Below are positions 1 through 64,000 of a DNA stretch of 64,000 nucleotides, piece after piece. The notes beneath the pieces are model-generated. The model saw only the letters and a list, made by a program, of their open reading frames with translations. It had not been told where the DNA came from and did not search any database. This DNA is from Chiloscyllium plagiosum. Its lineage: Eukaryota. A program made the position numbers and the translations under genes. The stretch is taken from contig NC_057755.1 in assembly GCF_004010195.1 (NCBI RefSeq), positions 9,888,891 to 9,952,890 on the forward strand. Reading direction: 5' to 3'. The first letter of the stretch is position 1. Every line of letters starts with the position of its first letter.

Positions 1-410
1 GTAGGACTGGTCCAGGTTAATCATGTGGGCCAGCATGGAAGCCAGGCGAGAAGACAACGCCCTGGCGAAGATTTTGTAGTCCGTGCTGAGGGAGACTGGA
101 CGCCAGTTCTTCAAAGAATGATGACCACCCTGCACCAAGAAAGGGGCAGCTCTCTGGCATTAAGACACTCCCCCAGGACCTGTGCATAGTCGCTCTCCAG
201 GATGTCCCAGAATGCCCTGAAGAACTCCACAGTCAGCCCGTCCAGCCCCGGGGACTTGCCCCTCGAGAGCCGATCAAGGGCGCTGGTCAGCTCCTCTAAG
301 GTGACCGGAGCATCGACTCTTCCTGTGCCCTCCGGGCCGAGCTGCAGCAGGTCCTCCCACAGCACTCGCCGAGCATCCTCGCTGGACGGATCCTGAGAGA
401 ACAGAGCCGT
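1..410 (-). mobile_element. Tx1-like non-LTR retrotransposon, 5'-truncated ORF2 fragment (start of RT), continuing off the window edge
   Basis: ORF 111..365 has 'LTSALDRLSRGKSPGLDGLTVEFFRAFW', followed after a frameshift by 'KNWRPVSLLSTDYKIFARRLSSRL'. These are L1/Tx1-type RT N-terminal motifs, and the stretch is GC-rich. Confidence 0.85.
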
Positions 411-950
411 ATATCTTTTTTATCTTTTTTTTTATTTAACCCCCACACTACCACCTAAGTGCGGTAGTGCTTATTTTTTTCAAACCTCTTGTTTACTTTT
501 TTTTCCTTTTTTTTATTAACCCCTACACTACCACCTAAGTGCGGTAGTGCTTATTTTTGCCCCAGCACCCATGGTGTGTGTGTGTGTGCGCAGGTGTGAG
601 ACACAGTGAAAGACACAAAGTGCACGAATCTTTATTTTATTTTTTTATTTTTTTGTGGTCCACGGACTCCACAGCGCCATAAGCCTACTGCACCTGGTAT
701 TCCCAAGCGGTCTCCCATCCAAGTACTAAGCAGGCCTGAGTCTGCTTAGCTTCTGAGATCAGACGAGATCTGGCGTTTTTTTTTCAGACTAGTATGGCCG
801 TAGGTCACTCCTGTTTCTTTTTTTTTCTTTAACCCCACACTACCACCTAAGTGCGGTAGTGCTTATTTTATCCCCAGCACCCATGGTGTGTGTGTGCGCA
901 GGTGTGAGACACAGTGGAAGACACAAAGTGGACGAATCTTTATTCAATTT
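411..950 (-). repeat. Three tandem copies of the Tx1 3' terminus (stem-loop plus A-rich tail)
   Basis: CACTACCACCTAAGTGCGGTAGTG occurs at 446-469, 526-549 and 838-861, each next to a T-run (poly-A on minus). The ~125-nt unit extending to GAATCTTTATT is repeated at ~518-636 and ~830-944. Confidence 0.9.
681..805 (-). pseudogene. 5S rRNA-derived sequence (pseudogene or SINE3 head)
   Basis: The reverse complement reads ACCTACGGCCATACTAGTCTG-A9-CGCCAGATCTCGTCTGATCTCAGAAGCTAAGCAG...TTAGTACTTGGATGGGAGACCGCTTGGGAATACCAGGTGCAGTAGGCTT. This is a full-length vertebrate 5S with recognisable A and C boxes, an expanded A-run and no TTTT terminator. Confidence 0.93.
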
Positions 951-2551
951 CCACCACCCCGAAGATAGGAAAACACCCGGGTGGCCAGTGACAAGCACTG
1001 CCCTTCACATCAAAGGGCAATGCCATGTGATCAAAACAGTGAAGGGGAGGGGAGGGACTAAATCAAAATAGAGTTGGAGGGAGAAATAATGCACTCCACT
1101 CCCTGCGGCGCCCACCTCTCCCTGATAAACTCCAGGGTGTTGGTGGACATCGCGTGCTCCTTCTCCAAGGACACCTGGGCTCTAACGTAACCACGGAAGA
1201 GGGGCAGGCAGTCAGCCCTAACGACCCCCTCCTCGGCCCGCTGCCTAGACCTGTTAATGGCCAGTTTGGCCAGACCCAGGAGCAGACCCACGAGGAGGTC
1301 TTCAGACCTGCCCTCCCTCCCTCCGTACCAGGTGCCCAAAGATCAGGAGCGTGGGACTGAAGTGCAACCAAAAGCAGAGGAGGAGGTTTTTCAGAAAATC
1401 AAAAAGGGAGTGCAAACACTCACACCCAATATACACATGCTCCACAGCACCACAGAACAAGCAGTTGGGCTGGGAGTCCGTGAACCACCGCAACCTGCGG
1501 TTGCAGGGGACTACTGCGTGCAGCACCCTCCACCCCAGATCCCCGAGAGAAAGGGGGAGGACTTCCGCATAGAGAGCCCTCCACTGGGGATCACCACCGC
1601 CCGGTGGCAAATGGGCACGCCAAGGAAGAAGAGGTGGATGGTGTGCAGCAGCAGTCTATACAGGGCCCGCCTTTTTACATCCTTAAAAGAAACAAAATTA
1701 AAATTCCAGGGGCGGCTCAGGTTGTGGGGCACAGGCTCCCACGGGAAGTACGGGACGTTGGGGCCAATGTGAAATTCCATCCGGGCTGGGGGTGAGCGCT
1801 GACGGGATCCCACCGCACACCTGAGCGTCCTCCAACTGGTGCACTACGTCGGGTCCAAGCACCGCCGTTTTAAGGCGTCGGATGGCGGTGGCCACGTACC
1901 GGACGTCTACCGCTGCCCTGCTCGCTATGTCCAGTGGTAGCGTCCAGCCCAGGCCCCCAGCACCCAGCACGTCCCCGACCCTGGTCACCCTCACCGCCGC
2001 GGCCCTCCCCTCCGACAGCCACTCGAACCAGCGAGTACGGAGGTGCAGATTCCTGAGCAATGGCTCCCTGATGACAGCCGCTACTCCTGCCGGAGGGTAG
2101 GCGCGACGCGATTCGACCATGCTCCAGACATGGATCAGGTCCTGGTAAAAGACAGGCGCGTCTTGAGGGCGACCTCCAAACCATCACGGTCGACGAACAG
2201 GAGCTGCGTGTCGTAGTTGAGGTTACGCACCTGGCGGAAAAAATACATCGCCAGGGCGCACCACATAGGAGGAGGCTCGATGTAAAGGTATAGCTGCAAG
2301 GTCTGAAGGTGGAACGTCGCGACCTGGGTGCGGACGCACACCAGTGACTGACCGCCCTCCTCAATAGGGCGACTCAGGACCTGCGCAGTGACCCAGTGCA
2401 TCTTTTTGTCCCAGAAGAAGTCGACCAAGGTTCTCTGGATGTCAGCGACAAAGCCAGGAGGGGGGACCAAAGTGACCAGCCAGTACCACAGCATAGCGGC
2501 CACCAGCTGGTTTATGACCAGCCCTCGACTCCTGTAAGATAGCACTCGGAG
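815..2551 (-). mobile_element. Tx1-like non-LTR retrotransposon, 3' part of ORF2 (frameshifted) plus 3' UTR
   Basis: Overlapping minus ORFs 2135..2545 (LSYRSRGLVINQLVAAMLWY...DFFW...EEGG), 1698..2120, 1302..1610 (DLGWRVLH...CLFCGAVEHVYIGC zinc finger) and 1058..1339 (LLLGLAKLAI). AATAAA lies at 944-939. The element is cut by the gap. Confidence 0.9.
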
Positions 2552-3051
2552 NNNNNNNNNNNNNNNNNNNNNNNNNNNNNNNNNNNNNNNNNNNNNNNNN
2601 NNNNNNNNNNNNNNNNNNNNNNNNNNNNNNNNNNNNNNNNNNNNNNNNNNNNNNNNNNNNNNNNNNNNNNNNNNNNNNNNNNNNNNNNNNNNNNNNNNNN
2701 NNNNNNNNNNNNNNNNNNNNNNNNNNNNNNNNNNNNNNNNNNNNNNNNNNNNNNNNNNNNNNNNNNNNNNNNNNNNNNNNNNNNNNNNNNNNNNNNNNNN
2801 NNNNNNNNNNNNNNNNNNNNNNNNNNNNNNNNNNNNNNNNNNNNNNNNNNNNNNNNNNNNNNNNNNNNNNNNNNNNNNNNNNNNNNNNNNNNNNNNNNNN
2901 NNNNNNNNNNNNNNNNNNNNNNNNNNNNNNNNNNNNNNNNNNNNNNNNNNNNNNNNNNNNNNNNNNNNNNNNNNNNNNNNNNNNNNNNNNNNNNNNNNNN
3001 NNNNNNNNNNNNNNNNNNNNNNNNNNNNNNNNNNNNNNNNNNNNNNNNNNN
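2552..3051. other. Assembly gap (500 N)
   Basis: Run of N characters. Confidence 1.
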
Positions 3052-3234
3052 TTGAGGGGCAGACAATTCAGAAAACATGTTGGAAAGCACTTCGACTGTT
3101 TAAGTTGCTGTACTTAATTGATTCTTTTACTCTTAATATTTATTTCATTTAATTCACACTTAACTTGCAATTTCATTTACATAAACTTGAGTTATTCTTA
3201 TGCGGTATTGTAATATTTTCCTTTCATTATGTTA

Positions 3235-3900
3235 TAATCATACAGAATGGAAATAGATGCTTAGTCCAACCATTCTTGCCAACCCTGTTGCCAAACTAAA
3301 CTAGCCCCACCTGCTTGCTCTTGACCCATATACCTCCAATTCTTTCCAATTAATGAACTTATACCAATGATTTTTAGATGTTGTAACCTTACCTGCATCC
3401 ACATTTGCTCTGGAAGTCCATTTTACACACGAATCGCCCAATGTGTAAAAATATTGCTCCACACGACCTTTTAAATCTTGATTTCGAGGTGCCGGTGTTG
3501 GGCTGTAGTGCACAAAGTTAAAAATCACGTACCAGGTTATACTCCAACAGCCTCCAAAGTGCTCTGAAAGCTAATGCTTTCAAATCGTCTTCCTCTCACC
3601 TGACAAAATATGCCACCGAGCTTTGAGCTCCCCTCCCTGAAGTAAATTCGCTTGTTATTCACCTTATCTGTACCCCTCAATATTTGATAAATGTCAACGC
3701 AGTCACTCCTCAACACCCAAATCTCCAGTGAAGAAAAGTTCCGTCCTTCCAATCCATGTTTATTACTCAAATCATTGATTGCCAGCAACATGCTAGTAAT
3801 TTTTTTTCTGAACACTCTCCATCTTAATAGTATCCTTCCTAGAGCAGGGAAAAGTGAACAGCACACTGTACTCCAGAAAAGGCCTCACCAATGTCCTGTA
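3235..3900 (-). mobile_element. CR1 (HER1-like) LINE 3' fragment, degenerate
   Basis: Resembles other CR1 3' ends in the window ('LRSDCVDIYQILRGTDKVN'). Confidence 0.75.
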
Positions 3901-4513
3901 AAACCTTTTTTTTAAAAAAAAAAGTGGGCTATCCTTTTGTTATCATTCTTACTAAGGAGCTCTAGAGAAACCTCAATGTCCAATTTAAAATCAAAATGTT
4001 TTCATAATATTTATAATAGCAAAATGAAACATTACAATGCAGTGCTAATCATTACTATGTTCTGCTTGTCTGTTCGTTTTTACACAAAATGTACATAAGG
4101 CTTTTCAAAAAAGTAACTCGATATATCATGTTTGAATTTATTTTCTTTTAAAATTATACTAAATTCAAATCAGTCAATAACATTTTTGAATGGTTGGTTG
4201 CTTTGTTCACAGACTTCCCCACGTTTTATAGACATTAGACAAAATTGTTATATTGATTCAAATTTCAGGAACAATTTTTACCGCATTCAATAAATTTAAA
4301 CCAAGATTTTACTCAAACACCACTAGATTCTCTGGTAGCAAAGAGGTAAAGCCACTCTCTCTGTGCTGGGAGATCTAAGTTCAATTCCCAGCTCCTCCAG
4401 CAGTGTGTGGTACATTCCTGAGCAGTTTGGTCAGGCTTAATGAAAGGTATGTCAGAACATAAGCGAGGCAAGTAGAGAGAGTCAGTTCAACTTTCGTTCG
4501 TTCTCAAAAGTTC

Positions 4514-5203
4514 TGTTTCAGGGATAAACCCGACACATAGAGAACCTCACTTCATGTTGTAATGTGTTAAATTTCGAGAGGTAAAGAACCATCCAAGAGC
4601 TCCCTAATTAAAATTTAAAAAAATGACAATTTTATTCTTTAAGCCCAAAATCGAACATTAAACAACTATTTACAACTCATTTCCCTTAAACCTATCTTTT
4701 ACCTCCCACTCTACAATACTGGTCTGAATAAACAAAATAAGCAGTTAACATTTATACTAAATCACGTTTCAACATCAGCCAACTTTGTTGATTCTTTGTA
4801 GATTTCCAACTGTAGATTTTCTGCTGTAATTTCGCATTGTATTTTCTCCTGTCTTCCGCTGTGCACACTTCCTTATGGGTAGGTACATTTCAGAGATCTG
4901 TTTGTTTTAGGTACCAGCCTATAATTGCTGGCGCCCTTTGCAGTTCTCCCCATAATCGTCCAAAACGTCCCATTTCATTGGTTTGATGTCATCCCAACAG
5001 TAAAATTCAAATTCGATTCAATTTTAGTATCTGGGGGACAATTTAAATTGAATTGGCCGAATTTTAATTTGTTTTAGTTCCATTGCAACACAACTCCAGC
5101 AATTACATTTTTAAACTGTTGAGCATACTCTGTTCTTTCCGTCAGTCCTAGCCAGCTTCCTCTCTATCCTAAACATACAGTGCATACTTACAAGTTCTTA
5201 ACA
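4514..5203 (-). repeat. 3' LTR of element A
   Basis: TG...CA ends. Aligns by eye with 12348-13079 (e.g. TGACAATTTTATTCTTTAAG). Preceded on minus by a short purine tract. Confidence 0.85.
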
Positions 5204-5276
5204 CCCTTAAGAAAAAAAAATGAACCATCATAATGAAAAGATGGACTCTTTTTTTCCACTACTCCTTAACTTCTTC

Positions 5277-5309
<33 letters not shown>
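5277..5309. repeat. (TA)n microsatellite
   Basis: Direct reading. Confidence 0.95.
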
Positions 5310-5339
5310 GAATATGTAGAAATATTATCTATATTTTAT

Positions 5340-6865
5340 TTAAGTGAATTGTATTGAATTGAACTGAATTTTTTTGTCACATGTACTGAGGCACAGTGAA
5401 ACGCTTTGCCTTGTGAGCAATACAAGCAGATCACACAGTTAAATAGCATAGATAAGTAACTAATAGGTAAACAGCAGCAAAAACCAAAACATAGGTACAG
5501 GTCAATGCTAAGAGCCTGTATGTCCATTCAGTATTCTAACAACAGTAGGGGAGAAACTGTTTTGAAACTGTGTTCAGGCTTCTGTACCTTCTCCCCAATG
5601 CTAGATGTTGTTAGAAAGCATTGCCAGGGTGAGATGGATCTTTGAGAATACTGGTTGCCTTTTTCTGACAGCGAACCTGGTAGTTGGAATCTACAGATTG
5701 GAGTTTGGCCTTTGTGATTGTCCAGGCCGAATTTACCACTCTCTCTAACCGTCTCAGATCTTGAATGGTACAGTTGTTATACCAGGTAGTGATACATCCA
5801 GACAGAATGCTCTCGATTGTGTGCCAATAAAAGGTGGCAAGGTAATTCGCCATCATGCCAAATTTTCTCAGCTGCGTGAGGAAGAAGAGATGTTTTTGGG
5901 CCTTTGTAACCAATGCATCCACATAAAGAGTCCAAGAAAGCTTTAACCAAACCCAGGCATTTGACACTCTCCACTGGTTCCACATCTATGTTGTTCATGT
6001 GTACAGGGGCATGTGTAACATTCCACCGAAAGTCAATAAGGAGTTCTTTGGTTTTGCTGGCATTGAGAACTAGGTTTTTCGCAGTGCACCATTTTCCCAG
6101 GTCTTCCACCTCCCATCTGTCGTGTGTTTCATAGCCATCTGAGGTTCGACCGACTATGGTGGTGTCATTAATAAACTTGTAAATGGCATTAGTCTGGTAT
6201 TTGGTGACGCAGTCATGGGTATAAAAATGAGTACAGTAGGGGGCTGAGTACGCATCCCTAGAGGGCTCCATTGTTGCGTGTTAGTGACGATGAAATATTG
6301 TCCCCAATCCTCACTGATAGTTTCCTGACCCACAGGCCACAGAGGATCCAGTTGCTGACAGCAGGGCTTAGTCTGAGATTGCAAAGTTTAGTAATCAGTC
6401 TCGAGGGGCTAATGCTGTTGAAGGCTGAAATGTAGTCAATGAGTAGGATTCTTACATAGCTGTTCTTAGTGTCAAGATGTTCTAGGGAGAAGTGAAGGGC
6501 AAGTGATATGGTATCTGGCATGGATCGGTTGGTCAGATGGGCAAATTGGCGTGGGTCAAGAGTAATGAGAAGGCATTAATGGCATGACCAGCCTTTCAAA
6601 GCACTTCATGACCATCAAAGTTAGGGCCACTGGGCGGTAGTTATTGAGTCATGCTGCATGAACCTTCTTAGGCACAGGGATGATGTTGGCCCTCTTGAAA
6701 CAGGTTGGGACAAGGCCTGTTGCAGGCAGAGGCTGAAGATGTTGAGAAGACCTCTGCCAGTTGATCTGCACATGCCCTGAGTGTACGGCCTGCTATTCCA
6801 CCTGGTCCCATCGCTTTCACACGAAGGAATACTGATCAGACTTTGGATGCAGTGACTGTTTTTTC
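5340..6865 (-). mobile_element. Rex1/Babar-like non-LTR retrotransposon, 5'-truncated, nested in element A
   Basis: Motifs 'SLALHFSLEHLDTKNSYVRILLIDYISAFNSI', 'YTHDC..IYKFINDTTIVG' and 'KAQKHLFFLTQLRKFG...TIESILSGCITTWYNNC'. TTCAA-type tail at ~5345-5370. Confidence 0.85.
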
Positions 6866-8049
6866 AGTTAAATCCGCAATAACACCTCTGCAATTATATT
6901 CTTAAGAAACACAACATGTATGATTTGTAATTTAAAAGTCTGCAACACTAGACTCCAATGAAATAATCTCATAGTCTTGTCTTCGAAGCGTGTAGGAATG
7001 ACAGAGGATTGTGATCTGTGTACACAACCGTCTCCCGTGCATTGTTCATGACGCACACATTAAATTGTTGTAAGGCCAGTACCAACGTCAACAGTTCTTT
7101 TTCGTTCATGGAGTATTTCCTGTGGTGGATGTTGAGTTTCTTTGAAAAGTAACCAACTGGCAGTTCAATCCCATTGTATAGTTCCAATTCCCATGTCACT
7201 AGCATCAATGGCAACTTTAAGGAGTTTCAAAAGGTTTGGTGCAGGTAAAACTGGTACGGTGGTTAATATTGCTCTTAAATGGTCGAATGCCTCCTGGCAT
7301 TGTTCTGTCCAACCAAAACTTTGTAGTGTTATTCATCAAGTCAGTTAACGGTGCCACTACACTGCTGAAGTTTGGGGCAAACTTCTGATAGATTCTGCTT
7401 CGACCAAAAAGTCGAAGCACTTCCTTCTTTGAGGTTGGTCATGGAAATTGCTTGACGGTCTTCGCCTTTGCATTCCATGGGGTCAACCTTCCATTACCGA
7501 TATTATGTCCCAAGAATGTCACCTCTGCTTTTGAAAATGCAAATTTGTTTGAGTTCATTAACAGTTTTGCTTCTTGTAGTCATTCAAAGAGCTCTCCAAC
7601 TGTACCATGTGATCTTTTCAGGAATGACTAAAGATCACTGTATCATTCAAATATATTGTACAGTTTGTTTACCCAGCCAGAACTCTGCTCAGAAGTCTTT
7701 GAATGTGCCGGGTGCATTCTTCATTCCAAAGGCCGCATCACTTTGAATTGATATATTGAATTGGGGGTACAGACGCAGAAACCTCTTTCACTGACTCTGA
7801 TTAAAGCACCTGCTAATAACCCCGCAGTTAGTCCAACTTGGTGATGTAACTGACTTGTTCAGCTTTCTCGATACAGTCCTCCAGTCTTGGATATGAGCCC
7901 CATTTTTAACAGTGTTGACCTTCTGATAATCCATGCAAAATTGTTGAATCCTATCAGGTTTGGGAACTAAGGCAATCAGCGAACTCCACTTGCTCCAACT
8001 CAGTACTTTGGTACCCTCATTGAGAGCATACTGTCAGGATTACCCGAAT

Positions 8050-8558
8050 GATTAGATTAGATTAGATTACAGCGTGGAAACAGGCCCTTCGGCCCAACAA
8101 GTCCACACCGACCCGCCGAAGCGCAACCCACCCATGTCCCTACATTTACCTCGTACCTAACACTACGGGCAATTTAGCACGGCCAATTCACCTGACCTGC
8201 ACATCTTTGGACCGTGGGAGGAAACCGGAGCACCCACTGGGCGGCACGGTGGCACAGTGGTTAGCACTGCTGCCTCACAGCACCAGAGACCCGGGTTCAA
8301 TTCCTGCCTCAGGCGACTGACTGTGTGGAGTTTGCACATTCTCCCCGTGTCTGCGTGGGTTTCCTCCGGGTGCTCCGGTTTCCTCCCACAGTCCAAAAGA
8401 TGTGCAGGTCAGGTGAATTGGCCGTGCTAAATTGCCCGTAGTGTTAGGTAAGGGGTAAATGTAGGGGTATGGGTGGGTTACGCTTCGGCGGGTCGGTGTG
8501 GACTTGTTGGGCCAAAGGGCCTGTTTCCACACTGTAAGTAATCTAATCTAATCTAATC
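8050..8558. mobile_element. Inverted pair of HE1-like tRNA SINEs (3' half on minus 8050-8236; full copy on plus 8239-8558)
   Basis: A box TGGCACAGTGG and B box GGTTCAATTCC, with (CTAAT)n tails pointing outward at both ends. Confidence 0.92.
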
Positions 8559-11136
8559 ATTGAGCATGGCCTCTATCACCTTTGGACTTCTCTGGCTTTG
8601 AAAGGATTAAGCTGATAGAGGTGTTGTTTTATCAGAACGGTATTCCCTACATCTATTTCATGTACAATGGCATTAGGCCTCCACATCTGATTCCTACATA
8701 TGTCCTCAAACTGCAGCAACAAACCTTTCAACTGCATTCTATGCTCCTGAGACAGATAGTTTAGTAACCTATCCCACTCCTCAAGAACTTCTTCATTGTT
8801 AAACATATTTTGAGGCACATCAAAACCTACAACATCTGGATTTGTTCCTCACTTTGCTGGGTCACAACTAACACCCATTTCTGCAGTTCTTCCTCTAGTA
8901 TAATATGGCTTCAGCGTGTTCGCATGACATACCAGATACAGGTTTTTTCTTTCTATCTGGCATCTTTCGGAGATAGCTCACCTGACTCAACTTCTTCCCA
9001 ATTTCATACGGACCATTAAACCTGGCTTTCAATGTATCTCCTATCACCGGTAACAGTACTAACACATCATCCCTTCTGGAAAACCTGAGTCTCAGTGGTT
9101 TCATTTCCACCTGCTTCAATTAATGCTGTGCCCTTTTTCGGTGCTGTTCAGCTAACTCACCTACTCGACTTAATCTCTCCCTCACCACCAATACTTAATC
9201 TAAGTATGGAATCTTCCACTTTGGTCCTGGCAATTTCTCTTTAGTTAATTTCAAAGGGCCTGTGACTTCATGCCCGGATATTAACTCGAAGGGAGACACT
9301 GAATAGATTCATTTGAGGTATCTCTAATGGCAAATAATATGATACCTTTATCCCAATCATTCGGGTCATCCTGCCAGTATGCTCTCAACATTGTCTTCAA
9401 CCTTTCTAAAGCTCGCTGGGATTCAGGACGATATGTACTTGATTTGCATACTTAGGTTATCCACGACTTACATCAACAGCCTAGAAGTAAAATCAGACCC
9501 TTGTTCCGATTGAAACTCCCTGGATAGCCCATACTGCATGCACAAAGGTGCTGACTCCTCTACCAAACCTTTTTGCTTAATACCCCATAATGGATTGGGC
9601 TTCAGAAATCTGGTAGACACATCCATTATGGTTAACAAGTTGTGGTTTCCACTTTTAGATCTTGGGAGGTGACCGACACAATCAATTACAACCCGCGTGA
9701 ATGGGTCTTTGCATGAATTCACAACAAAGGTGCTAGTTTTATTACAACCTGCAGCTTACCGACCAATTGGCACATATGACATTTAAGGCAAAAGTTAGCC
9801 ACATCCTTATGCATTCTAGGTTTTTGTACCTTAACCTGAGTGTTTCGAACACCTAGGTGACCTCCTGCAGGTAGTTCATGTGGTACCCATAATACTCTCT
9901 GTCTGTGTACTACTGACAGCACATCTGGTGCACTTCGGCCATTTCACCTGTGCACTTACCATTTCTGTCTTAGGATTCTATCTTTCAGATAATAACCCTC
10001 AGGAATATTATTTGCCTCCTTTTCGGAGTACACATCCACATATATATTTTTTATTGTCTCGTCTTTCTGTTGTAAGTCCACCAGCCTTTCAGGACTGAGC
10101 ACTTCTCTCTGACTCTCTGCCTATTCAGGGTTTTCCTGCACAATTGCATCAAGCAGGGTGACCACTAACTGAACCTCAACTTCTTCGTCTTTCTCTTTAG
10201 TTTTTGCTTAATGCTGTGGCTTATGATAGTGGGATCTTGTTAGTACACAGTCTGGGAAAATACCAGGATTTTTTTTTTTAACTCCTCAGTTTCTTGGTCT
10301 TCCTTGTGCTTCTCCACAACATAGGGTGTCTCTCCCATCTTGCACACTACAAATTCATTCACAAGAACAAACTGGATTCCTGGAACTGACACTCTGTTAA
10401 GCACTCCCACTGTTACTCCCACACTTTTGAGTTGACACTCCATTTTAATTTTACATAGGGGAACACTAAATTTCTGTCCCCCTATCTCAGAAATTATCAC
10501 CATCTAGGATAACAGATCAGAAAAAGTGCAAATTCGCTCCTCTCTGTGTTAGGCACTAGTTAGATCCCGTATCTCTCAAAATTATAACTACTTTCCTTTC
10601 TGCCCTGCTCTTTCTGAGTAAACTTTACCCATAGAGGCGTATTCTTTACGGAGATCAAGTACAAACTTCATACATAGCCCCTGCCGAAGTTGTGCACTCT
10701 CCGGCAGCTCCTCGGCTCTTCTTGAGGTTTCCTTTACTTCTTTCACTAATGCCACTGGCTTAGCTTCATTTCCCACATTGCCTTCCTTTAACAACCGGCA
10801 CTGTGGTTTTACATGTCCCACTTTACCACAGTGGAAACACCTGAGGCCTTTCACCTCCTTTCCACCCTCTTGGGCTTGTTTTTGTTTTAACCTCTGGTAA
10901 ACTCTTACCAGTGTGTTCTACACTTTGTTACATAGCCTAGAATCTCCAGTTCTCCCAACTTGCATCCCTAACAGGATGAAATTGCAGCCGGAAGCTTATC
11001 TTATTCACCAACATGAATTCATCTGCTAACGCTGCTACCCTTCTTACTTCATCAACTTGTTGTTCCGCCAAGTGAATTCTTATCATCTCTGGAAATGGGT
11101 TTTTAAACTTCTACAGCAGAATAACCTCTCTTAGAG

Positions 11137-11758
11137 TGTCACAAAGCTGGTCTTTCCCACCTCCCATCCCCAAAAGCTCGAGGATATTCTGTCCTCGTTT
11201 TTATTTTCAGAGGGTTAATAAAACAGATCGGACTCTGATTAGTCTGGTTTGGTACAGAGATTAAAGGGGATTGAGAGGTCTTTTTGTTTATACATAAACA
11301 GATGAGACTTCAGGCCAAAGTGATCATGTTTTAGAAGTGACCTGTGTAAAGAAAGGGGAGTGGTAAGCTCTATCACTGAGCTGAGCAGTTCAATTCCGCG
11401 TAGAACTCTTTGGGAGTTCAACAGTGAGATGTGTGGAAACTCTCTCTCTTTCCTAACTTCAACCTATAAGCGTGTGCTCCATTTGTACTGGCTTTCAAAA
11501 GGAGTTTGCTTATTGGGACTGTAGTGTATATTCGGAACAGCATGATTAAATCTAGTTTGGATGGTTTGGGTTCTGTAGGTGTTCGATATTCTGTTCTTTG
11601 TGTTTCATAGTGTAAACTTGTGAATACATTTTGTCTGTTTTTAACCTGGTAGTCAACCTCACTAACTTTTCGTTGTACACTTACCGAAGCAAATTGCAAA
11701 GTTATGGTCTGGGCTGCTGCTTAAGAACGTTTTGAGTGGTTCGGCATAGTGCATAACA
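11137..11758 (+). mobile_element. Solo LTR inserted antisense into gag of element A
   Basis: TGTCACAA...CATAACA, similar to the LTR at 57288-57928. Flanked by AGAG/ATAG, a 4-bp TSD with one mismatch. Confidence 0.85.
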
Positions 11759-12324
11759 ATAGCCTCATAGATCTTACCTCTCTTTAAGGCTCACACTCAT
11801 CTATCAAAATGACTATGTTTAATGCTTTCAAACTTAACAGAAGTCTGACCTGGTTCCTTCTTTATGTTTCTGAACGGCTGTCTATATGTTGCTGGTACTT
11901 AGAATGGCCTGTTTGACCTCTTCATTATCTCTCGACACATCATCTGACAGTGCAGAAAGTACCTCACTAGCTCTGCCTACCAGCTTAGTCTGAACTACCA
12001 TTACCCACAAATCCTTGGGCCACAGCTTCTGCCTTGCTAATTTTTCAAATGAAATAAAGAAGGCTTCAACATATTTGTCATCAAAACGTGGCAGAGTTTT
12101 GACATATTGGTATATATCACTGCCTTCTTTTTTAATCTCCATCCTGTAAAATTGACTTTGCTGACTAATTCACAACTTCTCAAGTTCAAATTCATTCTCT
12201 TTGCTCAGCTAAGAACCTTACTTCTCTTTCTCTTTCTCATTTTTTTTTCTCTCTCCATTTTTAGTGCGGCAAATCCTTCAAAATCTGTCCAAATCTCAGA
12301 CTGGATCTGCCTAAAATTGTTTAA

Positions 12325-12344
12325 ATCACGGACGAAAGCCCCCA
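12325..12344 (-). promoter_or_regulatory. Primer-binding site (tRNA-Pro type) of element A
   Basis: Minus strand TGGGGGCTTTCGTCCGTGAT, 3 nt inside the 5' LTR. Resembles TGGGGGCTCGTCCGGGAT, the complement of the tRNA-Pro 3' end. Confidence 0.8.
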
Positions 12345-12347
12345 AAC

Positions 12348-13079
12348 TGTTATGACACGGGGTAAAACCCCTCTGTTAATTTAAACTCGACACACAGAGA
12401 AGCTCACCTTGTGCCATAATCTGTTAGATTTCATGAGGCGAAGAATCATCACACATCTCACTATGTAAAGAAAAACATTGACAATTTTATTCTTTAAGTC
12501 CAAAAGAGAACATTAAACAATTATATACAACTCCTTTGGCTTAAAGCTATTTTTTACATCCCACTCGACAATACTGATCCGATTTCAAAAAAAATATAAG
12601 ATTTACGATAAAAAAATCACGTTTCAGAAACCAACCATCTTTGTGGTTTCTACTTTGTAGATTTTCCTCTATATTTTCCTGGGTTGTCTTTTCTTCAGTC
12701 TTCTGCTGCACAACTTTTCTTAGGATGGGTACCTTTCAGAGAGCCATTCGGCTTGCAGTCTGGACTTGCTGATGCTCTTTGCGGTTCTCTCCCGAACTAC
12801 TCAAAATGTCCGGTTTTATGCACCAAAACGTAGGGCTATTTCATTGATTTGATGTCATCCCAAACGGTAAAACTCAATTTCGACTGGATTTTGATATCTG
12901 GCTCATAATTTAAAATGAATCGACAAATCTGAAATCGTTTTAGTTCGACTCAATTCCAGTTACTTATTTCAAACAAATGTTACATCTTCAAGTTGTTCAG
13001 CACACTCTGTGCTTTCTGTCAATCCTAGCCAGATTCCTCTCTCTCTTAAAGGTACAGTACACACCTACTACTTCATACA
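12348..13079 (-). repeat. 5' LTR of element A
   Basis: TG...CA ends, adjacent to the PBS, similar to 4514-5203. Confidence 0.87.
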
Positions 13080-13655
13080 GAATGATTTGTGAAACTTGAA
13101 AGAGTTCAGAAAACATTTAGAAAGATGTTGCCAGGGTTCGAGGATTTGAGCTAGAGGGAGATGCTGAATAGGCTGCGGCTATTTCATAACATCATATTTT
13201 ATGACGGTATAGGTATGTGCTGTACCCTAAGACAGAGCTACACGGAGAGGCTGAATAGGCTGGAGGGTTGGAGGCTGAAGGGTGACTTTATAGAGGTTAA
13301 TAAATTCGTGAGGGGCATGGATAGGTTAAATAGACAAAGTCTTCCCTGTAGTGGGAGAGTCCAGAACAAGACGGCATAGGTTTAGAGTGAGAGGTGAAAG
13401 ATATGAAAAGGACCTTACGGGCAATATTTTCACGCAGAGGACGGTCCGTGTATAGAATGAGCTGCCAGAGGAAATGGTGGAGATTGGTACAATTACAATA
13501 TTTAAAAGGTATCTGGACCGGTATATGAACAGGAAGTGTTCAGAGGGATATGGACAAAGTGCTGGCAAATGTGAATTGACTAATTTAGGATATCCGGGTG
13601 GCATGGACCATTTGGACCGAAGGGTGTCTTTCTGTGCTGTCCATCTCCATGACTC
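13080..13655 (+). mobile_element. CR1 LINE 3' fragment
   Basis: 'VKLERVQKTFRKMLPGFEDLS' and 'RLKGDFIEVNKFVRGMDR', with a CR1-type tail. Confidence 0.85.
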
Positions 13656-15019
13656 TTAAAATGGCCAGGGCAATATCTGCAAAGAAAAAACCTTCACAAC
13701 ACTGGTTGAAACTCATTGGGTTGATGGCCAACCAAATCTGGGAAGTCAGAATTCCAAAATCGCACATCTCGTCACTGAGAAATTATTTCAAAAGCTGTGA
13801 GCAGAACCGTTTAACTTTGTCTTGTTTTGAGTAGGGACAAAAGATACTGTTATTTTAAGTATATCTCCCTCATATATGCCGTGTACAATTTTGTTTTCAT
13901 TTGATTTGATTTATTACTGTCAGGTTACCGAGGGACAGTGAAAAGTGTTGCCTTATGTGCTTTACAAGCAGGTGCATTAGAGTAGCAGAACAGATTGCGT
14001 AATATAATGTTGATGAGAAGATGCAAAGAGAGATTTAAATGCTAAGATTGAAGAGGTCCATTCTAAAAGTGTGATCACAATTTTATTTTTGCCCCAGAAA
14101 ATAGTACAAATTGGATACATTTTAATTGTTAACTTTTTTTCAACATGGAACATTTCAGACATCTCTTTCACAACAAGATTTTCTTACAGCACTTAGCAAA
14201 TTCAAATTTATTCACAGATTCATATTATTCATAAAAACAAAACTCACTTTGGAAATCTTTCCATCTAATTAATTTTTGATCTTTGTTGTTTCTCAACTTT
14301 CTGCTACCTGCTTGGTCTCAGTACTGTGTGGCACACATGTAATCATTTTTCTCTTAGTTCAGTCACTGTGTGAATAAAACCTATTTTTCACAGGGGACTT
14401 ATTCACTGGCGAACAGGAATTTGTTCAGATTTGTGACCCTTTTCCAAAGTGTTTTGGAGTGACATTTATTCTCTCAAATCTTGCCATGTACTGGATATCA
14501 GTTCAAACTCATTGTCAACTACATTTTCTCGCCCCCATTTTTGAGATAACATTTGGAATATCATAGATTTCTGCCTGTTTTAATTTCAGCTAAATCAAGG
14601 GAGAGGTTCATTTCAAGGAAGAGACCAAATTATTATGATGCAGTATTGGGTCAAGTCACAGTCTTTTCCTTATTTTCCATTTTGGAATGTCAGGCATTGC
14701 TTTTCTGTTGCTCGTCATTTTTCCTCTGCAGGTTTTGTGTCAAACATGTTCTGGAGCACGCTGGTTTCCTAATTAAGGTGTAAATAGTAAAACCGTGTAC
14801 CCCAGACTGATTCATTCTGGCTGTTTCTAAGTCATTGCTTCCATATCTTCTTTGAACAGCCTGTCTGCTGCGCACGCATGATTACTGGCACGCATTTGTA
14901 CAATTTGCACTATCACTGCTGTTACCAATGATTTGAAAGCTTCTTTTGAACTATCTATCACTTTTACTCTCAAGTATCCTTATGTCAAATTGATGGTGAA
15001 GCAGATATATCTTTGTACA

Positions 15020-15025
15020 TTTATT
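15020..15025 (-). terminator. Candidate polyadenylation signal of the GPCR gene
   Basis: AATAAA on minus, ~340 nt after the stop codon. Motif only. Confidence 0.35.
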
Positions 15026-15229
15026 ATGGCTCAGAACAATGTATTTGTCTATCTGCGAGTTTTACTTTCAGATGATTGCTAGCTCTTTTCAAAGTTTACT
15101 AGATGATCTTGTGGGGCTTAGGATTGGAAACACCTCGAATTTAGAATTTTTTTAAATTATCGTTGGATTGAATATCGATGACCTGGCCTCCACAGCCTTT
15201 AAAGAAGTTAAGTGTAGTTAAGACTGAAA

Positions 15230-15374
15230 TAGATACGTTATTGAGTATCAAGGAGATCAAGAAAGTGGATAAATCAAGTTGAGAAACTTATCAGCCATGG
15301 TTTAATGCTGGTGCAGACTCGATGGACTGAATGGCCTAATTGCTGCTCCTATGTTTTATGGTCTTAAGGCCTAA
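15230..15374 (+). mobile_element. CR1 LINE 3' tail abutting and overlapping the GPCR stop codon
   Basis: 'GATGGACTGAATGGCCT...CTCCTATGTTTTATGGTCTTAAGGCCTAA' matches the CR1 tails at ~22460-22490 and ~60380-60430. Confidence 0.7.
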
Positions 15375-16253
15375 TTATCGTAATATGATAGCTCACTGCG
15401 TTTTTGAGCTGCTCTCTGAATTTGGACTGAGTCACCACATAAATGAATGTGTTTGTGCAGCAATTTAAACTTCGAAGCATAAATCCAACTTCAGCAAATG
15501 TGTATAGAGAATAGTTGTAATCCGTGGGCTCCATTCCTGCAATATTGTAATATAGGAATTCTACAACATGTGTCAACCATAATAGAATGAAACTGCTGGA
15601 TATGGTGAAGAGTAGAATTATAGACTTTCTCCTACTCTTCAATTCTGGGTCACTGTGTATCTCTGCATTTTTCTGATCTTTCAGTCTCTTTCGGACTTGG
15701 CTTGTTACTAAAATATGTCTGACTGTTAGAGCGTTGAGCAACAAAATCAAAGCAAAGGGAAGCCATGGCGTTACAATCATATCAATCCAGTCAAAAGCCA
15801 CCCATCCTGGGTCACTATAAAAGTTTGGCTTTACGTTACAGAACCATGATATGTTGTTGATTATCTCTCCGGGTTCAAAAGTAAGAAAGAAAGGAATGTT
15901 TTTCAAACAGAGAAAAATACAGGTTGTCGCAAGAATTCCAGTCGCCACTTTCTCAGTGCAGTATTTCATTTTCAATTTCTGGCAACAAATGGCAACAAAT
16001 CGATCAAAGGAGAAAGCAACTGTGAACCAAACAGAACAGTCTGTGGATGCACCACTCAGGACATCGATAGCACTACACACAGGAGTGATATTCAGAAATG
16101 AATCCGGGAAATAGTAATAACTGACCCGCCAGAGTATTACATCAGCAATAATAACCAGTAGATCTGCCACTGCCATGGCCACCAGGTAATGGGTGGTGCA
16201 AGTAGAGAGTCCACATTTTTCCCTGGAAAGTATCATAATTGCCACTAAATTAA
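15364..16253 (-). CDS. GPR139-like class A GPCR, exon 2 (end of TM1 to C-terminus)
   Basis: Open frame with 'YLVAMAVADLLV' (TM2), 'SVWFTVAFSFDRFVAIC' (DRF), TM5 'TPWLPFALILLLNALTVRHI', 'RRKSIILLFTIS' and TM7 'NCCTNTFIY'. Acceptor TTGCCTTTCTTTTACAG ends at 16254. Confidence 0.93.
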
Positions 16254-16719
16254 CTGTAAAAGAAAGGCAATGCAGAAGAATTGCAAGTTACAGATGAAGC
16301 ATTCTCAGTGTCTCTGTCTGGAAAGTGTTTTTGTAAAATCTCAATATATTCAGAATGAAAAGGAAAGTCATATTCATGAAGAACTAATCTTAACACATAT
16401 CTCCCTTAGTTACAGACCTCCAGAGTTAATGAAGAAAGTGAAGGGAATAGGAAACTAGTTGTCTGTTTTAAGTGTTTTCTGGAATAAAGTGGCAATGAAG
16501 TTAAAGTGCTCTCCAACTTTTAATGCTGCTGATTTTGCTACAATACTTTGGGAATCTGGAAGCTGATCCTTGCATTAAAAACCTCAGAGACGTGGTGGCT
16601 GCCTTGGGAGTCTATTTTATGGGCCAGGTCGATTGGGAATGTATCACGCTCATACCCAGTCACCTCTGGGTTATGGTGCGGATGTGCTGGTGTTGGAATA
16701 GGGTGGACTAAGTTAAAGC

Positions 16720-17125
16720 TATGGGGCTGAGGGACTTGAGAATGTTTTTGTTAGAGAGAATAAAGATGAGAAGTGACTTAATTGAGACAAACACGATAAT
16801 CAGAGGGTTAAATAGGGTGGACAGTGAGAAGCTTTTTCCTTGGATGGCGATGGCTAACTCGAGGGGACATAACTTTAAATTGAGGGTGATATATACCGGA
16901 CAGATGTCAGGTAGTTTCTTTACTCAGAAAGTAGTAGGGGCATGGTACGCACTGCTTGTAACAGTAGTCGACTCGCCAACTTAAAGGGCGTTTAAATATT
17001 AATTGGATAGGCATATGGCCGAAAATGGAATATTGTACCTTAGATAGCCTTCAGATTGGTTTCACAGGTCGGTGCACCATCGAGGACTGAAGGGCCTGTA
17101 TTGTGCTGTAATATTCTATGTTGTA
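16720..17125 (+). mobile_element. CR1 LINE 3' fragment in the GPCR intron
   Basis: 'RMFLLERIKMRSDLIETNTIIRGLNRVD', with a tail. Confidence 0.82.
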
Positions 17126-17216
17126 TAGTTCAACGGGTTTATTTAACAGTACAAACTACCTGACGAAGGAGAAGCAGTCCAAAAGCTAGTACTTCCAAAT
17201 AAACCAGTTGAATTAT

Positions 17217-17440
17217 AAAAGCAAATTACTGCAGATGCTGGCATCTGAAACCAAAAGAGAAAATGCAGGAAAATCTCAGCAGGTCTGGCAGCATCTGTAA
17301 GGAGAGAAAAGAATTGACGTTTCGAGCCTAACTGACCCTTTGTCAAAGCTTTGGCAAAAGATCAGTTAGACACGAAACGTCAGCTCTTTTCTCTCCTTAC
17401 AGATGCTGCCAGACTTGCTGAGATTTTCCAGTATTTTCTC
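17217..17440. mobile_element. Palindromic Penelope-like pLTR derivative
   Basis: 92-bp arms (17257-17348 / 17349-17440) with no loop. Begins with the CTGCAGATGCTGG motif shared with the Penelope ends at ~55170 and ~58200. Confidence 0.8.
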
Positions 17441-18512
17441 ACTCAACTGAGTTATAACCTGGTGCTATGTGACCTCTGATTTAGATATTCAACCAGTCTC
17501 CCTGTTGGCTATTGGAGCCGAATACAAACACAATATCCTACCCGCATTCACTAAACGCCTTCAACAAAGATCATAATCGAGCCTTTGGTTCTCTGATCAA
17601 TCAGAGCTGCCTGCACTCGCTCCCGATTAATCTGGAATCAGAATGACATTCTTTCAGAATCGTGAAATGATAAAAGCTGTTTGTAACATTAGCAGATTGG
17701 CGACAGAACTAACTTCTGCATCCTGCTCAAACCTCCTGAGTTCACAGAATTCCCTTGGAGCAGAGGACAATAACATTTACATACACGGGTAAGGAGAAGA
17801 CAGGTATCAAGGAGGCAGAGTGCAACCTGAAATGATACAGTTTGAAGGTTTTAAGAATGAAGGGCAGGAGAAATATGAAAATGGATGTTTGTACTCAGTA
17901 CATATCCCGGACACACTCCTGAAATTCACTAGCTTTTAGGCAGGTGCTTCTCTGCCTCTCTCAAATTATGTTAAAGTTAAAATGCACTGTTAATACAACA
18001 TGGCTATGCAACGAATTTACCTATTTTTTGCATTTATGCAACCTAACACTTCCGAGCTACTACTAGAGGATCTTAACACAACACTTATTATAACTTTTGA
18101 TCACTTTCTCTTCCCCAGTCCCATATACACGGTCCCCACCAAATGCTTTCACCTTAATCTGTTCTCCCTCACCATTCAATCAATTTTGTTTTCAATCAAC
18201 GATGCTCTTCCATCTCCTCTTCCCTGGTCCATCTTGTAAATCTAATACCTGGTAGATTTAGTTCCCAATCCTGACCACCTAGGGAGAGCCATTAAATGTG
18301 GTTAGCGTATTGTCATCACGTGTGTACTTCCAATCCCAGAGCATTTACGGCTGATCTCTGATTGAGCTCAATGTACCTGGCTTTGCCCCATTTTCCTCAG
18401 TCACTTCGATCAGTGAAATCTGTCAATCTGGGTTTTAAGTTTTGGAATTGATGAAGCTTTGGCGACCATTTTTGAATCTCACATTTTTGGAACAGCTCTC
18501 ATAGAGGCAAAG

Positions 18513-21500
18513 AATCATAGAGATGTACAGCATGGAAACACACCCTTCAGTCCAACCTGTTCATACTGGCCAAATATCTCAAACTGCCAGAATGCGGGCC
18601 ATATTCTTCCAAACCCGTCCCATTCATATACCCATCCAAATGCCTCTTAAATGTTGCAATTTTAACAGCCTCCACCACTTCATCTGGCAGCTCATTCCAT
18701 CGAAGTAGCAATCTCTGTGTGAAAAAGTCGCCCCTTAGGTGGCTTTTGTATCTTTCCCCTCTCACCCTAAACCTATGCCCTCTAGTTCTGGACTCCCCCA
18801 GCTCAGGGAAAAGACTTTGTCTGTTTGCCCTATCCATGCCCCTCATAATTTTGTAAACATCTATAAGGTCACCCCTCAGCCTCCGACGCACCAGGGAAAA
18901 CAGCCCCAGCCTGTTAACCCTCTCCTGATAGCTCAGATCTTCATACCCTGGGAACATCCTTGTAAATCTTTTCTGAACCCTTTCAAGTTTCACAACATCT
19001 TTCCAATAGGAAGGAGACCAGAATTGCACGCAGTATTCCAAGTGGGTTAACCAATGTCCTGTACAGACGCAACATGACCTCCCAACTCCTGTACTCACTA
19101 CTCTGACCAATAAAATAAAACATACCAAACGCATTCTTCATTATCCTATCGCCCTGCGACTCCACTTTAAAGGAGCTATGAACCTGGACTCGAAGGTATT
19201 TTTGTTCAGTAACTCTCCCTACGACCTTACCCTTAAGTGTATATGCACTGCTAAGAGTTGCTTTCCAAAACTGCAGCACCTTGCATTTATCTGAATTAAA
19301 TTCTATCTGCCACTTCTCTGCCCATTGGCCCTTCTGATCAAGAACTTGTTGTAATCTGAGGAAACCCACTTCCCTGTCCACTACACCTCCAATTTTAGTG
19401 TCATCTGTACCTCTCATGCTCACATCCAAATCATTTATGTAAATGACAAAAAGTAGAGGACCCAGCACCAATCCTTGTGGCACTCCACTTGTCACAGGCC
19501 TCCAGTCTGAAAAACAACCCTCCACCACCACTCTAACTTCGAACTTTGAGCCAGTTGTATATCCAAATGGCTAGTTCTTCCATTATTCCGTGAGATCTAA
19601 CCTTGCTATCACTCTCCCATGGGGAACCTTGTCAAACGCCTTACTGAAGTCCATATAGATCACATCAACCGTTCTGCCCTCATCAATCCTCTTTGTTACT
19701 TCTTGAAAAAAAAACAATCAATTTCCCACGCACAAAGCCATGTTGACTATCCCTAATCAGTCTTTGCCTTTCCAAATACATGTGCATCTTGTCCCTCAAG
19801 ATTCCCTCCAACGAATTGCCCACCACTGACATCAGGCTCACCGGCCATAGTTCCCTGGCTTGTCCTTGCCACCCTTCTTAAACAGTGGCACCACATTAGC
19901 CCACCTTCAGTCTTCCAGCACCTCATCTGTGACTATTGATGATACAAATATCTCATCAATAGGCACAGCAATCACTTCTGTAGCTTCTCACAGATTTCTA
20001 GGGCACACCTGATCAGGTCCGGGCGATTTATCCACCTTTTGTGTGTTTCAAGACATCCAGCACTTCCTCCTCTGTAAGTTGGACATTTTTCAAAGTGTCG
20101 CCATCTATTTCCCTACAGTCTATATCTTTCATATCCTTTTCCACAGGTAATACCGATGCAAAATACGCTTTTAGTATCTCCCCCATTTTCTGAATCTCCA
20201 CACAAAGGCTGCCTTGCTGATCTTTAAGGGGACCTATTTTCTGCCAAGTGGACCTTTTGTCCTTAACACAATTGTAAAAGTCCTTCGGATTCTCCTTAAT
20301 TCTATTTGCCAAAACTATTTCATGTACCCTCTTTTGCCCTCCTGTTTTCTCTCTTAAGTGTTCTCCTACTTCCTTTATACACTTCTCAGTATTCACTCAA
20401 TCTATGCTGTCTATACCTTACATATGCTTTCTTCTTTTTCGTAACTAAAATCTCAGTTTCCTTAGTCATCCAGCATTCCCAATACCTACCAACCTTTCCT
20501 TTCACCCTGACAGGAATATACTTTCTCTTGATTCTCGTTATCTCATTTCTGAAAGCTTCCAACTTTCCAGCCGTACCTTCACCTGCGAACATCTGCCCCC
20601 AGTCATCTTGCCTAATACCATCAAAATCTGCCTTTCTCCAACTTAGGACTTCAACTTTTAGATCTAGTATATCTTTTTGCATCACTATTTATATCTTATA
20701 GAGTTATGGTCGCTGGCCCCAAAGTGCTCCCCCACTCAGTCACCTGCCTTGTCTTATTTCCCAAGAGTAGGTCAAATTTTGCACCTTCTCTAATAGGTAC
20801 ATCCACATACTGAATCAGAAAATTGTCTTGTACAAGCTTAACAAATTCCTCTCCATCTAAACCCTTAACACTATGGCAGGCCCAGTATATGTTTGGAAAG
20901 TTAAAATCTCCTACCAAAATCACCCTATTATTCCTACCGATAGCTGAGATCTCTTTACAAATTTGTTTCTCAATGTTCCTCTGACTATTAGTAGGTCTAT
21001 AATACAATCTCAATAAGGTGATCATCCCTTTCTTATTTCTCAGTTCGACCCAAATAACTTCGCAGGATGTATTTCCAGGAATATCCTCCCTCAGCACAGC
21101 GTATCAAAAACGCCAGTCCCCCTCCTCTCTTGCCTCCCTTTCTATCCTTCCTGTAGCATTTTTATCCTGGAACATTAAGCTGCCAGTTCTGCCCATCCCT
21201 GAGCCATATTTCAGCACTTGCTATGATATCCGAGTCCCATGTTCATAACCATGCCCTGAGTTAATCTGCCTTCCCTGTTAGGCCGCTTGCTTTGAAATAA
21301 ATGCAGTTTAATTTACTAATCTTAGTTTGTCCCTTCCTGCCCTGACTGTTTGAGTCGCTTCTGTTCTCAATTGTGTCAGTCTCAAATTGATCTTTCCTCA
21401 CTATCTACCTCGGTTGCACCCCCCCCTCTCCCCCATCTTACTCGTTTAAATCCTCCCGAACAGCTCTAGTAATTTTCTCTGCCAGTATATTAGTCCCCTT

Positions 21501-21551
21501 CCAATATAGGTGCAATCCGTCCTTCTTGTACAGTTCACTTCTGCCCCAATG
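18513..21551 (-). mobile_element. CR1 (HER1-like) LINE, ~3 kb, decayed, sense-oriented in the GPCR intron
   Basis: ORF1 end 'WGRSELYKKDGLHL', APE 'LYYRP...VILVGDFNFP...DLLL' (20696..21097), RT 'VTSGVPQGLVLGPLLF..DDTKIGG' (18983..19531) and C-terminus 'LEYCVQFWSP'. Confidence 0.93.
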
Positions 21552-21567
21552 GTTTGACAGCACTTAC

Positions 21568-21634
21568 CAGGAATACCAACGGCAGCAAGGATTACGTAAT
21601 ATATTTTTATGGTGATGTAAAGACTTTCAAACAT
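21568..21634 (-). CDS. GPR139-like GPCR, exon 1
   Basis: MFESLYITIKIYYVILAAVGIP + G|GTAAGTG donor. The phase-1 join with exon 2 gives ...AAVGIPVNLVAIMIL (the TM1 GxxxN motif), total 318 aa. Confidence 0.9.
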
Positions 21635-21718
21635 TTCCAAGTGAACTATCTAATTTGGTGCAGCTGGAAATCTCTCTCAGTTCGATTAATCAACTAAACT
21701 TCTCCCTGTGCCCTAAAC

Positions 21719-21724
21719 TTTATA
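21719..21724 (-). promoter_or_regulatory. Candidate TATA box
   Basis: TATAAA 85 nt upstream of the ATG. The paralogue has CATAAAAATA at a similar distance (~39355-39364). Confidence 0.5.
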
Positions 21725-21974
21725 GTACGCAGGTTATCCGCAGGGGACCTCGATGTTCCAACTCCATGTTTGCATTAATGAAGTGGGGCCAGAAGAAAAT
21801 GGCAACAGCTCATTCATGTCTCTGAAGAGAACATACAAAGCATTTCTCCTGAAAGGAGAAAGAAAACATGTTGCGAGTGCCACTTTAACTGAACTGTTCA
21901 GATCCACCTCAAGAGAAGGAGAGGCCTGAAGCCAAGCCCCTATGTCTCAAAGGGAACAACACTGCAGTGTTTCC

Positions 21975-22620
21975 ACAGGTTTGAGTTATAAAGATCGACT
22001 GGATAGGTTAGAGTTTTTTTTTAAACTGGAGCTTAGGAGCTTGAGAAGTGACCTGATAGAAGTTTATAAATTAATGAGGGATAGAGATAGAGTTGATGGC
22101 AGTTGTCTTTTCCTGAGGATGGGGTGTTTCAAGATTCGAGATCATATTTTAACGGCGAGAGAAGAAAGACTTGGAAAAAAAACGTAATAAGCACTGCTTT
22201 GACGCAGAGGGTGGTTCACTTGTGGAATGAACTTTCTGTGGAAGTGGTGGATGCAGATAGATACAATGTTTAAAAGGCATTTGGATTGACATATGAATAG
22301 GAAAGCACTTGATGCCAAAACATTGAATGCACTCAAGGGGCAGATAGATCTCGCACGTGGGGCAAATGGGACCAAAGGTTATGGGGATAAAGCAAGATTA
22401 AGCTTATTGAGTTGGACGATCAGCCGTGGATGTGATGAATGGCGGAGCAGGCTCTAGGGGCTGAATGGCCTCCTCCTGTTCCCATGTTCTATATTTGTAT
22501 GAAAGGTTTGGAGGGATATGGGCCAGGAGCAGGCAGGTCGGACTAGTTTAGTTTAGGATTATGTTTAGCATGGACTGGTTGGAACAAAATGTCTGTTTCT
22601 GTGCTGTGCGACCTTATGAC
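21975..22620 (+). mobile_element. Cluster of CR1 3' fragments
   Basis: 'GLSYKDRLDRL...LRSDLIEVYKLMR' plus two different tails. Confidence 0.8.
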
Positions 22621-23049
22621 TGACTCCAGAAGAGCACATTAATATGGAGAGAGCAAACATGGCTGACCTCGATCATTAACTGTGCCTGCCTCATCACTTG
22701 TACTGCCACATTAATGGAGACAAATCCACTATTTTGCATAAAACTTGATATGTTGGGATAGTCCTGTGAAATGCTGTGCAAATGAAATAACAAAAGCAAT
22801 TTAGATTTGTTATTACATTAGCAACAGTGCTAGTCTCTCAAAGGTCCTCACATCCCACACAGTTCCTATGATCCTTTTTGCTATTCAGGCCACCCCACCA
22901 CTCCACGCGAGAGACGCAAAATTTCAAACGCACATGCAATGTTATGGCTGCTGTCATGTGCTCGGGCATGTGGTGATGACATGCATTATTTTGTTTTCTT
23001 TTATGCTAGAGCCTCAACCTTGAAACTTCAATTTCAGTTTCAACAAGTA

Positions 23050-23260
23050 AATAGAAACCAAAAGACCTGCGGATGCTGAAAATCAGAAACAACAACAGAA
23101 ATCGATGGAGAAGCTCAGCAGCTCTGGCGAGAAAGCAGAGTTAACATCCAGTCACCCTTTTTCAGAACTGAGGGTTACTAAGAAAATGTTTTTTTTTATG
23201 CGGGTGAGGGGATAAGGAGTAAACAATAGGTGGAGATAGAGCCCACAAGACAGAGAAGGA
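23050..23260. mobile_element. Degenerate Penelope-like pLTR fragment
   Basis: 'CTGCGGATGCTGAAAATCAG...CTCAGCAGCTCTGGC' resembles 17228-17290. Confidence 0.55.
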
Positions 23261-23261
23261 T

Positions 23262-23705
23262 GGGTAGGAGAAGGAGACTCACTAGTTAGGGGCACAGACA
23301 GGCGTTTCTGTTGCCACTTTAAGATTTCAGGAAGGTCTATTGTCTCCCTGGTGCCAGGGTCAAGGACGTCTGTTCATTATATGCATGAAATTCTTCAGGG
23401 GGAAGGTGAGCAGCCAGAGATCATTGTGCACATTAGTACCAACGACACAGATAGGAAAAGGGATGCGGTTCTGCACATTGAGTATGAGAAGTCAGGAAAA
23501 AGGTTGAATAGCAGGCCCTTGAGGGTCGTAAAGTTTTACTACAAGTACCACGTGATGATGAGGCAAGGAATAGAATGATAGGAGAGATGAATGTGTCGCG
23601 AAGAATCTGGTGCAGGGATTCAGGTTTTTGAATCCTTGGAACCTCTCCTGGGACAGGGGTGACCTGTACAAAGGGAACAGGTTGTACCTATACTAAAGGG
23701 GAACG
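23262..23705 (+). mobile_element. CR1 ORF1 (SGNH esterase-like) fragment
   Basis: 'GDSLVRGTDRRFC', 'CLPGARVKDV', 'PEIIVHISTND' and 'GDLYKGNRL'. Confidence 0.78.
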
Positions 23706-23829
23706 TGGCAGTGGGTTGGGAACCAATCCAACAGATCAGCAAATGGAGGGATCCATAGAATCATTGAATCCCATATTGTTGAAATAATCCGTCAGGCCCA
23801 ACCAGTGCACATTGGCTGTTTGAACATTA

Positions 23830-24380
23830 TGTGTGTGCATGCATGTGTTTGAGCATGTGTGTGTCTGTGTGGGTGTTTGAGTGTGTGTGTGTGTGAAAGT
23901 TTGTCTCTGTGTTTGAGTGCATGCTTGTGCGTTTGTATGTTTGTGTGCGTTTATTTGAGTGTGTCTGTGAGTTTGTAGTGTGTGTTTGAGTGTGTTTGGG
24001 GGTGGCACGGTGGCTCAGTGGTTAGCACTGCTGACTCACAGCACCAGGGTCCCAGGGTTCGAGGGCGGCTGTCTGTGTTGAGTTTGTACATTCTCCCCAT
24101 GCCTGCGTGGGTTTCCTTTGGATTCTCCGGTGTCCTCCCGCAGTCCAAAGAGGTGCAGGTCAGGTGAATTGGCCATGGTAAATTGCCCATAGTGCTGTGT
24201 GCATTAGTCAGAGGGAAATTGGTCTGGGTGGGTTCTCTTCGGAGCGTTGGTGTGGACTGGTTGGGCTGAAGGGCCTGTTTCCACACTGTAGGGAATCTAG
24301 TCTAATCTACATACGTGCTTGAGCGTGAATTTGCATGTGTTTGATTGTGATGTGCATGTGTCTGCGCGTGTATGTCTAGT
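23830..24380. repeat. Degenerate (TG)n tract interrupted by a SINE
   Basis: Direct reading. Confidence 0.85.
23998..24310 (+). mobile_element. HE1-like SINE
   Basis: Same head, core and tail as 8239-8558. Confidence 0.88.
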
Positions 24381-25974
24381 GGGTGCTGCTTACTATGCTT
24401 CAAATGGAATCTGAAATGAACAAGCATTGCTTACATTCAAGTAACTACCTATCATTTTTGAAGTGTTGTCTTTCATCAATTCGTAAAACAATTTCAAACC
24501 CACTGGGCTTGTGGTCTGCTCAATTCTCGCTCACTTACCAATGGATGTCGTGTTGCAACATTTCCCTGGACGTCACATGTTCCTGTGGGATCTAGTGAAG
24601 TTGATGGTAGTTTTTTGGACAAGGAGCCCTTGCGACATTCTTAAAGGTCACAGGCAGTGACGGAAATAGACCTCTCCCAATCTCTGTCTGGAAAAGTGAG
24701 CGGGAGGAAATGTCCTTCCCGTTCTGACCTTATCTAAACTGGTTATAATGTTTCAACCAACACGCCTCTTACTTTTCTCACCTCCACGAGTCCAGCTGAT
24801 TGCCCGTTTCTTCACACGATCCTCGTGCCAGGGATTACTCGTGTAAGCTGTTCCTGAGATGTCTCATTACATTTAAATCTTCCTTAAAATATGGGCACCA
24901 AAGCTATGCTTCCTACTCCAGATGTTGTCTCCAATATATATTGAATACGCGATGCCTCACCTCACTGCTTGTGTATTTAATTCCCATTGAAATAAATGGC
25001 GATAATTTATTAGTTTTAGTCATTACTTGCTGTGCCTGCATTCTCACCATCTCTGATTCACGGAGAAAGACAGCAACATTCCACTATCTCTCAAGCTCCG
25101 AAATCTCTGTCCAATTAGACATTATGATTATTTTTAACAACTTTCGCTGCTGAAATAAACAGCACAATTTCTAATATTCTACTCTGTCAGATCTTTGCTC
25201 ACTCTCTGAATGGATCTTCATTCACTTTCATCCTCCTTGTGCTCTCTCCACACTTGACCTGCCTACCCCTTCGTCCTCACCACATTTAATGTGCACACCT
25301 TCTGCTCTCAACGATTCATATTACAATTCATAATTGTAAACAGTAGAGAAGTAGAAAGTGATCTATATGTGACTGTTCACTGCTGCCAATCCCCCAGCCA
25401 ACTCTCTATCCATGCTCATTTGCCACCCTCTGCGCATAAGGCACTCTGTTTCTTAACAATGACCTTTCATATGGAGACAAGTTATGTGATTTCTGAAACG
25501 CGAATTCCACTGGTTCCCCTCTATCATTGGAAGCTACTTTTTTCAAATCACTCCTATAGGTTTGGTGGAGAAGTTCAAATTCCACAGAACCATGTTGATA
25601 CTATTAGATAGTAACAACTTGATTTAATTTGTACAAAAAAAGTCAGTTAGGCTGTTGGCAATAAATTAATTGACGTCTTAAAAATGCTGACCTGTTTGGA
25701 TTTTGGATAAATTCCAAAGATAAAAATTGTCGAGCATGATCTAACAAACTACTTTTCATAAAAGCTGCGAGTGACTTTTGTTGAAACAATTATTTTCAGT
25801 TTTAAAAGCACGATGAAGCGTTTTTCGTTTACTGGGCAGTATGCTTTGTGGATCTGTGTATAACTTTTGCATTTCCCAGCAGAGGAGATCAGGCTATAAC
25901 TGTCGGTGCTTGTCTGTGTATGTGTCTGAGTGCAACTTTAAAAGTCCATCAGATGGAAGTTCTGCTCAGACTGT

Positions 25975-26230
25975 CGATGTGTGTGTGCATGCGTGTGAAA
26001 GAGAGATTGTGTGTGTAAGAGAGCGTGAGTGTGTGTGTGTGCTAGAGAAAGTGTGTGTGTATTTGTGTCGGTGTGGGTGTGCATCTGCGTGAGCATGTGT
26101 ATGCGAGAGAGTGAGTGTCAGTGTGTATTTGATTCAGTGTGTGCACGTGCGTGAGAGAGAAAGTGTTTGAATGTTTGTGTGTGTGATCACAGAGCCCAAC
26201 ACAGAGATTGCTGTCAGTGGTGTGTGCGCA
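25975..26230. repeat. Degenerate (TG)n/(GA)n tract
   Basis: Direct reading. Confidence 0.8.
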
Positions 26231-26666
26231 GTAATTGACACTGCTTTGAATTTAAAAAAAAAATCATGAAATTTTGTCAAGCAGTTCCTTCCCAGCAGGG
26301 ACAGCTGAACCATTGATGAAAATATGAAACAATCTTGTAATGTCCCTGTTACTAGCAATGTTTGTTTCACAACTTCTGTTTGATCTTATCATACGTTTCT
26401 GTTCAAATTTGTCATGGACTTATGTCTATTTGTATAAATGTCTTAACTTAAATTGTAAATACACTGTTTAGTTGTATAGCATTTTTACCATCATTTGGTT
26501 TATTCTCAAACGCATTAAACTTGCTGACTTCATTTCAGTTTCATTAATTTGAGCAAACATCTTGTTCACAATTTTGGAAGAACCCTATCTTTCTTTAGGC
26601 AAAGTTCTTATGTTCATTGATGGAATAAACTTGTGTTCCTTTGTGCATGAAAGTTGTGGTCATTTG

Positions 26667-26975
26667 ATTAGATCCCTTACAGTGTGGAACAGGCCCCTTC
26701 GCCCCAACAAGTCCATACAGACCCATTTCCCTCTCATTAGTGCACCTACCACTGCAAGCAATGTAGCATGGCCAATTCACCTTGCCTGTATTCACATCTT
26801 TGGACTATGGGAGGAAACTGACACAGACACCGAGAGAATACACAAACTCCACACAGACAGTTGCCCGAGGCTGGAATCGAACCCTATTTCCTGGAAGGAG
26901 AGTGCTAATAGATGCACTAACCATGGCAATGATTCTCTGAGGTAACACTGCTAACCCCTGAGCCACCGTGCCGCC
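26667..26975 (-). mobile_element. HE1-like SINE carrying a 46-nt foreign insert
   Basis: Reverse complement of the SINE. Insert at 26891-26936. Confidence 0.85.
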
Positions 26976-27464
26976 CTTCTTTGCCCCTAAATGCTGAATG
27001 TGTTCATGTATTTTCTTGTGCTGTAAATCTGTTCTCATTTGTTCAGAATTCTTCTGTTCATTTGCCCAAACACCTTGTGTTCATTTGTACACTAACTGAG
27101 TATTCGCTTGGGTTGTGGCTGCTCTGTGTTTTAGACTGCAGCTTTGCATCTGTGTGTATTCCAAGTCTTGTTGGAGGTGGGGCGGAGGAAACGGGACGGA
27201 TGCAGCTGAGGGACAGTCTTGAGACAGTCTTGGGCTAAATCACTGACCTGATGTTTTCTCCCACATATCCCATTCACCATACAAAGATGATTGTTGGTTC
27301 GTTCCATACCTGGGGAAGGCGTGTTCAAGGTGATGGGATGAACTCAGATTTGGGAGGAGATGTGCTTTGAGTGACAGACCTGGGAGTATCTTTCTCCTTT
27401 TCCCCGTAAGGCTATCAGTGCGTTCTTCCACCTCTGTTGCTGTTTTTTCTACATCTACCTTTCT

Positions 27465-27725
27465 GCCTGTCTTGCTCTCTCTCTCTCTCTCACTCACACA
27501 CACACACCAACAACCTTATTTTTGTTTCTTTCCCCATTACCCTTTCTTCCTTCCTCTTCACTTGCTGATTTATCTTACTGTCTCTCTCTCTTTATTCTCA
27601 ATCTCTCTTTTTATTTCATTTTCTTTCCTCTCTCCTTTCCTCCTCTCTGCTCTTTCCATCTGCTCTCCCTTTTTCTATTCACTCTCGATCTTTCATTGCT
27701 CTCTTTTTGCTTCATTTCTCTCTGT
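27465..27725. repeat. Pyrimidine-rich low-complexity tract with (CT)n(CA)n
   Basis: Direct reading. Confidence 0.8.
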
Positions 27726-27831
27726 AGGGCCATTTTGACAGGAGAGAAGACAAAGTGTCATATTTGAATTGGAAACTAAAACTGAATGACGGATTGAAAC
27801 CTGTAGTATATTTTGTCTTTTGACCAGTCAT

Positions 27832-28109
27832 GGGTGGGCGGCAATGGTTAGCACTGCTGCCTCACAGCTCCAGAGACCCGGGTTCAATTCCCGCCTCAGG
27901 CGACTGACTGTGTGGAGTTTGCACGTTCTCCCCGTGTCTGCGTGGGTTTCCTCCCACAGTCCAAAGATGTGCAAGTAAGGTGAATTGGCCATGCTAAATT
28001 GCCCGTAGTGTTAGGTAAGTGGTAAATGTATGGGTGGTTTGCGCTTCGGCGTGTCGGTGTGGACTTGTTGGGCCGAAGGGCCTGTTTCCACACTGTAATG
28101 TAATCTAAT
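27832..28109 (+). mobile_element. HE1-like SINE
   Basis: Near-identical to 8239-8558 with small deletions. Confidence 0.9.
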
Positions 28110-28879
28110 GGACATCATCTGTATCATCGTGCTTTTTCCAATGCTTGCCTACTCAATTACCACAGCTGTATCAAACCTTACTGTTTTATTGTTATTATTC
28201 CCCAGTAATTTATGGAGCTGAAAGATAGGTTACTGTTTGACATAGTGAGTGCATTTCCATGATTTTTCTTCGACCTGTCCATTCATTTCATCTGCAATTA
28301 GAAAAAGCAACCGTTAATTCTGTGTAATTCTCATCCTGTGCACAATCTCTTGCAAACTGCTTTACTGTCATGGTTGTGAATTTGAGTTTCTTAGTCTGCT
28401 TTGATGATCTTTGAACCAACACTCTAACCCTTCAAGAGCAGTAATACATTATATTCATACAACATTCAATAAAATTAGCTATTTGATCATAAAGAACTTG
28501 ACTTTGCTGAAAGAAAGTTAACGTTTTTCCCTTTGCATGCATCAGGAAAATTCACAACAATTATCGATGCATTGAGAAAACAAAACGTCTACTTTCTGGA
28601 AGGAGAGTGCTAATAGATGCACTAACCATGGCAATGATTCTTTTCATAACTGTTCAATAATAAACTAATCAGCAATTTTCCCAAATACAATTGATTTTAA
28701 AAAAATATTCTCTTTTATATTTCTTGCCAATTGTCCTGACGTACAAAAAAAATGAAAACCTTAGACAAAATGTTTCTTTTTTCGGCGATGCAGAATTGCA
28801 ATTAAAAAAAAATGAAAATAATTATTGAAGGATCAAATGTAATAATGGCAATTTAACCTTCTAATAAACAGTCACAGAG

Positions 28880-29330
28880 TCACTGAATCATGGTGATGTA
28901 CAGCATAGAAACATACTCTTCAGTCAAACTCGCCCATGCTGACTAGATATCTAAAATTAAACTAGTCCCATTTGCCAGCACTTGACCCATATCCCTGTAA
29001 ACCCTCCTTATTCATGTACACATCCAGAAGTCTTTTAAAAGTTGCTATTGCACTAGCTCCCACAACATCCTCTGGCAGTTCATTCCATACACGCATCACC
29101 CTCGAAGTGAAAATGTTTGCCCCTTGGGTCACATTTAAATTTGTCTCCTCTCACACTAAACGTATACTCGCTCGTTCTAGATTCCTCCACCACAGGGAAA
29201 AGACCTGGTCTATTTACCCTTTCAATGCCCGTCATGATTTTATAAACCCCCTCAGCCTCCAACGCCAGGGAAATGAACCCCAGCTTATTCAACCTCTCCC
29301 TTTCTCTCAAACCCATCAACCCTGGCAGAC
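28880..29330 (-). mobile_element. CR1 3' fragment
   Basis: 'ERLNKLGFISL...VYKIMTGIERVNR'. Confidence 0.8.
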
Positions 29331-29439
29331 AAAAATATATTGCAATAAGAATACAACAAATAATTTGACTTTAAGAAATAATCAGATTCCCTGCGTAAAC
29401 AATGGTCATCATCTATGAGCAACACTTCCAGGAGTCTGT

Positions 29440-32100
29440 GTATGGCAAGAAATATTGCAATTTTTCTATCATTCTCCTCATGTTTGACAGCTGGATCCTG
29501 TGCACGTCGAACCACGATGAGTGAGCATCTACATTGACTAAGATTGAGCCCAAAAAATGATCTGCAGAGTCGATGTGGAGTCGAGACCAAGTTTATCCAG
29601 CCAATCCCAGGTAACTCTGTAGGCAACCTCAACTCTCTGGGCCCTGCCCAACCTATGTCTGTGTCCAAGCCTGTTTACTAAATATAACCTCCGATAAATA
29701 CCTTCGTTTAGAAGACACTTCGATTACCCTGCTGGAGTTCAGCCAATCTTTGATGAGAACTTTTGCTCGGGGCAAACACGTTTGCCCCCTAACAATTTGC
29801 CATCCACTCTCATGAGCTGGTATCTCTTGGTCCAATAAGTATTCCTACCAATCCAGGAATGTATTTGGTAAGCCCTCTCTGCACTCCCTCATAAGCAAGA
29901 ACATCCTTCCTCAGATAGAGCGATGATATGACATGCAATATTCCAGATTTGTTCTCACCGATGCCCTGAATAATTGCCGCAAGACATTCCTGCTCCTGTG
30001 CTCCAATCGTCTCGCTATTAAGGCTTTCATACTGTTTTCCCTCTTTATGGCTTGCTGCACATGTGCTTTCAATGACTCAAATAATAACTCTTATGCCTCG
30101 TTGAACATTTACTTCTTTCATCATATAGACATTCAAAGTATAGTCTGTCTTCCATTTTGGCTACTGAAGTGGATATGCTTATTCCTATCCACAGTACATC
30201 GCACCTTTAGCACATTTCCTACTCAGTAATTCTGTCCAAATCACACTGCAACATTTGTGCATCCTCCTCACAGCTCACCCTCCCACTCAGCCTTGTGTCA
30301 TGTGCCAGTTTTGAGATATTACATTGAGATGCCTCACCTAAGTTATTGAGTTGGTTAGGACTATTCTCAGTGGAGTTTTGCAGAATTTGAGATGATCTCA
30401 AAGACACTACAAAATGACCATTGCTTATTAATATCGAGATCTGTGAAATAACTGCACAGACGCTGGTGTCCTACCACCAAAACACCCTTCATTTACATGT
30501 GCACAGCCCATGAACTCTGACCAGCCTGCTCAGAACCAGTCCCCAGCCTGAGGAGATTCTCTTTATTTCTTTCAGCCAGGGGTCCCTGTTTGGCCCATGT
30601 TAACAGCCGCAGTCCAGAATGTCATAGTCAATGTGATCCAATTGCTAGCTCCCTTCCCTACTAGGTCCGGAGATGTAGGCTTATTATTTGTCTTGTAGCT
30701 TTTACTGGGGCATGTTCACCCCAGGTCTGCTTCCCCGATTCTGAATCGGACTGGGACATTTTGAAACGGACTGTAACGCATCACTTGTGCCTAGAACGTA
30801 TCGGGAGAGTTTCCTCCTCTTCTTTAGATAGTAACAATACTGAGGCTGAAACCATCATGGATTGCTAGATGGAGACGGAGAATGGGTTTTTTTCTGACAC
30901 CTATCTGGTGGTTTTCTTCGCTCCATTTTTGAGGTAGCAGCTTTCAGCTATCGACGCATTTGCTGAAGAGCATCTCACCTCCCCAAACGTTGAATGGCAT
31001 GAATAATGTTTCATGGATCTCGCCTTGTGCACGTGCAGAGGTCGATTGTCGTGATTTTGACATCAGACTACATCCTTTGCACTAAACTGTCTCTTTCTTT
31101 AGATTAGATTACTTTACAGTGTGGAAACAGGCCCTTCGGCCCAACAAGTCCACACCGACCCGCCGAAGCGCAAACCACCCATACCCCTACCCCTACATTT
31201 ACATTTACCCCTTTCCTAACACTACGGGAAATTTAGCATGGCCAATTCACCTGACCTGCACATCTTTGGACTGTGGGAGGAAACCGGAGCACCCGGAGGA
31301 AACCCACACAGACACGGGGAGAATGTGCAAACTCCACACAGTCAGTCGCCTGAGTCGGGAATTGAACCCGGGTCTCTGGCGCTGTGAGGCAGCAGTGCTA
31401 ACCACTGTGCCACCGTGCCACCCACTCTCTCTCTCTTCGAGAATTCCTGTGGATGGTATGGCCGTTCTGCTGCCTTTTCAACAGTGACCTCCCTTCAATC
31501 CGGGAATATCAGGTTTAATCGGATGCAGTGTCGTCTCCTCATCAGTAACTCAACTGGAGCTATCTGTCTTTGAGTGAGGAGTTGTCCTATAATCAGACAG
31601 AGAATGGAATAGGTTGGTATTGATTGAATGAGCGAGCTGTTTCCTTGAGCCTGCTTTCAATGTTTGGAGTCAATAGATGTGAACCTGGAAAAACACACTA
31701 GGTCAGGAAGCAGGAAAGACAAAACTTTCTGGCCAAAACACTTCATTAGGTCTATTGTTTCCAACAGGCCATTGCACGATGGAACAGTCTGAACGTGCCA
31801 AATGCAATTTGACTTGAGGAAATGCTTAAAATACCTCCTGGTAAATGATGTCCCACTGTCCACGAAGAATATGTCGACCAGTGTATGTATCACTAATAAT
31901 GTTCATGGGTGTTTCAAATCTCAACTCTGAGTTTGCTATTTAAATCCAATGCAAATCCAATCACTGTGAATGGGCAGCCATAATAACGAAGAGCATTAAA
32001 GGACTGTCATAGTCGATGTGTACCTGAACCCAGGGTTTATCCAGCCATTCCCATCAATTGGTTGGGGGGGGGGGGGGAGGGAGGGGTTGGCTAGTTGCTT
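29440..32100 (-). mobile_element. Old nested remnants: Gypsy integrase pieces, a CR1 piece and an LTR-like segment
   Basis: Degraded 'PW.RLHxD' integrase region at ~29570 and ~32010, 'VDSGTSFT..FKHFLKSNCIWHV' (31657..31893), CR1 at ~29880-30340 and an LTR-like segment at ~30440-30660. Confidence 0.6.
31099..31422 (-). mobile_element. HE1-like SINE, full length
   Basis: Reverse complement of the SINE at 8239-8558. Confidence 0.92.
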
Positions 32101-33099
32101 CTAGTACGTTTTGTCATTACTTACACTCTGTGAGATTGGGCCAATATGTGGCAGGGAACAACATGGAGAAAACAGTATTTTCAGCATTCATCTCCACCAC
32201 TCCACATGACCCAGTTTACTCAATCATCTCTCACATAATCTCTCACTCCCAATATTTCAGATAGATCCCCAAAGGATTACAGGATGACTGCTTTGTTCTA
32301 TGGGGCGAAAGGATCAGAACTGGGATTTTGAAACAGGCACTAGGCACATGCTGTCTCACACAGAGTAGAGATACACAGATGTTCTTAATGTTTCCAAAAA
32401 AAAATACACAGTTTCCACAAAGTATCCTTAATGATATTACATGAACAATTTATTTCGGATATTTCACAGAGTAGTATAAGTAATATGACCTTCCTCATTT
32501 GAAGATTTGCGGGGGACTCAATCAAAATGCATGGAAGTGTAAGATTTTCTGAATACGACGAAATTAAAAAAAAAACTCATTCGATTCAAATACAACCTAT
32601 GGAAAATATTTATCAGCCCAATGTTGTGAAATCGTCTATCTGTGGCAAAATCATAGCTATTTCATCTGCACAGTTACGCTTTTGCTTGTAATGTGAAGAA
32701 CACTTGTTTATGAGTGAACATCCATTCAAGATGTGGCTAGCTTCTATGTCTGATCATTTTGGTGAGGTTTTAAAAAATGATTTTTCTGTAAGTTTAATGT
32801 AAAAGAAATGATAAAAAAGCCGTATAAGTTGATCCGTCACGGAAGGCCTTTGTGAAGTTTAGTTAGAGTGTGATTCTGATTGCTCTGTTCAGAGATTCAA
32901 TCAAGTTGCTGTGGCAAGAAACTTGGATTCCTGGTTTAAAGGTAGGGACACTAAAAATTTGCCAAAAGCTTCCTTGAAGTATGGTTTCCCTTTGATCTGT
33001 GGGCACTGAGGGGAGTAGTCCACCATTCAGTCCTGCCATTTTACTCGTTCAGTATTATGTCTGATGAGACTAAAAGATGACTTGAGCAAATGAAGGAAC

Positions 33100-33808
33100 T
33101 GCTGCCTGAATATTCTTTGGTTTGCGATCTAAATAGGCGACTGTGGTCATCCAGAGTAACATGAAACTGCAAGATATAGTAAAAAAAAAACTATCGACTT
33201 TCTGCATTTCAGGAGATTACATTCTTTCTTGTCCTTATTGTAAGTTTGATCCCAGGGTCTCCTTCGGGTCTGTTTGGCCGCTAATGCATATCTAGGAGTG
33301 AAAACATCCATCAATAAAACCAGGAGAAATTGAAACACCGGAGTAATCAATTACTCAAGCCAAGAAAATGCTTTCCACACACTTGCAAAATAAAATATTT
33401 CTGATAGACAACAACCCTTCATGCATTATGAATTACATAATATGATCAATACACAAAGACCGTGGGATGTCCTTTAAGCAGAATAGCACGATCAAAATAA
33501 CGATAACAACACCAGCTGTCGTCCTCGTGCAACATTTTAACTTCAAATTCTGAAAGCAAATAGCTACAAAGCGATCAAAGGGGAACCAGACAGAACAATC
33601 TAAACTCCGGGAGACAGATAGAGAACAGGTTTGTATACTGGAGTGTAGAACAGGTAAGAGTTTCGCCAGTAAAGTGCAGCCACATGATGCAATGTTATTG
33701 CAGGAAATCACCGTGAGATCTGCTATAGCCACGGTCAACAGATAGTGAGTGATGCATTTACAGAGATTATACCTTCCCCAAGAGAGGATCCCAATATCAG
33801 GAGGTGTA
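33100..33808 (-). pseudogene. GPR139-like GPCR pseudogene, exon 2
   Basis: Acceptor TTTTTCTTTCCTCACAG ends at 33809. It encodes 'IGILSWGRYNLCKCITHYLLTVAIADLTV', 'DCSVWF---PFDRFVAICFQNLKLKCCT', 'ITPVFQFLLVLLMDVFTPRY...CRKSIV' and, in a shifted frame, 'FTISCSFMLLWMT'. It has several frameshifts and a stop, and TM7 was not found. Confidence 0.9.
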
Positions 33809-33885
33809 CTGTGAGGAAAGAAAAACAGATACAAAACCAGAATACGATTACAGTTTTTATTTTCAGTGTTGGAGAACCATACATG

Positions 33886-34065
33886 GAGAACGTGAGGACT
33901 GCAGATGCTGGAGATCAGAGTCAAAAAGTGTGGTGCTGGAAAAGCACAGCTGGTTAGGCAACATCCGAGGAACTCCTGATGAAGGGCTAATGTTCGAAAC
34001 GTCGAATCTCCTGCTCCTCGGATGCTGCCTGACCGGCTGTGCTTTTCCAGCATCACACTTTTTGA
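33886..34065 (+). mobile_element. Hairpin Penelope-like pLTR derivative with a hammerhead-like core in the loop
   Basis: Arms 33921-33971 / 34015-34065. The loop contains CTGATGAAGGGC-TAAT-GTTC-GAAACGTC (33976-34003). Confidence 0.8.
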
Positions 34066-34655
34066 TGCAAGTTACACAGCATGGAAATAGACCCGTCGGT
34101 TGAACCAGTCCAGGCTGAACATTGTCCCAAACTAAACTCGTCCCACCAGCTTGCTCCTGGCCAATATCCATCCAATACTCCATTATTCATGCACTTAACT
34201 AATTATCTTTAAAACTTTGTAATGGTGCCCGCATGAACCACTTCATCACAAAATTCATTCAATGCGTAAACCAATCTCTGTGCTAAAGAAGTCCCTCACG
34301 TGTTTTAAAATATTTCTCCTCTCACCTTAGAAATGTGTCCCAAGTCGTAAAATCTCCCGTCAGCGGGAAAAGACACGTCCCACTAACCCTGTCTATACTG
34401 CTCCTGAGTTTGTTAAATTCTATAAGATTACGTTTGAACCTCCTATACTTCAGTGAGAAAACGTCCCAGCATATCCAGCATTTTCTCGTAACTCAAACCT
34501 TCCATACTCAAAAACATCCTGGTGAATCTCTTCTGAACCCTGTACAGCTAGATAATATTCTGCCCATAACTGGGAGACAAGAACTGGACACATTTTTACA
34601 GAGAAGGCCTACACAAAGTCCTGCACAACCTCAAAATGACTTCCCAACTCCTATA
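34066..34655 (-). mobile_element. CR1 3' fragment
   Basis: Collinear with 18513-19090. Confidence 0.8.
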
Positions 34656-34694
34656 ACATGGAATGTAGGAGTCAGCAGAAAGGCAATTATAGAA

Positions 34695-34975
34695 TTCCTA
34701 AAGTGTAGAATCAGGCAATTCAGCACATCGAATCTGTATCAACCCTGAAAATATTATCCCACCCAGACCATGAAATTTGCCATGCTGAATTTGCCATGGA
34801 TCATCCATCTCACCTGAACATCGTTGGAGTGTGGGAGGAAAGCAAGGCCACCCAGAGGAAACACGTGCTGACACAGGGAAGTGTGCTTATTTCACATCGA
34901 CAGTCACTCGAGAATGAAATCGATCTTGGGTCCCTGGCACCTTTTGGCAACTGTACTAACCACTGAGCCATTATG
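34695..34975 (-). mobile_element. Degenerate HE1-like SINE
   Basis: 'TGTGGGAGGAAAG...CACCCAGAGGAAACAC...TAACCACTGAGCCA'. Confidence 0.7.
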
Positions 34976-35049
34976 TATTCCTCATAGATTTCTAATTGTC
35001 CAAAATGCAGGTAAGCGTCAACTACATCCTATGGGTCTTAAGACACATA

Positions 35050-35620
35050 TATGAGATCAAATGATTCTAAGATGTACGAACAGACGTAAGCTGTTTAGGG
35101 ATCAAGGCTGATCGGACGTTCCTCTCATCCACTTCTCTGATCCTTCCCCATGCTGCTTGATTCTCTGACTGATAATAAAAAACGATCTCTTTCCACATTA
35201 AATATGCAAAGTAATCTGTTCCCACAGCTTTCTGTGCCAAGGAGTTTCAAAAGTTCAGATCGCCGCAGAGAAGCAATTCCACCTCTCTCAATCTTAAATT
35301 GATACCTCTTTTATTGGGGTTGATGACGTCTCATTCAAGAATCTCTGATAAAGGGAAACGTCCTGTCAGCGTTTGACCTCTCAAGTCCTTTCAGAATCCT
35401 GTATGCTTCATTGAGATCACCTTTCACTTTTCTAAACTCCAGTGAATAGAGTTTCAGCCGGTTCAGCCATTGCTCATAAGACAATCCCTCCCATACTAGT
35501 GAACCTTCTCTGAACTGACTCCAATGAAATCATATCTTTGATAATGGGATCAAAACTGCTCACCATGCTGCAGATGTGCTGTTACCATCAACTTTTACAG
35601 CTACAGTAAGACTCTTCTAC
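35050..35620 (-). mobile_element. Old CR1 3' fragment
   Basis: Degenerate similarity to 60385-61000. Confidence 0.6.
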
Positions 35621-35624
35621 TGCA

Positions 35625-35858
35625 TACCTGTGTCAGCTAAACGAGGTAAAGACAGCAAGTGTCCTTCCTTGTAGCGAATTAGCACACCGGATGGGTTTTC
35701 CAACCAGTGACAATGGATATATGATCCCCGTTAAACTAGCTTCTCATTAAATGCAAATTTCACCAGCTGCTACAGTGGGATTTGAAATGCCACCCCCAAA
35801 ACTATCCCGTGGGATTCCAGGTTACTCGTCCACTCACATCATCACTACACCATTGCCT
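35625..35858 (-). mobile_element. Old tRNA-derived SINE of a second family
   Basis: Minus strand has an A-box-like TGGTGTAGTGA and a B-box-like TTCAAATCCC, followed by a body unlike HE1. Confidence 0.55.
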
Positions 35859-36614
35859 CCACTTTGACTGACCTCTGTCGAATATTTCAATTTATCCCCT
35901 CATTTCACTTTGCTGAGAGTTGAGGACACAGAGCTGTGGAGAACTGTGATCAAAGTGAATGTCAGAAACAGTGGAACTTTTATTTGTGTGTCCTGCAATT
36001 GAAACAAATATGAGAAGCCCACATTCACGTCCTGACTGAGAAGTGTATCACTGTGTGTTCACTGTCACCAATTCGAACACTAACTTCAGAAGCCCTGAAT
36101 GAATAAAGAAAAAAAATCTAACCTTCACAACTGCACAGCGCATTTCTATGTTAACAAAAACATTTAAATTTGCTGGTGAGTTTATTTCATCATGCATTGT
36201 CTCCAGAAAGAATTTAACAAGGCACCTTATCCTAAGATGCATATCATTTATGGAATTTACCTGTGCCTAATTTCCTTAAATCACAAAGGACACTAAATTA
36301 TTTTCCTTGGTATTTTCAATCAGTGGTCTAGGGAAGTTATGACACACACTCTGGAACTGGCGGGACTCAAACCTAGTTCTCCTTGCTTCAGAAATCGGAA
36401 GGCTACCATTGCGCCACAACAGTCCCAAGCGAGATGAAGGAATTTTGCTTAAAATGACCTTGGAAAGTTAATTCATACATCGACAATATTCGCTGCTCAT
36501 TTGTTTAATAACACTGCCTGACTACCAGGGAAGCTCTGGGGACCTGACACACAATAATGTCAGGAAATCGTTTGTTGCTATTGCTTTGATTTTGTTATTT
36601 TTATGAAATATATA

Positions 36615-37310
36615 TTTTTTGATTGTAGGTTTGCTCGCTGAGCTGGGAAGTTTGTTTCCAGATGTTTCGTCACCTTACTCGGTAGCATCTTCAGTGGGTC
36701 TCAGGCGAAGCAGTGTCCATGATTCCTGTTTTCTATTTATATGTTTTGGTTTCTTTGGGTTGGTGATGTCATTTCCTGTGGTCGTGCCATGTCCTGTGGT
36801 GATGTTATTTCCTGTTATTTTCTCAAGGGTTTGTAGATGGAGTCTAACTCGATGTGTTTGTTGATAGAGCTCCATTTGGAATGCCATACTTCTGGGAATT
36901 CTCGTGCGTGTTTCTGTTTGTCTTGTCCTAAAATGGGTGTGTTGTCCCAGTCGAAGTGGTGTCCATCCTTATCTGTGTGTAAGGATACTAGTGAGAGAGG
37001 GTCATGTCATTTTGTGGCTAGTTGGTGTTTATGCATCCTGGTGGCTAGTCTTCTGCCTGTTTGTCCAATGTAGTGTTTGTTACAGTTCTTGTATGGTATT
37101 TTGTAAATGACATTAGTTTTGCTCGTTGTCTATGTAGGGTCTTTCATGTTCATTAGCTGCTGCAATAGTGTGTTGGTGGGATTGTAGGCTCCCATGATGC
37201 CAAGGAGGTGTGAGTAGTCTGGCCGTCATTTTAAAGATGTCTTTGATGTAGGGGAGAGTGGTTAGGGTTTCTGGACGTGTTTTGTCTGCTTGTTTGGGTT
37301 TGTTGCTGAA
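36615..37310 (-). mobile_element. Penelope-like element (Poseidon-type) 3' fragment: GIY-YIG endonuclease and hammerhead-like core
   Basis: Minus translation 'YIGQTGRRLATRMHKH...HFDWDNTPILG...AREF..WHS'. CTGAAGA...GAAAC at 36694-36661. Confidence 0.82.
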
Positions 37311-39201
37311 AGAGATGTATTTTTTTTTTGGGTGAGGTACCTGTCAGGCTGACCACTTCTCTCTCCCACTGACCCCTTTTAAGTTAAGGGACAAAATAAT
37401 AATTAGGATTCCCTCCCTCTTCCTTCATTCATTAACCACATCGTCATAACCTATTTTAAAACTGCTCTGAAACACCTTGTTCTTCATTATTATTTTTAAG
37501 TAACTTCTTGTAGAGATTGGTGCACTTTGCAAGATTCTTTCCTTGTCTACTTTTTACTGCATCCTTGAAATGTTTCTGCTAACTTTACGTTATCCCTCAG
37601 TTTCTCTGTGTTCTGCACGTTTCTGTGTTTAAATAAGGACATTCAGATTATTTGGTCGAATTAAATTGTTAACGAACAGCTCCATTGATGTGCTGTCATT
37701 TTCACTATCAGAATCTTAGTAGTTTATTCTTACACATAGGCTGCCTCTGTCACTTCTCAATGATACCAGGAAAGAGAGCGAAACGCAATGATTAATGATC
37801 AACCATAAATGTATTGAATGTAGGATCAGGTCCTAGGGACTGAGTGGTCCCCGTTTGTATGCTCTAGTGTTTTTCATTGAGATTTGGGAATATTATAACG
37901 CTGAGGATTAAAACTAAACTTCAACAACAATGGGAGAGAAGGTAACACAACCAATAAATTGAGCACCAGGCCTTTTGGTGCCTCAAGTCTCCCCAATCAA
38001 AAATAACCACCCGTCAGTTTGAAACGTGTTTCCCAGTAGTTGGCTGACAGGATTGGCATCGCAATGCACATCAAAATGTATCTTCAGAGTGACGAAGATT
38101 TCTGCCTCTATTAGCCTCACAGGCTGTTAGTTCCACATTCCCACGACCCTTTGTGTGAATTAGGTTTTGCTCCCATCTGATTTAAATCTTCTGACCCTTG
38201 TCTAAATCGGCACCCTCGTTCTTTGATCCCACAATCAAGGGGAAATTTTATTTCCTGGCTACCATGTATATGCCCTTCATAAGTTATCCATTTCAATCAT
38301 GTCCATTTACAATTTCCTCTGCTCCAAGAAAAACATCACCACTCTGTCAAATTTCCCTTCAGAACTGCAAGTTCCCTGTTCAGGCAACATTATGGAAATG
38401 TTGGGATGGGAAACAAACGCATGTAAAAATGTACACGGGTAAAGACCCAGACAGGATAAAAAGGAGCAGGATGTTGCTCTCGATAAATGCAAAGAGAAAT
38501 TAAACAGTACAAACTTGAACACCAAGATTCAATCAACGCAAGGGAGATGAGAGCAAGTCCTAAAGTTTCAAGGAAGACAGTTAGAGGGAAAACAATAGAG
38601 TTATTTTTTCAAACTCAATAAGAATAGGGATAGGAATGATAATGGTGGCAAGGGACACATAAGTTGGTGAGAAGGGAACACTGATGGTGAAAGCTATCAG
38701 AGAAGAACGCAACACCAGGAATAAAACAAAGAATAAGTGGGAATAGCCAAGAATAAAAACAAAGTAGAGGAAGGAAAGGCAATGCCCAGGTCAGAGGAAG
38801 ACGAAGATTTAAAAAAATCATTGAGTTGACAAAAGATCATGGAAAGATTGACACCGATGACCAGAGGCAGATGAGGAAATCTAATATTGCGCACAGCAAT
38901 AACCAGAGACTTGGAGACAGAGAGGGAAAAGGGGAGAGACAGAGAGAAATAGAGAGAGAATAACACAGAGAGTGAACTAATTAAGTGGGAAAAGCAAACC
39001 ATTCATTCAAAAAATATTGGAGTGAATTGAAGGCAACAAATAAATGAGTGTTGGAGATAACAAGGACTGAAACTGAACAGGAGAATATGCAAAACAAAAA
39101 GGCAACAAATGAACTCACTACGTTTACCATTCCCAAAAGTTAAAGAGTAACACTTCTGGAAAATTGCATTTCATAAACAACACAGTCCGGAATTGTCATA
39201 C

Positions 39202-39271
39202 CGGTTATACCAACTGTTGCCAGAACAGAATAGAATATAAGCTCTATCAAAGACGTTTCAGACCAAAACAT
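39202..39271 (-). pseudogene. Exon 1 of the GPR139-like pseudogene (absent from the ORF track)
   Basis: ATG...MFWSETSLIELIFYSVLATVGIT + G|GTATGA donor. Same phase and similar TM1 sequence as exon 1 at 21568-21634. Confidence 0.85.
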
Positions 39272-39644
39272 CACCTTCCTGAAAGTCGATTACTCTCCAG
39301 TTTTAGACATTCAATCCAAATGTTAGAATAAGAGAGTGAGGGGTGGCTGTCCACTATTTTTATGTCCCTGGTGATTGTATGACGTTGCAATGACACTGTT
39401 CCTCGTTACACGTTCCTGAGCAACAAGAAAATATACTGTCGAGAACTTCAATTTCTGACTCACTGCGTAATGTAGCAAAATGTTCAATTAAAGGAAGATG
39501 ACGTTGCTAATATGGGAAGTGGGTAAGGTGGTAATTCACCCCGTCACCTTACACCAAGAGGCAGTCAAACTCCTTGGGATCATGTCTACTGGTTTGGTTC
39601 GTCGTTAAAGGAAAGGGTATGATACGTTTTATTATTGTCACATT

Positions 39645-39905
39645 ATCGAATCCCTACAGTGTGGAAGCAGGCCATTCAGCCCATCGTTCCTCCAGGCATG
39701 TCACACTCAGAACCACCATATCCCTGTAATCCCACATTTCCCATGGCTAATCTAACGAACGTGCATATCGTTGGACTGTGGGAGGAAATGCACGCAGACA
39801 CAGGGGGAAAGTGTTACCTGCACACAGACAGTTCCGTGAGGATGGAATGGAATCTGAGTCACAGGCAATGGGAGACAGCAGTGAGAACCATTGTGCCAGC
39901 GTACC
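39645..39905 (-). mobile_element. Degenerate HE1-like SINE
   Basis: 'TACAGTGTGGAAGCAGGCC...GGACTGTGGGAGGAAA'. Confidence 0.72.
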
Positions 39906-42498
39906 ACTCACATGTCCCCAGTAGCGAGTAAATAATCAATGTTTTGCATGCTATACAGCATTATGGCCCAGACCACATTCCTTCAGAATGTATTAAGGAG
40001 ATAGCTGAGTCGCTTCCTCTTTTTTATATAGTCAAGTGACAGGCAATGTCTTCCAGTTTCAAATTGATTGGTCAAACTATCAGATTTGAAGCAAACAAAA
40101 ACGAACATTTTACTCATACACTACAGTTAAATTACAAGAAATGAAGGACTGGATTAAGTTAACGCTTTTCGGAAAAAAAAACCTGAATAATAGATTATTA
40201 GCTACTTAACAATAACTGTTCCAAGATGGTAACACCATGGGAAAAGGCAATTTCAGTAAATAGATTGTCTCACCGGCAATTCTCCAGTCCAGGGAAGAGA
40301 CATCAACAGAAAAGGGATACGGAGAGAGACAGACAGAGCGAGACAGAGAGAGAGACAGAGAGTAGAAGAGAGAGTTTTAGAGTAACTACCGAACACCAGC
40401 TTCAAGACTCCTGCAACAACTAAAACAAAAAAGTCTGGCTCTTGGGGAGAGTGAACCCACTCTTTCAGGTATCTTCTATTGTTCCAACCTTTACGAAGTT
40501 AACCAAAGGCCTCACAAGCTACTTAAGTCATTGAATTCAAGTAGAAACCTATTCATGTTGATCTTAAAACTTCTCTTCAAAAATAAAGACGCAATCCCCC
40601 TCTCCTTGAATCCAGAGTCTCATCAAATATCACTCCTTATAAAACGGGATTCGTTAACGTACAAAGATGGTTTCATTTTTTTTAAAAAAAGTTTGTTTTC
40701 CATTGTTAGTACAAGACAGTGCATATACAGTACATTGATTTAAACAGTCATTACCACAGCCCATTTCAGGCCTTTTTTTCCTGCTACTGTCTTTCGCCAC
40801 CCAAGTCCCGACAAAATGTGTCATCAAATATGTTCCCTTGTCCTACTGCATGGATGAATTTCAAATTGAATGGCTGCAATAAGCTTCATCTCAACAGTGT
40901 CGCATTTGTATTCATTATAATTTTCCAAAAGCTTTAAGGGATCATGTTTGGTGTGTGTAATTGTCTTGGATATAGTACTGGTAAATTAAGTAGTTAAATG
41001 TTATAAGGCCAGCACAATGCTCAAACTCTTATTTTAAAGCATGGAATATTTCTGTCCTGGTTATCGAATACTCTGAAAAGAGTACCAGTTGATCTTTAGA
41101 TCTGCTCATTGTCTTATTGCAAGAGTACAACATGAAGAACCACATCACTTGCATTGATAGCCACATTCAATGGTTTTGCATAATTAGGTGTAGCTTATAT
41201 TGGGGCAGAGCTTAACACGGCTGTCAGGGTGTCAAATACCTTCTGATACTCCTCTGTACACTGAAATCTTGTGCACTTGTTCAAAAATGTCAGACAGTGG
41301 AGAAAGCACATTGTTCAAATTCACTAGAAAATTGAACTAAAACTACTCAATCCATGGAATTGTTTGACATCTTCTTCATTGAGGCCATGGGAAACTCCAT
41401 AATAACCTCAGTTTTAAATCCCATAGGGCCATCTTTCTGCATACAGTAACATGGCCCTCAAATGTGGCTTGGGCTTTTGTGAATTCACTATAAGACATGT
41501 TTATCACGAACCCCGCATTATAAAGTTCTTGTTAATGTTGCAAAAAATCCTTTCATGTGTGGCTAAAAATCACCAGATCATCGATGATCGCAACTTAATT
41601 GGATGATCCTCAAATAACTTCATTGGTTAGTGTTTGAAATGGATTTTCCATATTTTTCATTCCAAATGGCATCACTTTCAATAGGTACAATCCATTCATT
41701 GTCAGAAAAGCCGACATTTCCTTCACTCATTCAGACAAATGCATTTGCTCGTATTCTCTGAGCAAGTCCACCTTGGGAATATACTTGCTCCACCTTCCCA
41801 ATATTGTCTTCCAAATTTGGAAAATTGGTATGATCAGATTTTGTAACCACACTGATTAACGACAGTCCCCACAAAATGGTTAGGTCCCATCAGGTTTTGG
41901 CACGCTTACTGTGGAGGAACCCGAATCGCTCCAATACATTTCGATTATGTTGTCTTTGAACAAGTCTTCAATCTTTCTTTGAAACTATGCGAAATTTAGA
42001 CGGCTAAGTAATTTGCTCATTTAGAACAGCCTTTCCTATATCTATCACTTGCATAATTGGATTAATAGTTACCAGCTTTTGCACACTTTCCTCCCGCTAT
42101 GGATTTCTGTAAATGTCAAGTCATTTTGATTTTCTTCTGAGGGTAACACAAAACTTTATCGCATTTATTGAGAACTTCCTCGTTGTCCAATGTTACTTGA
42201 AGAATATCAAATACAGTGTCCTCTGAACTTGATTCTTCACTCTGAGTTTTAACCAGTAACACATACATCTTCTGATTTCCTTGCCCATCAAAATACCTTT
42301 TGAGCATATTGCCATGACACACTCTGTGAGATTTCTTCCTTACTGGCATTCTTATTAAATAAGTTATCTCACTTAGTTTCCTTCCAATTCCATAAGCTTG
42401 CTTGTACTCAGTATTAAAGGTTCCCTGGCTACTGGTCGTAAAACTATAATTTCACCTCCAACAATAAAATTCTTGTCTGTTTCCTGTTTCATCACATT

Positions 42499-43638
42499 AG
42501 AACATAGAACATAGAAAAATATAGCACAGAACAGGCAGTTTGGCCCACGATGTTGTGTCCAGATTTAATCCCAATGTAAAATATAATAACTTAACCTACG
42601 CCCTCCTCAACTCACTGCTGTCCATGTGCATGCCCAGCAGTCGCTTAAAAGTTCCCAATGACTCTACTTCCACCACCACATCTGGCAATGCATTCCATGC
42701 ATTCGCAACTCTCTACATAAAGAACCTACTTCTGACCTCTCCTTTATACCTCCCTCCTATTATCTTCAAACTATGACTTCTCGTACCAGTCAATCCTTCC
42801 CTGGCTATTGAATTTTTCTATTGTTCTCATTACTTTGTACACCTCGATCAGGTCTCCTTTCTTCCTCCTTCTCTGAGCTTATTCAACACTTCTTCATAAG
42901 GCAAGCCCTCCAGTCCAGGCAGCATCCTGGTAAACCTTCTTTGCACTATCTCGAAATCCTCTGCATTTTCCCACAGTAGGGCGACAAGAACTGGACACAA
43001 TATTCCAAGTGTGGTCTCACCAGAGACTTGTAGAGCTGCAGCAAAACCTCGCAGTTCTTAAACTCGAACCCTTGTTAATGACAGCCAAAACACCATATGC
43101 TTTATTAACAACCCAAACCACTTGGGTGGAAATTTTGAGGGATCTATGTACTTGCACACCCAGATCCCTCTGTTGTTCCACATTGCCAAGAATCCTGTAT
43201 TTAATCCTATATTCAGCATTCGAGTTCTACCTTCCAAAATGTATCATTTCGCATTTATCCAGATTGAATTCCATCTGCTATTTCTCAGTCCAGCTCTGCA
43301 TCCTGTCTATGTCGCGCTGCAGCCCATAATAGCCCTCTATACTGTCAACGACACCTCCAACCTTTGTGTCAACTGGAAATTTACTAACCCACCCCTCAAA
43401 CTCCTGATCCAAGTCATGTATAAAAAAAAAACTACAAAGAGCAGAGACCAAAGAACCGAGCCCTGTGGGACCCCGCACAACACTCTCCTCCAGGCAGAAT
43501 ACTTTCTATTTCCAACAACTCTCTGTCTTCTGTCAGCTAGCCAATTCTGAATCCAGACAGCCAAATCTCCCTCTATCCTATACTCCCTGACTTTATGAAT
43601 GAGCCTTCCATGGGGAACCCTATCAAATGTCTTGCTGC
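42499..43638 (-). mobile_element. CR1 RT/3' fragment nested in element C
   Basis: 'WIQNWLADRRQRVV...GVPQGSVL' and 'VSKFPVDTKVGG', with an (AGAACAT)n tail. Confidence 0.88.
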
Positions 43639-46169
43639 ACTACTTTCAAATGTTTTCAAATGCTGTCTAACTGATACACCTGCTCTCTCTATTTTATTTT
43701 CAGAAAATTTTACATAGTGCAAACGTGTATTCTCTGAACTCTGACTCACTAATTTCTCCTTAATCTATTTAAGTGGTCCTCTCACCTCATGAACAAAAAC
43801 TACATTAAATTGACAGAATTCATTAATTCAGTAGTTGCATCCCTAATTGCAAAACGTGCAAATTGAATCCTCGAGAATATCAGCTATCAATATGGCCTTC
43901 AAACTTCGATATCACCATTTACTTCTGCTACAGTTCTGCTGGCAATCAGTGAATTTAAATCATTTCATTCGGCAGTTATCCATAATTTCCTTACATAGTT
44001 TTGATGCAAAATGCGACCCTTGCCCTAATTGCACCTCCGTGGAAAGTCTGCAATGAGAAAAAAAAAATGACAAACTATTTTTTAATACGTTTACACATAT
44101 AACTACATCATGGAATGGCCTCTGGAAATCTAGTGGACATTCATTATTTGATTCCTGATTAAATCCTGATTCCAACTTTTTGGTTTAGGTGCGGGTTCTA
44201 CGCAAACAATGCATATCATTTAAAATGGTTCCTCAAAGGCGGGAATAGTTATTAAGGGTATTAGATTTATCACTGCCTGAAGTTTTCCAATTACCTGACA
44301 TGCATGACATGTTACACAGCTTCAATCACATTCTTATGCACTTCAGATGAACAAAATTATGTTTGTATTTTGAATTGAGATTTCCTTTCTCCCAACTGAC
44401 CTCCTATTGGTAATGTGTGTGCTACCCACCACACTGAATTTCTATAATGCACTGGTAAAACAACTTGATGAACTTCTACTCATTTTCCAACTGCCTGAAT
44501 ATGCAATGTTTTTTGTTTCCTCATCAAGACGTCATTTTTATGAAGTAATATCCTGGGATACACTCCCACTCACAGTGTTCTTCTCTGCATTCAATTTGAT
44601 AAAACTATTTCGCATTTTCAGTTTCCCGTTGTAATTTAGCGAATTTCGCTGAACTGTAAATACCCTCCCACTATAATTGTTTTCTCTCAACTATTTGATC
44701 AACAATTGTCACATTTGAAATGCATCTCGTTGGGGGAATGAATAGGAAGAGTCTAAGAGAGATATGGACCCAGTGCTGGCAAATGGGCCTAAATTTATGT
44801 ACGAAAATTGGTTGGCATGGACCAGTTGGACTGCAGGGTCTATTTCAGTGTTGTGTATCTCTATGACTGTAAAGAGAGTCTCGGATAATTGAATTTCAAC
44901 TTACTTTCCATAATTGTTTGATTTTTCATCCTGTTTGCTCTTGTGGCTCTTTGACCTTGTTATCAGGATATAATTATTTTAACATTTCATTCGCCTTACA
45001 TTCCACTGGCCTTTCAACCATTGCAGGCATTGTCTCCTGTAATCTACAAATATCAGTACCATGTATGAACGGCATGTTTGGATGTGGGAATTCTTGTATT
45101 ATTCCAAACATCACTTCACCCTGTTTCACTGGACTCTCCACTCTCACTATTTATAATGGATAACTGTTTTCTTACCATGAATTCCATGTATTACCATTTC
45201 TTTTCTGGCAAGACTCCTTCTGGATTGCATCCTCTTCCCTCTCCATCAAAGGTTGACAACGTCCTGTATCTCTTTAAATCATAATTTCTTTACCTGGTCT
45301 TCCTGGTATAATGAGGAAACGTTACCCTTGCAAGGGTATTCATTAAAACGATCTGGCACCTCCTTCTCAATCAATACCTCGTCAAGTTTTACGTTATTTT
45401 CCAGCTTCTTAGTTTCCACTCTACTTTTCTGTAACACTTCAAAAACAAACTTGCTTATCCTGTTTCCCATATCTATCTTCCCACTGAGTTTTCCTATACC
45501 ATCACCCTGTGACTTCATGCTGCAGACTTCATTACAGTGAAAAAAGGGATATCTTTCACTTCTCTTATTCTCTCATGGTTTTAGTTTTCACTATGTAGTA
45601 AACTATCTTCATTATCTTCATTGAGATCCCCTTTTCCCTAACCACCTGACGATATCTCTTTTCCTCAACTTCTATTCCTAACAGAGTGAAATTGGTGCCA
45701 GGAGGGAATCTTCGATTTATGAGCCTACTCTGCCATTTGCACTACTAGTCTTGCAGTCTTAACTGTCTGCTCGTCCACATGCGTTCTCATTACTTCAGGA
45801 AATGAATTTTATAACACTTCCAAAATTATCATGTCTCTAATATGTTGGTACGATGTTCAACAATGTTCTTATCGACTGATCAAAATTACTTTTATCCTTT
45901 CAAACTCTCTGCATGTTTGATCAGGTTCCCTCCTTAGATTACAGAAACGTGGTTTACAGATCTCTGATACCAGATCATGTGCTTTCTTCACATCATTATA
46001 TTACCCAGATACCTCCTCCGACGGTGATAAAAATACATCACTAGCTCAACCTTTGGTTGGACCAACAAGAACCATTTGATTCTCATCAATTTAATTTGTT
46101 TACCCTTTTCTCAAATGAAATGAAAAAAGGTTTCAACATCCTTCTTGCTAAACTTAGGCAACACTTGGA

Positions 46170-46300
46170 GGTCGCCACTGATGATGTTACCTAGCCAGGT
46201 AATGGAACGTCTGGATATCAAACGTACAGCGAGCAAACCTACACCCTAAACCTCAATCTGAACTACAACCCTTCACAAACCTTGCAAAAACACTTGTATA
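46170..46300 (+). mobile_element. Penelope-like 3' end with hammerhead-like core, nested in gag of element C
   Basis: CTGATGA-TGTTACC-TAGCCA-GGTAATG-GAACGTC (46178-46211). Similar to the reverse complement of 36615-36700. Confidence 0.7.
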
Positions 46301-47729
46301 TATTTAAACGTAGTCTTTGGTCGTGAAGGGATTGCTCACCGTCACTGTCCTCATCCCTATTCCTATTTTTTGCTTGTATCTCTGCCATTTTAACTGAACT
46401 TTGAGTTATTATTTCCAACCACTGACGCTCAGTAGTTTTCCCTTTCTTCATTTCTTCTCTCTCTTTCTACCGTTCTTCTGTAAAGGAATTATTTCCTTTC
46501 CCTTTCCCTCTGCTTTTAATCATAATTCAAACAGTTTCATTTCTTTTTCTTTTTGTTCTGCCAGGGTTCTTACTTCTTTTTCTTTTTCCCCTGTCACTGC
46601 TTCTAGTTTAAGCTGCTGCATTTGCAATTCAACTTTAGCCATTACTCTGATGGCATTGCTAACCATTGTAAATGCCGCACGACTGCCAGAAGTATCTCTA
46701 ATTTCCTCACAGACAGATTCAACCACACTCCAGCTTGTTTGCCAATTCCAAAAGCTTTGCCTTGCTCCCTATCTGTAAAACACATGTAGTGACTTCTTCC
46801 ATTCCCAGGAAAATCTGAGTGACCGAAGTAGCCATTAATACATTAGGGACACCCTATTTAAAGTAACTGGATGGGACAGCAGAAATGAAAAAAAAACAGT
46901 AACAGGAACACTCAGAACTCATTGTCTTTGAGTTTAACAATTCGAAAAACAAACACGAATGCAATATTTTGATCTCGATAAGAGCCCCCAAATTGTTATG
47001 GTCCAGATCAAACCTCCTCAATATCTTAAGAAGATGACCAAATCTCAACTTTTTCTTATTTTAAAGGCAAGTGCCAGATGTTGCATTCCTGTTGCAAAGC
47101 GATTATTCAAACTACCAGACTTGCAGCAAAATACACTTTATTCGTACACCTTGAAACACGCAACAAGCAAAAGAAGTAGAATAATTTAACTCTTTCCGAT
47201 ATCTTGTCGGCATGGACGAGTTGTTCAGAAGGGTCTGTTTCCATGCTTTACAATTCTACCATCAAATGAATCTACTGGAATGCGTAATCGAATAACAGAT
47301 GTTTTAACGAATAAGCCATAACTGTCCCAAAAAAGCAACGTTCAACAAAACAAAAAAATCCATAGCAAGGGGAAACTCAGTACAATATATTGACTCAACG
47401 GCAATTTCCCAGTCCAAGAGAGAAAAAAAAAATCAAAAGAAACCTTTAAGATGGAGAGAGGTACTGCATCTTCGAAACACAGGCAGGAGACCCGAGAAAC
47501 AATTGCTATGGAAAAAACTAATAAAATTCCTGCTTCCGGGATGTTTGACCCAACCCATTTAGGCTGCGTCTATTGTTCCACCTCCTTTTAAATGCACAAG
47601 GCCTCACAAGTTTTTTGTTTAATTCAAATAGCCAACTCATCACCTTTCTCTTAAAAGCTCTCCAAAACAAAAAAAAAGTCAGGACAAAATGCATCTCTTA
47701 AAGCCATTGTATCGTCATAACAGGCAAAT

Positions 47730-48320
47730 CATACCATCCACAATTACGTCATGGCAATAGAAAAGAATACTCAATATCGTGTTACAGCAACAGAGAAGGT
47801 GCAGAGAGAGAACATCTCAAATATCTAGAGGATCGTTCTTAAGTCTGATAACAGCAGGGGTGAAACTGTTCTTGAATCTGTTCGCATCTGTTTTCAAACT
47901 TTATTCTGCTCGATAGAAGTGGGTGAAAGGGAGTATAATTGTGGAAAGGGGGGTATTTGATTATTTTGGTTGGGTTCCCGAGGCAGTGAGAAGAAAAGAT
48001 GGAGTCAATGGATGGAAGCCTGGTTTGTGTGATGGACTGGGCAATGTTCATAAGTTTTTGTAATTTCATGTACTTAGCAAAGATGGATCATTATGAAAGT
48101 TTTCGATCGTGCTTTTTTTTTTATAAATTGGTAAGGACCATTGTAAACGTGCTGAATTTCTTAACTTTCTGATGAAGTAAAATCGTTGATGCGATTTATT
48201 GACCGTAGCGTTGCCGTGGATGAACCAGAGCGGATTATTAATAATATTTCCTCCTCAGTAATTGAATTTCTCAACTGTCTCAGCCTCAGCATTGATACAG
48301 GCAGGGGTGTGCCCACCACT
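47730..48320 (-). mobile_element. Rex1-like 3' fragment
   Basis: 'KLQKLMNIAQSITQTRLPSIDSI..HCL' resembles 5611..5985. Confidence 0.72.
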
Positions 48321-49409
48321 AGGAGCAGCAGATGTCACTTCTGACCACAGAGCAATCTATAGGAGACAATTTATTTTACAATATGACAGGATCAGTTAAC
48401 CACCTGCAAGCAAAGGACCTCTAGGTAGAAGTGACCAGAATAAATGTAATTTCAAATCAAGTTTGAAAGGGGCAAGAGTGGGTGTAAGACCAGCATTTAA
48501 ACATAAAGGAAAAAAAAAACAGTATGTCGGTATTAGTACTGAGCTATCAGAAATGAACATAGATATCAGTTGAATAGATCGACCAGAATCAATGGTAGGA
48601 ACTAAGAGGATTATTCAATAAAGTAAGATACATCGTTCTCTTTATTTTATTTTTTTGCGATGTAGGTTTTGTTGCCTGGGCCAGCATTTACTGTCTGCCC
48701 CTAATTGGCCTTGAGAAGGTGGTAGCCAGCTACCTCTTGAAACACTGCAGTTCATCTGGTGTTGGTGGACCACAAGGTGTTCCTGGAATTTTCCCCAGTG
48801 ACTCTGCAGGGGCAGTATATTTTCAAGTCAGAATTTTGGGTGGCGTGGAGGGGAAGCTACAAGATGTTGGCGATCCCACATATTGTTTTCCACATTCATT
48901 CATGTTAGAAATGATTATAGTTTGAAGAAATACTTTCTAGGTAACTTTTGGTGAATTTCTGCAACAAATCTTGAAGGTAAGGGTCAGTTGTAGAGGTAAT
49001 GGATCTTTGTGAATGTTCTGCCAATAACGCAAGCTGCTTTTTCTTGAATGACGTCAAGCTTTTTGAGTGTTGTTGGAGCTGCACTCATGCAGGCAAGTGA
49101 AAATATTTCATCCCACTCTTGACATGTCTCCTGCAGACAGTGGACAGGCTTTGACGAACCGGAAGGTGAGTTACTCGCTGCAAGATTATTCGCATCTGAT
49201 GTCCTCTTGCAACCACTGCAATTATGTCGGGAGTCGACTTGAAGTTTTGCTCAATAGTAGTTGCACTGAGTATGTCATACTATTGAAGCGAAATGAATGT
49301 GCAAGTCAATCTGGATGCAGATTGAAGAAGACCACCATCTCATCTCATGTAGGATGCTGCGGAAAAGCAAATGGCATGACCAAAAGTGTGTTCTCTGCTG
49401 GATGACATC

Positions 49410-49700
49410 GCTATGTGTGCATGTGTAGGAATGTGCATTTGAGCGCGTGAGTCTACAAGATTGACTGTGTGTATGTGTGCAGCTGTGTACGTTTGCATGT
49501 TCATAACTGTGTGTGTTTATGTTTGAATGCGAATATGTATGTATGTCAGTGTGTTTGAGTATGTGATTGTGTGTGTATGTGTTAGAGTGTGTCTGCACGC
49601 ATGTGAGTTCACACGCTTGTGTGTGGGAGGCTGTGCTTTGGAGTAATTCCGCCTTTGAGTGCGGATATAAGTAAGGGTATACGTGTGAATGTATGTACTG
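49410..49700. repeat. Degenerate (TG)n tract
   Basis: Direct reading. Positional equivalent of 23830-24380. Confidence 0.85.
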
Positions 49701-52700
49701 GGGATTGGAGGTTGTTTGCTACTTCCGAAGAGCATAATCTCGAAAGGAAGCTGAAATTATCAAGTGTTGGTTAGATTCTAGTAACTAGTTATCATTTTTA
49801 AGTGCCGTCATTCTTCGGTATTGCTGTAAAACTTCAAACCAACTGGGGTTGTGGTCTGCTTAATCCTCGTTCACTTACTAATGGGTGTCATATTAAAACA
49901 TTATAATCACATGTTTCTGTGCAATCTGCTTAAGCTGATGGTGGTTTTGTGGATAAGGTGCGCGTGAGGCCTTTCTTGTATCTCACTGAAAATGTCACAG
50001 GCTGCCAAGGAAATAAAGCTTCTCCCGGTTTCTGGCTTAAAAAGTGATCCACTGTTCTAGACCCTCTCACAAGAGGAAATATTCATCCTGCCCAAACTAC
50101 TTAGATGCTTCAATTAAGTCACCTCTTACTCTTGGAAACTCGAAGAGTCCGGCCTGGCCACCCTTTGCTCATACAATCCCCGTGTCAGGGTTTATTCATC
50201 TAAACATTTTCTGTGCTGTTTCATTACAGTTACATCTTTCTTTAAATATGGAGACCAATGTTATCCCTTCCAGTCCAGATGTTGTCTCAAAGATGCATTG
50301 AATACGTGATTTCTTACACATTGTTTGCTTACTTAACCCCTATCAAAGGAAATGGGGACAACTTATTAATTTAAACATTACCTGCTGCCCAGAATTTTCA
50401 CTATCTCTGATTCATGCACAAAGACACCAATATACCACTTTATCTCAGAGCTCTGAAATCTCTCACCATTTAAATATTGCGGTTCTTTTTGACAACCTTG
50501 CTGCCAAAATGAAGAATTTCTAATTTTTCCACTGTCAAATCTTTGTTCGTTCACTTAACTGACCTGCATTCACTTTCAGCCTCCATATGTTCTCAACACA
50601 CCTTACCTGCCTATCCCTTCTCTCACCAGATTTAATGTGCACACGTTCTGTTAACAACGATCACAACAATTGTCAACAGTTGAGCAACAGAAAATGGTCT
50701 ATTTGTGACTGTTCTCTGCTTCTGATCACTCTGTGAACTTTTCATCCATGATCAATTGTTCAGCCACTGCAGAACATCTTTGTTTTTCTCAATAATAGGC
50801 TTTAATGTGTCGCCATACCAATTGATATCTAACAAACGGAGTCCACTGGTACGTTCCCATCTGCAGAAGCTAACGTCTTCATTAAACTTCAGTAAACTCG
50901 GTTATCCAGCTTCACCTTCCACGGAACCACGTTGATTCCAATAGATTTTAACCATTTTGTTTGATTTCTGTTAAAAGTAAGAGTATTTGGAAATAAAATA
51001 ACTGAACATTCAAAGCTTCTAATCTATAGTCATTCTGGATGATTTCAAAAGAAGAAAAGCTCAAACATAATGTAGCAAGTTATTTTTCATTAAAGCTCTA
51101 TGTATTTGTGGTGACAAGATTTGTTTTTCAGCTGTTAAAAAAAAGCATGAAAAGCTTTTCCTGCTTAACTGAACAGCAAGTCCTGTATGACTGTTTAACT
51201 CTTAGCCCCGAGCTGAGGGGAATCATGCTGTAACAGTCTCTGTGTGTGAGTGATATTCACAGAATCCAGCAGAAATAGATTGCCATCGTTGGTGAAATAG
51301 CCTTGTATTATCTCTTCTTGCTAGGAATGTCTGTTTAATAATCTTATGTTATGAAGATGTTTTTGTACCTGTAAAAGAATTAAAGGAGTAGAACTACAGA
51401 GCACAGCACCAAGTTTTCCCAATAAGGCAACAATGTAGCACTGGGTCGAAAAACTTGATCAGTTAGTTGACTGGAGGCAATAAGGTAAAAAAGATAGATT
51501 AGGGAAATAAATTGTGGTTAGTTAATTCTTCTCTGTTATATTTTAAGAAATAAAATTGTTGATTTTTACTTTGCATATTTCTTAGGCATTCAAATTTTGC
51601 AGATTACTGCACGGGATAAACCTTTTTTATGTTGTTGGTTTTAAATTAAGCAGGAGGGTTTACCCCATGTCGTAACAGTTTGTGGGCTCGGGTCCGTGAT
51701 TTGAATTGGAAAGAGAGACTTGCATCGATTTGGAAAAAAGTTCCAGCGATTTAAAAACTTGCAGGTTAGTGTCCTAGATCTTTAAAGAAAACATAGGTGA
51801 GACAATTTGTTTAATTTTGGTGACTAGCGGTTGATAAATTAAAAGTGACAGAAATGGCCCTTAAAATTGCAAAAGACATTCTGAAATTTGAAGATGATTC
51901 TCAAATTTGCCACGAAAATTTAGGAGGAAAGAAAATAAAAGGCCGTACTTTTAGATTTAGCAAATAAGTTAGATTTGGGTTTAACCAAAGACAAATGTAA
52001 GGTTGAAATTGGAAGGGAATTACTCAAACATACAGGTGTGTCAGTGAAACAGACGAATGCAGTAGAGGTAGAATAACAAATTACAGGATAGAATAATAGA
52101 GTTAGAAGATAAACAAAGAGAGAAAGAGAGGAAAGAGAGAGAGGGAGAAGAAAAAGAAAGAGATACAGAAGATTGGAAGATAGGATAAAGAGAGAGAGGG
52201 AAGGATCTTGGCTGAGGAAAGAAAGAGAGAAAGGCAAGAGAAAGATAGAGAGAATTTGAACTTGAGGAGTTGCGAAATGATCAACAAAATAAAGTTTAAA
52301 GGATGGAGATTAAAAAGAACGTAGTGATATCTATATGAATATGTCAAATCTCTGCCACATTTTGATGAGAAACACGTTGTAATTTTCTTTGTTACATTTT
52401 AAAAATTGGCTCGGCAGATGTAGTAGTCTGAGGAATTATGGGTAATGCTAGTTCAGAATCAAGTGTTCAGCAGAGCTAGTGAGGTAACTGCGTATTGTCA
52501 GATGAGGTATCAAAAGATTATGAAGAGGTTAAACAGGCTATTTTAAGTGGTTATGAATTGGCGCCAGATGTATCTAGACAGCGGTTCAGAAATACCAAGA
52601 AGGAACTAGGTCAGACTTATGTAGAGTTCGAAAGAATAAAAAAGAAGAGTCATTTTATTCGATGGGTGCATGGTTTGATCACAGTTAGGGCATTTGACGT

Positions 52701-54359
52701 TTTCAGAGAGATTATTCTGATGGAGGAGTTTACAAACTCACTTCCCGAGCTGGAAAGAATTCACGTGGAGGAAGGGAAAGTTTGGAAGTGAGAAGGGCAG
52801 CAGAATTAGCAGATGAAAGCATGTTGGTGCATAAGACAAGCTTCCAGCCAGAATTTCGCCCTGTGAGGTATAGACGTTGGGAGAAGGGGAGATCCGACAC
52901 GACTAAACCAAGAGTCGAGCGCACTGGAAAGACCTTACCCCAGGTTAAAGAAACGCAAGAGGGCGGACAGGAGGTAAAATACCTCTCAGGTGGTTTCACT
53001 TGTCTGGAGTGGGACTCAGACAATTAGAGAGCTTGGGGTTTAAGAAGGGCACTGGGAAAATCTGCTTTTACTGCCAGAAAGTGGGACATATGGAGTTACA
53101 GTGCTGAAAGACTTTAAAGAAAGACACCACGGGAAGACATGTGGTAAACGAAGCTAAGCCAGTGGCATCAGTGAAGATAATAAAGGAGACCACAAGAAAG
53201 CCAAGGAGACTGCAGGAGAGTGCACAACCTTAGCAGGGGCAGGGTATGAAATTTGTACCTGATCTTTGCAAATAATTCACCACTGTCTGTTATGTTTACT
53301 CAGGAAGAACAGGGGAGAATGATAAGAAGTTATAATGTTGAGAGATAAGGAATCTAATCAGTCGTTGATAGTAAGAGGGTAAGCGAATATGCACTCTTAC
53401 TGATCTATTACCCGAGACTGTGCTAATTTGTGGGATAGACTTAGCATTCCCTTATTTATGATCAGATTGGAGTCCCAAGTTAAGACTGGGGAGGTTACAG
53501 TAGAATGTTTGACAGTGTGTCAGTTCCAGAAATTCATTTTGTTCTTGGGAATGATTTGGCAGGATCCAAGGTGAGAGGGAAAACTTCTTGTGGAACAGCC
53601 GAAGGAAGACCAACAAACTGAGGAGTTAAAACAGAAATATCCGGGTATTTACCCAGGCTGTAAGTACAACCACATCCCACTTTCCTAAGTCACAGCACGA
53701 AGTGAAATGTAAAGAAAAAGATGAAGGAGTTGAGGTTCAGTTAGCAGATATCCTTTTTAATGTAATGGTGTCGGAAAAATCCTGAACAGACAGAGGGTCA
53801 CACAGAAGTGGTTAGTCCTGAAAGGTTAAGAGACTTGCAACAACAAGACAAGCCAATGGAGGCATAGAATATTCCAGAGTGTTATTCTCTGAAAGATGGA
53901 ATCCTCAGAGGCAAATGGAGACCAAGGCAGGTTAGTGCAGAGGAGAAATGGGCCGAAATTCACCACACTGCGTTGACGGTCACGTACAGACAGGAAGCAT
54001 TATGGTAGCAGATGAACTACCGATAGGAGATCACCTATGGGTAAGAAAGACTCAGGCTGAGGTCGAAAAAACATTTTTATTGTCCTGGAATGCACAAGGA
54101 TATGGTTAACGTTTGTTGTACGCGTCAGACATGCCACATGAAAGTTAAGCCACAGATGGTAATAACACCATCACCTTTGTCGCCAATTCCTGCATTTGAA
54201 TAACGTTTCACGTGGGTTATAATTGATTGTGTCGGCTCCCTCCCAGAAACTAAAACTGGGAATCAGTACTTGGTAACCACAATGGATGAGTCTCCCAGAT
54301 TTTCAGACGCATTTGCATTACGAAATATCAAGGCAAAAAATGATGGTAGAGGAGTTAGT

Positions 54360-54755
54360 TAGCTAAGCAGCAAGCAAAGAGGGCACAGTATAGAATAAAG
54401 CAGGTGGCAGATAATATATGCAGAGAAAAAGCAAAACTAATGCTATTTACAAAATACATTGCAAGTACTGTAACAAATGATAAATTGGACAAACAGGCAG
54501 AAAATAGTCGCCAGGACAGATGAACATCAATTAGCCACAAAAGTATATGACCCACAAACAGGAAATAGCATCACCACAGGAAAAGGCAGCACTGCAGAAA
54601 ATGACAAAGGCAACCCAAGGAAGGCTAAACACATAAATAGAAAGCTGACCATGTTACCTCTGCTTCATCTGGAGGCTCGCTGATGATGTTGTGTTGTATG
54701 GTGATGAAACGGCTGAAATCGAACTTTCCATGTCAGTGAGCAAGACTTCATCCAA
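54360..54755 (+). mobile_element. Penelope-like (Poseidon-type) 3' fragment inside the integrase of B
   Basis: 'IGQTGRK' region similar to the reverse complement of 36615-37100. CTGATGA...GAAAC at 54680-54711. GTTAGT on both sides. Confidence 0.72.
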
Positions 54756-55157
54756 TGTTAGTAGTTTTCTTCGCAAGACATGGGCTACCCAGAGAGACTC
54801 AGTCGAACCAAGGTTCAAATTTTGCTGCTTGGCTGTTTAGGGAGGTTGTGGATAGATTAGATATACAGCACTTTAAATCCATTGCGCATCACCCTAATTC
54901 AAAGAGAGGTTTAGAAAGGTGCTTTCAGACCTTGACGACTATGTTGAGAACATACCGTCAGGATTATCGGAATGATTGGGATAGAAGTATCCCATTCATA
55001 TTGTTTGTCATTAGAGACGGCCCAAACGAATCTACTCAGTTCACTCCCTTTTCGTTAATATTCGGTCATGAAGTGAGAGATGCTTTGAAATTAACTAAAG
55101 TAAAATTGTCAGGACAAAAGTCGAAGATTTCACAATTAGGGTTAAATAAAAAGTCGA

Positions 55158-56055
55158 GGAGAAAGTGAGGACTGCAGATGTTGGAGATCAGAGCTGAAAA
55201 TGTGTTGCTGGAAAAGCGCAGCAGGTCAGGCAACATCCAAGGAACAGGAGAATCGACGTTTCGGGCATGAGCCCTTCTTCAGGAATGAGGAAAGTGTGTC
55301 CAGCAGGCTAAGATAAAAGGTAGGGAGGAGGGACTTATGGTAGGGGCGTTAGAAATGCGATAGGTAGAAGGAGGTCAATGTGAGGGCGATAGACCGGAGT
55401 GGGGGTGGGGCAGAGAGGTCAGGAAGAAGATTGCAGGTTAGGAAGGCGGTGCTGAGTTCGAGGGATTTGACTGAGACAAGGTAGGGGGAGAGGAAATGAG
55501 GAAACTGAAGAAATCTGAGTTCATCCCTTGTGGTTGGAGGATTCCTAGGCGGAAGATGAGGCGCTCTTCTTCCAACCGTCGTGTTGCTATAGTCTGGAGA
55601 TGGAGGAGTCCAAGGACCTGCCTGTCCTTTGTGGAGTGGGAGGGGCAGTTGAAGTGTTGAGCCACGGGGTGGTTGGGTTGGTTGGTCCAGGTGTCCCAAA
55701 GTTGTTCTCTGAAACGTTCCGCAAGTAGGCGGCCTGTCTCCCCAATATAGAGGAGGCCACATCGGGTGCAGCAGATACAATAAATGATGTGTGTGGAGGT
55801 GCAGGTGAATTTGTGGCAGATATGGAAGGATTCCTTGGGGCCTTGGAGGGAAGTAATGGGGGAGGTGTGGTGCAAGTTTTGCATTTCTTGCGGTTGCAGG
55901 GGAAGGTGCCAGGAATGGAGGTTGGGTTGGTGGGGGGTGTGGACCTGACGAGGGAGTCACGGAGGGAATGGTCTTGCGCCCTTCATTGGGGAGACAGGCT
56001 GCCTACTTGTGGAACGTTTCAGAGAACACCTCTGGGATACCCGGACCAACCAACT
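55158..56055 (-). mobile_element. Penelope-like (Neptune-type) 3' fragment with GIY-YIG, pLTR and a short inverted piece (~55978-56055)
   Basis: ORF 55438..55884 'FTCTSTHIIYCICCTRCGLLYIGETGRLLAERFRE..PVAQHFN'. Hammerhead-like core at 55282-55255. Confidence 0.9.
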
Positions 56056-57928
56056 CATTCCAAAGACTGATGCAAACCAAATTCCACTGCTCGAGTATTG
56101 TGTCGAAAAAGTGGGACGTGCAACTTACATTTCTAAGTTGGACTTGCTCCAAGGCTACTGGTAAGTCCCTCTTTCAGAAAAGACCAAAGGCAATTTCGGC
56201 TTTGTAACGCCAAATGAACTATATCAGTTCAAAGTCGTGTCATTTGATATGAAAAAGGCTGCAGCTACGTTTCAGAGACTAACAAATAAGGTGATTACCA
56301 GATTACCCAATTGTGTGGTGCATATCGATGGCCTGGTTATTTTTAGTCACGCAGGCAGGAACATTTGCAGCATTTATTGGAATTATTCGATCCAGTTCAG
56401 AAGGCAGGCTAGGTGGTAAACCGAGCTGAAAGCGAAATTGCAAAAACCCAAGTCAGCTTCCTGGACAATGTTTTTCTACATGGTCAAATGGCCCCGCGAG
56501 ATGCAAAAACAAAAGTAATTGGAGAATTTCCCACTCCATCGACAAAATAATAGCAGTACAAGTGTTCCAGGGATTGAACTGATTTTAACGAAAGTTTGTG
56601 CCGAACGTTAGCAATATTGCTGCTCCACTGAGCGAATTGGTAAAAAAGGGGACGATGTTTTAGTTAATAGACATTTGACAGCCTAAAAAAACTGTGTTAA
56701 CCATTATCCCAGTGTTAGCCACAACGGATTGCATAAAGCTTGTCAAGGTGGCTATCGATGCCAGTGAGGTGGGTGTCTGTGCGTTGCATATGCAGAAGGA
56801 TGAATAAAATGACTCATCAGGTACTTTGTCCTGCAAATTGAACGTTCATCAACAGAAATATTCAACAGTGGACGAAGAGACTATCAGCTTGGTGTTGGCT
56901 TTACAACATTTCTGTGTTTATGTTCCCAGTAATGCATCTAAGACAATCGTATAGACTGATCACAACCGATTGACATTTGTGGAAAAACTTCAGGACGAAA
57001 CATGTCAGACTGTTTAGATGGACCTTGCTGTTGCAGCCATTCAAATTGACAATTGTCCATGTGGCAAGTTATGAAAACATGATTATCAATGCATTATCGC
57101 GATTCCATTGAGATTCGAGGCATTTGGTGATGGGTGTACCGCGGCCTGAGTTTGCATGGGGTTGTGCATGTTTGCATAATTATAGTTTGTACTATATATA
57201 CGTGCATTTAGTCTACTAACCAGGATGTGAAGGTTTAAAAATGAAGCAAATTTTGGTTTTGATGATCCATTTTTTCAAGAGGGAAAGTGTCACAATGGTA
57301 GTCTATTGTTTTCTAAAAGGCATTCCTTGGCTCAAGGAGACTCTGTGTCTGATTTTCTTTTTCAGAGGGGCATTAGACCAGACCAGGCTCCGATCAGTCT
57401 GGTTTAGTACAGAGATGGAAAGGATTTTGAGAAGCCTTTTGTTTATATAATACTTCAAGCTAAAGTCTTTTGGAATTGAGCTTTAAACGGAAGGGGACTG
57501 GTCAGCGCTCTAGCTGAGCTGAGCTGAGGAATTTTATTTCTGTCTTAAACTGGGAAGTTCAACAGGGAGCTGCATTATAACTCTCTCTCTCTCTCTTTTC
57601 TGCCCTTCAACTTCAAACTGTAAGCATGTGTTCCATTTATTTTGGGTTTTAAGGGACGTTTGCTTATTTCGACTGTTGTGTATATTCAGAGTAGCATAAT
57701 TAAGACTATTGGTATTAGTTGAGTTCTGGAGGGGTTGTTTTTTCTGTTCTTTGTGTTTCATTGTGTAATTTTGTGAATAAAATTTTGTCTGTTTTAAAAT
57801 CTAGTAATCGATGTAAATATCCTAGTATGGGTAACTATCACTGTTCACTTACTGAAACGAATTGCAAAGTTATGGTCTGAGGCTACCTGCTTAATAATGT
57901 TCTGGGTGGTCTGGCCTCGTCCATAACA

Positions 57929-58182
57929 ACGTGCAATCGAGACCAGGGTTTACCCGGCCATTCGCCTGGCAATTGGAAAGGTCCTGTTGTAAGTTTACAC
58001 ACTTTTTGACACTCTAGACACTGCCCCACAAATCTGGATCTATCTGTGTCCAAGCCTGGACACGAGGGGTTACCTTTCACATAGATTTCTTTTTGGAGAC
58101 ATCTGGATGACAGGGCTGGAGTTCATCCAGTATTTGATGGCGACCTCTGCTCTGGAAAATCACTCTACACCCCGTAACACTA
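57929..58182 (-). mobile_element. Old Gypsy integrase remnant
   Basis: 'PGLDTD....VGQCLECQ...EWPGKPWSRLHV'. Confidence 0.75.
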
Positions 58183-59345
58183 AAGGGGTAAAAACAATGA
58201 CTGCAGATGCTGGAAACTACATTCTGGATCAGTGGTGCTGGAAGAGCACAGCAGTTCAGGCAGCATCCGAGGACAGGCAAATCAGAGGACAGGCACAATC
58301 GACGTTTCGGGCAAAAGCCCTTCATCAGGAATAAAGGCAGAGAGCCTGAAGCGTGGAGAGATAAGCTAGAGGAGGGTGGGGGTGGGGAGAAAGTAGCATA
58401 GAGTACAATAGGTCAGTGGGGGAGAAGATGAAGGTGATAGGTCAGGGAGGAGAGGGTGGAGTGGATAGGTGGAAAAGGTGAGGGAGTGGCGGTGAAGGAG
58501 GCCCAGGACCTCCATGTCCTCGGTAGAGTGGGAGGGGGAGTTGAAATGTTGAGCCACTGGGCGATTTGGTTGATTGATGCGGGTGTCTCTGAGATGTTCC
58601 CTAAAGCGCTCTGCTAGGAGGTGTCCAGTCTCCCCAATGTAGAGGAGACCGCATTGGGAGCAACGGATACAATAGATGATATTAGTGGATGTGCAGGTAG
58701 AACTTTGATGGATGTGGAAGGCTCCTTTAGGGCCTTGGATGGAGGTGAGGGAGGAGGTGTGGGCACAGGTTTTACAGTTCCTGCGGTGGCAGGCGAAAGT
58801 GCCAGGATGGGAGGGTTGGTCGTAGGGGGGCGTGGACCTGACCAGGTAGTCACGGAGAGAGCGGTCTTTGCGGAAGGTGGAGTGGGGTGGGGACAGAAAT
58901 ATATCCCTGGTGGTGGGGTCTGTTTGGAGGTGGCGGAAATGTCGGCGGATGATTTGGTTTATGCGAAGATTGGTAGGGTGAAAGGTGAGCACCAGGGGCG
59001 TTCTGTCCTTGTTGCGGTTGGAGGGGTTGGTTCTGAGGGTCCCGCACCTCCGCTTGACTTGTCCGGACTTGTCCAACCTGCCTAGCTCCTTTTCCACCTA
59101 TCCACTCCACCCTCTCCTCCCTGACCTATCACCTTCATCTCCTCCCCCACTGACCTATTGTACTCTATGCTACTTTCTCCCCACCCCCACCCTCCTCTTG
59201 CTTATCTCTCCACGCTTCAGGCTCTCTGCCTTTATTCCTGATGAAGGGCTTTTGCCCGAAACGTCGATTTTGCCTGTCCTCGGATTTTGCCTGTCCTCGG
59301 ATGCTGCCTGAACTGCTGTGCTCTTCCAGCACCACTGATCCAGAT
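58183..59345 (-). mobile_element. Penelope-like (Neptune-type) insertion with inverted pLTRs and a 13-bp TSD
   Basis: ORF 58366..59097 'RTPLVLTFHP...CHRRNCKTC...IIYCIRCSQCGLLYIGETG'. Inverted arms ~58223-58478 / ~59088-59344. CCCCGTAACACTA at 58170-58182 and 59346-59358. Confidence 0.92.
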
Positions 59346-59653
59346 CCCCGTAACACTATTCCATCCTCTACCACGAATTTAGCTTTCCGAGTTTAAAAAT
59401 TTATGACATCCCCGGACTCCATGTAGTCAACTCTCACTGCACTATATCAACCACTGCTCTACAGCAAGAACTTTAGCATGAAAAACCTTCTTAAGATAAG
59501 AAGACCAGAAGTACACACAATATTCCAAGTTTGGGGTATCACTGATGCCCTGTATAAATGCAACAAAATATCCTTGTTCCTGTACACGATGCCTCTCGCT
59601 TTAAACGCCATCATACGGTTTGCATCATTTGCTGCCTGCTGTATCTGCAACTG

Positions 59654-59985
59654 GGGCGGCACGCTGCCTCAGTGGTTAGTACTGCTGCCTCGCAGCACCG
59701 AGGACCCAGGTTCAATTCCAGGCTCATGCGACTGTCTGTGTGGAGTTTGTATATTCTGTTTCCTCTGGGTGCTCCGATCTCCTCCTGTCGCCCAAAGATG
59801 TGCAGTTAAATGGATTCGCTGTGCGAAATTGCCCATAGTATTCGGAGATTTGTAGGGTACGTGCATTAGTCAGAAGAAATGGAGAGTTATAAGGTAGTGG
59901 AATGAGTCTGGGTGGGATACTCTTTGGTGGATCAGTGCGGACTTGTGGGGCTGAAGGGTCTATTTCCCCACTGTAAGGATTCTAT
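59654..59985 (+). mobile_element. HE1-like SINE, older copy, inside a CR1 remnant (~59450-60270)
   Basis: Head GGGCGGCACG...CAGTGGTTAG...GGTTCAATTCC, with core and tail. Confidence 0.82.
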
Positions 59986-60379
59986 GAATATGTTTGCGGT
60001 CCACGAGTGGTGCAAGAGGACACTTCTGTCTCGTTCAACATTCCCGTGTCTCATTGTACAGCCATTCGAATTATAATCTGTCTTCCATGTTGGTACCAAA
60101 GTGTGTAGCGTCATGTTTATTCACAATACATTGCATCTAGTACACGTTTGCCCATACAGTCAAACAGTCCAATTCAAACTACAAGAACTTTGCAGCCTCC
60201 TCACTTCTCACCCTCCAATCTAGGTTTATACCATCTGCAATTTTTGCGATATTCCATTTAATTTCCTTGTCTTGATCGTAGGGATAATTCAGATTATTCG
60301 TTCTGGAATTTTGGAGAGTGTTGGATGTTCTCAGACGGGTTGCAGGAAGTATTTTACTGATGATGCGGACTATCTGGAA

Positions 60380-61562
60380 CCTAAGACCATAAGACCGTAG
60401 GAACTAGGAGTGGAAGTAAGGTCATTCAGCCCACCAAGCCCACTCTGCCATTCAATCGTGGCTGAGGGGCACTTCAATGCCACTTACCCGTAGTCTCCCC
60501 GTATTCCTTAATTCCTTGCAATATTAAGAATTGAACAATCTCTGTTTTGAAGATATTTAATGTCCCGGCCTCCACTGCGCTCCGTAGCAATGAATTCCAT
60601 AGGCCCACCACTCTCTGGCTGAAGGAATGTCTCCTCATTTCAGTTCTCAATTGACGCCCTCTAATTCTACCACTGTGCCCACTGGTCCTAGTATCCCTGC
60701 CTGATGGAAACAATTTCTCAGCGTTCACCCTTTCTAAGTCATGAATTATCTTGTAAGTTTCTATTAGATTTCCCCTCAATCTTCTGAAATCTAATGAATA
60801 CAATCCCAGGAGCCTCAGCCATTCATCATATGTTCGGCCTACCAGCACAGCAATGATCCATGTGATTTCCGCTGGACACGCCTCCAGTACCAATATGTCC
60901 TTCCTGAGGTGTGGGGCTCAAAACTGCACACAATATTCTAAATGGAACCTAACCAGAGCTTTATAAAATCTCAGTAGCACATCACTGCTTTTACACTCCA
61001 ACCCTCTTGAGATAAGTGGTAGCATTACATTTGCTTTTTAACCACAAGTCAAATTTTAGAAAATCCTGTACGAGCACTGCGGGATCCCTTTGCACTTTGG
61101 CATTATGGATTTTCCCACCGTTCAGAAAATAGTCCATGCCTGTGCTCTTTTTTTTTCCAAAGTGCAAGACCTCGCATTTGCTCACATTGAAATTCATCAG
61201 CCATTTCTTGGACCAATCTGCTAAACTGTCTAAATCTTTATGTAGCCTCCTCACCTTTTCAGTACTACCTGCCTGTCCACGCAACTTTGTATCAAATGGC
61301 GAACTTCGCCAGAATACCTCCAGTCCCCTTTGTCCAGAACATTAACATAAAAGGTGAACAGCTACGGCCCCAACAATGAAAACTGTGCGACATCACTCTG
61401 ACTAGCTGCCATTCCGAAAAAAGAACCTTTTATCCTAACTCTCTGCCTTCTGTCAGACAGGCAATCCTCAATCTATGCCAGTTGCTCACCTCGAACACCA
61501 TGGGCCCTCACCTTACTCATCAGCCTCCCATGAGGCACCTTACTACAGGCTTTTTGGAAGTC
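60380..61562 (-). mobile_element. CR1 RT/3' fragment
   Basis: 'LHKDLDSLADWSKKWLMNFNVSKCEVLHFG' and 'LGLYSLDFRRLRGNLIETYKI', with a TATGGTCT tail. Confidence 0.88.
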
Positions 61563-61909
61563 AAGCTATTAGCTTTATGTAAGCTCTTGAGCATTGGGAT
61601 GTGGGAGAAAAAGTCACACCGACAGTGGTGAGCCAGTGTAATTCACTACAGCAACAAAAAGTAGCTGAAATCAAAGCACTATGTGCTTTCAAGGAGGAAG
61701 TAAATATTGCTCTTGTTGCTAAAATGATATGCAAATTGATATTGAGCTCCAACATCATCAACCAGTGCTATATAAGATTGAGGATACATCAAAAACGGCT
61801 CTAAAGAATGGAGGATGTATCAGATTCTGCTGTGTAATATGGAGGACACATCAACCAATTTCTCGTAATGTGGAGAGCACAATAAAGCATTGCTCTGTAA
61901 TATGGACCA

Positions 61910-64000
61910 ATTATGAAAAACTGCACAAAATGTGGTGACTCATCACCAAGTCATCTTTTACTTACATGTGCGCAGTACATGGGCTCTGACGTGGCAGCTC
62001 GACCCCAGTCCTGAGACGGAGGAGATCCTTTGAATTTTCAGTTTACTATCTGTCAGCTCGGGTTCAAAACCCCAATCAAGGATGTCATAATCAATGTGAC
62101 CCAACTTCTCCTCATTCCACTTACTGCAACCCCACCAAGCCCCTCCTCCCCATGTCCTATTCTCTACCTTGTAGATTTTCCTGGGACGTTTTGCCTAGAT
62201 TTGCTTCCTCCGACTATGCTTCAAATATGGATAGTGTTGCCCATCCCTTGCAACCAAAAAGTCTTGGGAGAGTTGGCTCTTCTGCTTCAGGTGGTATCGA
62301 AGTTCAATCCGTCATGGACCCTGGGATGTCTTTGACGTGAGATGCACGGGTAGAACACATGGTTTATGGCAGCACTTCTGGCTTATCTTCGGGGCCAGGT
62401 ACATTTTGTTCCTGACCCGTGAATGGGATAGCAGATTTCGGGTGATGTATTAGTTTGTTGAGAAATGCATCACTGAAGTAAACTTTCCATGTTACCGATC
62501 ACTTTGTGCTGACATTGCCTCATTTCTGTGGTTAAGAAACCAAATATTGTATACTGATGTAAACGGTCTATCTGGCAGAAGAATGTGGGCGGCATTAACA
62601 TTCCCGTTGCTGTTTCACCCTGTCTGAAACGTCTGGGAAATTCAATTTTAACCTGGAGCGAAGACTTCTCCCCATCAGAAACTCTGCTAGAGTTCTCGAT
62701 GTGCTGAAGAGTTGTCCTGTAATCAAACAAGAACGTGGGCAATCTGGTATCGACTGAAGCTGTCGGCTACTCCTTTAAGAGTAACTTCAACATTCGAACT
62801 TCACTCTCTGCAAGAGATTGAACGATATTTGGTATAGAGCTGTTCCCCAAACATGCCGAATCGAATTCGACTTCAGGAAATACTCGAAATCACTGCTGAT
62901 AAACGATTCTTCATTGTCCATGACCAATGATTCCCAGAGTGCATTTCTCGTGAAAAATCCTTGCAGCTTTTCACTTGTCATTCCCAAGTTTGCTAAGTGA
63001 ACTATATGCACATCTAAACCATTTTGAATGGACATCCACAATCAAAAACTGAGTTCACAAAAGTGAACCGGGCTGTCAAGCTTTATTTTATGTGTGATTG
63101 GTGCTGGCAATTTTACAAAATGCACTGGTTTGAACATCCCTTTGCTTTCCAGCCTTCTGGATTCTACCTTTACTGTTGCCCATAAAACAAATGGAACCGA
63201 GCGAGCCTTGGAGAACCATGGCATTGTACCCTGGTCAACATACAAGGTGGCCTTGATCGTCCCTCGTTCTTTTTGAAAATTTTCTGGATATTTAGTTGGG
63301 ACTTCACTCGGACAGTGTGTTTCTAATCGAAAAAAAAATGACCCAGTCAAAGTGAATCTTTCTCAAACGGTTCCACCCAATAGGTTTGGGTTAAAGCATT
63401 TTACTGCAATTAGTGGTAACTACATCAACTGTATCTCGATGACACCAGAATTTTGGCCTTCAATCCGCAATATTTTCATGCGATATGTTCTCAATCTCTC
63501 TCGTGCAAACTTAAGGTCTGGAGTCCAGAGAGAATCTTGTTAAAAATTGTTTCTGCTACCACTGGCACAGATATGCTGGAATTGGTCCCCTTGACAACTG
63601 GGCGACAACTTATACAGACATTTCGTCGCATTGTTTCTGATTTGGATGTCGCTACGGAATTTAGTCATTCTGAAACACACATAGGTTGACCTACCAGGGT
63701 GTGCACTCTCCTGAATACCAGCCTATGAGTTATCTCAGTCAAGTTAGGCATTGCAGAATTCGTTTGAGTTCTCGGGTCTGGATAGTGGTATCAACTTGAA
63801 TAGCTTGCTGGCCCACATCCAGGAGAACATTTTAATAATTTGTCCCAGGCTCGGCTGTGTTGTGGGCTTTTGCTGTGGCGTCACCGAGAATCCCTGTCCT
63901 CAGACTATTCTGGGCAAGAAGCTCTGTGATTACCTACACTCAAGTGGTGTTCCCCATGCTTATTTGGACAGTTGAGAGTGCCCACTTCCATGAGACGCAC
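61910..64000 (-). mobile_element. Old Gypsy-type remnant with canonical RT-before-IN order
   Basis: 'KARSVPFVLWATVKVESRRLESKG..PV' (RT start, 63042..63350), 'LVMDNEESFISSDFEYFLKSNSIRHV' (IN) and 'FLFDYRTT'. LTR-like segment at ~61910-62130. Confidence 0.7.

Follow-up and report, generated by a model that had tools for sequence, protein, structure and literature searches.

A full-length 5S rRNA copy joined to Tx1 LINE sequence in the shark Chiloscyllium plagiosum is very probably not part of an amplified SINE family, a conclusion that is independent of the caveats raised below by assembly gaps, by target site duplications (TSDs) and by one sibling copy, C1. Probably, the chimera was born at another place in the genome, C7, and was re-copied at the present locus by read-through (3' transduction), with the 125-nt Tx1 tail behind it being a separate insertion. 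The locus lies at the start of a 64,000-nt stretch of DNA (NC_057755.1, positions 9,888,891 to 9,952,890), here called the window, to which all positions refer.

The fusion sits inside a head-to-tail stack of Tx1 pieces on the minus strand of window positions 1-2551. Upstream of the 5S lies the C-terminal ORF2 region and 3' UTR of a frameshifted Tx1 copy (831-2551), which is cut by a 500-N gap (2552-3051) and is 86-91% identical to other Tx1 copies over 600-1070 nt; this element would have been the carrier of the read-through transcript. It ends in a 14-nt A-tail (817-830), and an identical tail precedes the 5S of a further sibling copy, C10. Next come a 13-nt TSD of the LTR TATA-box type, in a minority AG variant native to the C7 array (806-818), the full-length sense 5S copy (681-805), which ends in TT without a terminator, 26 nt of Tx1 ORF2 from the C-terminal zinc-finger-like region of a 5'-truncated LINE partner (655-680), and an A-run (635-654) with which the chimera ends 151 nt after 5S +1. 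This A-run would be the poly(A) of a transduced transcript. It is followed by a 5'-truncated Tx1 3' end with AATAAA, stem-loop and A-tail (496-636), likely a separate insertion, by a target-site word between units that is unlike the C7-type word (481-495), by a third Tx1 end comprising the last ~45 nt and an A-tail (411-480, tail 472-438) and by a fourth Tx1 fragment from the RT region (1-410), which continues beyond the window edge; all of these features are on the minus strand. About 1.3 kb outside the window, the stack terminates at an LTR right half, beyond which comes decayed pol-like sequence. This LTR may be of Gypsy type, judging by eye from its anatomy and from an integrase (rve) match beyond the stack that is weak and below the Pfam cut-off (E 0.0025). 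A Tx1 3' end preceded by an A-rich join was seen in 1 of 50 contexts examined. Tandem Repeats Finder reported no repeats in window 1-3000, and a search of sequencing runs found 20 runs from 8 studies containing part of positions 600-900, none with at least half of its words (best 0.47), which is uninformative for the junction. Elsewhere in the window, self-comparison revealed palindromic or inverted-pair repeats at 8047-8561, 17257-17440 and 33921-34065.

Much of this layout had been recognized in a preliminary description of the sequence. Its full-length 5S ending in TT was confirmed by an Rfam match (RF00001) to positions 805-682 that covers the entire model with 86 bits (gathering score 38), and the absence of TTTT that it reported for 805-481 extends even to base 1, with zero runs of four T on the minus strand. 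The ~26-nt linker and the A-rich run were located at 680-655 and 654-635, and the terminus described as common to the adjacent Tx1 was indeed found to be 89% identical over 141 nt (642-502 against the upstream Tx1 end, 950-814). Compared with one spacer-flanked 5S of the same genome, the window 5S has a 5-nt A-run expansion and five substitutions. Taking the promoter box positions from the Xenopus internal control region (ICR), which we assume to apply here, box A is unchanged and the intermediate element and box C carry one substitution each. The word upstream of the 5S was also considered as ordinary 5S 5' flank or spacer and rejected, as both spacer-flanked 5S types have different flanks. 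The second of these types (L021/L175), with other flanks and two copies on a 2.7-kb contig, is probably the remnant of a collapsed rDNA array.

The linker matches the genome exactly at five places, three inside ordinary Tx1 copies and two after the present 5S variant, and it joins an A-tail at one of the five, the window itself; such exact-pattern counts are blind to diverged or unassembled copies. It lies in frame within the ORF2 C-terminus, a region with 46% identity to X. laevis Tx1 ORF2 across 158 aa, and the RT piece of the fourth unit reaches 63% identity to the same protein. From the identity figures of sister copies, we place the LINE partner in the Tx1 clade, closest to the Tx1L-type RT and C-terminus with target-specific insertion. 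Pfam gave no match in 4 of 7 fragments, including both frames from the upstream Tx1 of the window, a weak zf-RVT match below cut-off in the linker region (E 0.008) and an RVT_1 match on the continuation of the fourth fragment (E 3.5e-12). Readings of the linker as 5S spacer or as a new SINE body were discarded, its sequence being Tx1 ORF2. Because the linker is LINE coding sequence, the primary structure is a 5S joined to a Tx1 truncated within ORF2, ~650 nt from the Tx1 end.

The word upstream of the 5S, CAGGAGTG, is the TSD that this Tx1 family makes at LTR TATA boxes. A 32-mer of the Tx1 tail has 2,228 exact genome matches, a lower bound on tail copies. When the first 30 of these matches were grouped into 17 clusters, LTR sequence adjoined 12 of the 17 versus 0 of 34 control loci, within the span inspected. 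Tx1 was found directly after the target word at 3 of 20 LTR sites, these being the first 20 with an exact TATA-region 20-mer. Genome-wide, LTRs carry the AG form of the word 220 times versus 1,869 times for the common form; in the loci inspected, the core 11-mer occurs in 15 distinct contexts, six with AG (C7 four times, the window and C10) and nine with AT. Units of the family stack head to tail at one LTR site with an A-tail and the target word between them; as described for R1 (PMC2718515), such stacks grow via re-insertion at the duplicated target word. Because stack ends elsewhere carry stubs of foreign flank with a second A-run and word behind them (judged by eye; 2 of 9 contexts in one set), 3' transduction appears to be usual for this LTR-targeting family. 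Separately, units within one stack often have a common 5' breakpoint and differing 3' ends (L046-L050, L066-L067, L072, L073-L074, L045), a pattern that local re-copying or homology-guided second-strand joining may explain.

The A-expanded 5S head has nine matches in the genome. A changed first base and the upstream word are common to four of them, namely the window, C7, C1 and C10; the other five are unrelated fusions, for which reason the A-run expansion was dropped as sole diagnostic. Two further diagnostic 5S patterns yielded no additional member beyond these four places, one diagnostic pattern giving 3 real matches versus 1 for its reversed control, and a match at C19 was set aside as an unrelated 5S/tRNA-SINE fusion. 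In C7 and C1 the 5S runs on into Tx1 where the window has its A-run, and TTTTT occurs at +184, before the tail. Runs of five T terminate Pol III. Because of this run, a Pol III transcript of the parent unit could not, as predicted from sequence, reach the Tx1 tail. At C7, the intact left half of an LTR stands directly before the 5S with the word in its AG form, which recurs three more times downstream and is therefore native to C7. C7 is the only copy that starts at 5S +1 behind a native target site; in the window and C10, an A-tail and a foreign AG target word lie upstream of +1. The C10 insert, 120 nt long and with private differences, is bounded by a 14-nt TSD of its own that is unlike the AG word; within it lie the same A-tail and AG word, then the first half of the 5S and an A-run. 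Relative to 5S +1, copies end at ~+54 (C10), at +151 (window) or with the whole unit (C1), and the window 5S differs from that of C7 by one substitution and one A. C1 and its upstream Tx1 piece are enclosed by one 16-nt TSD; its 5S is identical to that of C7, its Tx1 differs at 3 of ~70 bases, its junction is different and its upstream piece stops 52 nt short of the start of the downstream piece. It may be a gap-filling artefact or hybrid, leaving three real copies. A 3.6-kb gap directly follows the 5S-Tx1 unit in the C7 array, and the window, C7 and C1 copies are all at or near assembly gaps. Since the internal promoter of 5S cannot yield RNA of the sequence upstream of +1, the window and C10 copies would derive from read-through RNA of a C7-type array.

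Fusions of this kind were surveyed across the genome, which contains 143 exact 5S 3' ends. Two patterns that exclude the spacer-flanked 5S types returned 36 and 5 places, and all 41 were inspected; the survey sees copies with an exact 5S 3' end, leaving truncated or antisense fusions uncounted. The partner was a tRNA-type SINE, which we take to be HE1, in 20 cases, Tx1 in eight, a full U6 in one, inverted repeats that we presume to be Penelope-like in two, other LINE-like sequence (by eye) in four, spacer in four and other sequence in two. An HE1 family is on record in the accessible part of PMC3747384. The eight Tx1-joined ends use six different Tx1 breakpoints and, set against the 2,228 exact tail matches, are a small minority. 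Varied breakpoints and diverse partners are the signature of independent small-RNA/LINE chimeras, and two of the 20 SINE fusions are identical, flanks included. The left half of the LTR stands upstream in 4 of 6 Tx1 junction types (one being the reference copy) versus 0 of 20 SINE fusions. One TSD surrounds both 5S and LINE parts at L081, L083 and L100, and C7 is consistent with this; the words proposed by an automatic TSD finder for L078, L089 and L102 were unconvincing. Each of the six Tx1 junctions coincides with the natural 3' end of the 5S, with 1-5 T, and four of them carry an extra A without counterpart in Tx1 copies, while one junction has none; the A at the window junction is ambiguous, as 3 of 12 other Tx1 copies have A at that place. 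The extra A hints at adenylated 5S ends as acceptors of a template jump. Mono-adenylation of Pol III RNAs is described for human cells in accessible passages of PMC12811392, in which 5S itself does not figure.

Several other 5S-derived loci were observed along the way. About 19 distinct 5S/tRNA-type SINE fusions show mixed junctions and ages, several with A-runs at the join (L075, L077, L084, L086, L088, L091, L092, L094-L097, L099, L101, L104, L106-L108). A three-part fusion at L080:1396-1530 consists of a 5S 3' end, a full-length U6 and a LINE end, and at L087 and L093 (~1400-1522) 5S copies sit in the middle of the presumed Penelope-like inverted repeats. An independent 5S/Tx1 fusion at a non-LTR site (L037/L082/L083:900-2100) forms a tandem duplication whose units agree in their junction and in which the target word is repeated; it has kept its T5 terminator. 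The same 10-nt deletion, between two short direct repeats near the 5' third, recurs in many retroposed 5S copies (L077-L079, L093, L094, L097, L102-L104, L107, L137); their partners vary, several have expanded A-runs, and the recurrent deletion reflects either RT slippage or an expressed variant.

Four steps could account for the window locus. First, Tx1 units pile up at an LTR site in the manner observed above. Second, reverse transcriptase would run off a 5'-truncated Tx1 RNA within ORF2 and continue on the 3' end of a mature 5S RNA, a mechanism that we infer from the observed junction and that would yield a 5S followed by ~650 nt of Tx1 3' end; the alternative is prior ligation of the two RNAs. 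Third, transcription of a Tx1 lying upstream of such a unit would read past the Tx1 tail into the target word and the 5S; the RNA would receive its A-tail 151 nt after 5S +1 and insert at the present locus by 3' transduction. Fourth, a short Tx1 end would insert at the A-tail and create the look of a SINE with 5S head and Tx1 tail. The 5S would accordingly be cargo rather than promoter. A template-jump chimera was among the options of the preliminary description, and the ORF2 linker and the six varied Tx1 breakpoints support it. We favour a jump onto the 5S 3' end over ligation, to which the six junctions add a hint, because RtcB ligation requires a cyclic phosphate (accessible text of PMC6789731) that is normally absent from 5S; adenylated 5S as acceptor would distinguish the two routes. 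Some features of the locus speak against the four-step origin. The junction of Tx1 tail, target word and 5S is absent from the assembled C7 and could only be in the 3.6-kb gap there, the window insertion would have its far TSD on the other side of a gap, and the target word after unit 2 is absent directly after the A-run at 635-654.

The same gaps leave room for an assembly mis-join, in which the 5S-linker segment belongs in the C7 array and was stitched here via shared Tx1 tails. We consider this unlikely. The window contig ends at a gap 1.7 kb away, its tails share exact stretches of 33-49 nt with assembled units of C7, where a gap follows the 5S-Tx1 unit, and C1 resembles a gap-fill hybrid; however, a mis-join would require two jumps, the window 5S is not identical to that of C7, and C10, with its clean TSD and private differences, shows real re-copying of the junction. 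Rather improbable, too, is an RNA-free transfer in which ectopic recombination or gene conversion moved the block of A-tail, target word, 5S and 26 nt from C7. On either side of the block lies Tx1 tail sequence, of which the genome has at least 2,228 copies, and no TSD of the block's own is demonstrable in the window, but the block ends in an A-run where its siblings have coding sequence, and the TSD and A-tail of C10 are typical of an RNA route.

We give a very low probability to a nascent SINE3, that is, a terminator-free window copy transcribed by Pol III from the 5S through the Tx1 tail and mobilised, or about to be mobilised, by Tx1. Box A is intact, no T4 run intervenes, a Tx1 stem-loop tail and A-tail follow within ~320 nt, and Tx1 mobilises snRNA-headed SINEs in crocodilians according to the accessible part of PMC4494074. 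This resembles the preliminary description's option of a Tx1-mobilised SINE3, which fared poorly. An exact linker search found the 5S-linker-A-tail junction to be single-copy, the variant occurs at four places only, the siblings have TTTTT before the tail, two copies include sequence upstream of +1, and the intermediate element and box C are changed. There is a similarly slim chance that a SINE was caught at birth: truncation would have removed the internal Pol III stop of the chimera, which would then have acquired a Tx1 tail again. If true, one locus would hold an element that has a 5S head, is driven by Pol III, can be mobilised by Tx1 and is aimed at LTR TATA boxes; it would amount to a SINE3 partnered by Tx1, its precursor stages being visible in the same genome. 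This pairing was not found in print in the literature searched. Mutsu is a Tx1 family that targets 5S rDNA. That a genuine 5S locus was repeatedly hit by a Mutsu-like, 5S-targeting Tx1, a further option raised earlier, is scarcely credible, for although Tx1 sequence flanks the 5S on both sides and 5S rRNA appears among Tx1 targets in the legend to Fig. 3 of PMC4494074, the part of that source available, the 5S is uninterrupted, neither flank is one of the genome's two 5S spacer types, the family targets the LTR TATA box, and only 8 of the 41 surveyed non-spacer 5S ends (143 exact ends exist) touch Tx1.

A separate, young dispersed family of 5S genes was encountered in the same genome. Members pair a 1.1-kb LINE 3' fragment with an entire 5S gene in antisense orientation to it, the gene retaining its T5 terminator as well as downstream flank and ~330 nt of flank upstream (L004-L019, L023-L030, L103, L113-L115, L136, L137, L158-L174; for example, L013:200-1950). 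The LINE fragment has RT-family matches in cartilaginous fishes and is presumably CR1, judging by its motifs. Compared with the reference L018, the match reaches the same LINE tail at 39 of 48 sites with 94-98% identity, while the other end is variably truncated, and tandem pairs have a period of 1,665 nt. Sites were sampled from the top matches of one search plus 17 picked from the 143 exact 5S ends; by extrapolation from part of them, ~100 of the 143 may be of this kind. Apparently, a 5S rDNA repeat has been scattered through the genome when an antisense read-through RNA was retrotransposed by LINE activity. Our literature search found no description of a dispersed CR1-linked 5S family, and rDNA specialists may find some 100 intact 5S genes, dispersed with a CR1-type tail, of greater interest than the 5S/Tx1 fusion.

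Comparison with known systems, as far as the accessible parts of the cited accounts go, places the window fusion among small-RNA/LINE chimeras. SINE3 elements (zebrafish SINE3, AmnSINE1, OS-SINE1, Ped-1; PMC3747384) similarly combine a 5S-derived 5' part with a LINE-derived 3' end, yet the LINE partners listed there are CR1, RSg-1 and BovB, whereas the shark partner is Tx1. Unlike SINE3, the shark fusion has no amplified family, no shared tail junction and a Pol III stop in its parent unit. Of the features that define SINE3, a 5S head with ICR is present, while amplification and a start at +1 with its own TSD are lacking; a Tx1 tail is present in the window, but after an A-run that the siblings C7 and C1 lack, and the terminator between head and tail is absent in the window copy and present in C7 and C1 (TTTTT). 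Such an internal T-run would explain why most fusions of the 5S/Tx1 type stall, and the fusions illustrate the raw material thought to give rise to 5S-headed SINEs.

The crocodilian SINEU and U1/U2-headed Tx1 families, together with Tx1-8_Crp and Tx1-4_AMi, offer a further parallel: Tx1 gains small-RNA heads by template switch, and some Tx1 families prefer LTR retrotransposons (accessible parts of PMC4494074). The same source proposes transcription from upstream flank for the crocodilian elements, and uses varied breakpoints and a LINE outnumbering its chimeras as criteria for independent template-switch products. SINEU, as described there, differs in having hundreds of copies and no LINE sharing its tail, whereas the shark Tx1 tail outnumbers the chimeras hundreds to one. 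As in the tandem R1 elements of Drosophila, where a LINE re-inserts into its own TSD to form head-to-tail stacks and transcripts often include downstream flank, the Tx1 family stacks at its target; R1 belongs to another clade and targets 28S rDNA, and the available account mentions no 5S cargo (PMC2718515).

The closest likeness is to the U6/L1 and 5S/L1 chimeras of mammals (accessible parts of bioRxiv 10.1101/2025.02.02.635956 and PMC6789731), in which a small RNA and a LINE 3' end with variable 5' truncation arrive fused in one TSD-flanked insertion, and every junction marks a separate event. Judged by its direct same-sense junction, its varied breakpoints and its share as a small minority of LINEs, the window fusion appears to work like a U6/L1-type chimera, and the full-length sense geometry of the shark fusions matches U6/L1. 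The LINE is Tx1 here and L1 in mammals, and human 5S/L1 chimeras are reported as mostly truncated and antisense, whereas the shark fusions keep the 5S 3' end in sense, a feature for which our survey pattern selects. U6/L1 chimeras are reportedly non-self-propagating, whereas the window fusion was apparently re-copied as cargo. Going by the available parts of these sources, 5S/L1 chimeras, small-RNA-headed Tx1 families and LTR-preferring Tx1 are already published; no report of 5S/Tx1 fusions in sharks was found in the literature searched, whose limited coverage makes this a weak absence. To these known systems, the shark locus makes two modest additions, a whole sense 5S joined to Tx1 and the apparent re-copying of such a chimera as 3'-transduced cargo, and it provides a clear non-mammalian example of small-RNA/LINE chimeras.
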